A stretch of DNA of 62,239 bases, filler included, from Sarea resinae (lineage: Eukaryota): assembly GCA_026026165.1 (NCBI GenBank). It is 3 parts of 3 records of this genome, joined end to end, with 100 filler letters (N's around TTAATTAATTAA, not from the genome) between each part and the next. Parts side by side here need not be neighbours in the genome. Positions count along the whole stretch, not along the records: positions 49,911 to 62,239 come from JAPEUD010000136.1; 2 more parts are not named here. One strand, 5' to 3'. Made by a program: the position numbers and the translations under genes. This document shows positions 1 through 62,239 of this stretch, piece by piece. The first letter of the stretch is position 1. Each line of letters begins with the position of its first letter. The notes under the pieces are model-generated. The model was not told where the DNA came from and ran no database searches. It saw only the letters and a program-made list of their open reading frames with translations.

Positions 1-298
1 AAAAAAAAAAAAAACAACAAACGAAACAAAAGGGGAGGAAAAAGGAAAAAGCGGCAACGATTGAGGACACCTCACTCATGCATCCCCTCCGGGGAGCCGA
101 GCCCTTGGCTGACTCCTGAGTGCTTTCTTTCTGTCTCTCTTTCTTTCGTTCTGTCTTTCGCTGAGCATCGAACCCCTGGACCTCTCGATCACTGGACCTC
201 CCAACCTCGACCTAGACCCCTCGACCTCGACCTCGACCTCGATGAAGAAAAGAAAAGAAAAGAAATAGAATCGAATCAAAGACGGGAGAGAATAAAAA

Positions 299-3200
299 TC
301 AAGACCTCGCCCGCTCAGCCCTCAGGGTCTCGCCCGCTACAAGGCTGAAGAGCCGTTTAGCGACCTGCTTTTCGGAGAAGGCCACGTCGATGTCGATTGA
401 TCCGTCAATGTTGGCGTCGCAGTCGTCTTTTGGTTCTGGTTGCCTGGTCTGCGAGGAAGATGGTCCGGCTCGGCGCTGGCGCTCGGCCAGGGCATCGCGG
501 CGCAGGGTTGCCAAGAATGCGGCCACGACTCGGACGTGCTGTTCCGTGAGGGTGACGGTGTATTCTTTCCTCTGGGGGAGCTGCTGCTGCTGCTGCTGTA
601 CTCCTTGGCCTTGGTGCTGAGCTTGGCCTTGGGCTTGACCTGAGTTGGACGAAGAAGAAGAAGCGGTCGTGTACGAGGAATACCGCTTCCCGACCAGCGC
701 CCTTAGTTTCGGATCGGTAATGGGTATGCACTCCTCGTCCTGCTTTTCACCCTCGCGGTGGTTGAGAGGGTGGCTAGCCGCGCTTCCACGTCTTTGTTCC
801 TGTCGCTGTCCCCATCCCGGCTCCTTGGACGCCTGGTAGAGGGAGTCTAGGAGTTTGTAGTGTGCATTGAGCCAGGGTCCAGAAGTCGGCAGTGCCTTTA
901 CCTCCTTGGCTTTGGACGCTTTCGACTGGTTTTCGTGTTGTTTTGTTTGTTTTCGCTCCGGTGCTGAGGCAGAGGCTGAGACTGAGGTCGAGGTCGAGGT
1001 TGAAGGCCTCGTTGTCGCCGCAGTGGCAAGTGTGGCCACGGACTCGGACCTAGACTCAGTAGTGGACGAAGCAGGAGAGGCTGAAGAAGGGACGGTTGTG
1101 GGAGAGGCCTGCCGTCTCTTTAGCCAAGACGCAGGACCTCCACCCGATGCGGCCGAGATGCGACCAAGAAGACGGGATTGTAGAGCGTCCTGGTGTCGTT
1201 GATGCTGGGGCAGCTTTTGCTGTTCTTGCCTTTGCTCGACGAGGGCCTCTTTTAATTGGCGTTGTCTCTGCGCCGCAACGGACGAGAAAGGGGGCGCGGG
1301 TGTTGAGCACAAGGAAGGCGCAAAAGATATTTCTGAGGAGCTCTCGTCGTGAATGGCGCTCGAGTGGTGCCCTAGAGTATTCTTCTCGGCAGAGGAGGCA
1401 GCTTCTACCGCTTCAATCTGCCTCGCCGGCGAGACGAAGTTCACGTCATAGAGTTTGCTGGGTTCCTGAACAGTCTCCTGTGCACTGAATTCACTCATTT
1501 TCCCTTCTCTTCTCGGCCCCGATCCGACTTTACTGTCATCAGGTACCACTCGCTCCTCGTTGCTACCCTTCAACCCTAGCAGAGCTGATAGATCAATCTC
1601 ATTCTTTCGCTCCTGGCGACGTTGTCTCATTTCTCTTTGCTCTCTGATCCGTCGAGTACTCTGCCAGAAAAGGCCTGACTCATCCACGTCCACCGAATCC
1701 TCGTCCTCAGTCGGGTTGGTACCAAGCTGCGCACGTTCATCGTTGCGTTCATCCTTGGCATCAGTTTGATCTCGTCCGTCCTCTTCATCTTCCTGAGGTT
1801 CATCGCTGTAGATAATCTGATTCTTGTTTCTCCACGGACTCGGGATCTTAGAACGGCGTGGCTTGATGATTTCAGTGTCGGTACCCCAAAGATCATGCGT
1901 CTGCGGCAAAGCAGAAGCTGTAATCTCAGAAGATTCCCTAGCCTCTGCCTGCCAAATATCGTGCTCGTCTTCCAACTCTGGATCTGCGGGCTTCCCCTCG
2001 ATGGTACTGCCAACATCACTTTCTTCTTCTGAGCTGCTACTGTCAATGACGATAACCTGGCTTGTATTAGCGGCCGCAATCCGTTGGCTAACAGCCTCTC
2101 TTTCGCGCTGCCATTTTGCTTCTAATTGCGATGTCGTGCTGCAGGCCGTAATGTTGCCTGCTTCTCCGGCCTCTTCTTCAATATTTTGATCATCTTGAGG
2201 TTTAGATAGCTGCGCAGGGCTCCCCCGCTGCCAGACCATCTCATCCTCATCATCGACCTCACCTGGTGCTTCTTTCTCACTCTGCAACTGGGGATACTCG
2301 ATAACATCTGGCAAAGGTGCTGAAGGAAGCTTTTGCTCGTCTGGAGTTGGTAGTCGTGGGTAGCCTGTATACTCTCTCTCCTCCGTGAGACCTCCAGTCT
2401 TTCCTCGATTATTCGACTCGCGTCTAGCAGCGGCTTCACGTTGCCTCCTCGCCAGCTCTTCCCCCAGCCTTAAGCCAGCCCTCAATTCTCTCCTGGTGCT
2501 CTGCCCAAATCCACTGAAAAGGTCATCAAGTCTCTCTTTCTGTTCCTTTTTGGGAGAGTGTGATTCTTTGATCGGGCTTCCAAGCGGACTCTGTAAGCCA
2601 GTCTTCGTATCCAAGACACCCTGAAGAGCAATACCGGCACGAACAACGCCCGAAAGTTTCGGTGTTGACATTTCTTTTGGAGCCGGTGCAGCTTTGCTTG
2701 ATGTCTGTCGAAGAGGTGGCGGGAGCGAAGGCGATGAAAGCTCCATCGATGGGGTCCTCTGAGGGAATAGTAAAGATGGATGCTCGGCAACTGGTGGAGA
2801 AGAGCCCATATGGCTTAGCATAGAAGCCTCGGTCTGGCGGACTGACTCATTCGAAGGATGCTTCTCAGAATCGTGCTGCTCAAGAGCCAAAGATTGGAAG
2901 ATATCCGAGACAGGTCTTTCGGCGCGTTTGGCCTTTGATGGTATCAGTTTCCCCGCCAGTGGTTGGCTCGAACTTTTCGCTGATTCTTCAGAAAAACCAG
3001 GAGCTCCATTGTCGGGTGATGGTGGTCGACTTTGTATGGATGATTCTCGAACGCTTGGACTGCTAGAGAATTCCCTTGCTGATGGGATTGACGAGATCGA
3101 CACCATGCTAAAGCCTTCACTTTCCAGAACAGAGTCAAACTCCCTCAAATCACCCAATGCATCATTCTCCTCTTCGGCTTCATTAGATGATTCGTGAATG

Positions 3201-4021
3201 CGACCCTCATTGTTCATTGATTCCTCGTCATTGCGTACCATGGCGCGCCACATTGTCTCATCCGCAACCTCTGCTGGAGAATGATTGGATTCCGGTAAGA
3301 CCTTGTCCGTTTCCGCATTGTTTGACGTAGAGTAAGTATGCTCATCTCTTCCGTCTTCTATCGCAGTGTTTGGGCGATCCAACCTGTCCAAATCCGAGGG
3401 CGCATTACTCTTCCTCGGTCTTCCTCTTCTTTTGACCGGCGAAGGAGTCTTTCCGGGAGTGTCCTTCTCCAATTGTACATCCACAGGATCAACCACAGAC
3501 TTTCTCCTCCCCCTTGACTTCGGTGCTGGAGTTCCCGTTCTCTTCGCTGGAGACGCTGACTTTCGCGGTCTTCCTCTTCGCTTTGGAGCTACCGGGGATG
3601 AGTCTAATCCTTTGAGAGGAACCGTCGTAGTCGTTGTCCGCATTTTAGGGCCCTTGGATGGGGATGTTGCATTGGCGACTCGAAGCCGGTTGATCTGTAG
3701 GGCTGGTCCTTCATTCTCTTGCTCTCGCTCAGCCTCGACCGTCACCCGAATGCGCCAAGGGCTGAGAACATTTTCGGTCTGAGCCGAAGATTTGGTAGGA
3801 GACGGTTTGAATGGGTCGAGATTGGCAGGTGGGGTATTCAGCACGAAGTCCTGGAGACGAATAGACTGATTACTGCCTGTTACGACTTCTTTCAGCGGAG
3901 ATTTTCTGATCGGAGACCTAGAGGTGGTCTTTTGAGGCGAACGAAAAGAAGGAACTTCAGATGAGTCCCCAAGAGGGTCAGGAGATGAAGGCGGGGACTC
4001 AGCGTTGGAAGACATCGCCAT
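299..4021 (-). CDS. Large low-complexity AT-hook DNA-binding protein (fungal hypothetical)
   Basis: Single long ORF; first ATG at 4021. Two AT-hook cores (KRRGRPRKS) plus SRGRRKS; mostly S/P/E-rich disordered sequence with a poly-Q/S C-terminus. Confidence 0.75.
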   Translation of the reverse strand: MAMSSNAESPPSSPDPLGDSSEVPSFRSPQKTTSRSPIRKSPLKEVVTGSNQSIRLQDFVLNTPPANLDPFKPSPTKSSAQTENVLSPWRIRVTVEAEREQENEGPALQINRLRVANATSPSKGPKMRTTTTTVPLKGLDSSPVAPKRRGRPRKSASPAKRTGTPAPKSRGRRKSVVDPVDVQLEKDTPGKTPSPVKRRGRPRKSNAPSDLDRLDRPNTAIEDGRDEHTYSTSNNAETDKVLPESNHSPAEVADETMWRAMVRNDEESMNNEGRIHESSNEAEEENDALGDLREFDSVLESEGFSMVSISSIPSAREFSSSPSVRESSIQSRPPSPDNGAPGFSEESAKSSSQPLAGKLIPSKAKRAERPVSDIFQSLALEQHDSEKHPSNESVRQTEASMLSHMGSSPPVAEHPSLLFPQRTPSMELSSPSLPPPLRQTSSKAAPAPKEMSTPKLSGVVRAGIALQGVLDTKTGLQSPLGSPIKESHSPKKEQKERLDDLFSGFGQSTRRELRAGLRLGEELARRQREAAARRESNNRGKTGGLTEEREYTGYPRLPTPDEQKLPSAPLPDVIEYPQLQSEKEAPGEVDDEDEMVWQRGSPAQLSKPQDDQNIEEEAGEAGNITACSTTSQLEAKWQREREAVSQRIAAANTSQVIVIDSSSSEEESDVGSTIEGKPADPELEDEHDIWQAEARESSEITASALPQTHDLWGTDTEIIKPRRSKIPSPWRNKNQIIYSDEPQEDEEDGRDQTDAKDERNDERAQLGTNPTEDEDSVDVDESGLFWQSTRRIREQREMRQRRQERKNEIDLSALLGLKGSNEERVVPDDSKVGSGPRREGKMSEFSAQETVQEPSKLYDVNFVSPARQIEAVEAASSAEKNTLGHHSSAIHDESSSEISFAPSLCSTPAPPFSSVAAQRQRQLKEALVEQRQEQQKLPQHQRHQDALQSRLLGRISAASGGGPASWLKRRQASPTTVPSSASPASSTTESRSESVATLATAATTRPSTSTSTSVSASASAPERKQTKQHENQSKASKAKEVKALPTSGPWLNAHYKLLDSLYQASKEPGWGQRQEQRRGSAASHPLNHREGEKQDEECIPITDPKLRALVGKRYSSYTTASSSSSNSGQAQGQAQHQGQGVQQQQQQLPQRKEYTVTLTEQHVRVVAAFLATLRRDALAERQRRAGPSSSQTRQPEPKDDCDANIDGSIDIDVAFSEKQVAKRLFSLVAGETLRAERARS

Positions 4022-4775
4022 TGCAATAGAAGCCCAACTAATGAGTGTGCTAGTCCCCAAGAGTCGCAACAACGGGCAGCTTCAAAGCCTAATCCTGCTA
4101 CCAGTGATGGAAATGGAATGAGTGAAAGAATTCAAGTTCAAGGCGGATCTGCAAGATAACCGAGACGTTTTGCACCGATCGTATTGAGGGCCAGCAAGAC
4201 GTTTGGAGGATGGTGTCTGTCCAGCAGTCGTGCAGGCTGCCTCTCTGTTTGTTGACATTCGGTGATGCTTCGCTTGAGCTGAGGCAGCGCTTAGCCTGAT
4301 TGACGAGAAAGCCTTAGCGCAAGTCGCCGTCCGGATTATCTCTCCGCCGCCGCTAATTCCAGTCAGGAAACCCTCCCGCTCGAGCGAGTCGCCACCCCCA
4401 TCAAAACATCAGCATCGATTTTGATCAGACTTGACTTATTTTTTCAGGCCTTTCTACAGCATTTCATTATAGGTAGTTGGCGTACAGTAGCATGTCCGCT
4501 ATACCTGCTGGAAATAGCACTTCAAGCATATCACTTCAAGCATCGAGAGAAAGGAGCTGTTGCTTATGCCTAGAGATTGCCATACTAGGACTTCATTGTA
4601 AGATTTTGTTCTGTCATGCTCTGTAAATCACGCGCTATGCTCAAGGAAAGGTGCATGGACTGGAAACGACCGCCATATATGAAAATGCCCGAGGAGTTGT
4701 AATCTTGTAATCCCGTAAACTCCATGGCCCTTCCAATCATCCTAGTCGTCAACCTGAATTATTCTTGTATCACAT

Positions 4776-5696
4776 TCAACCAAAAACCAGAGCCCTGACC
4801 TCGATACTCTCACGACCAGGTGCTTTGTCCGAGGTGCGAGGATCGACAAATGCGGTATGGGGAACTCTACCCCAGCTTCCGAGAGCTTCATCGCTATCGT
4901 AGCACTTCAGGAGAAGCCTCTCGTCATTGGTCATCCCAGACCAGTAGTGCCACTGTTGGTTCGGGTTGTATTTCACTCCTGCCGTCTCGCCATCCCTATC
5001 AGGGTATATGTGCCGAACTCCGACCAGATCCTCATCGTTGACGGTCGAGCTATCAGCAAATCCAAGAGGGAAAGAGGCGACAGGTCCGTTCAAAGGGCGC
5101 CAGATATTGATGAGGCGATACCGTCCACGAAGTAAACTTTCAGCCTCCTCTGGAAGATGATGGTGGACTCGTGCTTCTGCCGAGGCAGGGGTCTGGTCAA
5201 TGTGTGTACGAGTGACCGGAGTACGGTGAGCGTTCGGACCTGAGCGTCGAATAGTGTGGTCGAATATGAAGACCCTATTGGCGCCCGGGACATGCTCTAG
5301 AAGAAGCTTCTCTACTTCTGGATAGTAGACCTGCTTGACGCGATTATCGTCCTCGAAGTCCTTTTCGTCGGACGGGACATGAGAGATGGCCTCGAAAGCA
5401 TTGTGATCAAGATTGTAATCGTTCTCTCGACCTCGAATATCGTCCAGACGGACTGGCTGCTCGTTGTCTCCAAAGTTCCGTTGCGGTTCGCCCTTGGGAA
5501 GTTCCTCGACATAATTATACGGAGACGACCCATCTGCGGGTGGCGCGTAGAATAAAAGTTGCGTCGTTACGGGACCACGTGGAATAGGATAGTCAACATT
5601 CTTCTTCGTGGCATCGAGCGTGGATGCAGAGTTCTTGAGAGAGATATTGCTAATCTCATGAATGGGGGTGGCTTGAAGAGGGGCTGCGGTAGTCAT
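4776..5696 (-). CDS. CmcJ/AsaB/NvfI-like putative Fe(II)/2-oxoglutarate oxygenase (often annotated methyltransferase-like)
   Basis: Motifs YYPEVE, FDHTIRR, HID (HxD), INIWRPL, LKCYDS, VPHTAF and C-terminal RESIEVRALVF; first ATG at 5696. Confidence 0.8.
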   Translation of the reverse strand: MTTAAPLQATPIHEISNISLKNSASTLDATKKNVDYPIPRGPVTTQLLFYAPPADGSSPYNYVEELPKGEPQRNFGDNEQPVRLDDIRGRENDYNLDHNAFEAISHVPSDEKDFEDDNRVKQVYYPEVEKLLLEHVPGANRVFIFDHTIRRSGPNAHRTPVTRTHIDQTPASAEARVHHHLPEEAESLLRGRYRLINIWRPLNGPVASFPLGFADSSTVNDEDLVGVRHIYPDRDGETAGVKYNPNQQWHYWSGMTNDERLLLKCYDSDEALGSWGRVPHTAFVDPRTSDKAPGRESIEVRALVFG

Positions 5697-7996
5697 CTTG
5701 GTGATGTTAATGTATGAGAGAGCTGATCGCACGCCGGTGGCACCGAATGCTCTCTGAGCTTTGTATAGGTTGGTTGGTAATGATATCAGCGAAGATCTGA
5801 TTAGATTCGTCGTGATTGATGTCGGTGTCGATGATAGTGGTGATGATGATTCTATGCGCGGGCTCAGCACTGGAAGAATCACTCAAAATGTGGCAATGGT
5901 GGAAGATTGACAAAATGGATCATTGCCAGGGAACGATGCAGCTCATATATACTACGTAGGATCAGAGTCAATTCGACTTCCTTCTCGAAGATCAGCATTG
6001 ATGAGAAAGCATTCATTAGTAATGCATGGATACATCCATTCAGACATGGCCTGAGGTGGTGAAGACTCGGGGTCAAGCAGTGATCTTTGGCTGGCGTCAT
6101 ACCGCGACCTCCAACCGTGTTGCGGAGTACGGCCGGGAGACGGCAGATGCTGTCAGATTGGCGTCGGATGGCGACATTTGCCAGCCACCTTATTTGCCGA
6201 GGGTAGTGGTGGTGCTGACTCAGACATCCAAAGCATGAGGTGTTCAGTAAACGAAGCTTGACTCTTCCGTTGAGTCTTCCTCCAAGCCCAGCGCTGCAGG
6301 GCAGCAGTGCCTTCACCGTGAGGCTTAGGGACATCAATGTGTATTTGATCATGTCTGATTAGTTGGTTGATAATTCCACACGATCAACCCCTCTTAGACA
6401 ACCGGCCTCAAGAGCTGACTGCCGTCTTCTGAGGAGGGATGCGAGGGAGCGGCAATGGAGCAGCTTGAGAACAGGCATGATGACTCTGTCCCATAGTTGC
6501 AAGTTCGTGTTGATAACAGGACCATCAAAGACTTGTTGTTCATATCGTAGCCAATGGAAATCAGCTGCTACATAGTACAGAGATTCCTGTAAGCTTTGCA
6601 TTGACCGTTGATTGCTGCTGCGACGATTGACTCGACGGGTTCGTCTTCGTGTCTGGCCTGATTTCCCCAACGTGTTCGTCCGTAGAACACATGGATTGCA
6701 TATATCATATGTCGCAGGAGAGAAGGATCATGGGGAGGTGTGCCAATGGAGGATGGATGGCTGGAGTGTTGACATCGGATGTGTCTGTCTTTGTCTGAGT
6801 GCGGGCGAGCGATATGGTCTCGATCTGAGAGGTACTGCAGAGTACTCGTGTACTGGTACGAAGTGATGAGTACTCGCCCCCAGATAGCAGGAGTGTCTTC
6901 TACGATGTACTGTGGTACGGGTACAGGGTACTGATAGTAGATTTCCGAATTCCCGAAAACTGCGGAGGCTCGGCCGCATGGTGAGTCTCCCCCCAGCTGT
7001 TTGACTCACGATTGACGGCGGATCCAAGGCCTTGCCCCCACTAGAGGATCGGATATCTCATCCATTGTCATCCATGGATCAGTAGCAAGTAGCACGAAGA
7101 TACCGTGAGCGCGCATGTACTGTGAGTACCGTCAGTACGCGTGCTGTACCATGAGTACTTCGTCGTACCGTGCTCACAGACTGGCTCCGTAACTCTCCTA
7201 TCGCTCCAGTCTCCGCTCTCATTAAGCGCTCCTTGCATGCCACTACTGCCACTACTGCCACTAATGCCACTACTCTCTGAAAAACATCTGGAAGAGTCGA
7301 TTTAGACGTGGATCATGACGGTGGTGGGCCTGGCGGTAGCCTGTGTGTGCCCTGTGCTTCTCCGCCTGCAGATGGATGATTACATATCATCCCATCGATA
7401 CTATCCAAAGTATCAGATCCATCCTCACCTCTAGCACTCTACCGCGTACGGCGTCCAGAGATCTTTCTCCCCTCTGGGACTACCGCGTAGATGTCTTCCC
7501 GCCTACGGGGCTCATGTTGGTCGATCCTGATCGCTAGATCACTAGAGCCCTCCTCGTTCGCCCGTCGTTCGCCCATCGTTCGTCGTCAGAATGCAATGCG
7601 ATCGGGTGTGACGTAGTGCCTGACAAACTTTCTTTGACAAATCCAACATTACCAATGGATGCATGGATGGCTGGCGAAACCTATCGCCGATATACCCGTC
7701 TTCTCACTGCTGTGTTGACCTGCCGTCGTCCAATTCGGAATGCTAATTTATTTGAGCTTTGACAAAACTGCTCTCCGCCCTGTCTCCCGAGAAGGCTGCC
7801 TCTGCCACGTCCTTCACCTCTCTTTCACCTCTCCTTCACCCCTCTCTCATCTCTCTTTCACCTCTCTTTCACCGGCCCATCTGCGTCAACATTCGTTCGG
7901 GGCAGCTTTGTGCGCCCTCAATTCACTTGCCCAATCCTCACTTCGTCCACTAGAGATCTATCATTCGACAAGACGCGGACGACGTAGTACAGCATC

Positions 7997-10900
7997 ATGT
8001 GGGGGGGTCTATCCGACGACATGTATGCCGCCCAGGCCGGACAAGAGGGTGCCGGTGTCCCTCTGCACCCCGAAGACCAGAACGGAGAGAGACCACATGA
8101 GCCGGAAGAGCGCTATGAAGGGGGCCCATACGAGGAACAAGGGACCGCCCTCGGTGCCGAGTCCACGGCCGTAGCAAGTCCCTATGAAAGTGAGAGCGTC
8201 GATGGGACGTGGGGAGAGAGAGATGCCGGTCATCCAGTCCGGCATCGAATGGCAATGGACGACTACGAGAGTCTGAGGCGAGAATTGACCAGATTGTCCA
8301 TGGAACGGACCCGCTCACAGTCGAGAGCGGACAGAGGTTCTCTTTTCCGATCTGTCACTGGTAAGAGCGCTCATCGAACCCAAAGCCGTCGTACCCGCTC
8401 GTCGAGGGCAGAAGACGAAGATTTGGAGGCCGACGAGGTTGATGGCATTGAGGAGAAAGAGCAAGAATTCCAACTGTCCCAGTTCATGCGCGAGGGCCAT
8501 TTTGAGAAGAGAACCGAGGCCGGCGAATCGACGAAGAAAGTCGGGGTGATCTTCAAGAATCTGACGGTCAAGGGTGTTGGGTCGACGACTTCATTCGTGA
8601 GAACGTTGCCGGACGCCATTCTCGGTACCTTTGGGCCCGATCTATACAAGATCATATGCAAACTTGTTCCATCCTTGCGCTTCGGAAGCCATGGTCGGAC
8701 GCGGGATCTCATTCATGATTTCACTGGCGTCGTTCGCGACGGAGAGATGATGCTAGTTCTGGGGAGGCCGGGCTCAGGCTGTTCGACGTTTCTCAAGGCC
8801 ATCGCAAATGACGTCGACTCTTTCGCCGGCGTGACGGGCGATGTCTCATACGGAGGCATTTCAGCTGATCAACAGAGGAGAAAGTTTGTACGTATCAGTG
8901 CCCTTTGCTCTCAACCTTGATCGGAGTGGCACTGGAGAACTAACAACCTCACAGCGTGGTGAAGTCAACTACAATCCAGGTGAGATGAAATGACCATTAC
9001 TTTTGAGGACTGTGGCTGATATCCATGACAGAGGACGATCAGCACTTTCCCAGGCTGAATGTCTGGCAGACGCTGAAGTTTGCTTTACTCAACAAGACAA
9101 AAAAGAAGTCAACTGGAGACGTTCCGATCATTGTTGATGCACTGCTGAAGATCTTTGGCATTAGCCATACCAAATACACTCTTGTCGGTAATGAGTACGT
9201 GCGCGGAGTGTCTGGCGGTGAGAGGAAACGAGTATCTATTGCTGAGACTTTGGCCACCAAATCGACCGTGGTATGCTGGGACAATTCAACCAGAGGTCTG
9301 GATGCCAGCACGGCACTGGACTACGCCAATTCCTTGCGTATCATGACTGATATCAGCAATCGCACCACCCTCGTCACACTGTATCAAGCAGGAGAGGGCA
9401 TCTACGAAGTGATGGACAAGGTCCTCGTCATTGATGCGGGTAGGATGATCTTCCAGGGGCCGGCTGAGGATGCGAAGCAGTATTTTATTGATCTTGGCTT
9501 CCGTTGCCCTGATAGACAGTAAGCAACATCCTGGAGACGCTTTGCAGAACAATCACTGACCGCCGACAACAGAACGACAGCCGACTTTCTGACCTCGATC
9601 ACTGATCCAAACGAACGCCAATTTCGCGAGGGCTTTGAGGACAAGGCTCCTAAGACTCCCGAGGAGTTGGAGAAAGTATTCAAGCAAAGCCAAAACTACC
9701 AAAAGGTCCTTGAAGACGTCAAGACGTATGAGAGGCAGGTGCAGGAAAGCGATCTGGCCGATGCCAAACAGTTCACCGATGCTGTGCGAGAAGGTAAAAG
9801 CAAGACGGTCCGGAACAGCTCCAGCTACACCGTTAGCTACTTTCGCCAAGTGATTGCCTGTACCCAGCGTGAGTTCTGGCTTATCTGGGGTGACAAGACG
9901 ACTTTATACACGAAAGCATTTATCGTCATCGCGAACGGTCTAATCGTTGGTTCTCTGTTCTACGGCCAGCCACTTAGCACGGAAGGAGCGTTTACTCGTG
10001 GAGGCACTCTGTTCTTCTCGATTCTCTTCCTTGGTTGGCTCCAATTGACGGAATTGAACAAGGCTGTTTCCGGACGAGCGATCATTGCACGTCACAAGGA
10101 GTATGCCTTCTACCGTCCATCTGCTGTCAGCATCGCCAGAGTGGTCACGGATTTTCCCGTGATTCTCGCTCAAGTCATCCCTTTCTCGATTATCATGTAC
10201 TTTATGACGAACCTTGACGTGGACGTTTCCAAGTTCTGGATCTATATGCTCTTCATCTACATAACGACAATGTGTATTACAGCTCTTTACCGGATGTTTG
10301 CAGGTGAGTATGAAGGTTCATAATTCTCGAACAATGCTAATCGAATTCCTAGCACTCTCACCAACCATCGATGACGCCGTTCGGTTTTCCGGTATCGCTC
10401 TTAATCTTCTGATCATCTACACGGGGTATGCTATTCCAAAACCACAGCTTCTGGACAAGTATATCTGGTTCGGCTGGATGTTCTACATCAATCCCATCGC
10501 GTACGCTTTCGAGGCCACTTTGACAAATGAGTTCCATGATCGTGTCATGGACTGCTCGAAAATGGAGCTTTTACCCCAAGGACCAGGCGCGAGTCCGCAG
10601 TATCAAGCCTGCTCCCTGAACACTCTTTCCTCACCTCTGGGCAGTACCCAAGTCGGTGGTGAATACTACTTTCACCGGGAATTCAACTACTCTAGAGAAC
10701 ATCTGTGGCGCAACTTTGGAGTCGTCATTGCTTGGACCGTTCTTTACGTCCTTGTGACCGCTATTACTTCAGAGCTTTTTTCATTCGCCAAAAGCGGGGG
10801 TGGAGCACTCATTTTCAAGAAGAGCAAAAAGGCGAAGCAAGTCATGGAAAGCCCTCCATCGGACGAAGAGAAGGGTGGTGATGCCGGGGGCAGTAATGGA

Positions 10901-13084
10901 TCCAGTGATGATACCATGACCAACGGCCAAAGCGAGGAGAAGGCTCTTGGAGAGATCACCAAGAGTGAGAGTGTCTTTACCTGGTCCAATATCGAATATA
11001 CCGTTCCTTACCAAGGAGGTCAGCGAAAGCTGCTCAACAAAGTCAATGGCTTTGCTAAGCCGGGGCTAATGGTGGCTCTCATGGGTGCCTCTGGTTCGTG
11101 ATCATCTCCGAGCTGATGCCGCATAAGCTAACTTTCTTAGGTGCTGGAAAAACGACTTTGCTGAACACACTGGCTCAAAGGCAGACGACGGGTGTGGTGG
11201 CGGGTGACATGCTTGTAGATGGCCGGCCTCTGGGTACCGAGTTCCAGAGGGGAACCGGCTTCTGCGAGCAGATGGATCTCCACGACGGGACCTCGACCAT
11301 TCGCGAGGCTCTAGAGTTCTCAGCTATTCTTCGGCAAGAGCGCACGGTGCCGAGGTCGGAGAAGATCGCCTACGTTGATAAGATCATTGATCTACTCGAG
11401 CTGGGGGATCTGCAGGATGCCATTGTCAGCAGTCTGGGTGTAGAGCAGCGAAAGCGCTTGACTATCGGCGTGGAATTGGCCGCAAAGCCATCCTTGCTGC
11501 TTTTCCTCGACGAGCCCACGTCCGGTCTGGACTCGCAGTCGGCATTCTCCATTGTTAGATTCCTCAAGAAGCTATCTCAAGCTGGACAGGCTATCGTGTG
11601 CACGATCCATCAGCCTAGCTCCATGCTCATCCAGCAGGTCGGTTCAATTTGTTTTTAGCTGTCCTTTGTTCGAAGCCGCTGACTCTTTGGCTCGTCTCCA
11701 GTTCGACATGATCCTCGCCCTGAACCCAGGCGGAAACACGTTCTACTTTGGCCCCGTTGGCGAGAACGGCTCAGCGGTGATCGACTACTTCGCCGAACGC
11801 GGCGTCACCTGCCCCCCATCGAAGAACGTCGCGGAGTTCATCCTCGAGACGGCAGCCAAGGGCGGCAAACGCGAAGACGGCAAGCGGCTCAATTGGGACG
11901 AGGAATGGCTAAACTCACGACAGAATAAGGAGATCCTCGATGAGATTGCTCGCATCAAGACGGAGAGGGGCAAGATTCCGCCGCCGGAAGCAAGCACGCA
12001 GCACGAATTCGCCTCGCCCGTCTACGAGCAGACGGTGATGCTCACGAAACGACTCTTCCTGCAATACTGGCGCGACCCGTCGTACCTGTACGGCAAACTG
12101 TTCGTGTCGGTCATCCTGGGCATCTTCAACGGCTTCACGTTCTGGCAGCTGGGCCACTCGATCCAGGACATGCAGGATCGCATGTTCACGGCCTTCCTGA
12201 TCGTGCTGATCCCGCCGACCATCGTCAACGCCGTCGTGCCCAAGTTCTATGACAACCGCGAGCTGTGGGAGCTGCGGGAGCTGCCGTCGCGCATCTACGG
12301 CTGGGTGGCCTTTTGCACGGCCAACATCGTCACGGAGATCCCGGCCGCCATCATCGGCGCCGTCATCTACTGGGTGCTCTGGTACTGGCCCACGGGCCTG
12401 CCGTCGGACAGCTCCACAGCCGGCTACGTCTTCCTGATGACGATGCTGTACTTTCTCTTCCAAGCGTCGTGGGGCCAGTGGATCTGCGCCTTTGCGCCCT
12501 CCTTCACCGTCATCTCCAACGTGCTGCCCTTCTTCTTCGTCATCTTCTCGCTCTTCAATGGTGTCGTGCGGCCATACTCGCAGCTCAGCGTGTTCTGGCG
12601 CTACTGGCTGTACTACCTGAACCCGGCCACGTACTGGATCGGCGGCGTCATGTCGGCCACGCTCTCGCACGTCGCCGTCACCTGCGCGGACCAGGAACTC
12701 GTGCTGTTCCGGCCGCCGCCCGGCACGTCGTGCACGGCGTACACGGCCCTCATGGCGCAGAAGCAGGGCTACCTGTCGTCGTCATCGTACGGCGGGCCCA
12801 ACAGCGGCGTGTGCGCCTACTGCCCGCTGGCCTCGGGCACCGAGTACATGAAGACGCTCAACGTCGAGCCCAAGGACAAGTGGGGCTACTTTGGCATCTT
12901 CCTCGGCTTCTGCTTCAGCAATTGGGCCCTCGTGTATTTCTTCATCTACACCGTGCGCATCCGCGGCTGGACGTTTGGCGCCAGCTCGCTGTTCGGCGCT
13001 GTCGGCAAGGCCGTCGGCAAGCTTGTTAAGTTGGTGGCTGCACGGAAGAAGAAGACGGGCGAGCCCAAGGAGGGCGCGAAATAG
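7997..13084 (+). CDS. Full-size ABCG/PDR-type multidrug ABC transporter (NBD-TMD)2, multi-exon
   Basis: NBD1 [35 protein letters not shown]2 [35 protein letters not shown]; two TM regions. GT-AG introns, e.g. 8888-8954 and 8980-9031. Start at 7997 or 8021. Confidence 0.95.
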
Positions 13085-13099
13085 TGTGTGTTATCTCTA

Positions 13100-14300
13100 T
13101 AGACGGGACAGTGGTATTGAAACGGGGGTGGGAATATGCGATGATCGACAGGATAGGATAGGATATGATAGGAGGGGGGTGGGATAGAGTCGATCTGATA
13201 TGATATAATATGAGATGCGATGATAAGTATCAGGATACGGACGAGGACGAGGACGAGGACAAAGATATGATAGACCCAATCTATACGATAGACAGATAGA
13301 TAGAATCCGAATATAGACTCGAGCGTTCTCGATAACGATTAGTAGAATAGAAACTCAAACTCAAATACAAAGACAGTAACTCACCAGTTCAGTTCACCGG
13401 GAATGGATAATAGAGAATATCATACTACAGAATAAATAACGTAGTGAAAGCACAACTAACTAATTATCCAACTTCAATCAATTGTTAAACCCAAAGTCTT
13501 TGTAAACCTATCTCTCTATATTAGTCAAAGTAGTAGATCTAATCTCTTACTAAAGAAAAGGTAATAAGATAGTAGAATAGAGCGAATAGACTAAATAGAC
13601 TGAATAGAGAGAATAGAGCAAATAAAGAGAGAGAGAGAGAGAGAGTAAATAGAGAGATAAGAAGAATAACAAGTAGAATAGAGAGATAAAAAAACCAAGA
13701 AGAAAGTAGGTAGATAGTAAGATATAGAGATAAGATAGTAAGAGAAGGGAGATACTAAAAATAAAATAAAGAGAGAGTAGGTAGATAGAGATAGAGGACT
13801 AAATATCAAATATTAATAAGAAGAGAGTAGAGTAGCCCAGAGGAAGAGAATAAGAGGAGAAGAACTTTCACTCTAGGTACCTAGGGAGGTATAGAGTAAA
13901 TACTCTATAGAGTATATACTATTACTATTACTATTACTACCCCTTACTACTACGTCTTTGACTCTCTTTTTACTCTACTCTACTCTTCTCCACTCTCCTC
14001 TACTCTCTAAACTCTCTAAACTCTCTCTAACTATACACTACTACTACTCTACTCTACTCTTATCTCCTTTACTTAACTCTCTCTTACCCCGTTTTATTTG
14101 CTAGTCTAAACTCTTTATATAAGCTAAGCTACTGATAATACTAATACTAATGCCCTATGCAAATCAGTCTCTTTGTGGCATTGATTGCGCTAGGGTTTCT
14201 TTCTTTCTTTGTCTACCTAAGGTAGTCTAGGGCGTTTCTAGTTAGCTTCACTTATCACTCATTTACTCACTTACTCACTTACTCACTTACTCACTCATCT
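13100..14300. repeat. AT-rich low-complexity island (GATA/GA/TAC simple repeats; TTACTCAC tandem at about 14263-14294)
   Basis: TpA-rich and visibly poor in CpA/TpG, no credible ORF; purine-rich half followed by pyrimidine-rich half. Confidence 0.7.
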
Positions 14301-14846
14301 ATTGAGGAGAGATGAGAATTGAACACAAATTCTGATTTTGGAGGGGATCTCGCCCTCGGCCACCCCACCGACATCACTAGGTGTAGAGAACGCGTTTTTC
14401 CCGGATCTTGGTGTGAGGCGCGCTGCTATATAGTAGGCAAATAGGCATAGTCCGGACGAGCCGGGTTCAACTAGTCTTTTTGGATGGCTCACGTAGGGAA
14501 CAGGTTTACCTATTTACTGGTCCGGACACTTGGGTCAAGGATTTTTCACGTTTGTGGTTCTAATTTGGATGTCTATTCCTATTCCTATTCCTATTCCCAT
14601 TTCCCATGATTGTGTCATCCGGAGCCAGATTTGCTATTCCCATTTCCTTCCCCATTTCCATCCCGTTTCCATCCCGTTTCCATGCCGTTTCCATGCCGTT
14701 CCATCCCGTGTCCGTCCCATTTGATTTCGATTCCATGCATTGCAATTTTCTTGTCCGCATCCGACATGCCTTGGCTCTAGGAAAGCAAAAGGAAACAAGA
14801 GTCACCAACCAACCATTTGCCCCTCCGAGTCTCAGCTTGCCTGCCA

Positions 14847-17800
14847 TCAACGTCTCGGCCCCTTTGTGCTCCCACTCGCAACAGACGTAGCGGCAGGTTT
14901 GGCCCCTTCGTCCTCCTTTGACTCGGCAAACTCGGCGAACTCTTTCGGAATCTCCCATCCGTGATTTTGACAAGCTCGTCTATATGCATCCATCGCTTCG
15001 CCGGTGCGGTAGTCGCGGGAGCGAGACTGCTTGTTGGGGCTCTCGAGTCGAGCGGGCCGTTCTGGCTCTAGGATCGCGAGACGGACTTGCAGGAGGACGG
15101 ATTCGATGCTGGAGACGGCGGACCAGCCCGTATTTGTGAGAAGCTGGCAGATCGTGTCAATTTGGCCGTCGAAAGCCCATCTGAAATATCAAAGACTTAC
15201 CTCCATGCAGAGGGCCCCTCCAGCCGTGACATGACCGCCTCCACCAGACACAAAGCTCAGAAATCTCGGACGAATGATACGCACAAAAGGCGGGCTGATG
15301 GGGAAATCCTTGCCGAATCGCAATTCTAGAACAATGCTTGATAGCCCCTGAGCCTTCATGTCTTGAGCCAGCGGCAACGTCTTGTTGATTGAATGAAGCT
15401 CGACGATCCATTGATACATATTTGTCACCTTCTCAGCGTCAATGTACCAACCCAGTTCTTGCAGGGGCTGAGACTCCTGTACCTTGAGGACAGCCTGGAG
15501 ATGGCGTTGTAGGGTCCGAGTGGTTGAAGAGGTTGCGTATGATGGCGGGTCCAGAAGCGGGAGAGAGGACACATCAAGTGTGCCGGGAACAAACTCCGTG
15601 AGTGAATCATCTTTGGCCACCATCCTACCATTGCTATTTGCAGAAACCATCTTCTGATGTTCGAAAGAAGTGCTCAAGATTTCAAGGTCTTCAGCGAATG
15701 TCTTGACACTGGCTGCATCGTCATCACTGGTAACATCTACCACTATTTTCTGCTTCTTATCACCTCTCTTGACCGAAGATATGGCCGGCCGACGTGATTT
15801 GCTCACTGCAAAGATGGGTACCACGATCCTTCCAGCGTTTCCTGTTGGCGTAAGTCGAGGATCCTGCTTGAACGCTTCGGCCGTCGCCGTATTTACTTCC
15901 TTCGTTTGCTTAGTCGAATCTCTGCGCTTCACGAAAAGATAGCGGGTCTGTATCCAATCCAGTTGAGAGACGACAAGGTGTGGGCTGGTGCTGACGAATT
16001 CCTGAGGAGCATTCACTATCTCGTTGAGAGACATAGCGTTGCAAGCCTTCAGATGGCTCTGAGGCCATGAATTCGGATGTGTCTATGAATGGTGAGCTGA
16101 ATCGCTTTCATTGATCAAGGGATGCTTCTTACTGTGGTGTTTACTACTATGCTTGCAGCATAACCTTCACTGGTACGAAAATCGAGAGAATGGTAGACTC
16201 CGTGTCCATAGGAGCGGCCATGCTGCGTTTCTTTGAAATGCAAACCCTCTCTGATGATTCCATGCCAATTGGCTAGCGGACTACCGTGCCACGCAAAGAT
16301 TGTTGGATACGGGAGATCTAGGCGCTTTGTTGCCTCCTCTATTGAATTGACGAATCTCTGCTCCTTATCAGGTGCTCCCTGAGCGAAGCGGAATTGCATC
16401 CATCCATCAACTCCACGAATTCGTTGATTCATCCTGGAACAGACAACTGCCTTGCCTTCCTCGTCCAAAGAGTCAACTTGCATGATACAAGATCGATTCG
16501 ACGCTATAATCCAACGCAGTACTCCAAGAGCGGCAGGAGAGATCCGTTCAGTCCAGCCAGCGAGGGTCGCGTTCGTTGCACGGCCTTGCTCGAGATACTT
16601 TTTCATCTCCAAAACACTTGGAAGTGTGTCGAGCAGCGTGCAGATGCTTTGCTGCTTGTGTTCCGTCGAGACCTCATCGAAATCAGTATCGTAAATCTTG
16701 AATGTCCCGTCATTAAGCTTTCCAGTCGGAAGGAGAGGCGTGCGCGATGGCTGTGGAGGGGCCTGACCCAATGTCTCCGCATTCCCAACTGTTTCGCCTA
16801 TCTTGACTGGTGGGCCTAACTTTATCTTCGGATATGAGGCAGTGTCCTCGACACGACAATGTAGCTCGGCTTTTGGAGGGCCAGAAAGGCTAAGCACAAT
16901 CCAGTCACCTGGCTTGATGGGACACCGTGTGCTCTCTGATGAGAAGACCAACTCGGGAGCAGAAGAATCATAGCTTGCTGAATGCGATGAAGACTTCAAA
17001 GTCTTATCCGACATTGCTCCAGTTGGAGGCGGAATCTTCAAATGCATACCAAGTGGAAGCTGCTGAAGCCTGCCAGCCAGGGCACTGGTATAGCCAAAAC
17101 TGATCAAAAGATCTACCACGTAAGGCTGCGACCATATTTCGTACTCGATGCTGGGTCCAAATCCGAGATTCATGTACTGGTAGAGACAGAGCGGCTTCGA
17201 GCAGACATAAGGCTTCAGAGCCTCGAATTTCTCTCCCACCTTCGAATGGCAAACGACACAGAACTCAGTGCATCGCACAAAATGACGGAGAAGAAATTGC
17301 ATAGCAATGAGAGGAAAAGATCGATCGCTGGAGGCATGCTTTTCCCCTTCGGAGAGGTGGTCAGCCCTAGCAATAAGTGGCAAGCTCATCTTTGGTTTGT
17401 CCTCGATACTATTTGTTAGCAGGTCGCCGGCCTTGTTGCCCTTGCCTTCCCGGACACGGCTGTCAAGAAGCTCAGCTGCGTCCCAGCCGAGGTCGCTGGC
17501 GATTCTGTATCTTACTACAGACAGAAATCGCGTATTCAAGAGGTCAGTCAACGGCCTTCCTATGAATATGTGGCGGAATGAAGCTCGAGGAATGTCTTTA
17601 AGCGGGCCATTCGCCCCCTTCTCGGATAAGTCCTGAGCGTCCTCTGCGCCATTCTCTGTGATGACAGCCCCGAACGCACTGCTTGCTTCAATCGGAGAAG
17701 GTTTGTAATTATCAGAAACGCCGACACGGAGATCAACACCGCTCTGATTACGGTAATGCTCCCGACTTGTGAGTTGTTCCGTAGTCTGATATGCGGAGGT

Positions 17801-18577
17801 GTAGCGGATCAGTAGTATCAGGTAGTCATGCTTGTCCAAACTCCAGGCCTCCAAGCATTCATCTGAGATACCAAGCTTCGCAGTTCGACATGACACACTG
17901 ACGATGAAAGCATCATCTCCACCCATCACCCGTCCAAGACAGCCAACCTTGAAGCCGGCACTCTTAGCTGCGAGGAGATCCGATCGAATTCGAAGATTTA
18001 GTGCAGCACGGGTTGAGGCTTGCAAAGACGATGGCGGAAAATAAGGCACGTGGCCTTCGGATGATGATTGGGACCAGCTTTCTTCATCGTCGTCGTCAAC
18101 ATCCATTGCGCTTTCCGGATGGTCGTCGTCAACATCCAATGCGCTTTCCGGATGGTCGTCCTCATCTCCCAAGGCATCACTATCGCCAGTCGACAATGGA
18201 CGAGATTCTGCAGCGGGTGACAGAGCACCGGAAAGCTTCGAGAGAAGCTGGGGAATCGTTATAGCAGTCAATGAACCCAGGTCTCCCAATGCCTTGCTCA
18301 CTTGGGCCGGAACGTCATCAGAAACTGTGTAGAGGAAGATGCGATGTTGTGAGGGATATTCGCAAACATCTACAAGACTTAGCATCTATCAAGCGCATCA
18401 CGCAGGAGGAAACTTGCCTGACACCAGCGCCTGAATCGTCACCTGTCTTCCATCGCTCAGCTCATAATCAAAGTTGAACGTCCCGTCTTCATCGGCAGGT
18501 CGAACATTTGAGATGCGGGGTGCCTCCACTTCATGCGAGACTTGCTCAAGGTCGTTCAGGAAGGCCTTACGAGGCAT
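14847..18577 (-). CDS. PARP-like ADP-ribosyltransferase / UBE2Q-like ubiquitin-conjugating enzyme fusion protein, 4 exons
   Basis: Start MPRKAF at 18577; introns 18370-18417 (GC-AG), 16083-16132 and 15144-15200. Cys-rich CTEFCVVCH..KPYVCSKPLC; ART motifs WHGS, YGHGVYHS..SEGY; E2 motif FPISPPFVR..GHVTAGGALCMELL; stop at 14847. Confidence 0.88.
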
Positions 18578-19624
18578 CTTGAAGATGAGTGTGCCCAAGG
18601 CAACCACTATCAAAGCCCGAAGAGTGTCAGAACAGAAGGATAGTAAGTCTAGATAGCTTCGTCCGGGATGATTCAAATGAGATAGAGGACCATTTGAAAT
18701 GGAAGTACGAGAGGGACTGATAATGAGGTCAAATCAGATGTAAGTTGAATGGTTTTATCAAGTGTGGCGGATGCCGTGTGAACGAAAGAGGACGATCCTC
18801 CAGCACATTCGAGAGGCTACAGCATGGAAATCCGCAGTTGATCAATGTACGGAATGAGAGAGAAGAGTGAGCGAAAGAGAGAGACAACACGGCAAGCAGA
18901 CGGGCGAATGTCGAAAGACAAGACGCAATGGCCGCAGCCGCCGCCGTCTGGCTCATCAATCTCGCGATGTCGTAGACGCTTGACAGCTAGTATGTGACAC
19001 TCATGAGGACACGCAGTGAGCATCATCACGACACGCGGCCATGGCCAATAATCTACGTTCAACCACACTGGAATATCTTTCACCCCGGATAGAAGAGTGA
19101 AGATGGCCATGGCCATCGTGAGTAGGATGTCTCTCGAGATCGACACCTTTGTACCCGGGATGCGGCGGGCAGAGACATAGTAAGGTAGGCAGCAGTGGAG
19201 GTGGAGGTGGAGGTGGAGGTGGAGGTGCTGTCGGGTAGGATCAATCAATACAGCTGGAGGCTACTCCCGTCCGTACGTGGTGGTTGTGCTTGTTCGGGAC
19301 CGACAGCTGGAGGCGTACCTGATGCCGTTCGTAGTTCAAACTATCTTCGTACAAAGAATTAGCCCTGAAGCTTCCGGCGCCTAAGGTATCGCACGGTTAG
19401 GGTCTTAGCTCGATCAACCTACCTGTAGTAGAGTAGAGTACCTAGGCAGACAAGCTACAACCTACGAAGGTCAAGTATACCCTATATGTACCTCCGCCCT
19501 GAAGGTACCTACTGGGGATTGATGTGGGAGACATTCTTATTCACCGATGCCATCGAGGGCCCTTTGACCATCTCGAAGTCGCAAGCAGAGACCAACCTGG
19601 AAGGCAATCAATCTGTCGACATCT

Positions 19625-20803
19625 ATGGCATCAGCAATGGCCTCGGGATCCAGTGCATCTTCAACCGCTGCCATGACACAGCCAAGATCATCACACCTCA
19701 CAGACCCGTCTCTTCGGCCATTCCTCTCCGCCTCCTTCGACCCCACCACCTACCTCAACGAGACCCTTCCACCACCCAATCTCTCCTCCCAGTCTCGCCC
19801 ATCGCAGCAACAACAACAGCAGCACCAGCACCAGCACCAGCAACCTTCGTCTCTTCCAGACCTCTCAAATGCCACGCAAAACCTCATGTCCCATCTCAGT
19901 GCCCATGCTTCCCGACTCTCAGACACCCTGACCCAAATCACAGATGACATCCTACGCAGTGGAGGGCGACTGACCTACGAAGTCGAAGTGCTACGAGGCG
20001 AAACAATTGGCTTATCCGAAGTACTGACTGAGGGACTACGGAAGGATGTCTCCAAATTCGTGCCAAACGGCCTGGCAGTTGAGGCTGCGACCCATACCAG
20101 TGACCGCGAAGGCAGTCTTCTGGATCGACGGCGAAGCAGTGCCTCAACAAGTGCTCGTGAAGCGGTCATTGCCAGCAGAGATGGCCAAGACCAGCCGTCG
20201 AATCCAGTCCTTTCGTCGTCCATCTCCCAACTTCGAACCCTTTCCCTTGTAAGGAACCGCCTCGAAACCGTGGTCAAAGTCTTCGGCGACGCAATGGAAT
20301 GGACCTTACCGCCATCTGAAGTCTCCGTCACCTCATCCTTCATCTCCGTGTCGGCTCCAGAACCTGGATCGGAGAGCAATAGTGGTGAAGAAAAGGGCCG
20401 TGAGATCTCCCAGAAGCTCCGAGACGAGATTGCCGATCTCCTGATCAGCCAGCCGGGCGATGATCAGTCGAGCGTTGAAGCCGCCGCAAAGCGCGTCGAG
20501 GAGCTGAGGGACCTGTCGAGAGTCTGGAAGGGCACCTCGGAGGAAAAGGCACGAAGCAAATTCGTCGATGGCCTGGCGAAGATGGTAGAAGAGAGGCAAG
20601 CCGCTTTGAGCAGACAGGCGTATCAACGCAGATCGCATGGCAGCTCGGCACGGAGCCCTTCACCTCGGAAATCTACTGGGAGCCCCGCCCAAGGTGGCCG
20701 ACCGTATGAAAACGGAGAGCAAAACCGACGCCAGGCGAGTGAAGGTGGATATGGATTTATTGAGAATCTGCAGCGCATGCGCAACAACATCTATCTCGAT
20801 TGA
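19625..20803 (+). CDS. Conserved hypothetical helical protein, possible COG/Vps51-like vesicle-tethering subunit
   Basis: Intronless 392-aa ORF; N-terminal FLSASFDPTTYLN followed by a coiled-coil, a pattern typical of CATCHR subunit N-termini. The family assignment is tentative. Confidence 0.6.
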   Translation: MASAMASGSSASSTAAMTQPRSSHLTDPSLRPFLSASFDPTTYLNETLPPPNLSSQSRPSQQQQQQHQHQHQQPSSLPDLSNATQNLMSHLSAHASRLSDTLTQITDDILRSGGRLTYEVEVLRGETIGLSEVLTEGLRKDVSKFVPNGLAVEAATHTSDREGSLLDRRRSSASTSAREAVIASRDGQDQPSNPVLSSSISQLRTLSLVRNRLETVVKVFGDAMEWTLPPSEVSVTSSFISVSAPEPGSESNSGEEKGREISQKLRDEIADLLISQPGDDQSSVEAAAKRVEELRDLSRVWKGTSEEKARSKFVDGLAKMVEERQAALSRQAYQRRSHGSSARSPSPRKSTGSPAQGGRPYENGEQNRRQASEGGYGFIENLQRMRNNIYLD

Positions 20804-22093
20804 GAGGCTTCAATACGCTTCTTGACGATCACCGCCAAATTTCTCTGGATCTCTGCATCATCTCGGCGTCCTGGCATGGTATTTTATGAGCAGCATTCAC
20901 TAGGTGCAAAACGGCGCGATTCGTTAGACTTGTAGCTGAAGAAGCGTCTCATTACTTTTGGAGCCGAGGGGTTGGCATCTGACCACCAATATGTCTTTCA
21001 GCGCGCGCGATCGGGCCCGTTTGCGTACATAGAAGAGGGGTTCAATTGGCAGAGCGCGAGCATTAAGAAGCTAGACAAAGAGGGGAATATCATGGTTGCT
21101 TCCATTATTCATTGCATCTCTGGAGACTGCCGGCACTCTTCAGCTCGAACAAAAAGCCCTACTCCGGAGTAGATTCCCAACCGCATCGGGAGTGCTTCGG
21201 TATATGCGTATCGATGTATCGATGTCGCCTACCCCAATCAGAGGCTGTACTGGGCGCCTTCAACTCCCATAGGTCTGCTGGCTCCTGGGTGTCATTCTTG
21301 GCCGTCGGGGCCGTCCTGGTGCGTCTTGCTGCTCTCGTCGTCGCCAGGATGAGATGCTGGACGGCGTTGCTCTAGCAATCACTCGCTGCTCCTGTACGAC
21401 TATCGTGACTACTGCATATCTCCTCGATACTCTTAGTACGGAGTATTCGTACCTCATGCCCTTGATCGCTTGTGCCCTTGCAGGCCCTTCCAAGTTGGCC
21501 CTCGGCCTCTCACCACTCGGGCCCCTAGTCTTGTACGGAGTAGTGTTTGTGACTCTGTGAGCTCACAAGAATGCCATAGTAGCAGTAGTACGCTGCAGTG
21601 ACGAGGGCGATAGGCGATTGGAGACACTGAGAGACGATCGACCTGCAGCTGCAAGCACAGCCTTTCTACTTTCCACTACTGAGCCCGAGTGCATGCGCGA
21701 GGCCTCGCCACTTCCCGGCTCGAGTGCGCGACGAAGGTTCAGCTTCATTCAGCTTCGACTTTATTCTCGAACCTCCATAACGTCTATCACTCATCGCGTC
21801 CATCACCAAAGTTGCGGCGAGTCAAGGTCCACAAGCGCGAGGCTTCCAAAGTCTGCGGGGTATACTAGCTAAACCCAACCATCTTGTCGAGAGCAGCTGC
21901 TTGAATATAGCACTGCTTCTGTCGCCCTTGTTCCGCCTTGCCCATGTTGCGTTTTTGCAGCACTCCGATCATCAAATATCCTCTGCACTTTCTCTCTCTG
22001 TTCTGGGTGGCCGACCATCTCTCCACTCGATAAGGTCGCCGATCTGGACTCGTCGCTCCACTGGCGCATCCGCTCAGTGCCGGGAACCTTTCA

Positions 22094-23640
22094 ATGGTCT
22101 CCCAACCCGAACCTCCAGAGCGAACGCTGACCGTCCGACGGGCTCCTTCCGTCTCGTCGCGCGCATCGAATTCGAGACGACATCGCCACAGCCGATCGCA
22201 TCAAGGAGGATCGTCATATCAGCCTCAGAATGAATTTCCCGTCTTTACACATACCGGTGACGTCGAGATCCTAGTAAGCGCTGGAGGCAGAGAGCGCCGA
22301 TACCTATTGCACCGGCTCATTTTGGCTCAGTGTTCCGGCTTCTTTGATGCGGGAACAAGTGAGGAGTGGGCTCGTTCGCAAACTCAAGGTCAGGGTCCTC
22401 ATGACGGGCTTGCAAGGATTGGGGGGAGCGAGGCTGCCGGAAGGGAAGTGGGAAAAGTTGGTGCATCTGGCCGAGATGGGGAGAAGAAGATGAGATGGAG
22501 ATATGAGCTGGATGGGGGAAATAAGGAGGGCGAGGTGCCTATGCTGGTGCAAAAGGTAAGCTTACGAACTATCATTCGTACTCCGTACTCGGACTGAGGG
22601 GAAGTCCACAGAATCCGTCCACGACCCTCTTCGGCGGCAGCAGTACGGCTCGACCCCCGCCAGTCCGAAACAAGCCTCCAACGCCCCAGGCAGGCTTTTT
22701 CCGATCCATGGCCAATTTTTCGGCCATGCATATTCCGCAGAACCAACCTGTAGACGATCCTGCCGAAGACACGTTACGAGATTACGACAATCTTTTCCGT
22801 ATCTTCTATAATTATCCGCCGGTCCTCGACTCGGTCAACATAGCAAATGCGTACGTGGAGTGCAAAGGGCTCCTCACTCTCGCAGATATGTACGATGCTT
22901 TAGATGTTGTCGGGCCCAGGGTCGATCATCATCTATTACAATTCCAGGGCCGGCTATGGAAGCAGATTGCCAAGTATCCTCCGAGTTATCTCAAGCTGGG
23001 CTATCTGGCTCGCTCCAAAGTTATATTCTCCGAGGCACTTGTTCACGTAGTGGGTCAGTGGCCTGCTGGCGCCAACCAACTGCGCAACAGCCTCCCAGAT
23101 ACGGTCATCGACGTCATTGAAGATAAAGTGGATGAGCTGGATGAGTGGAAGGCGAAGATCGAAGGTCGACTGTTTCGACTCACGTTGACCACTTCCAAAG
23201 GGGAGCGGGTAACTCCATTCAATTCACACCTCGACTGGATGGCTGTATCCCTGTTCCGACAGTGGCTGGCGGAGAGTACGACCCCTCCACCTGCCGCTCC
23301 AGTCACGAATGTTGCTCGCGGCAATGATCCACGGGCTCTACCGCCGGCTCCTCCAGCCTTCAGCCCTGGAAGGGCATACCGCCTTTTGGGTACCGGGGGA
23401 TCGTCTTATCTTGGCCACGACGAACTGAAACGGTTCCTCAAACTGCGGCCCGATGACTACAACCGCGACTCGATGAAGCGGTTTGAGAGGCGCATGGACG
23501 AACTGAAAGGGATGGCGAGAGAACTAGTGAAGCCGTTGATGCGGAATTTCCTCGAGCTGGACCTCGGGAAAGAGGGGGGTGGTCTGGGATATCTGACATG
23601 TACGCGGGTGGAGGAGCATGATTTTCCATGGGACGAGTGA
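22094..23640 (+). CDS. Conserved fungal protein with BTB/POZ-like N-terminus, 2 exons
   Basis: TGDVEILV..YLLHRLILAQCSGFF resembles a BTB start; intron from GTAAG at 22556 to CAG at about 22610 joins to the 22708-23640 frame. Confidence 0.75.
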
Positions 23641-24468
23641 TTTGCATGCGGTAATGTGCCGTCGTCTTCTTCTGTTCGGGATCTGGCGCAAAGCATAATA
23701 CCCCCTTCGCCTTTTGTTTACTCGGTTTGGGCCCACGATCTGACGATGGCACGAGGGATCATCATGAGTGCCTAGCTTAGCTACCATAGTAGTCATTCGA
23801 TATATTGCTTCCTTCTTGTTGTGTCGCTGCACATTGATGTGTCCTCATGAGTAAAGCAACGTGCACTGCCCGCACTGCCCGCACTGCCCTCGTGCTGGTG
23901 ATCATCGTCGACGCAACAACGTTGTTCCGAAGCGTATACGTACTCGATCGAGGGAGGGGATGATCGTCATCGTCATCGTCATCCGGGTAAGCTGTCGTGG
24001 CAGCGGATCTTGGTGAGATCGTGCTCTCCGGTCTTTATCTCCTAGGGATCTCCCCCATCTTGCTCGACCGACAGACAAAGCGGGCGATCCCCAACAAATC
24101 TACAACTCGAGGCCTCCGATGCGGTATGTACGCTATTGGTCATCATAGCTCAACACCACCTACAACATCTCCTAGAGCTATGTCTTGGAAGAGAGAACAT
24201 CTTCATTGATGATCAACTAATACAAGAGAAGGGAAATCTACAGTTAAGCTATTAGTCGCATCAAGATCAACCATCACCCCCCTTACTCAGCCTCAGCCTC
24301 AGCCTCAGCCTCGCATTCATCGTCATCATCACCGAGCATGCTTTCGCGACGATAGTCAAGCCTCAGCGTCTGTCCTGAAAACCGCAGACAAAGGCTTCAC
24401 GTCCAGCACAGGTTGCCATACCCTCTAGTCCTCTCCGTCGCACCTCATCCACTGCCATCACGATCAAG

Positions 24469-25994
24469 ATGCTCGACCCATTCCCCGCCTCGCCGAGCTT
24501 CATCGTCAATCTCGTCCAGCCCATCGCCGACAAGTACGACCTCAAAGTGCTCCCGCTCCACGCCCACGAGGTCTTTTTTGCTGGCGCTCTTTACCACATC
24601 ATCAACAAATACGTCTCGCCCGCGCTGTCGACGCGGCTCTTCCCATCAATCTACCCGCAACTGTCTCGCCGCACGAAGATCAACTGGGACGTCCACGTCG
24701 TCTCGCTGGCGCAGTCATGTATCGTCAACATCATGGCGCTGTGGGTCGTGTTCGGCGACCCTAAACGGAGCACCATGACTTGGAATGAGAGGGTTTGGGG
24801 CTACACGGGCGCGGCGGGCCTTGTGCAGGCTTTTGCCGTGGGTTATTTTCTGTGGGATCTCTACATCAGCACGGTGTATATAAATATATTCGGAGTCGGG
24901 CTGTTTGCACACGCAGTCAGCGCATTAGCCGTCTTTAGTCTGGGCTTCGTGAGTGTTTCCCCGCCCTCTGCACCGTTACACCCAAATCAGACAGAAGCTC
25001 ACGTTCTTATGAACAGCGTCCCTTTATCAATTTCTACGGTCCGACCTTTATCCTCTACGAGCTGTCCTCGCCCTTTCTCAACATGCATTGGTTCTTCGAC
25101 AAGCTGAATATGACGGGCTCGCGCCCCCAGTGGTACAACGGCATTTTTTTGCTTGCGACCTTCTTCTCCTGCCGTCTCGTATGGGGCACATATCAAAGCG
25201 CGTGGGTGTTTACGGACATGTGGCGTGCCGTACACAAGCCGGGCTTTATTTCGTCCACTGACGCTGCCGCCGCCAACCACTCATCCCCTCTGGATTCCTC
25301 ATTCGCATCGCCTTCGGCATCGCTCAACTCACCTGCTTCAGCCTCGGGCCCCCTAAAGACGCCCACAGACCTCATGCGCTTCGCCACCTCGGGCGCCACG
25401 CTTCCCGTCTGGCTCGCGACCATCTACATCGCTAGCAATCTCGTCCTCAACGCGCTCAACATCTACTGGTTCGGCAAGATGGTCGAGGCGGTCAAGAAGC
25501 GCTTCGGCCCGTCGACATCTAGTGGCCACAAGCACAAGCACTCCTCATCATCCGTCTCAAAAACTTCCAAAGACGGGACGAGTCAAGAGAAGCAGGCACC
25601 TGCCGATGGGAAGACGGAAGCGCGGCAGAGACCCACGGCCACGGTCGTCAAAGTCAAACATCACACGCGGGGTGCCCACTCGCGCGAAACGTTCGAGCTA
25701 CCGGCCAGCTTCGTTGGCGATCCGGCATTTGTGGGTTTTGATATCGACAACGCCTCCTCCTCTTCTTCGTCCTCGTCGTCTGACGAAGGCGCGGCCGCGG
25801 CCGCCGATGGCCATGATGCCGATGTGAGCAATAACATCGAGGGTGACTCGCCTGAAGAAAAGGGAGGAGAGAGCATACCCGAGATCAAAGAGAGCACACG
25901 GGTTGGGCGAAGAACGGTCGAGGCCGCGGAGACGGAGATCCGACACCGTCCCACGACAAAGGGGGTCGATGGAGAAGGGGGAGGCGAAGACTGA
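24469..25994 (+). CDS. TLC (TRAM/LAG1/CLN8) domain membrane protein, TMEM56/TDA4-like, 2 exons
   Basis: NWDVHVVS, GYFLWDL, LFAHA, YELSSPFLNMHWF, FFSCRL, LNIYWFGKM; intron about 24949-25017; low-complexity C-terminal tail. Confidence 0.88.
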
Positions 25995-26009
25995 GGGGAA
26001 TGAAGATGC

Positions 26010-27640
<1,631 letters not shown>

Positions 27641-27644
27641 CCAC

Positions 27645-29590
27645 TCAAGACGTTTCGCTGACACTGACACCGACACCGACACCGCTGCCGGTGATCCCGC
27701 CCGAGCTCTCTCTTCGGCCGGCCGCCGAGTCGAGACTAGGCGTCACAGGCCCGCTACCGCTCGCGCTCGCGCTTCCAGATCCAGCACCGTCCTTTAGGGC
27801 CCCTGCGGTCGTTGTTCCTCTCGCGCTAGCCACACCGCCATTGCCGCCGCGGTGATAGTGTTCGTGGTGCGAGAAGAAGGAGATGTTCTCGCGCAGCGCC
27901 ACGTACTCGGAGTCGGCGTAGCCGAGCACGGATTCGATCTCCGTCGATTTCAGACCACGGATCCGCTGGATTTCCGTCGACGAGTAGTTGACGAGGGCGC
28001 GACCGATTTCCTCGCCGCCTTGGTTCGGGGGTTGGTTTTGGTCGTGGCCGTGGCCGTGGTGGAGGACGGGAGGAGTGGTGCTGGTGGGAGTAGAGGACGC
28101 CGTTGAAGAGACAGCGGCTGGATGATGATGATCATGGCGTTTCCTCACGACGAGACGGACGGCTTCTTGCTGGGCAAAGTGGCCTTCGACGTCCACGACG
28201 CCGACGGGTAGGAGTCCTGCTTTGTCTGCCAGAGCGCGGTGCGCGCCTTCGTCGATATACACCGTTCCATGTGGGGCGAGGCCGTGGAGGAGCCAGAAAT
28301 AGCGGTCGCGGATGGGGTGTGGGTCCGGCAGGAAGCGCGTATGGAGTGGGGGTTTGGGGAGAGAGTCGAGGTAGAGGGAGGAGATGGAGCGGGTCAGGGG
28401 ATCTTCGCTTGTTGCGCCTGGGGTGGGCGGGAGAGAGGGGGAGGCCGTTTGTGAGGGGTGCTGAGATTGCGATTGGGATTGCGATTGTCCTTGTTGTGGA
28501 TGCTTGTTGGCGGTTTGTAGGTGTTGGGTGTATTTGACGATATTGACAATGTTTCCCGGACTTGACGAGCGCGTGATCACTGTCGTGACCCCGGCCGAAG
28601 TAGCAAGACGGGCGGCGACAATCTTCGTGGACATGCCCCCCGTTCCGAGGCTGGACCCTGCGGTCGAGACGTCGGCGGCCAAGCTGGCAATGTCCTCGAC
28701 AACTTCTATGGCGCTTGCTTCGGGATGCGTCCGGGGGTTTGCCGTGTAGAGACAGTCGACATCTGTCATCAGGAAGAGGTAGTCGGCTTGTACCATGGCC
28801 GCTGTGATGGCGCTGAGGGTGTCGTTGTCGCCAAATTTGATTTCCTAGGCGCATGTCAGCCTTGCTGGCAGGCAATTCAGTTCTTGAGGGATTGAGAGCC
28901 AGACCGTGACGGCTAGGGTGTCGTTCTCGTTTACAATGGGTATGACGCCCATATTCAAAAGTTCGTGAAAGGTGTTCTGCGCGTTTAGGTATTGGGTTCG
29001 CTGTGTTCATTTGCCATCAGTAGATTTCCTCATTCGCGAATAGACGTGCGCATACGTCGGCAATGTCATTTCTAGTCAGCAGGATCTGTGCGACAGGCTG
29101 TCGCAGATGGCCAAAGAGGCTGTCCCACAAGCTCATAAGTCGACATTGTCCCACCGCAGCCAATGCCTAAAATCTGGTGAGCCCCTCAGGTGGAGAGATA
29201 GTCGGTCACTGCGGCCAGCAAGCATACCTGGACTCGAGGCAGATGCTTCGGCCTCTTTTCGATGTCCATCCTGCGCAGGCCCACGCCAATGGCGCCCGAA
29301 GAGACCAGCACGACACGATGGCCATCTTTGTGCAGCTTCACGGCCGTTTCGACGATCGAGGTGAGGATGGAGAGGAGGGGCTCATGCGTCTTTTCGTCGA
29401 CGATCGAGCTGGTACCTGCATGACGACGAGGGGCAGCAGATGTTAGCGAAGAGATGTCCTGGCCCTTGGGTGTCTTCTGCTTGGTCTTCGCAGTCTTCGC
29501 GGTTTTTGCAGGAGGATTCAGGAAATTCAGATCAGAAGAAGACAACGCACCAAGCTTGATGACGATCGTGAGGTGCCGGTGCCCTTTCAT
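27645..29590 (-). CDS. PRO1: Glutamate 5-kinase with C-terminal PUA domain, multi-exon
   Basis: [66 protein letters not shown]. Confidence 0.95.
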
Positions 29591-30142
29591 GATCGCCTAT
29601 TGCCCGTAGCTACAGCCCGGGCAGAAACAGAAACGTCCAGTGCAACAGAGTGGATTTATAGAGGGCGCTGTTGTAATTGTGGTCGTCACAGTGGAATGGG
29701 ATGTGCGTAGAGCATTGCCAGATCCGATCATCGTACGCCCTATGTCAAGACAATTGTGGGATGGAAGGCGCGTGGGCATCCGTGGGCGATGACTACAGCT
29801 CTCATGACTCCGTCCATCGGCGGGCGGTGGGCGGAGGGCGGAAGGGCGGTGGACACAAGATAGGTGGAGACTCTTGGCTCTCCTCAGAATCCAATTCGAT
29901 GTATCTTGCAGCCTACGTGCGCGGTGAGTAGTACTTTACTCAGTAGCGTCCGCTGAGCGCGACGAGTTCGGTGGCTCGGTACAGTGGGCTACAGACTTCC
30001 CCGGATTTTGGACATCGCTCCGAGGAAAATCTTCAAGCTCCGGCCGTGTATTGCTGTATCCGTATCGACCTCATCTCGATTCCAGCCAAACGGCCATCTC
30101 CACCAAGCATCGCGGGTGCTCATATCCTCTCCATCAGACAGA

Positions 30143-31040
30143 ATGGCCGACGAAACAGACCCTTCATCCACACCCGGCCCCCCGCCGGCACCCAAAGACA
30201 ATGGCTTCATCCCCGGCGACGATGGCTGGACCCGCACCCGCAACTGGTTCCGCATCCTCACCAAGCGCATGACGGCCGAAGGCATGGAGGAATACCGCGT
30301 CACCATGAACAAGCTGCACGAAGAGCGAGACTGCAGGAAATGCGAAGAGCACCGCGACTTTCTGCTCAAATACAGTCCGTCTCGTCTCTCCTACCACTGC
30401 GCTCTCTAACCTATGTTTCTGCCACACCACAGGTCCCATCGTCCGCTTCCTCCGTACCAACATCCAAAACCTCTCCCCCGACTCCGACATCAACAGCACC
30501 AACATCCGCTGCCGACGCTGCGATAAACGCCAGAACGGCGGCTTCGAGCCCGGGTACGGCATCCTGATCTGTGCGAACGAGATGCGCAACCAGGGGCACG
30601 TCGAGGACACCATCGCGCACGAGATGGTGCACGCGTACGACCACCTGCGATTCAAGGTCGAGCGGAGCAATCTGAGACATCAAGCTTGCACCGAGGTACG
30701 TGGGAAGAAGTAGACCAAACGAACCCCTTGAGCCGCCTGGATCTTCCGGAAAAGGAAAGATGGGGAGCGGGGTTGGCTATCTAGGTGTGCTGACGAGAGG
30801 CTGTACTGATAGATTCGAGCATCGACATTGAGTGGTGAATGTCGCTTTACCCGGGAGTTCTTTACAAGAGGCCAATTGAAAGTCACGGAGCAGCTGCAAG
30901 AGTGTGTGAGGAGAAGGGCGACGCTTTCGCTGATGGGTCGGCCAGGCATCAAAGATGACGTACATGCCGCGCGAATGGTGAACGAGGTGTGGGACAGCTG
31001 TTTCCACGACACCAGACCCTTTGATGAAATATATCGGTGA
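30143..31040 (+). CDS. ATP23: Mitochondrial inner-membrane metalloprotease Atp23 (peptidase M76), 3 exons
   Basis: [44 protein letters not shown] (HEXXH), [15 protein letters not shown]-terminal [10 protein letters not shown]. Confidence 0.95.
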
Positions 31041-31343
31041 TGAAGATGCGAGGCCAGACGGACAGACCCGGGAACGAAGACTTGGGCCGTTTGATTTGTT
31101 CGTGCAGCGCTAGCATTTTGGGGTCATGTTGCATTTAGAAATAGTATCAATGTATTGGTAGGCATTGCGGGGCGTCTGGCGCCTGTAGATATCCAGTTTA
31201 ACTCCTAGAACCTCAGCCATCTCCCCTCATACCAAACTGTTCCAGTCCACCGCGCCGATCCGATACGCCAAGTCCCCAGTGCGAAAATACAATGCCAATA
31301 ATCCAAAACAGAGCAGCCTCCGACTACGGTGGGTTGCTTATGA

Positions 31344-32687
31344 TTATCGTTTGGCACCTTGGTCTTTCTTCTCTGAGCTTTTTTGAGGAGCCCTTTCGTT
31401 CTTAGTACAGTGCTTCGTTATCCACGCATGGCGCTGAACATCCTCTAAAGGTATCCGTTTCTCAGGGTCAAGTACCAAAAGCTAAATTTGGACCAATCAG
31501 TGAGTGAGATGCGTCTGTAAACAAGATCACTGACATACCTTCTTGATCAAGTCCCGGGCCTCTGCGCTCACAAACGGCGGGATCGTCATCTCCCCTCTCG
31601 CAATTCTCCTCTGAGTCATGATCATCGTATCCTCAAAGGGAGCCTCTCCAACCAGAAATTCATACATCAGAACCCCAAGGCTCCACAGATCGACTTTCTC
31701 GCTATAGAAATTGTCCTGACTGCCTGGCTTGAGCATTTCTGGGGGCAGATAGTCGAGCGTGCCACACATCGTCTGCCGTCGATTATTGGGAGCGTGTACA
31801 CTCCAACCAAAATCTGCAATCTTGAGCTCTCCGTGGATACCAACGAGGATATTCTCGGGTTTGATGTCACGATGCATCACATGCTTCTTGTGGAGGTACT
31901 GAAGCGCATTCGCCATTTGAGCAATATACTGCGCTGCAAGTGGCTCCTTGAATCTGTTTTCGCGGCGCAAGTGCTTGTAAAGCTCTCCTTTACCGGCATA
32001 CTCCAGGATCAGAATTACGCGCTTGCTGTCGTGAAAGTGGCCGTATAATCGCAGGATGTTCGGATGGCGTAGGTTGCTCTGTATTTCGATCTCCCGCCTC
32101 AACTGCTTCTCGACTTTTCCTTGCTGTAGCTCGGTCTTGTGGAGGACCTTAAGAGCGCAGACGAAACCTGTGCTTCGTTCCTTGGCCAGGTAGACACGGC
32201 CGAACTTTCCCTTCCCGAGCGGTTTACCGATCTCGAACATTCCTAGGTGGAATCGTTTAGGGGCGGATGTGTGGTCACTGCTTAGGTTTGAAAGGCGCTG
32301 GACGGTGCTCTCATCGGAACCACGATTGGAACTTGCACCCTTTCGGTTGGGTGACGGGGGGGGAGGCATGTTCGATGCGCGCCACTGCGAAGCCTGAGAA
32401 GAGACATTGACGGTCGTTATTGTAGCACCCTTCACGCTAGACTGGTTCGTATTTTGGAGAGCAGTCTTGAGTAGATTTGCGCGGTTGGAGGCCAACTGAG
32501 TCGAAGACCCCAGGCCCGAGATTGACATTGCCGTAGACAAAGAGCCCTTCTCGTAGATGTCAGCAAGAAGAGGGCAAAGCAGTGAGACTGTTGCTGTTAC
32601 CTTCGACTTTTGGTATCCACTGGTAGGCTCATTTTCGTCATTTACCGACATGTGCTCGAAACGCGATTCAAGCCCACGAGTAGCCAT
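31344..32687 (-). CDS. IPL1: Aurora-family serine/threonine kinase (Ipl1/Ark1)
   Basis: [68 protein letters not shown]; last exon [13 protein letters not shown] ends with TAA at 31344. Confidence 0.95.
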
Positions 32688-33169
32688 GCTTGCTGTAAGA
32701 TGATGATGCCGAGACAGCTATGCTGACTTTTCGAGACAGATCAGAGCAATAAAAGGCACAATGATGTTGCTGCTATGATATGCAACGCAAATGCATTGGT
32801 GGTCGTAGAGTGAAAGAGTATGTGTTGAAGGGAGACTTGAGATGGTAGATGGGGGATGAAGCTACGAGCGACAGGTCGAGAGTAAACAACTGGAAGCGAA
32901 GGGTACGAAGATATTCACCCGGGCAACCGACAAAGATGATTTCGTAGAGCCAAGTACCTAGCCACTTTGTCTTACCCTGCGCACTCTTAATGTGGGGATG
33001 TCGAATATCTGGATGGGTGAGCATTGATCAAGGCTAAGCTATACGCAACCAACGGCAATGGGTTGAGGACTTCCAGGTCAAGTGCTTTTCCCCTCCCAGC
33101 TTTCAGCTACGACGAGCACTTTTGCGTGTCTCTGCAGCATCAAGAAAGTTTCGACTCGAGCTTGCAACC

Positions 33170-34108
33170 ATGGCTACCAGCGACAGCATCAGCGCGCATT
33201 TCCCATCGCCTGCCGACGCGGGCAAGTCGATACGGCAGAAAGGCTTCAAGATTACAACGCGGAAGCTCCCGATCTTGAAGGCTGCCCCCATCGAGGAAAT
33301 GACATCCAAGCTTGGGATTGCCCCCCCAGAGATGATATTTGGGGACAATTCGGTCTCTATCGAACATGAGGCGAGTGGGTGGGGCATATCATTCAATGCC
33401 TTTGACGCATTAAATGTCGTGGACAAGACAGGAGAGGCAATGCTCAAAGTTGCATACTCAAAAGAGTGGCAAAAGAACAGGTGAAATCTCTATAGCTTCT
33501 GAGGAACTAAGATAGGCAAGACTAAGGCTTTGCAGGGAGAAGGTCCATGAAGGCATTAAGGAGGTTGTGAAGCCCTTCGATTGGTCTTATAGCACCGACT
33601 ATAAAGGAACGGTCCTCGCAGATAGCCCTGCGTTCAAGCCTAGTTCAACTTCGGTACCATTTGAACTTCTGAAACGCCCCGACCCTATTCTATTCTTCGA
33701 CGAAGTGATGCTTTACGAAGACGAGCTTGCCGACAACGGCATTGCTATGCTATCAATCAAGATTCGAGTTATGCCTGCACGACTACTACTCTTGTGCCGC
33801 TTTTTCATGCGCCTGGATGACGTTGTTTTCAGAGTGAGAGATACCAGGGTTTTTGTTGAGTTCAGCACCGGTGAAGTAATACGAGAGTACGTTGCAAGGG
33901 AAGAAGAATTTAAGACTGTGAGGAAGGTATGCAGCACACTTGTACGCCAATTTTCTTTTTGTTTGGAAGTCCTGACCAAACTTTGCAGAAGCTCGCCATC
34001 ACGCGCGAGGATGTCCCAGCTCTGATGCGAGATGCAAATAAGCTCTCGGAGCTTCTGCCGATCGTTGACAAGTCTGTGGAGAATTTGAATGTCCTGGCGC
34101 AGTCTTGA
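33170..34108 (+). CDS. TIP41: TIP41/TIPRL type 2A phosphatase regulator (TOR pathway), 3 exons
   Basis: PPEMIFGDN, KPFDWSYSTDYKG, LYEDELADNG, RFFMRLDDVVFRVRDTR; stop at 34108 after intron 33927-33988. Confidence 0.95.
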
Positions 34109-34501
34109 GACTCTAACAGGTATCGCATCCTTGGGGATATTGCGGCTCGCCTCTTTGAAACTGCGGCCTGGAGAAATCCTACATCTATTTGGCGTTCGGG
34201 GCGTAGACCTAGTCGGCAGATTTGTACTACGTTTTCCGGAAGGAACATTGATCTCGAATTTCAGACTGAACAAATGGTTTGGAAGAAGTCTTAGATATAA
34301 TTGACTCGTAAAAAAATACCATTGTAGTCACTTCCAAAATGTGGAGTGGTGGTGATGCACTGATGTGTCTTTGTTGTTGGTCGAAACTCCAATTTCGGTC
34401 ATGACGTTCTAGATCTAGTCGCGAAGAGCCTCCCAAGTTCATCCTGGACTAAAAAAAATCCCCTTCAACACAAACATCTTCAACACCAATCACAACATTC
34501 A

Positions 34502-35624
34502 ATGGCGGCGAAATCTCCATGCACAGCTTGTCTTCGACTGCTACGGCAGCACGGTGTAGCTCTCTCGAGGGTAGTTATTAACAACTTCATGACAAACCAC
34601 TCTCCGCGAAAAGCTAACCACGGAATTCAGAGGTCCACTCCACGAGCAACCATCGCACCCCGAGCCTTCTCCACAACCCCTGCTATCCTCGCTGCCGACA
34701 CTGCCTCTCCTTCGCCTCAGCCCAGCTCTGCTACATCCGCCTCAAAGTCAAAACATATCCTCAGTGATGTTCCCGGGGCAAGCAAATTGGCTCGAGAACT
34801 CCGTAAACGGGCCGGAACAGCGACAGAGACATACGTAGCCTACGGTAGCACTGAGAAGCTCTACAGAGAATGCGCTCGGCAGGCAGCCCTCTCGGTTCCG
34901 CAGGCGCAAGAAAAGGATGCTGAGGTGCCCAAGACAGAAGCGGGCGAGGATTTGGGCGTTGGCAAAGGATGGTGGTTTGAAGGTGAGATGCCAGCCCACA
35001 TCATTACAGCTTCTCAATTACACCGAAATGGCGAGCTCAGATCTTCATCACTCATGATCGCTAACAAGTCTTCTCCGCCTAGAGCTCGGCCTTGTACCAA
35101 CATTCAACACCTGGGCCCAAGTCACCATGCTACACATGCATCTCCTGACGGTCCGCTTCCGCGCATTTCCACCAAATCACGCTCCCGCTTGGCATCAGCA
35201 TCTCCTCGACCACTTCTTCTACGACGCCGAAAATCGTATGACAGTCGACTACAATATATATGCGAGTGGTGTTCGCACGAAATATCTCAAGGACCTGTTC
35301 ATCCAATGGCGAGGCGCATTGGCCGCATACGACGAGGGTTTTGTCAAGGGCGATGCCGTGCTTGCCACGGCAATCTGGCGTAACGTCTTCAAGGCGGATG
35401 AGGATGTTGATTTGGCACGACTGGCGCAGGTCGTGAGCTATTGGCGCCGGGTGGCTTCCGGGCTAGAGAAGCTCGAAGACGAGGCTGTTGCTGGGGGTGA
35501 TTTCACCTTTGGGGATCCGGCGAGAGAGATTGGTGTTGTGGCTATAAGGAGCAAATTTATGGATGAGCCGTTCCGGACACAGGAAATCAGGCCCGCTGAG
35601 GGCGAGGAAGGCGAGAAGAAGTAA
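34502..35624 (+). CDS. CBP3: Ubiquinol-cytochrome c reductase chaperone Cbp3 (UQCC1 family), 3 exons
   Basis: Basic mitochondrial presequence; PTFNTWAQVTMLHMHLLTVR, QWRGALAAYDEG, DAVLATAIWRN. Confidence 0.9.
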
Positions 35625-35928
35625 TAAGAGTCGGTGTGGCTCAGCATGCCTTGCTTGTTGTATTAGGTTCTGTGGACTGTTTTAGTCCCGCTTTGTAAAT
35701 TGTACTACTAAACGCCAACCAAAACCCCTCTTCTTCGAACTGAGAAGTCATGCGTGCCTGTCGCAGCAGAAGTGCTTCATTTGCCAGATCCTCCGGCCAG
35801 AGCAGACTGTATCCAGGAAAGAAGCCTTGAAGAAGGCCATTCGAATGACTGGGTGTGAACCGAAGTGTAATGCTGGAATACATTTTTTGCTTGCTTCGAA
35901 TAACTTCAATCTCCTCTCTGCTTTCAAA

Positions 35929-35965
35929 GACGCCTCGCCTTCAGACGCCTCGCCTTCAGACGCCT
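35929..35965. repeat. 15-bp tandem repeat GACGCCTCGCCTTCA, about 2.5 copies
   Basis: Visible direct repeat between CBP3 and TTI1. Confidence 0.7.
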
Positions 35966-36329
35966 AGGTTCAGCCATGGTATCATGATACCGATCTGTTG
36001 ATGCTGTACGCAGTAGCGAGTTGCTGGCACATGGCGATATTGAGAGAATCCGTTCTGCTCACGCTTGCCTCACCGCCTTCGGAAGGACTGGCGATGGCGG
36101 CAGATGCCGCGCCGATGAACCATACTGCGCAGCACATATCGCATTCTATCAATCAAATGATGCATCTGACTGCCTTTCCATGAACCGCAAGAGTGCCTGC
36201 TATGTACATTCTCCATTGCTCAAATGATCTTCGGGGACATGCTATTCAAACCTTCCCACTCATCAAAAATCCTCAACTTATGAGCTACCATCCATAGATT
36301 ACCGCTAATGGGTGCTCGTCACTGTCGCG

Positions 36330-39300
36330 ATGGAAGCTAGAAATCGGTCATTTCAAAAGGTTCCCTCTCTACCGAACTTATCTTGATTTTTCGTCTGCTT
36401 ATGACCAAATATAGTTGAAGCCACGATGTGTCTCTCTAAGCCAAGTGGCTCTCGAGTTCCGTGTGGGAAAGGCCACCAGCAAAGACGTCATTTGCTCTTT
36501 GGAGGAGCTACTGGATACTTTGAAAGACATTACTCGCGAGAAGAACGCTCTCGATGAAAAGCTAGCAGACTACGTCTTCTTTCCGCTCTCTCACATCCTC
36601 CGTGAAAGTCAAAAACTTCCGTCGCGGGTCCTGGAACTTGCTCTGCAATGTCTGAAGACTCTTTTGGAGACGGGTTGGAGGCAGAGGGTGGAACCAAACT
36701 TAGGGAGGCAGCTGCTGATATTGTTGAGCTTTCTGGCGGGTGGGAATCCAGCAGTCAGCAAGGGCAAGTCTGCACCGGAGGATCTGGCGGCGGTCGCTTT
36801 TGAATGCCTTGCTGGCCTATTCCGATCCCTAGGTCACTCTCACGAGGGCAGGACTTCTCTGACTGGGACTGAAAATATTCCTCCGCTTGGCCATTGTGTG
36901 ACTGTCTTGCTTGAGGGCATCGAGAGTGGAGGATCTGTAACTATCCAGCTATCCGCACTGCAGGCCCTTAGCGCTCTACAATCGTCCCTTGACGATAGAG
37001 AAGCACTAGCAAACTTCTTCCCAGGGATAGTTTCATCATTGACGAGGACGCTTCAACCTAATACGCAAGTCAGACGGACCTACAAGGTCCTGAAGATTGC
37101 GCTGGACCTTCTGACAGAAGTGGTGCTCTCTGTGGTCGGAGATGCAGCTATGACAGCATCAGATGCCAGTGCAAAGCCGACGCCGAAATCAAGCACAGAG
37201 CCAGAATCACCATTAGGTAGCTCATGGTTGAAGGCCACCGCAGCTCAAGTAAAGCTTGCTCTAGCCAACGTGATCAAGCTACGCAATCATGAGAGGCCCG
37301 AGGTCCGTGCCAGTCTCCTTCGACTTTGTCTAGTCGTCCTCGAACAGTGTAGGAAATCACTATCAGACTCGGCGTCAATGATGGTGGAAACAATAATTGC
37401 ACTTTCTGAAGATGAAGATCCTGATAGTGGGTTTCTTGGAGAAGCCGTTCTCAAACAGATAGCTTCTGCTGAGCCTAGGATCACTGAGATGCTCAATTCA
37501 AGCCTTCATAGCTGGCTCGTTGCTCTACCGCGAGTGATGCAATCCAATGACGACACAGCAAAACAAAAGATCATCAAGCAAATATCAGTCTCCTTCAAGA
37601 TTCTCACCGAACTTGGCGCTGATTCCAACATTGTCGACAGCACGATGGCCACGAATCTTCGAGATAGTGTATCTGCTGCTCTACACAGGCCAAGTAAAGC
37701 TGGGGCGACTGCAAACCAAAATGCTCCGTCGGGGTCCAATATGGACATACTATTGTCAGCAGATCAGTCCCGGTCAACGACATTCTCGCCAGTACTAGCA
37801 AGTAATCCGAGGCAACAAGACACAATGAATGAGCTGCACTTGCTTGTAAAGCAACTCTCCGGCTTCGAGTCCTCTTTGAAGATGGTACGGGCTATTTTCG
37901 AAAATATGCGAGATACTTCTGGTGATAGCATGTTGGCAAGTTTCTGGTTAACGCTGAATATACTTCGCGGCGCCTCTTCCGGAAATCCGACTCTGGAAGA
38001 TTTACTGGATTTTGGGGCCACTTCATCATTAAATCTCCGCTCTGGACTCACGGAAGAGCTATACTCATTCTCACTGTCACGTCTGTCTGAAGGTCACGGC
38101 GGACAGGATCCAGATTGGAGGGTTCAGGCCTTAGCAATCGAAGGCGTTACGCTACAAGCTCAGCAACTGAAGGAAGATTTCCGACTCGAGCTGGTGGATG
38201 CTTTATATCCTATTGTGCATCTTGCAGGCTCTTCTGTCACACAGCTCCGAGAGCATGCTGTCACGTCTCTTAATCTAATATCTGACGCCTGTGGCTACAC
38301 TAACGCGAGTGATCTTATCATATCAAATGTCGACTACCTCGTTAATGCCGTTGCGCTAAAACTCAACACCTTCGACATCTCTCCCCAAGCACCACAAGTT
38401 CTATTGATGATGATCAAACTTTCCGGGCCTGCTCTATTGCCGTACCTAGACGACCTTGTGGATTCCATATTTGCGGCGCTAGATAACTTCCATGGGTATC
38501 CACGTCTAGTCGAGCTACTGTTTGCCGTTCTGGGAGGGATAGTCGAAGAGGGATCGAGGGCTGATGCGTTGACTCTTCCTTCTGGAAGGGGAATAAATCA
38601 TCGAAAGCCTCCACGGAATTCAATGACAATGGACCAACTAGCAGTTCTCATCAAAACATCGAAGGCAAAAAAGGAGGTGGAAGAAATCTCCTATTCTACT
38701 CTCCCAGATCCGCTTCCTACAACCCTCCCAACCCGTCCGTGGAAAGATCTTACGAAAGACATTACCTCGTCTGCTACACCACAAGAAGAGCAAGACGAGG
38801 AAACAGACCCCGAATCGCAACCACCACCACCACCAGCAACAGCGCCCCCCAAGCCTCCTTCAAAGACCCACACCCTCCTCCATCGTACCGCCCTCCTGAC
38901 CCAACACTACCTCACCCACCCCTCTCCCACCCTCCGCCTCCAACTTCTCAACCTCCTCAAGACAGCCACAGCCCCACTATGCCACCATCAACTCCTCTCG
39001 CTCCCCTCAAATACGGAAACTACAGAAGAAGACGACCAACAGGACGACTTCCTCCCCCTGATCGCCACCCTCTGGACTCCACTCATCACCCGTCTCTACG
39101 ACACGGAACCCTACGTCACCATAGCGGCCGCAGATACTATCGCTGCGTTTTGCATCGCCGCTGGTGATTTCGTCAGCTCGCGCATCGAAGACGAGTGGGT
39201 GGCGAAGTTGAGGGGCCTGTGCCGGGGAGTCAGGGATAGGGTATTCGCCGAGCGCCGGAGGGAGAGGGGAAGGTGGAAACGGGTGCGCGGAGTGACGGCG

Positions 39301-39855
39301 GGACAGCGCACTACGTCCTCGTCTCTCCGCGCTATCGGGGGCTCGGGTACCCTCTTTGTCGCCTCATCACCCCCCAGTACCGGTGGTGGTGGAGGTGGTG
39401 AAGGTGGGCTTACCACCCTCTCTCCCTCTGCCGCGCCCGTATCCCAGACCCTGACGGCAAGAGGCCACGCCCACGCTCATGCCCACGCACAGCCCCATGA
39501 TCCCCTCGCATATTCCCAGCCGACGAAGACGTGGGCCGCGCTTCTGCACCTCCTTCTGACCATCCTCTCACACGTTGCCGTCTCCCGCGCAGTCGGCGAC
39601 CAGATGGCCGAGATGATACTGGAATACTATTACCCTCTCGACGACGATGACGACAATGACGATAAAGACATCGTCAGCCCCCGCGGCGCTGACGACCACA
39701 CCAGGGAGGAAGCACTGGGTATCTTGAAGGCCTGGAACGACGATCTGGTGTGGTTAGTTGCGGAGAGCAGGAAATGGCGGAAGAAGGGACACGGGACGGC
39801 GAATGGGGTGGTGCCTCATGTTGAGGGGTTTGCGTTCAAGCAGGTCGAATTTTGA
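36330..39855 (+). CDS. TTI1: TEL2-interacting protein 1 (HEAT-repeat TTT complex subunit), 2 exons
   Basis: MEARNRSFQK|LKPRCV after intron 36360-36414; LADYVFFPL, FFPGIVSSL, NVDYLVNAVALKL are typical Tti1 motifs. Confidence 0.85.
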
Positions 39856-40455
39856 GGCTTCACTTTTTGCGCGGTTCTTGACTGGTAGTCGATTTACGAT
39901 GGGTTTAGTAGCTACCCAAGGTATGTAACGGTGTCATTCCGTACGAGGGCAATCAGCGTTGCGAGCTAGACTTTCAAGATAGATTTGGTTGATAACATGG
40001 AAATGACACCACGAAACAATTGCGGACGGCACTTTGATCACAGCTGCAGCTTTACACTGGGACTCGATATCCTGCGTAAACGATCGTCACGATGGAAAAG
40101 GTGAGAATTGGCAATCGTGTTCAAATTCGAGAAAACAGCAACTTGCATTTTTTGAGTGCCAACGAGGTAGTCGAGTATTAGTGATTCATTGTTAAGTAGC
40201 AGGAGCAGAGAAAAAGAATCCATGGACATGAAAAGTGAAAATAAAAGAAGAGAAGGAATCGTAAAGACGAACAAGGTCCATCAGATAGATTCGCCTTCAT
40301 TTGCTCTCTTGGTGTTGTGAGTGAAAGTCAGTAAGGCCGTCCTAACTGCGCTGCTCGCATCCAGTCAACGAGCAAAACGACGTAGCGAGCGTATTGAGAA
40401 GCCCAAGCCATACACCCTTCCCACCGAGAAAAAGCACAGCCAGATTGTAGGCAAC

Positions 40456-41863
40456 CTAGTCCTCATCCTCGTCCTCATCCCCACCGCTTTCTTCATCTTC
40501 GCTGTCCTCATCACTCTCGGCATTCTCAAGCCACTCGAGAAATTTCTCAGCGCTCTTTCGAACCTTCTTGCTGGTTGCAACGTCGACATATTTCTTGCTG
40601 GCCTTGGAGCCCCAGTTCTTTACAATTTCCTCGGAGAGCAAATCATCCTGGTAGCAGACCATAAGGATAGCGGAGACTTGGGGCGTCAATTCAGGCTTGT
40701 CCTTGCCGACGAAGCGCTCGATGCCGCCCAAGAAAGCTTTCTCGTGGCGGTCTGAGGTGATCATCTTCTTCAGCATACCAGCGCGCTGGGGAATCTGTTT
40801 GACAATGTTGTCGTCAAAGATGGTCTGAGCGAGGACGGTCAGAGTGCGGTGTTTGTTCTCGATGCCGAGCTCCTTGGCTTTGACGTAGATCTCAATATCG
40901 TCGAGTTTGGTGACTCCGCCTTTCTCTTGGGCAAGGTTGATGATCCAGCTGCCGAGTTGATCATAATTGCTCTCGCCGTTGGCTTCGCCGTCTTCGTCTA
41001 CCTCATCGAGGACGAGGGAACGCTTTAGATCACTCGGAAGCTCTTTGGCGCGGGCCTTGATGGCTTCTTCAGAGACATCCACGGTCCACTCGTCATCCTT
41101 AATGTCAGATTTGGCCTTGATGTCCTGAGCTTCAGCTTTGATACGGCGAGTAAGTTCATCATCGCTACCAGCCTCGATTTCGGCGTCGCCAGAATCTCCA
41201 TCGCCAGAATCACCATTACTATCTCCTGGACTACCGTTCGCTCCCGCCGCGCCATCCTCTCTCTTCTCAGCCCGACGTGCCTTCTTCTCGGCCTTAGTCT
41301 TCTTGCCCTTCTTGGGCTGATTTTTCAAGATGAACGAGCTAAGCTTCAAACGCAGATCGACGTCGGAACGTTCACCACAAGCTTTGCAGTCGAGGATAAT
41401 GTGTCCATCCTTGATGACAACATCCGTTTCCGGATTCTTGCATTTCTTGCAAAGGACGAATCGGGAGATGAAGCCATCAAGATAGTCCTGAAGTTTAGAA
41501 GAGTCGTGAGCACCATTGATAATCCATCGGTCATCGGTAGGATTCGTGTTGGTTTGTGCACCGAGCTCAAAGCCAAAATATTTGATCACATCTGTCAATG
41601 TTGAGTCAGTAAGCAGCAAAGACTGAACAAGGGTATATGCCACGCACAAGAAGGCGGGCGGCTCAGAGATTGGGAGACGCTGGTCAAGTTGGCGACGACA
41701 GTCTTGATGCCGTTCCCCTTGCCCTCAATCTTGGACTGAAGACGTTCCATCTTGTAACGATAGAAGGGATCTTTGACATCCTGCGAGCAACAGTTAGGTG
41801 CATGTCGGACGTCTAGAAAATGAAGGATGTAGCACTCACCCTGGGAATGTTGAGGGTAGCCAT
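40456..41863 (-). CDS. TIF5: Eukaryotic translation initiation factor 5, 3 coding exons
   Basis: MATLNIPR|DVKDPFYRYKM..KIEGKGNGIKT, YFGFELGAQ, zinc ribbon CKKCKNPET..CKACG, W2 domain KFLEWLENAESD. Confidence 0.96.
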
Positions 41864-41879
41864 GATTGCGTGATAGACT

Positions 41880-41957
41880 TTACAGCAACGTAAAATGAGT
41901 GATCGAAAAGGGCTCTAAAGAGACCTTGAGAATGTTTGATCTGGCGGAAATCGACAT
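41880..41957 (-). promoter_or_regulatory. uORF (25 codons) with poor-context AUG in the eIF5 leader
   Basis: CGC-ATG-T at 41957, TAA at 41882-41880, 16 nt before the strong-context main AUG (ATC-ATG-G). Confidence 0.6.
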
Positions 41958-43092
41958 GCGGAGTTCACCAGTTGTGACTGTGCAAACTGCAAAGTAAGGA
42001 AGAGCTAGCCGTTGGAGCTGGCGTAATGACTACTAGGCTTCCGTGGTATGTGAAATCTTTGCTGCTCAAGCGGCGGTCGGTATCTGGAGGCGTTGACGCG
42101 GGACGAATACATAAACCGCAGTGTGTCGACAGACGTGCTGGTGGATGGGGGGTGAGGTTGGTGGATATGAGGGGTGTGAGGGGCGTTTCGCTGCTTTGCT
42201 CTGCTCACCAACTGGAGCGCGAGTGCAGAGTGGAACGATGGATGTATCTGTTGACGGTAGACGGTAGACAAGATGTCCTGATCGTTGATGCAAGACACGA
42301 AGGTGGTGAATGTCTATGAAGTTCTGGTGCGTGAGGTGCGTGTAGTATTGATTTGTCTTTCCTCTGGAAGGAGATGAATGATGTGAAGTGGAAGGAGGTG
42401 AAGTGCTAAAAGCGAGAGAGAAATAGAAATAGAAAGCGAGGTCGAGTGAAGTGTACGATCCACCATACTTATCAGGTACCGTATTGACAATGGCATTGTA
42501 CGCTCGCGAACATGGTACCGCTCAGGTATTGCATACCTGCCACCGTTCATAGCCGGGAAAAGAGATTTCACTGCGTAAGCCCAGCGCAAGCGAAAGCCGA
42601 GGACCAGACGTGGCGTGGGACGAGGGGGCGTGACAGACTGTGATGGTCTGGCTGGCTCAGGTAGGGAGAGAGTCGAGACACAACAAATAGGAGATGGAGC
42701 GTGATATCGTGATCGAATCATCGTAACGGCATCGTCACCTGAACTAAGATATCTACTAATGAAGGAAACGATTTAATCAGGCCGGACATCTATCCTCTGA
42801 GCAGTGAGATCATATTGTCCATTACAAAAACCTTCTGTGCTCAAATAAGTGATTATCTAAATATGGCATTGAGCCTCAAAAGACCTATAGCAGGGGCCTT
42901 TTTTTCACAGGAATTTCAGTCCTTGGGTATGCAAATATTACAGGTGGATCGTGGATGGGATGGCCATCGTAATTGTGACTTCCATTTCCATTACCATACA
43001 AGTCAAGTCGCTTACTACCTTGGTCCTTCATCATTACACATCGACGCTGGCCAGCATTCAACCGAACATATTGGAGGGAATAATTTGACAAG

Positions 43093-45214
43093 ATGGACGT
43101 CGACTACTCATTGTACCTTGTGACTGACTCGACGTCAGCAATTCTAGGCGATAGGGACCTGGTCGACGTGGTAAAGGCTGCAATTGAAGGAGGTCAGTGG
43201 GATGTTCGTTCCATCGACCATCTCTCCAAACTGTGTGTTTACCAAGACACTAGGAGTTACAATTGTTCAATACAGAGACAAGGAAAGTGCCACAATTGAT
43301 TTGGTGAAGACTGCGAAAAGGCTGCACTCGGTCACTAAACACTATGGCGTTCCGTTGTTGATCAATGATCGCGTGGATGTCGCTTTGGCCGCTGGTGTAG
43401 AAGGAGTTCATGTGGGCCAAGAAGACCTAGGTATGATGATCCCCCCTCCCCCCCCCACTTTCACTCTGTTACTTCTCTCTTAGAAGTCGTTCTCTTGATT
43501 TCTCGGATTTTTGGCAGATACAGGAGGTCCAATGCATCATAGAAGTTCATATCTGAGAAGACATATTCTGAGCTCTTTATCATCGCTCTTACTCGTATAC
43601 TGAACAATCTCCAGATCTAGCTTCCGCGCGGAAATTGATGGGAGAAAATGCTATCATTGGTGTAACGGTCTCCTCTATAGATGAAGCCCAGCAAGCTACG
43701 AAAGGAGGTGCGGATTATTTAGGTATTGGCACAATGTTTGCAACGCCAACGTCCGTGGCCCTCCATAGATCACCCTGCAATGGCCCGTGTCATGCTGACA
43801 TCAATGTTTAAAGCAAAGAGAACACAAAGTCCATTATTGGGACCGCTGGCACAAGAGAAATCCTTGCTGCGCTCTCGACCATGAAGGAGAAGATTGCAAC
43901 AGTATCCATCGGAGGAATCAATGCTTCCAACTTGCAACGCGTCATGTATCAGTCTAAGTCACCATCTAAGACTTTGGACGGTGTCGCCGTCGTGAGTGCC
44001 ATCGTGGGCGCAGCAGATCCGAGAAGTGCTGCTTTTGAGCTGAGAGCTCTGATTGGAAAACCCCCTCCATTTGCCACATATAATGCCAACAGCAGGAAGA
44101 CGGTATCAATCGAAGATCTGCTTCCGACTGTTCCTGCCCTCGTTGAGAAGCTGAGCCAGGCAAGTCCCTTGTGTCATAACATGACCAACCTTGTTGTGCA
44201 GAATTTCGCGGCCAATGTTGCACTTTCAATGTGGGTTTTCTCTGCTATATGGTGAGCATAAGCTGAATCAATCGGTAGAGGAGCGAGTCCTATAATGTCT
44301 AACAATGGCGCTGAAGCCGCGGACCTTGCCGCACTTGGTGGTTCTCTTGTTATCAATATGGGTACTGTCACCCCTGAGGGGCTTTCGAACTATCTCCAAG
44401 CCCTGCGGGCGTACAATAGTAGAGGAGGTCCCGTGCTTTTTGACCCCGTCGGTGCAGGAGCCACACATGCTCGTCGAGATGCTGTGAAAGTTCTAATGGC
44501 TGGCGGTTATTTTGACGTTATCAAGGGCAATGAAAGCGAAATCAAAACAGTAGCAGGGGAGAGTGGTGTGGCCCAACGTGGAGTCGACAGTGGGACTAGT
44601 ACCCTGTCCGATCTAGAAAAGGCTAAGTTGGTGAAGCATCTGGCTGCTAGGGAGAGTACGTCTAAAGAAACTGGATGTATATGCTTCAGGGCTGATTGTG
44701 CAAATTTCTCTAGGCAATGTGGTACTCATGACTGGGAAGACGGATTATTTGAGTGATGGAGAAAGAACTTATGCCATAAGTAGGCACTCCTCATGCTGTT
44801 CGCAAGTACATTTCTGACAGTCCAAATTGACAGGTAATGGGCACGAGTTAGTATCTCTTCTATCTATGCGTGAGTTGCCGCTAACATATTCTCAAGATAT
44901 CTGGGCAATATTACAGGGGTAAGGCTTGCTACCTGTAACCATCATGATGATAGACCAGGCTGACCTGGTACTAGAGTGGCTGTACTCTAGGCACAACCAT
45001 CGCTGCCTTCTTAGCAATTCATCGAGAAGACAAGCTTCTAGCTGCACTGGCCGGCATACTAATGTACGAGATTGCAGCAGAACGTGCCGGGAAACAAGAA
45101 GATGTCCGTGGTCCAGGAACCTTCATCCCGCGATTTCTTGATGAGCTCTTTGGTCTCCGGACAAATCCAGACCGTCTCCATCAATACGCAAGAGTAGAAG
45201 AGATTGGGTTTTAA
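43093..45214 (+). CDS. THI6: Bifunctional thiamine-phosphate synthase / hydroxyethylthiazole kinase, many exons
   Basis: DYSLYLVTD, VQYRDK, LINDRVDVA, GVHVGQED, IGGIN; kinase half HNMTNLVVQNFAAN, FDPVGAGAT, IKGNESEI, NGHEYLGNITGSGC, GPGTF; stop at 45214. Confidence 0.95.
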
Positions 45215-46584
45215 GACCGGTATTTAGCCATTAATACCGACAGAAGCCGTAGTAAATGCTAAGTGGTGTCTTGGTCCCACGAGAACCCTTTTCGGATGGT
45301 AAGACGGATGAAGGACGGATGGGGGCCAAGTGCTTTTTCAACAGGCATGATTGCTGGGCCTCGGTCTCGGCAGCCAGACTGGTGAATGCCATAGTTTTGA
45401 GTCAAAATCGTCGAACGTCTTTCCAAATCGCTCTTCTGATGACCGACGAAATTGTACTTGTAAGATAGATATCTCAGATACCTTACCTATAGGATACCTC
45501 AGGTATTTCAAGACCTGATCTGCTGGAGCTCGGCATCGATCCATTGGATTCAGGTAAATGGATTCCAGTCAGATATCGTACTTTCTAGCAGAAATCATTG
45601 ATCGTCTCTGGATCTCGCTTCTTCGGATAATCCAGGATATATTAGTGAAAATACGGTGGGTAAGGTACTACCTTGGATACCTTCTTCCCTTGCGCAAGAG
45701 CGGCATTCATCCTGGCCAGTTGTTGTTCTTTCTCGTCCGCGACATCTTCACTCGACTAGGAGCTATACTCAAAATGAACTTAGCAGCATTACTGCCGATG
45801 ATCGAGCACTTGCCGCCCTCCCTTCCTTCCTCGCGCCTAGAGATCATCATCCATTCATATTCCAGGACCCAATTATTATTGTCGATTCAACGCCATTACC
45901 GCCACACGTCCATTTTCCTTGCCAGCCTCTAGACAATTGCAATCACCTTGATCGCAGCCCAAAGCAAAGTCGAGCTTTCGCAGCTTTCATCACCCTCCAC
46001 AAGATACAGCGGCTTCAAGCGATCTCATTAAGGTTTCCTGTCAACACCTAAGCTCTTAGGTCCGACAACTAGCGGCCGCTGAACGCATCATCAATCTATT
46101 GCATTGGACGATCTCGTCGACCTGTCTTTCGCCTTCCCTTCTATCTACTGTGTACAGTAAAGAAATACGCCTGATATTTCCAGCGGACCTGCCTATCTAG
46201 CCTTCTATCCATTCGCTTTAGCATACAATACCGCCTTCTTGATTGAGACTATTCGGGTTTCTTGCTATCTTCAGTGCAGTCCAGGCCTTTTCGTGCCACA
46301 CTCAAGTTTCCGGAAAACGATTGGGAAGCGTTCCCTCACCGCCGCATAAGATCACCAAACATAGCTGCCACAGAAGTTGCTGTCTGCTACCGGAGGGTAG
46401 TGGACGGCTTCCGCCGTCTGCGTTGACACGGCGAAAGGAGAATTAGCGGACTTCAGGCAGACGAGAAAGATTGTGCTGTCTGTTTGGGGCTGGGTTCGAC
46501 CAAACGTGGTCTTGGGGATATTGGATGGACCAAGAAGCAATAGGGAAACGGCAATCGGTTTGTGGTTGAGCGCTTTGCCCACGC

Positions 46585-48652
46585 ATGGCGATGGAACAGC
46601 AGTTTGCCTTTGCTTCACGGGATGACGTTTGGCGTCTACACTCCGAGATGAAGAACGTGTCTTCAATCCAGGCCGAGCACGCCGACCGCATCTTACGGTT
46701 GGAAAGGCGCCAAGAGGAGGACGCCCGGATGAAGTCTGTATGGGGTACGTCTTCGCCTTTTCCGGGTATCTTGAGCGGAACCCCACAGCAAGGTGAGGCG
46801 CGTCTTCTCGATGCTAAGCACTACGATACTAATATTGCTTTGATCTCTAGATGCCGTGCCTAATCCAGCTGCCGAAGCGTTCAGCCATTTCAATGATTCA
46901 CAATCGCAAAGTCTCATTGGGAGCCTTCACCTTGATAACGATGACGAACCTCGGCGTGGGGCATCACGAGCAAATAGTGTTCGATTCGACGAGAGCGCAA
47001 TCCAGGGTCATTGGACCCAGGGGTCTCGTTCTTCGGGGGACTTTTTTCCAATCAGGACCGGTAGTGGCTTCGGAAGTCACCCAATGACGGAGCGTTCATC
47101 TTCCTACAAGTCAGAGGGCAAGCAGAGTTCAGCTGGGCAGTCAGCTCATTCGACACATTCTGCCCATTCTGTCCATTCTGCTCGGACAAATAGTTTAGGA
47201 ATTGATACAGGGTATCGTGATCTCCTCGAGCAACGAGTCACCTCTCCAATCGAATCATTAGGTCCACCACCTGGCCTTTTCATTCTCGGTCCTGTTCCGT
47301 CCATCATTCGGTGTTGGCTGGATACGCAATTCTCAAATGAAACCCTTCTCTATGCGGCCGTCTGTACTGGCTCATACACATCTTTTCTCGACCGTCGCAC
47401 GATAGCCCGGTTGCAGCTCGAGGACCAGATAATCAGAAGCCAGTCCGGCGAAGAGAAGATCAAAGTCCCGGTGTATCTTCCCGAAGCGATTGTGCAGCAG
47501 CCTCTATCTCGATCTAGCAGCCCTGCTGCGCCGCCACTGCCGACGCTGACGATTGACTTCACGGTCATCGACCATGGCTGCATCCCAGATGAGTCGAAGG
47601 CTATTCAGATATTCATCGGCAGTGACGTGCTCCGATTTCACAATGCCGATATTCTTTTCTCTCAAAGTACGATTACTATGTTCGATGATGATCGGAAAAG
47701 ACTATCTGTGCCATTGGTACGGCCAGAAGATGATGGAATGTTCAAGAACCTTTGTACGGTCAATCTCAATCCTCACCATATCGGCAGAGACGCGACAAGA
47801 AGTAGTTGGCAAAGAAGAGAGCAAGAGCAAACTCCTAGAGATGGATCCGTCAATGGAAGTAGCACACTCAATGCTGAAAAACAGGATCCCGCCATCAAAT
47901 CACCTATGCCAATCAATCCCTCATCGCCCTCCATTACAGAAAACTGGCGAAAGCCTACGATTGGCCAAGGCAGCAGGCAATCCTCTGTCTCCTTTTCAAG
48001 TCCAAACGAGGAAAGAGATACAGCATCCGAACCACGGAAGCCGGCTTCTATTTCGGCGGAATCGACCAACACAGACAATGACTCCACCGCCGCCACTAGT
48101 GCCCTTCGGCAGCCCTCTTCTTCAGGCATATGGGGCTCGTGGCGCCGCGACAACCCCAGCAGTACGCAGGAATCTCCCATCAAAGCTGACAGCACGACTC
48201 CTACGAATCCCACCGGCTACCAACGTGCCCCTCGCCCTCGTGGGATGAAGGTTCTCAAACCTGCCCGCTCCACTACCACAACCAGCACCGCCACCGCCTC
48301 GTTTTCATCGCATTCTTTCTCCCAACCCAACGGGGGTCCACAGTCGTCCGACCCCCTAGCCCGCCGCAGAGCCCAGCTCCCAGGCCTTGACACAGCAGAT
48401 CACCCGTCGTCGCCATACCAAGTAGAGGCGACGCGGTCTGCGCCTATTGATACGGGCGTGGTGGGATCGCCTTCAAGTGCTGGCGCAGTTGCTGGTGCAA
48501 GTAGTACTGGTGCCAGAGAGCTCGCGAACGCGACGAACAAACCTCGCTCTGCTAACCCTGTTGGTGGTGCTTCAGCATTTGCCTGGCTGAATCCTGGTTC
48601 GGCGCCCTCTGGACCTGGGCAAGGGAAGCGGTCGGCTGCTTTTGCTGAATGA
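46585..48652 (+). CDS. Conserved fungal protein with N-terminal coiled-coil and central retropepsin-like fold, 2 exons
   Basis: Exon 1 FASRDDVWRL..RLERRQEEDARMKSVWG; intron 46792-46850; central LYAAVCTGSYTSFL..IFIGSDVLRFHNADILF; disordered S/P-rich flanks. Confidence 0.8.
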
Positions 48653-49761
48653 TTTAGCTGGGGCTCTGAAACCTGGAACCTGGGATTTCCATCACTTTGG
48701 TGTGTATTCGTGCATGTGTGCTTTCGTTGCCTTGTCTGGCTCTTCAGTGCGTTGGCGCGGTTTGATCATTCCACGTTCTTTTGTCGTTGTCTATGGCAGA
48801 AATTACAGTTGGTAGAGGCTATGCTGCTCCTCGCTGCTGCTGATGGGGCCACCATCGGGGTTTATATGTATTGAAAAGGAATGAATCCAGCCAATCCGTA
48901 GTAAGATACCTAGAAAAAAAGAAAGATCAAACCCATTTGATTGGAAGTCAATCTTCATACTAAGGCCTGACAACACTTTACCGTGTGTGATTGCGTGCAC
49001 TTCCGTAAACTCCTTACTCCATAGCCCTTATTTGGTATGAGCCTCGAGGTAAGTAGAATTAGGTGGAGATATGATGGACTCCTCGCAGCTGATCGGTCCC
49101 AAAAGATTTCACAGCGTGCAAGGCTAATGAACTTGGCCTCATCCGCGCCAAACGGGCTTTGCACTTCGCCGATGTCGAGTAGTAAGTATATCACCAATAT
49201 ATTGATAATGTATTACGCGATTCTGACTGAGACGTTCGACGGAAAATGTCGAAATAAGGATTCTGGATCATTTTTTCGTCGAACGTCTCAACGTCTCAGC
49301 TGCGACGTTCAACGGAAATCCGGCACGACCACGAGTTTTTCGATAATTTCATTCGAACATCTCATATCCAATGTACCTACTGTATAACACACACCCCGGC
49401 AGTACCCAGCTTGATTTTGGTCTCTCTTTGGGGGCGGGTAGGTAAGGTAAGGTAGGTAAGGTAGGCAAGGAGGTCTGGCTAAATTGCCTGAGGCTTATAA
49501 GAGGTAATTACGAAGATTCCAACTTCCCAGCTCCGGGGCTTCTGCTATTTGTACATAGAAGATACAAGTATCTAGCTAGGGCCTTGTGGATTTGATTCGT
49601 GGAATCAGATCTTGCTGCACAGGGCCTTAAGAGAGTCTCGAGTCGAGTCCTTGGTTTCTTTCACGAGGCCGGCTATGCCTTTGAATCTGTATTTGGATTT
49701 GATCAGTATCATCACATGAGGATTTTTGTCTCGCCTGCAGGAAAGAGCAAGACCATGAAGG

Positions 49762-49796
<35 letters not shown>

Positions 49797-49810
49797 ACGG
49801 TCCCTGTTCC

Positions 49811-49910
49811 NNNNNNNNNNNNNNNNNNNNNNNNNNNNNNNNNNNNNNNNNNNNTTAATTAATTAANNNNNNNNNNNNNNNNNNNNNNNNNNNNNNNNNN
49901 NNNNNNNNNN
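49811..49910. other. Assembly gap with artificial TTAATTAATTAA linker, preceded by a 32-nt poly-G (49763-49794)
   Basis: 100-nt N block with linker; it truncates the 3' LTR. Confidence 0.97.
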
Positions 49911-50037
49911 CTACAGGAGCAGAAAGGAAACGATCGTGTCCCACAACAACAAAACCCTGCTTCGCTTATGATGCTGACTAATGACTTGCTAACTTCCTGT
50001 CACCTGACTATCAGTTGTCCCATGTCACTTCCTGACA
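49911..50037 (-). repeat. 3' LTR (partial, truncated by gap)
   Basis: 127 nt identical to 58291-58417; begins TGTCAGG on the minus strand just after the PPT. Confidence 0.95.
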
Positions 50038-50041
50038 ACTA

Positions 50042-50056
50042 TCCCTCTTTCTTTTC
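50042..50056 (-). other. Polypurine tract
   Basis: GAAAAGAAAGAGGGA on the minus strand, 4 nt before the 3' LTR. Confidence 0.9.
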
Positions 50057-50058
50057 GT

Positions 50059-51372
50059 TCACAAATTGGGAACGGAATTGTCCTCCTCCTTCGGAATCGA
50101 AAGTCGCTGTTCACCGTAAGCTAGGACTTCGCTGAAAGACATTCCCGCTTCTTGAAATTGTGTGTTCATCGTAGACAGATAGTCGGAGAGTCGCTGATTA
50201 GCATAGTCATGGTCTGGCTGCTCCAACGACCAAACAACCTTGGCTAGTAGTCCTGAGAGAAGCTGGCGATAGTGGATTTCCCTGTTGTGTGCAAACCCCA
50301 AACTCTCAATGAGACGTCCGACTCCATGCTCATTGTCATTTCCCACTGATGTTCCAGTTGCATCCAGCCCCGATGACATTCCCAATCGATTCTTGATGGT
50401 ACGAATGTCATACTTGGCGCTTTCGTTGGGAACTTCATTCTTGGTCACTGCAATTTGAGGTCGAGTAGAGCGAGTTGTCTTCTTTACTGGAGTTGTGAAC
50501 AAGTGTGGTCCCATATCGAAAGATAACTGAGGCAAAGTGGCTGTTCCCACAGGGTTCGGACTGCTGAATTCGTCGAAATTGCGCTTGCGCCTAACTGATG
50601 GGGTAACATTGGTTGACACGATAGGCGTTGGTGGGTGTGAAATGCTAAGATCGATGACTTTGTTCTTTTCCAGTGATGGATAACCCTCTGGGTCCATAGG
50701 ATCCAAGTCCAGCGGATCTTGATGTTGGTTTTTCACCTTGTCCTTTAAATCACGTCGTGTGTAAGCCTTACGGCGACCGGTCGAATTGAAGAGTCCTAGG
50801 AGTATGGCCCAACTGGTGAAGACTGGAGGAACTTTCACGAGATCGCGTGTGCGTGGGTCCTTGATCGCGTCGAAAAGCCACTTCAATTCTTGATCCTCTG
50901 TGATTCCCTGCAGTGGTGGAATGAAATGAATCTTCTCTCGATGAATAGCCGATCCATAGTGGATTGGGTAAGTTGGTTGTTTGCAATTAGCGATGTTTCG
51001 CCCTCTCGTCGTCACTGGCGCCGGTCGACGAACGATTCTTCCGTCTGAAGCGATCCATCCGAAGACTGCACGCTTGGGAGTAGGATCATCGGCAACTTCT
51101 CCAATTATGACTCCGTCTGTGATTGCGCGCTTATCGCTTCCACCGTCAACTCCGTAACTCATGTCTGAATCGCCGTAGGGAGGTTCGTCTGGTTCATTCA
51201 TATTTTGTTGTGTTGCTTGCTGCTCGGGTGTCATAGTATTGAGGATTTGGTCGATGATATTCAGGTCTTCCTCAGGGAATTCGTATGGTTGAATGAATGG
51301 ATCTTGATGTTGGCTACCATCGTCCATAATAGTGAAGGAAGAATCGCTAGGATCTGGTGGATCCCTTGCCAT
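50059..51372 (-). CDS. Retrotransposon ORF3 (437 aa, unknown function, env position)
   Basis: Intact sense-strand ORF between pol and the PPT, strong start context GCC-ATG-G; acidic N-terminus, RRKR motif, no signal peptide or TM anchor evident. Confidence 0.8.
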   Translation of the reverse strand: MARDPPDPSDSSFTIMDDGSQHQDPFIQPYEFPEEDLNIIDQILNTMTPEQQATQQNMNEPDEPPYGDSDMSYGVDGGSDKRAITDGVIIGEVADDPTPKRAVFGWIASDGRIVRRPAPVTTRGRNIANCKQPTYPIHYGSAIHREKIHFIPPLQGITEDQELKWLFDAIKDPRTRDLVKVPPVFTSWAILLGLFNSTGRRKAYTRRDLKDKVKNQHQDPLDLDPMDPEGYPSLEKNKVIDLSISHPPTPIVSTNVTPSVRRKRNFDEFSSPNPVGTATLPQLSFDMGPHLFTTPVKKTTRSTRPQIAVTKNEVPNESAKYDIRTIKNRLGMSSGLDATGTSVGNDNEHGVGRLIESLGFAHNREIHYRQLLSGLLAKVVWSLEQPDHDYANQRLSDYLSTMNTQFQEAGMSFSEVLAYGEQRLSIPKEEDNSVPNL

Positions 51373-51660
51373 GGCCTGAGTGCTTTGAACGAGGCGTCAT
51401 GTCGGAAGGATAGGCCGAAAGACGTCCGAAAAGACGTAAAAGGATGCGAAAGTTTGCAAAAGTTGAGTTTGGGTTTGTCTGATTATTTATATTGGTGGGA
51501 TCTGGATCTTTAAGCGAACATCGAGCTGAGAAGCGATAGAGTGAATGATGCCAAGGCGTCCGCATAGAAGCCCGATTCGGACACCCTGACGCCGAATGTG
51601 AAGTGAACGATGGTGAATAAAATGCAAGTGCGAGTATGAATGCTGTTCGAAATTCACTGC

Positions 51661-54600
51661 CTAACTCTCTGGCAATGATGATTCTGGTGTAGTGAGATCA
51701 ATTGCACGATGTCCCCAGTAGTCCCATGAGGATTCGTCTGCTGTATCGCCTGGGAAGTCGACATATTGGTTCCACCACTCTGGATCAGGTAATGGGTCTG
51801 GATCTTGTCGATACTCTGCAAGATCGTGTCCCTGCCCGAGTAAAATATCGTCCTCTAGTTGTTGTTCAGTTTGCCTTTGTCTCACGCGTTGTCTGACTTG
51901 CTGATTTGTATCCGCGACTGTCTGCCAGTCCGGACCAACTGCTCGCCGAGCATCTCTCTGGACGAAGACCTTCAAGTCGTTCATATGGTATCTACCTTTG
52001 ACTTGCCCATTGTGTAAATCTGATATCACAGCTGATTTTTCGTGGTCGCTAATCCGAGTGACTCGATAAGGTCCTTCCCATCGAGGCTCAAGTTTGTGAC
52101 TTCTTTGATTATCCTGTGCCAATCGACGCAACAGGACCAAGTCTCCCGTTTTTGGAGCAATGTAAGCTGACTTCTTACTTTGCTGGATCAATTTCTCTTG
52201 GTCAGAGAGTCGCATATAGAACTTTCGTGATCGAATTTCATCAATTTTGGTCAATCGAGCGGCCAGTTGATCTTCTGGGACCTTCACATTCGGGTCCACT
52301 CCTGCTGACACCATTGCACTCGTTCGAAGTTCGTCTTCGAATAGATTATTCTCACTCCCAGCATAGTCGGGTTGAAATCCCAATAAGAGTTGAGCTGGTG
52401 TCCAATCCTTGAACGTTACTGCTCTGGTATTCGCCGCGTCAACGACTGATTTCACGAATAAATGCCAATTGAAGATATTGGCTGGTTGTGTTTGGAGACA
52501 TTTCCTGAGTCCTGACAGGACGACTTGAACATATCGTTCAGCCAATCCCACTGAACTTGGGTGAGAAATAGGTGCGAGAATGTGACTGATTCCCATGAGT
52601 TGTAATCGTTGCGGGAAGACTCCATCAGTGAAGTGCTTTCCTCGGTCCGAATAGACAGCTCGAGGCCATCCAAAGTGCTCGATGATTCGCTGTTCCACGA
52701 AGTCGAGACTATCTATGGATCTTGCGGTTTGCAACGGTTGGGCAAATAGGTATCGGCTGAAGTAATCAACTGCAATGATGATGTATCTACTTCGGTCGCT
52801 TGATAGAGGAGAAATTGGACCGATATAGTCAATTCCTATCATGTCCATTGGTTGCAATGATGAAATCGGCAGTATGTCGGTTGATGGACGCAACGGTCCT
52901 ACCATCTGGCAATTCACGCAGCTGCGGCAGTATTCACGAATATCATGATACCTTGTAGGCCACCAATATCTTCCTGCTGTCTTTCTCACTGCAATCTTCT
53001 CGGCAAAGTGGCCATGCATGTCATGCATTGCGAATAAGACGTCATTCACCTCGTCTGCAACAATACACCGGCTGATCGATTGATCGCGTTCCTTATAGCC
53101 AAGTTGAGGGGTGTCTCCTTCGATCATAATGAGACTTGCCGCCAGCTTTCGTGCTGCCTTTTTGAATGACGGACTTAATTCCCCTCGAAATTCGATATTC
53201 CCTGTTAATTTATAGTAAAGTGCGTTTCGATAGCCTTCGTCATGTAACCATTTTCCCCAAGTTCGCTCGTCTTCATCGGTAAGTTGTGGATTGACAGTCA
53301 TAAGTATCGATGGATCTCTCGCATCTTGAGTGTCAGCCGGATAGACTTCAGCCATATAGGATGGAAAAGAGAATTCCTCGTGTTCCTGCAATCCTTGGTA
53401 TGAAGGGCTGCCCTCAAGTCTAGACATCACATCGGCTACCACGTTTTCCTTTCCAGGAATGTGAACTGTTTGATAGTCGTACTCTGCGAGACGGAGTTGC
53501 CACCGTGCCATTCGGCCGCGTGTATCGTCAGATTGCAGATTCGTTACTAGTGCATTATGGTCGGTGTAAAGAAGGATCTCGATGCCAGTTCCTTGAACTA
53601 ACCAGCGACATTCCTCTAGACACAGGAGCACTGCCAAACCTTCCCGCTCTGTGGTTTGGTAATTCCGCTGCGCGGGTGCCAATTGATAGGACATAAACAT
53701 GACAATGGCCATGTCGTGTCGGGTCTCCTTGGTCAACCTTGTGCCGTTAGGGTGACTTGGGAGTTGGAACAAAACACCTCCCACGCAATGTTTTGATGCA
53801 TCCGTCGCTAAGTGATATTGAATTTTAGGATTCCCTCCTGACCTAACTGTGGTCAAGATCGACTCGATGACTGCTCGAAATGCCTGTTCATGGACATCTT
53901 GCCACTCGAATCCAATCACCTTTTTGGTTTTCCGCTTCTTACCGTTCACTATTGTCATTGAATGCTCTGTCTGGATTGCTGTTTTAAGGATGATAGCGTA
54001 GTCCGCGCGGCACTTGATGAATTCCTTAAAGAATGGCAGCAAGTACAGGAATCGCTCCAGTGCTTCTGCATCCTGAGGTGAGGGATAATTACGGAACATC
54101 GCCATTCGGTCCAATGATGGACGTAGTCCTTCTTGAGTGCGGGTATGACCAAGGATATCTATCGTGGTCGTGAACAGTCGGGTCTTTTCTGGGTTAAGTG
54201 TCAATTTCGCCCAGGCAAGTCGTGGGAAATAATGCTGATGGAACCACGACTGCAGCGAAGCCACACTCTGCGCTCCTCCCATATCGTCGTCCACAAAGTG
54301 ATCGAATTCACAATCTGATTGACTGTCAGACAATGCTGGTTCGGAGTTCGGACTTGGGATTGGCCCAGTTGCTATGTCCTTCAATCGGGAGTATGTCGCA
54401 GGTCCTCCTGTGAGTCCCTGACCCATCCGCAAATAACAGTATTGACCGTCAAACCCATGAAAAGCGGACTTATATGCGTGTGACGGGTTCATCTTAACGG
54501 CCCAGTATCCGTTTGCGGCATCTGCTTGAAAGAAGACTTTTAGATGCGACTTGCTCAATTTCAATAAGACAGGCTCAATTCGCCGCATAGGGTATGAGGA

Positions 54601-55395
54601 CTTAATTGTTGCCGCGTTTATTGGACAAAAGATGTGAACCATTCGTAACTTTCCCGACTTCTTGCGTGGGAATTTCGTCTTAGCCGCCCATGGTGACTCG
54701 CACTGTGTGATCACTCCAGATTCAAGTAACGCTGGGAATGCGTCTTTCATATATTGGACTTCTTCTGGAGTGTATAACGGAATCTTTGCTGTCTTAGGGA
54801 CCGTGTCTCTGTATGTCGGAATTCGATGGGTAATCAAATCCGTAGCGGGCATGTCACGTATATTCGTGACGAATAAATCGCTCCAGGTAGTGATCAACAA
54901 CTCTGCTTGATTGCGATCTTCTCTGGTACGCAATGCATCTCCCAACAATTGTGGGAACTCCGTCAACAACCCTTCTGCCTCTGTCGATATTGATGTGGCT
55001 AATGGTCTGCGGTATTCGCATGGTCGTCTTATTGTGGGAAATCCTGTCGTTCCATTGCCAAATTCCTCTTCTTCCTCGTGTATGACAGCGTTCGCACCTA
55101 GGGCGGAATCCTTTTTCCGTAGCTTTGGTTCTGTCGCTCGGATTGGATGAATATGGTCAGTCTCTCCGACTCTGACAAGTTCACGACTCTTGTTAGCGGG
55201 ATCAGGAGGCTCCTTGATTCTCTTCTGTCGTTGAATGAGTCGCAATTGCTGACGTTTGGTTCGACGATCCAATGCCAACAATTCCACTCCCGCAACGTCA
55301 ACCACCTCCTGACCGCCACCGGATGCCGCACTTGCTTCCTGGTGGTCCGACTCACTTGTAAAGACCAGGTCCTCTACAAGCGTCGGTCTTTTAAA
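51661..55395 (-). CDS. pol: Pol (reverse transcriptase, RNase H, integrase), reached by -1 frameshift
   Basis: RT QADAANGYW, MGQGLTGGPATY, FVDD; RH TDAS, EREGLA, YTDH, NVVADVMSR; IN HDMHGH..CRSCVNC, IDYIGP, SDRG, GLAER, GPY module. The frame is open back to the slippery site at 55389-55395. Confidence 0.95.
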   Translation of the reverse strand, partial: FKRPTLVEDLVFTSESDHQEASAASGGGQEVVDVAGVELLALDRRTKRQQLRLIQRQKRIKEPPDPANKSRELVRVGETDHIHPIRATEPKLRKKDSALGANAVIHEEEEEFGNGTTGFPTIRRPCEYRRPLATSISTEAEGLLTEFPQLLGDALRTREDRNQAELLITTWSDLFVTNIRDMPATDLITHRIPTYRDTVPKTAKIPLYTPEEVQYMKDAFPALLESGVITQCESPWAAKTKFPRKKSGKLRMVHIFCPINAATIKSSYPMRRIEPVLLKLSKSHLKVFFQADAANGYWAVKMNPSHAYKSAFHGFDGQYCYLRMGQGLTGGPATYSRLKDIATGPIPSPNSEPALSDSQSDCEFDHFVDDDMGGAQSVASLQSWFHQHYFPRLAWAKLTLNPEKTRLFTTTIDILGHTRTQEGLRPSLDRMAMFRNYPSPQDAEALERFLYLLPFFKEFIKCRADYAIILKTAIQTEHSMTIVNGKKRKTKKVIGFEWQDVHEQAFRAVIESILTTVRSGGNPKIQYHLATDASKHCVGGVLFQLPSHPNGTRLTKETRHDMAIVMFMSYQLAPAQRNYQTTEREGLAVLLCLEECRWLVQGTGIEILLYTDHNALVTNLQSDDTRGRMARWQLRLAEYDYQTVHIPGKENVVADVMSRLEGSPSYQGLQEHEEFSFPSYMAEVYPADTQDARDPSILMTVNPQLTDEDERTWGKWLHDEGYRNALYYKLTGNIEFRGELSPSFKKAARKLAASLIMIEGDTPQLGYKERDQSISRCIVADEVNDVLFAMHDMHGHFAEKIAVRKTAGRYWWPTRYHDIREYCRSCVNCQMVGPLRPSTDILPISSLQPMDMIGIDYIGPISPLSSDRSRYIIIAVDYFSRYLFAQPLQTARSIDSLDFVEQRIIEHFGWPRAVYSDRGKHFTDGVFPQRLQLMGISHILAPISHPSSVGLAERYVQVVLSGLRKCLQTQPANIFNWHLFVKSVVDAANTRAVTFKDWTPAQLLLGFQPDYAGSENNLFEDELRTSAMVSAGVDPNVKVPEDQLAARLTKIDEIRSRKFYMRLSDQEKLIQQSKKSAYIAPKTGDLVLLRRLAQDNQRSHKLEPRWEGPYRVTRISDHEKSAVISDLHNGQVKGRYHMNDLKVFVQRDARRAVGPDWQTVADTNQQVRQRVRQRQTEQQLEDDILLGQGHDLAEYRQDPDPLPDPEWWNQYVDFPGDTADESSWDYWGHRAIDLTTPESSLPES
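55347..55395 (-). promoter_or_regulatory. Programmed -1 ribosomal frameshift signal (U UUA AAA plus stem-loop)
   Basis: Heptamer in gag-frame phase at 55395-55389; the -1 frame is continuous with pol; downstream CCGAC-GCTTGTAGAGGAC/GTCTTTACAAGT-GA-GTCGG hairpin. Confidence 0.8.
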
Positions 55396-57551
55396 TTCTC
55401 TCCGTGGGACTCCACAACTTCGTCGTCGTAGTCAACTTGATCTTCTTCGAGTGCTCGCATGTACTCTTCTGCCATGATCTCTTCTTGGGCTGCAAAATCT
55501 GCGAGTGTCTCGTCATCAAGAGGCGAATCTCCAAGTGGAGCGTCCGGTGCGATAACCACCAATGGTGAGTCGTCGCCACGTTCGGTCTTGGTAGGAACGA
55601 GAGTGTGAGGGCGATTGTCTAAATCTCTGATGGTGTACGTTCCTGTCTCGTAATACCCTCTTGCTTTCACTGCCCTCATCCATTGTCTGCCAAGAATGAG
55701 CGTGTAAGTTGCATTACTCGGAACCACAAACGCGTCAATTGTTGTGTCAACGTCCGCAATCCTGATACGGAAAGTCACATAACTGTGGACTCGATCCGTC
55801 TCACCTCGGGCGGTGCGAATCACAAGACTGTGCTCGGGGATCTCTGGGAGTCCCAATTTGTCAACGACGCGTTTAGGGATCAAGTTGACACTTGCTCCTC
55901 CATCGATCATGATCCATTGCAAATTGAACACTTCAGGTCGGTTCGCATGAGGTTTGACGAGACCAGTCGTGTAGAAGATACTAGCTGGTGGCATGCGAGT
56001 ATGTTTGCCCTTCACATCGGTCCAATGAACAAGCCCCTTCTTATCATTAGATTGCTGTGGAGTGGCCTTTGACTTTGGGATATCAACTGCTCCAACGTCG
56101 ACCGTTGATTGCTTCGAATCTAGCCTCAAGCATCTTCCCAACCGAATTCTGGCTGCCGCCGAGTCATTGAAGTATTGCATTGGTGTCAATCGTATTTCAC
56201 CTTCTCGCAACCAAGTTTCAATGCTGAAAGGTGCATCACCACGCATTCCCACGATTCCTCTAGCTGGGCGAGGTGGGTTGGCACCGGCATTCGCTCCACG
56301 AGGCTGAGGTGGACGACGACCTTGCTGTTTCTGGGCCTTCGTCACTCGGTCGTCTGGCTCACGTGACTCATCGCGTCCCCGTTTCTCTGCCGCATCCACG
56401 TCTTCAACTTGGTTGACTTCATGTTCCATGTCGTAGGCATCGACAAAGTTCACATTCTGAATGACCATGTCACGATCTCCCGAGTTCCAGATCTCCTGTT
56501 CCACTTCAACTTGATTGCCTTGTGCAATTCTTGCAGCTCGCGACTCCGCAACGCGATTCATTACAGCTCTGCGCTCCGCATCTGACAGAGATGTAGTTGA
56601 CGTGCAGTTCGTCTGGTAATGACCCTCGCCACCACAGCGATAACATATAATAGTCACACCACTTCCTGCTGTCTGCCTCTGCTGACGAGGAGGATTCGTG
56701 TTCGCATTATGGTTATTGCCTCCGCGAGGTGCTGGAACACCATTCGGATGTCCTGCGTTCTGCCTGGCAGGTTGGCCATTGCCATTACCATTGACGTTCC
56801 CGTTGCCGTTTCCATTCTGAAGCGATAGATTCATCAACCGTTCCATAACATTGGCGAGTCCGAGTTGATTCTTCTGGTTCTCTTCGTCACGCTTCCTCTG
56901 CTGTTCCCTTTCCTGTTCCATCGATTGACGTTGTATTTCCATGTAACGAGCAAACTCTCGGTCTCGTGGACCCATGCGCTGAAGTTGCATTCCAGTTTGA
57001 GGTCCTTTGCTTGACTTGGAGTCCTCTCCAACACTTGATGCAATGCTTTGGGCCAAACCGATGATGTCGTCCAGAGTGGGATTCAGCATCTGGTTCTTCT
57101 GTCCCGCTACTGTGTAACGAAGCATATCGCTCGCAATTCCCTCAATGAATTTCTTAATGAGGAGATTGTCAATTGTGTTACCTGATGCCACGAGTCGCCT
57201 CTGTATATCGCGAGTCCAATATACGTAGTCGTCCATGGCCTGAGTTCCTTGCTTGAGCAAAGTAAGGTCATTGAATGCCTCATCGGCATAGTTAGTCTCA
57301 GTTGTCTCTTTAAACCTACGCTTCAGCGCTTCGGTCATTTCGGTCCAACTTTCACGAGTCGGTTTGGAAAGCGACTTGACAAATTGATAGGCCTCGCCAT
57401 CCGTATTTGTGATCAGTGCAATGAGTCGTGCCTTTTCACGTCTATCAGGTGCGTAACGATCTTGCTGTGCCTCAAACGCCAGTTCGACAGTATCGATAAA
57501 CATTTCAACATCCTCGCCGCGTTCCCCCGAGAAGGTGGGAATTTTGAACAT
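55374..57551 (-). CDS. gag: Gag-protease polyprotein (capsid-like region, CCHC knuckle, aspartic protease)
   Basis: IPTFSGERGEDVEMFI capsid-like start; CYRCGGEGHYQTNC at 56604-56645; protease MIDGGASVNLI..LILGRQW. First ATG at 57551, frame open upstream to 57986. Confidence 0.92.
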   Translation of the reverse strand: MFKIPTFSGERGEDVEMFIDTVELAFEAQQDRYAPDRREKARLIALITNTDGEAYQFVKSLSKPTRESWTEMTEALKRRFKETTETNYADEAFNDLTLLKQGTQAMDDYVYWTRDIQRRLVASGNTIDNLLIKKFIEGIASDMLRYTVAGQKNQMLNPTLDDIIGLAQSIASSVGEDSKSSKGPQTGMQLQRMGPRDREFARYMEIQRQSMEQEREQQRKRDEENQKNQLGLANVMERLMNLSLQNGNGNGNVNGNGNGQPARQNAGHPNGVPAPRGGNNHNANTNPPRQQRQTAGSGVTIICYRCGGEGHYQTNCTSTTSLSDAERRAVMNRVAESRAARIAQGNQVEVEQEIWNSGDRDMVIQNVNFVDAYDMEHEVNQVEDVDAAEKRGRDESREPDDRVTKAQKQQGRRPPQPRGANAGANPPRPARGIVGMRGDAPFSIETWLREGEIRLTPMQYFNDSAAARIRLGRCLRLDSKQSTVDVGAVDIPKSKATPQQSNDKKGLVHWTDVKGKHTRMPPASIFYTTGLVKPHANRPEVFNLQWIMIDGGASVNLIPKRVVDKLGLPEIPEHSLVIRTARGETDRVHSYVTFRIRIADVDTTIDAFVVPSNATYTLILGRQWMRAVKARGYYETGTYTIRDLDNRPHTLVPTKTERGDDSPLVVIAPDAPLGDSPLDDETLADFAAQEEIMAEEYMRALEEDQVDYDDEVVESHGENLKDRRL

Positions 57552-58194
57552 CGTATCTTCTGGATCGAGAGGGATATCCCTCTTTCTTTTCGATGATGAT
57601 TGTGGGTTTGATGTTGCTTGAGTTGACTCTATCGATTGTATGTATGACTCGTAAGTCTGTAACTCTCTCCCCCGGACGGGACTGCTTGAATTCGATGGTC
57701 GTGGGATTTTTGATGGAGAAGTCGACTTTGACGATGACAGATTTCTGATTTCCCGATTAAGGTCTCTCTGTTCCAGAGTATCTCCGTAATCTTCTCCAGA
57801 TTCCGCACTGATACTGTGATTCCGGGATGGTCCTCCCGATGAGTTTGAGTGAGATGCCACAATGATGGATTCCCGACTCAAGTCGGGAATTGATGATCTC
57901 GTAACTTGGATTTCGTGCTGAGATGAACAGTGAATGATGGAGATGACAAGTGAAAGGTGAAGGTAAAAAGTGAGAAATGAAATTCGCTATTCGTGATCTG
58001 ACTTCTGTAAACCGTTACTTTGATGATTTTCGATCCCCACTGCTACTGTTGACTAGTGACTTGATGCAATTGATGGATCCTCACAACACAACTTCAACGC
58101 GTCCGAGCCAAGACGTGACGTCCGCCCGCAGGCCGGATGCACTCTTGCTGGGGCCGTTCTCAGTTCGTGATGAGAGGAATCCCCTCAATGCAAA

Positions 58195-58213
58195 ATTCCG
58201 GGTCGAGGCACCA
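58195..58213 (-). other. Primer-binding site complementary to a tRNA 3' end
   Basis: TGGTGCCTCGACCCGGAAT, 1 nt after the LTR-terminal CA; complement reads ATTCCGGGTCGAGGCA-CCA. tRNA identity not determined. Confidence 0.85.
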
Positions 58214-58214
58214 A

Positions 58215-58417
58215 TGTGAGGTTCGGTCACACACGAAAAAGTGAGCTAACTTGATTGATTGCTGATGCCTGTAATTGCATGAGGTGCTAGCTACAGGAGC
58301 AGAAAGGAAACGATCGTGTCCCACAACAACAAAACCCTGCTTCGCTTATGATGCTGACTAATGACTTGCTAACTTCCTGTCACCTGACTATCAGTTGTCC
58401 CATGTCACTTCCTGACA
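58215..58417 (-). repeat. 5' LTR (203 bp)
   Basis: TG...CA ends with imperfect terminal inverted repeat (TGTCAGG...CCTCACA), bounded by the PBS. Confidence 0.92.
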
Positions 58418-58846
58418 GCGGCATCGAAATGGCATCCCATGATGTGGCTGACGGGCGCCACCCTCTCTCAACGACCGTCTTAGGACGAATCGCCGATGGA
58501 GACGAACAAACAGGGCACAAAAAGCAAGATCGCAACGTCTAATGGCCCACCTCGTGCGTCGCCAACAGGCAACAGGCCAACTGTAGCTGTTCCGAACTTG
58601 CCTTTTGGCCCTTTTAGGAGATCCATGGATGGCTTGTGGGCCCTGCTTGCGACAGTGAACCCTGACCGACGCAGGGTCTTCATTGCGATGCTTCCACCAA
58701 CTACTACTACTACCACTAATACCACCACTACTGCGTAATACTCCTCCTTCTCTTCCTCCCTCTTCCCTCCTTCCCCCATCTATGCAGCAACTGCGTGAAG
58801 GATATTGTTGGTCTCTGGATGGAGACTGCGGCCGATTTGGTACAAG

Positions 58847-61110
58847 ATGAATGATCCCGGGCTCGATGGGCCAGTCCATCACAGTGCGAACGATGTAGAG
58901 GAAAACGACGCTGGGAAGGCAGAAGAAGAAGAAGAGCACGACTATCTGGAGCCGAGGTAAGTCACCCAGAAACGTTGATATCCGGTACCTGGCTGATGTC
59001 TGTCTGTAGTCGCTGGTGGTTTGCGTCGACGGCATTTCCTCTTATTGCTGGGACTTTTGGTCCTATGGCCAGCGCGTTCAATTTGTGCGCCTTGATCGGA
59101 CACTGGACAGAGATCGTACCGCCGAATGGGGTCCTAGATCAGGCTTCAAGTGTGCCAGATCCAAAATGGTGAGAAGGACGCCTTCGTTCTCCTGGGTTCC
59201 TCTGGGTTGCTGGCTTACATCCGTCATATAGGCTTATCGGCGTCAATGCGGTATCGCTTGTTCTCGCCGTCTTTGCCAATTTTGCTCTTCTCATGAACAT
59301 GGCTCGTCGTCTTCCCTTCGCGTTGGCACAGACTATCACCATCGTCGGATGGTATCTAGCGTCGATCATTCTCATTGGCCTGCTGGCCGCGGCCGAGGCT
59401 GATCTGAAGCTGCAGTCTCCGCCAAACCACGCACACGCGCAAGCATTCTACTATGCAATCATTGCAGCAGCGCTATACTTCCTCGTGGCTAGTCTGATGG
59501 TTGCCACTGTATTCGGGGCATACACAGGCTACGTTTCTAGGGAGTTTTCGCTCACTCTTAGCCAGCGGTCTCTTATGCTGCAAACAATCAGCTTCATGGT
59601 GTACCTTCTTTCCGGCGCTGCTGTATTTGCACATGTTGAGGATTGGATATACCTTGATGGAGTCTACTGGGCCGATTTTACCCTCTTAACGGTCGGCATT
59701 GGAGATTTTGCTCCCGCTACTCATCTTGGCAGGGGCTTGCTCTTCCCATATGCTATTGGTGGCGTCCTGATCCTCGGTTTGGTTATCGGCTCTATCCGCT
59801 CACTAATCCTTGAAAAGGGGAAGCGGAAGATGGGCGCTCGGATGATTGAGAAACATCGCAGACGGGCTCTCCGACAAATGAGCCAAGGCAAGGGCAACTC
59901 ATCGAGCAATACTAGCAGAGAACCAGTGAATTTTCTAGCAGACGGGCTTGAAGAAAAGGAAAAGCGGCGACGAGAGTTTAATCTCATGCGTCAGGTTCAA
60001 GCTAAAGGCAGCAAGCGGCGCAAATGGATGGCTCTATTGACATCCACCACCGCTGCGGGCATACTCTGGTTCATCGGCGCCGTCGTATTCTGGAAGTCGG
60101 AACAGAATCACGGTTGGAGCTACTTCCAAGCTCTCTACTTCGCGTACACTTCTCTTCTCACTATTGGATACGGTGACTACTACCCCGAAAGCAACGCCGG
60201 AAAACCCTTTTTGGTCTTCTGGTCCCTCCTTGCCGTCCCAACCCTCACGATCCTCATCAGCAACATGGGCGACACCATCGTCAAGTCTATTGCAGACATA
60301 ACTCTGTGGGTCGGCTCCTTCACTGTCCTACCGGGCGAAGGTGGCTTTTCTGCCGCGATCAAGACTACCGCCGCCCAAGCCACACGCGGCAAGCTTTTCA
60401 GTGGGACCCACCACATGGACGAACCCCCCGGTTTTATCGCCGAGAAGGAAGATAGTCCGAAACAAACAATGCACACGGGCGACGTCGAGAACCTTGCGGG
60501 CGAGATTGAGGAGGAAGAGCTCAGCGACGCGGAAGCGGCCGGCAATATCGGCGACAAGATGGCCCAAGACAGGCATTTTTACCACTACCTTCTCGTACGT
60601 GAGATAGTCAACGTCATGAAACATGTCAATTCTTCCCCGCCGCGTGAGTACACGTACGACGAATGGGCCTGGTTCCTGAAGCTACTGGGCGAGGACGAGG
60701 CGTCCCCCGATCGTCATTCCAGGCCGAGCGAAAAGGGCGAATTGCATCCTGACGGCGAAGGCCACGAGCAGGACCTGCGACACGCGGAGGAGGCCGATGG
60801 CGGCGGAGTGGTGAGTCAGTGGAGCTGGCTCGATCATAAATCCCCGCTCATGGGCACAAAGGAGGAAGCGGAGTGGGTTCTGGAGAGGCTGGCGCTTACG
60901 CTTGAAGAAGAGCTGAGGGAACAGCGCGAGGAGAAGATAAGGCGGGACAAGGGTGAGGATCCGCGGCGACCTCGAGCGACTGGGGCTGAGAGCTCTGGGT
61001 ATAGCACGGGCGATATCAGCATCTCAAGCGGGAGCGCAAAGCTCGGCAGTTTCAGTGCTAGCAAGAGAGGTCTAAAGCCCAAGAATGCCAAGAAGAGTGC
61101 GCGCTCTTGA
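58847..61110 (+). CDS. TOK1: TOK-type two-pore-domain outward-rectifier potassium channel, 3 exons
   Basis: MNDPGLD..EPS|RWWFASTAFPLIAGTFGP; pore loops LTVGIGD and LTIGYGD; multiple TM helices. Confidence 0.9.
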
Positions 61111-62239
61111 GACGGCATTTGAGATCATCATCGCCATCATCATCACCTTCCTCTCCATTTTCAATCAAGCCCTCTACGACGTTGACTTTCATACCGTTTC
61201 TCATCGGGATCGAACTCTTGAGGATGCCTTTACTTTGGACTCTGCAGTGGCTTTGGTCACGGTGCATACATACCACCACTTCCTCTTCATCCTACATTTG
61301 TGTCCATCTCTCCTTCTCAGCTACATCCTCCTTTACTCTCTAACAGTATCTCCATGGCATCTCGCACACGACATACGTGCTCACGATTTATATCAGCCCC
61401 TTTTCTTTTTCTTTCTCTCCTCACCGTCTCTTTTCCTCTCCGGCTGGTTACGAGCTTTGTGTCATATTTCAGACAAGTGCCGGATGGAAACAAGACGAAT
61501 GGGGGGAATGCATCCACGGACCAGTGACGATTGATATGGCGAGAGGAATACTGCACGGGAATGGGTCCGGTCTAGTTTGTTTTGGTTTGGTTTGGTTTGA
61601 GTCGGCTGGGTTGGACGGACAGGATAGGATGGGTTGGGGGCGGACGGGACAGGATAGGATAGGAAGGAGAGCAACCTTAAGTCTGTATCATAGCAAGGAA
61701 AGTAGAGGACATGTCGTCCATCTAGACTGCTAGCTACTCCGCTTAGACTTGGGAGTCGGATCAATACTGTTCTGCACAGCCACATGCTGAATAGCTATAC
61801 CAGCTATTATTCAGAGGAAGAAAAAAAAAACCGGGGAAATCGATCCAGGCTGAATGTCGCCGTGCACGTGTGTGTCTATGCTTCTCAAGGGATGTCTGAT
61901 AATAGGTAAGGTAAGCTACCTACTAGTAGGTAAGGTAGGCCAAACCAGTTTCCTTGCTTGTGCCTTGGAAATGTAAGGACTAATATAGAGGGTCTGGTAA
62001 ATCTAGTAGGCAAACCTGTTCCTCAGGTACCTTAAGTTATAAACACTAGGTACCTACTGTATCTTATAAAAAAAACCGAGAAAAAAAACTGTACTATAAC
62101 TTAGCGTATAATCTACTCCAGAGTACGGTACCTAGCCAAGATAAGGTGAGGTAGGTTTTACCTTATTTATATGCCTACCAAGGTATATAGCAAGCAGTGC
62201 TCCTCACACTCCCCCCTTTTCCCTCTTCAAGTATATGGC

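Follow-up and report, generated by a model that had tools for sequence, protein, structure and literature searches.

An orphan third open reading frame between pol and the 3′ LTR of a Ty3/gypsy retrotransposon in Sarea resinae

A review table of fungal Ty3/gypsy retrotransposons lists no more than two genes for them, gag and pol (PMC10224137). What is a long, intact sense open reading frame doing between pol and the 3′ LTR of one such element in the fungus Sarea resinae, and how did it come to be there? We analysed a 62,239-nt stretch of DNA (the window) made of three contigs joined by N44-TTAATTAATTAA-N44 linkers. Our main reading, held tentatively and at somewhat less than an even chance, is that this frame (ORF3) is a selectively maintained accessory gene, acquired by a young and apparently competent Ty3/gypsy element, with an internal promoter and a product that acts as a nuclear regulator or adaptor.

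Anatomy of the element and its third ORF

The element lies on the minus strand of the contig at positions 49911–62239; the artificial linker N44-TTAATTAATTAA-N44 occupies 49811–49910 and separates the element from the unconnected sequence below 49811. It is a structurally complete fungal Ty3/gypsy LTR retrotransposon, except that the 3′ LTR is truncated at the contig end (49911), beyond which the 3′ end of the element falls. One copy is found in the window. The 203-nt 5′ LTR (58215–58417, minus strand; TGTCAG...CTCACA) is a direct repeat whose boundary we infer from the terminal ..CACA, followed by a T and a TGG-starting primer-binding-like site. The first 127 nt of the 3′ LTR (49911–50037, minus strand), which starts TGTCAGG at 50037, match 58291–58417 at 100% identity; direct repeats with TG..CA ends, as in Ty3/gypsy elements (Metaviridae), are thus present, the 3′ copy being partial.

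One nucleotide after the 5′ LTR, the putative primer-binding site TGGTGCCTCGACCCGGAA (58196–58213, minus strand; TGGTGCC..) has a complement that ends in ..CCA, as tRNA 3′ ends do; the window contains no tRNA gene to match as its cognate. The motif TCACATT(G/T)GTGCCT in this region is common to the window element and a related element, L010. At the other end lies the 3′ polypurine tract GAAAAGAAAGAGGGATAGT (50038–50056, minus strand), and GAAAAGAAAGAGGGATAG adjoins the start of the 3′ LTR directly, so that a primer-binding site follows the 5′ LTR and a polypurine tract precedes the 3′ LTR, as in other Ty3/gypsy elements. A second exact copy of the tract (GAAAAGAAAGAGGGATA; 57575–57591, minus strand) lies 24 nt ahead of the first ATG in gag; there are two exact matches in the window, and two matches were obtained in 0 of 100 shuffles.

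The gag-protease frame (55374–57986, minus strand; 870 codons stop to stop) matches the Pfam families Retrotrans_gag (E = 3.9e-06), zf-CCHC (1.5e-04) and gag-asp_proteas (2.5e-07). Its first ATG is at 57551 and its first 145 codons contain no ATG, a start that leaves the full competence of this copy uncertain. The pol frame (51661–55431, minus strand; 1,256 codons) covers reverse transcriptase (RT), RNase H and integrase, with matches to RVT_1 (1.7e-11), RT_RNaseH (8.2e-22), Integrase_H2C2 (1.9e-12) and rve (2.6e-08). The resulting domain order, gag (CCHC), aspartic protease, RT, RNase H and integrase, is that of Ty3/gypsy elements; with E allowed up to 0.1, the 1,256-aa pol frame gave no match to a chromodomain, which would have assigned the element to the chromovirus branch. 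Pol is in the −1 frame, and a T TTA AAA heptamer (55389–55395, minus strand) lies inside the 58-nt gag/pol overlap. Slippery sites for −1 frameshifting follow the rule X XXY YYZ, and a −1 slip would be expected at this heptamer. Judged against the usual thresholds, the RIP indices of the element (TpA/ApT 0.41–0.53; (CpA+TpG)/(ApC+GpT) 1.23–1.25) give no indication of RIP.

ORF3 (50059–51372, minus strand, ATG to stop) encodes 437 aa within a stop-to-stop frame of 445 codons (50059–51396), and has the sense-strand placement between pol and the 3′ LTR that defines additional ORFs of this kind. The initial annotation had described it as lying wholly inside the element, starting about 290 nt after the pol stop in a GCC-ATG-G context and ending against the polypurine tract, and at nucleotide level this description is accurate: a 288-nt spacer separates the pol stop TAG (51663–51661) from the ORF3 ATG at 51372, the start reads cactcagGCC-ATG-G, and the stop TGA (50061–50059) is followed by 2 nt, GAAAAGAAAGAGGGATAG and the LTR start.

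Coding constraint and composition of ORF3

The idea that ORF3 arose by chance or is decaying, and yields no product, would fit the lack of any RNA or protein trace (a sample search listed no RNA datasets containing the element, and one DNA dataset, which may be the source sample) and the poor structure prediction given below, and of all readings it is the one that we find least credible. First, in shuffles of the 1,623-nt pol-to-LTR interval, a stop-free run of at least 437 codons was reached in 0 of 20,000 (maximum 280, mean 98). Second, a single full-length homologue was found, an intact 470-aa hypothetical protein with 63% identity (P0003; gene M1819_007329) that is present as a single copy on an 88-kb contig of a Sarea resinae MAG. 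The two proteins are collinear from the same start (MA..DPDPSDSSF) through the same end, the homologue lacking no part of ORF3 apart from single-residue gaps, and of 2,000 neutral simulations to 65% amino-acid identity none left both frames open (mean 8.6 stops). Third, conservation is block-wise, with identities of 62% at aa 1–50, 36% at aa 51–75, 76% at aa 76–200, 53% at aa 201–318 and 83–84% at aa 319–437. The third ORF is intact, as first described, and it is a genuine protein-coding gene maintained by selection.

The family comprises two known sequences, the one copy in the window and the one intact homologue. ORF3 matched no described family in any search that we made, in line with the earlier view of it as a candidate for an undescribed system. 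Pfam returned no family for ORF3, its 445-aa stop-to-stop form or the Sarea protein (E up to 0.1 and 10), and NCBIfam none for ORF3. The best hit of a sequence profile search of the PDB had E = 0.61, and the best ESM Atlas match had a feature score of 0.76 with TM of 0.25 or less. A word-indexed protein search recovered only ORF3 itself and its Sarea homologue among 5,265 candidates, and no relative among 5,605 longer candidates; an exhaustive phmmer search over 1.84 billion representatives returned only the cluster of ORF3 itself. Pattern scans gave matches in metagenomes (596), prokaryote genomes (166) and viral contigs (97), none of them a relative, and a pol profile search of viral contigs found nothing. 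When the 78 loci retrieved with pol were searched by tblastn for relatives of either ORF3 or its Sarea homologue, the best E of 0.081 was not significant. Two candidate relationships were rejected by hhalign, one to the gag of the same element (E = 0.34) and one to the third ORF of L010 (E = 0.95).

Might ORF3 be a lineage-specific host gene that was captured by the element together with its own promoter and has no role in transposition, the Sarea protein being the host orthologue? Precedents for capture exist in retroviral transduction and in plant elements with single-copy additional ORFs. The Sarea homologue is single on its 88-kb contig, which would be unusual for a young multi-copy element in a short-read MAG, and transduced additional ORFs are described as occurring in one or few copies (PMC7264820). 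We consider this passenger origin unlikely, while giving it serious weight. The composition of ORF3 (A 0.296, GC 0.486, GC3 0.472) matches that of gag (A 0.297, GC 0.492, GC3 0.469) and pol (A 0.297, GC 0.479, GC3 0.457) and lies outside that of the 22 remaining stop-free frames in the window with 250 codons or more, in all of which A does not exceed 0.277 and GC is at least 0.492. This makes a recent capture unlikely and points to long residence in the element. A host gene should, moreover, have orthologues in Pezizomycotina, and the phmmer search returned none beyond ORF3's own cluster.

Acquisition and expression of ORF3

The closest pol returned by our search has 48% identity, with none nearer in Sarea or elsewhere. 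This would suit a passenger gene, but the same search also missed the window's own pol, so the absence of a sister pol from Sarea cannot be read from it. Among seven related loci with DNA after pol, four (L002, L003, L004 and L006) show a stretch of purines at +76 to +81. The stretch leads straight into TG-starting LTR-like sequence in L004 and L006 and is followed in L002 by one T and then such a sequence; L003 has CG at that position. In L010, pol is followed by an ORF of about 1,069 aa that is unrelated to ORF3, and the post-pol arrangement of the remaining two loci (L007 and L008) is not clear-cut. In the pol tree, the window element falls into a clade (support of 100) with ORF3-less elements, and L010 lies outside this clade. 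That the nearest pol relatives with downstream DNA run from pol into the polypurine tract argues that ORF3 is a lineage-restricted acquisition and not an ancestral env. We also considered one ancestral ‘cargo slot’ common to the window element and L010, which the pol tree rules out.

These comparisons also suit a passenger origin. The third ORF is absent from the closest relatives, and the different cargo at the same place in a non-sister element suggests that the site tolerates captures; against this, ORF3 exactly occupies the interval from the spacer to the tract, its stop lying 2 nt before the polypurine tract.

The C/T-rich spacer (51373–51660, minus strand) contains three ATGs upstream of ORF3 (51565, 51521 and 51400), none of them in its frame. 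An early transcription start would place the out-of-frame ATG at 51400 in the 5′ UTR. Within the spacer, CCAATATAAATA (51484–51495, minus strand), in which a CCAAT box overlaps TATAAATA, is a candidate internal promoter. TATAAATA, at 51491, is located 119 nt upstream of the ORF3 ATG, a distance found in ordinary genes and thus also compatible with a passenger, and occurs nowhere else on the sense strand of the element; that strand (8,507 nt) holds two TATA[AT]A motifs, and CAATATA[AT]A is unique. On the 10.8-kb contig of L010, CAATATA[AT]A is the only sense-strand TATA[AT]A and lies 125 nt upstream of the unrelated third ORF; an alignment of the two spacers gave no convincing homology past the TATA motif. 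The argument from the TATA motif is post hoc and draws on two elements that are non-sister in the pol tree, and the motif may be a generic fungal core promoter.

The initial annotation had also proposed the CTCAG before the start codon as a possible splice acceptor, a suggestion that the sequence does not bear out: the 150 nt that precede the CAG at 51376 contain no CTRAY branch site, and no GTRNGY donor is present in the leader (57400–58214) or around the pol end (51600–51800). The CCAAT/TATAAATA motif in the spacer, together with the absence of canonical splice signals, favours an internal promoter over splicing, and ORF3 probably has its own promoter in the spacer. The same absence of a donor at 51600–51800 and of a branch site before the CAG weighs against a C-terminal extension of Pol, in which integrase and ORF3 would be fused through removal of a short intron or through stop-codon readthrough. 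Such a fusion could draw on the reading frame common to ORF3 and pol, on the CAG 4 nt before the ATG and on an integrase without a chromodomain, to which ORF3 could supply a targeting module. Frame sharing has a one-in-three chance, however, three in-frame stops lie between pol and ORF3, and the Sarea protein is annotated from the same Met; we regard the fusion as very improbable.

In our main reading, ORF3 would be transcribed from the CCAAT/TATAAATA promoter into a short mRNA that shares its end in the 3′ LTR with the genomic RNA. Such internal transcription would resemble that from the internal promoter of foamy viruses and differ from env-type splicing.

The ORF3 product and its counterparts

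The protein opens with an acidic N-terminus (aa 1–80; 51133–51372, minus strand; net charge −18) that includes a predicted helix at aa 34–45 (EDLNIIDQIL). It continues with a conserved, mildly basic central block (aa 76–200; 50773–51147, minus strand; 76% identity to the Sarea homologue). A candidate nuclear localization signal, RRKR (aa 261–264; 50581–50592, minus strand), sits in a conserved island, NVTPS[VL]RRKRNFD[ED]F, inside a variable linker. The most conserved block (aa 319–437; 50062–50418, minus strand) has four to five predicted helices; the whole-protein model places helices at aa 350–424. The acidic N-terminus, the NLS-like motif and the helical C-terminus were all correctly noted at the outset; the ‘compact central domain’ proposed alongside them is a conserved block that the model folds only at low confidence (pLDDT under 50). 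AF2 modelling of the whole protein from the two-sequence alignment gave a mean pLDDT of 34, and of the C-terminal domain alone a mean of 54.9 (helices 66–74). In a Foldseek comparison of the C-terminal model with the PDB, 0 of 103 rows reached E up to 0.001, the models being too weak for a negative conclusion.

Many third ORFs are assumed to encode a degenerate or unconventional env or a cell-to-cell transfer protein. ORF3 occupies the env position, RRKR (R-X-K/R-R) resembles a furin or Kex2 site, and there are three N-x-S/T sites. Its other features make this identity hardly tenable. By a simple hydropathy scan, ORF3 has no signal peptide or membrane segment: the highest 19-residue Kyte–Doolittle mean is 1.38, the usual threshold for a membrane segment being about 1.6, and the acidic, hydrophilic N-terminus averages −1.09 over its first 30 aa. 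The protein contains one cysteine and matches no env family in Pfam at E up to 10. The signal peptide, membrane anchor and cysteine pattern that the initial annotation had not seen are indeed absent, and ORF3 is not an env glycoprotein; it is like errantivirus and retroviral env in its position after pol, and every defining env feature examined is absent.

We picture the product as soluble and largely disordered, with an acidic N-terminus and with a mildly basic centre, the RRKR island and a helical C-terminus, these last three being conserved. It would most likely enter the nucleus and there regulate the element or act as its adaptor, whether in transcription, in escape from silencing or in integration. 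A trans-activator or anti-silencing role may be proposed from the acidic, partly conserved N-terminus, the conserved RRKR island and the helical C-terminus; the poor structure prediction leaves this regulator reading without structural support. A further reading seems to us distinctly improbable. It would make the element a ‘complex’ fungal retrotransposon, in which ORF3, expressed from an internal promoter, encodes a nuclear factor that activates the LTR or blocks host silencing (quelling, heterochromatin or RIP-linked methylation), and in which the pol-to-polypurine-tract junction of these related ascomycete elements is a recurrent landing site for cargo genes that bring promoters with them, the cargo of L010 being a different one.

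Comparable genes are the 3′ accessory regulators of complex retroviruses, among them Tas of foamy viruses. Foamy viruses are described as having an internal promoter (PMC7828637). ORF3 is like the 3′ regulators of complex retroviruses in being a 3′ gene, perhaps with an internal promoter, and in having one acidic end and a basic motif. Unlike them, it has no sequence or fold similarity to such proteins, and its promoter and activator roles are proposals; homology to retroviral trans-activators (Tat, Tax and Tas) gave no match in Pfam, PDB sequences or Foldseek, the last with models of low confidence. The literature that we found describes no such 3′ regulator genes in fungi.

Additional ORFs are better documented in other hosts. 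In plant LTR retrotransposons, additional ORFs that follow pol in sense orientation and precede the 3′ LTR (aORF-3S of Athila, Bagy2 and others) are called env-like on account of membrane segments, and some are described as expressed from spliced RNA (PMC7264820). ORF3 has the same place and orientation in a Ty3/gypsy element, is likewise lineage-restricted and is equally obscure in function. It differs in its fungal host, in having no membrane segment or signal peptide, in the absence of detected splice signals and in having one fungal protein as its only sequence relative. The LTR elements of bdelloid rotifers carry varied, family-specific, non-env ORF3s (Rodriguez, Kenefick and Arkhipova 2017, PMC5408684), which by that account were acquired independently by lineages and are absent from basal branches, a pattern comparable to that of the window element, L010 and the ORF3-less relatives. 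The rotifer proteins described there are GDSL lipases, DEDDy exonucleases and membrane or coiled-coil proteins, typically from spliced messages, whereas the ORF3 studied here has no recognizable domain.

In fungi, the only extra element gene that we found in print is brtn of the Boty-like Ty3/gypsy elements of Botrytis and Sclerotinia, antisense by later citations (Zhao et al. 2011, as cited in PMC8365987 and PMC7264820). Like ORF3, brtn is an additional gene that lies after pol and before the 3′ LTR, a place that implies a promoter of its own; ORF3, in contrast, is on the gag–pol strand, and the longest antisense frames across it are 82 and 114 codons. Orientation sets the two apart, and brtn, which is reported missing from the current B05.10 annotation (PMC8365987), may be absent from the protein databases searched here. 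Our literature search turned up no account of a third ORF in sense orientation in fungal Ty3/gypsy elements, although the ‘other additional ORFs’ drawn for Botrytis in a supplement (PMC8365987) may bear on this point.

With two family members, we keep our claim for ORF3 as an accessory gene modest. ORF3 adds an orphan protein family of two members with no detectable relatives among approximately 15 billion predicted proteins. At 437 aa with three conserved blocks, it offers a compact case for probing the roles of accessory genes. If the nuclear-factor reading is true, fungal Ty3/gypsy elements would have in ORF3 their first accessory regulator gene. More broadly, a sense, conserved, non-env gene with its own likely promoter would mean that fungal retrotransposons also recruit accessory genes, like plant and rotifer elements and complex retroviruses.

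The element and its third ORF

The window comprises three contigs, not one molecule, joined by two N44-TTAATTAATTAA-N44 linkers (27078-27177 and 49811-49910), so features on opposite sides of a linker are not genomic neighbours. The third contig (49911-62239, 12,329 b) carries ORF3 within a Ty3/gypsy element on its minus strand, the strand of all element coordinates below. The 5′ LTR (203 nt) spans 58417 (TGTCAGG) to 58215 (CTCACA) and is followed after one T by a primer-binding-like TGGTGCCTCGACCCGGAA. A gag-protease frame (57986..55374), with Retrotrans_gag, zf-CCHC and aspartic protease matches, overlaps by 58 nt a pol frame in the −1 relative frame (55431..51661), in which a domain search found RT, RNase H, integrase zinc domain and integrase core, and no chromodomain. 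Inside the overlap, the heptamer T TTA AAA (55389-55395) is in the correct frame for −1 ribosomal frameshifting into pol. A 288-nt spacer separates the pol stop from ORF3 (51372..50059, 437 aa), and the polypurine tract GAAAAGAAAGAGGGATAG lies 2 nt past the ORF3 stop, followed by the 3′ LTR. The latter starts at 50037, and the 127 nt of it present before the contig end match the 5′ LTR exactly. The spacing, the GCC-ATG-G start and the stop abutting the polypurine tract described in the initial annotation all check out on the sequence. No RIP signature was found in the element by the usual thresholds. The neighbouring gene upstream of it, around 750 nt away from its 5′ LTR, encodes a two-pore potassium channel on the plus strand (59173-61107; Ion_trans_2, 2.8e-27).

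ORF3 is part of the element, by position and by composition. It sits between pol and the polypurine tract, and its composition (A 0.296, GC 0.486, GC3 0.472) resembles that of gag (0.297, 0.492 and 0.469) and pol (0.297, 0.479 and 0.457), unlike the window’s 22 remaining frames that stay stop-free for at least 250 codons, some of them overlapping, non-coding frames, all of which have A of at most 0.277 and GC of at least 0.492. This pattern argues against recent capture from the host. We consider the main rival explanation, a captured host gene merely riding along in the element, to be unlikely. A maintained, element-borne accessory gene is, in our judgement, the probable reading of ORF3.

Several further features accompany the element. 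Before its first ATG at 57551 the gag frame contains 145 open codons (57552-57986), and the gag of L010, a metagenome locus with a related pol, has its start ATG well upstream of the homologous motif; together these suggest that the window copy may use a non-AUG start or may have lost its start codon. The 17-nt polypurine tract recurs without mismatch in the 5′ portion of the gag frame (57575-57591), 24 nt upstream of the first gag ATG. Internal polypurine tracts occur in Ty1 and lentiviruses, and by analogy this copy may be a second plus-strand priming site. The U3 part of the LTR (58330-58417) contains repeated TTAGTCA, ATAGTCA and GTGACAGGAAGT motifs, which we take to resemble AP-1/Yap-type bZIP sites. 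Elsewhere in the window, a homopolymer run of around 30 C/G (49768-49797), which adjoins the second contig’s end immediately ahead of the linker, probably arose as an artefact of assembly or sequencing. A 1,260-codon open frame on the first contig (302-4081, minus strand) is A-rich on its sense strand (A 0.275, AT skew 0.19) and matches nothing in Pfam at E up to 0.001.

Coding constraint and novelty of ORF3

ORF3 is a real gene under coding constraint. First, when the 1,623-nt pol-to-LTR interval was shuffled, a stop-free run of at least 437 codons arose in 0 of 20,000 shuffles (maximum 280). Second, a single homologue of ORF3 is present among 5.8 billion clusters: ‘hypothetical protein M1819_007329’ (470 aa), from a Sarea resinae MAG. 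When 1.84 billion representatives were searched exhaustively, nothing beyond ORF3’s own cluster was recovered. The two proteins, the two known members of the family, are collinear with common start and end at 63% identity. A few single-residue gaps aside, the alignment gaps reflect insertions in the MAG protein, so that no part of ORF3 is skipped in it. Identity by block is 0.62 (amino acids 1-50), 0.36 (51-75), 0.76 (76-200), 0.53 (201-318) and 0.83 (319-437), with a conserved island around RRKR within the variable linker. Third, neutral substitution was simulated on the ORF3 DNA, with two descendants taken to 65% amino-acid identity; descendants had a mean of 8.6 stops and both frames stayed open in 0 of 2,000 runs, which identifies ORF3 as a gene under coding constraint.

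The protein family is new. No described family for ORF3 came from Pfam, NCBIfam, PDB sequences or the ESM Atlas. AlphaFold models were poor (pLDDT 34 for full-length ORF3, 54.9 for its C-terminal helices), and Foldseek with these low-pLDDT models returned no match at E up to 0.001. An envelope protein is ruled out by the hydrophilic acidic N-terminus, the single Cys and the absence of a hydrophobic segment and of a family match; the earlier observation that ORF3 has no signal peptide, membrane segment or Cys pattern was borne out. Comparison with the element’s gag led us to reject a gag duplicate.

Relatives of the element

The closest database pol proteins are 44-48% identical, with named relatives from Venturia, Coleophoma, Aspergillus and Penicillium at 39-44%, in a search that missed the window’s own pol and so cannot show Sarea to be without a sister pol. 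A pol profile retrieved 78 metagenome loci, none of which (0/78) encodes an ORF3 relative. Post-pol DNA is present in seven (L002, L003, L004, L006, L007, L008 and L010). Four of the seven have a purine run 76-81 nt past the pol frame, which directly joins an LTR-like TGTGCTGT in L004 and L006, precedes TTGCTGAG in L002 and is followed in L003 by CG where TG is expected; from their sequences, we read these four as a plain two-gene layout. L007 and L008 (2/7) were left unclassed. In L010, gag and pol are both intact and are followed by an unrelated ORF of about 1,069 aa, whose end is close to a purine run plus TGTGG.

In the pol tree, the window element and ORF3-less elements form one clade (support 100), outside which L010 groups with the proteins P0058 and P0063 (98), a placement made less secure by its long branch. 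Given the ORF3-less relatives and the tree, ORF3 is a derived, lineage-restricted acquisition, and it seems that elements of this group acquired a third ORF on more than one occasion. The L010 pol is about 38% identical to that of the window element. The third ORF of L010 (7285-10491) has no Pfam or NCBIfam match; the encoded protein contains an H-x-D motif, and the Atlas weakly links it to PhyH-type dioxygenases (0.82, below the bar and a lead only).

Proposed expression and possible role

Within the spacer, CCAATATAAATA (51495-51484) stands 119 nt ahead of the ORF3 ATG. The element’s 8.5-kb sense strand has no other TATAAATA and just one further TATA[AT]A. The 10.8-kb L010 contig likewise has a single TATA[AT]A in sense orientation, in the same CAATATA[AT]A context, with its CAATATATA 125 nt upstream of the L010 third ORF. 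The CTCAG that the initial annotation noted as a possible acceptor is present. Neither the leader nor the pol end yielded a GTRNGY donor, and a CTRAY branch site was not found before the CAG preceding the ORF3 ATG; a 6-kb intron is, moreover, far beyond the usual range in filamentous ascomycetes. A simple Pol extension was also rejected: pol and ORF3 are in one frame, but three stops lie between them and these splice signals were not found. Together, the unique CAATATA[AT]A motifs, the missing signals and the unusual intron length favour an internal promoter, a reading reached after looking, from two elements. Such a promoter in the spacer would give a short ORF3 mRNA, 3′-coterminal with the genomic RNA; that ORF3 has its own promoter is, we judge, slightly short of an even prospect. 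An out-of-frame ATG at 51400, upstream of ORF3, could burden its translation.

The acidic N-terminus, RRKR and helical C-terminus noted initially were all confirmed. Within the N-terminus (net −18 over 80 aa), a conserved, predicted amphipathic helix comprises P-Y-E-F-P-E followed by EDLNIIDQIL. The mildly basic central region and the RRKR island are likewise conserved, and the helical C-terminal block strongly so. On these sequence clues, a soluble nuclear regulator or adaptor fits better than a structural or membrane protein. That ORF3 is specifically a nuclear regulator of the element is a tentative and rather doubtful proposal, and the trans-activator or anti-silencing role first suggested is treated here as a hypothesis.

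Additional ORFs are described elsewhere. In plants, sense ORFs after pol are well known, called env-like and sometimes spliced (PMC7264820), and bdelloid rotifers have varied, independently acquired non-env ORF3s (PMC5408684). For fungal Metaviridae, a review table gives ‘up to 2 genes’ (PMC10224137); the one additional fungal gene found in the literature, brtn of Boty (cited in PMC8365987 and PMC7264820), is antisense, whereas ORF3 is sense. Literature searches turned up no fungal Ty3/gypsy element with a third ORF in sense orientation, although a supplementary figure of PMC8365987 may show some. ORF3 is an additional ORF of an LTR retrotransposon, a known kind of gene, and provides a clean, testable case in a family of just two known members.
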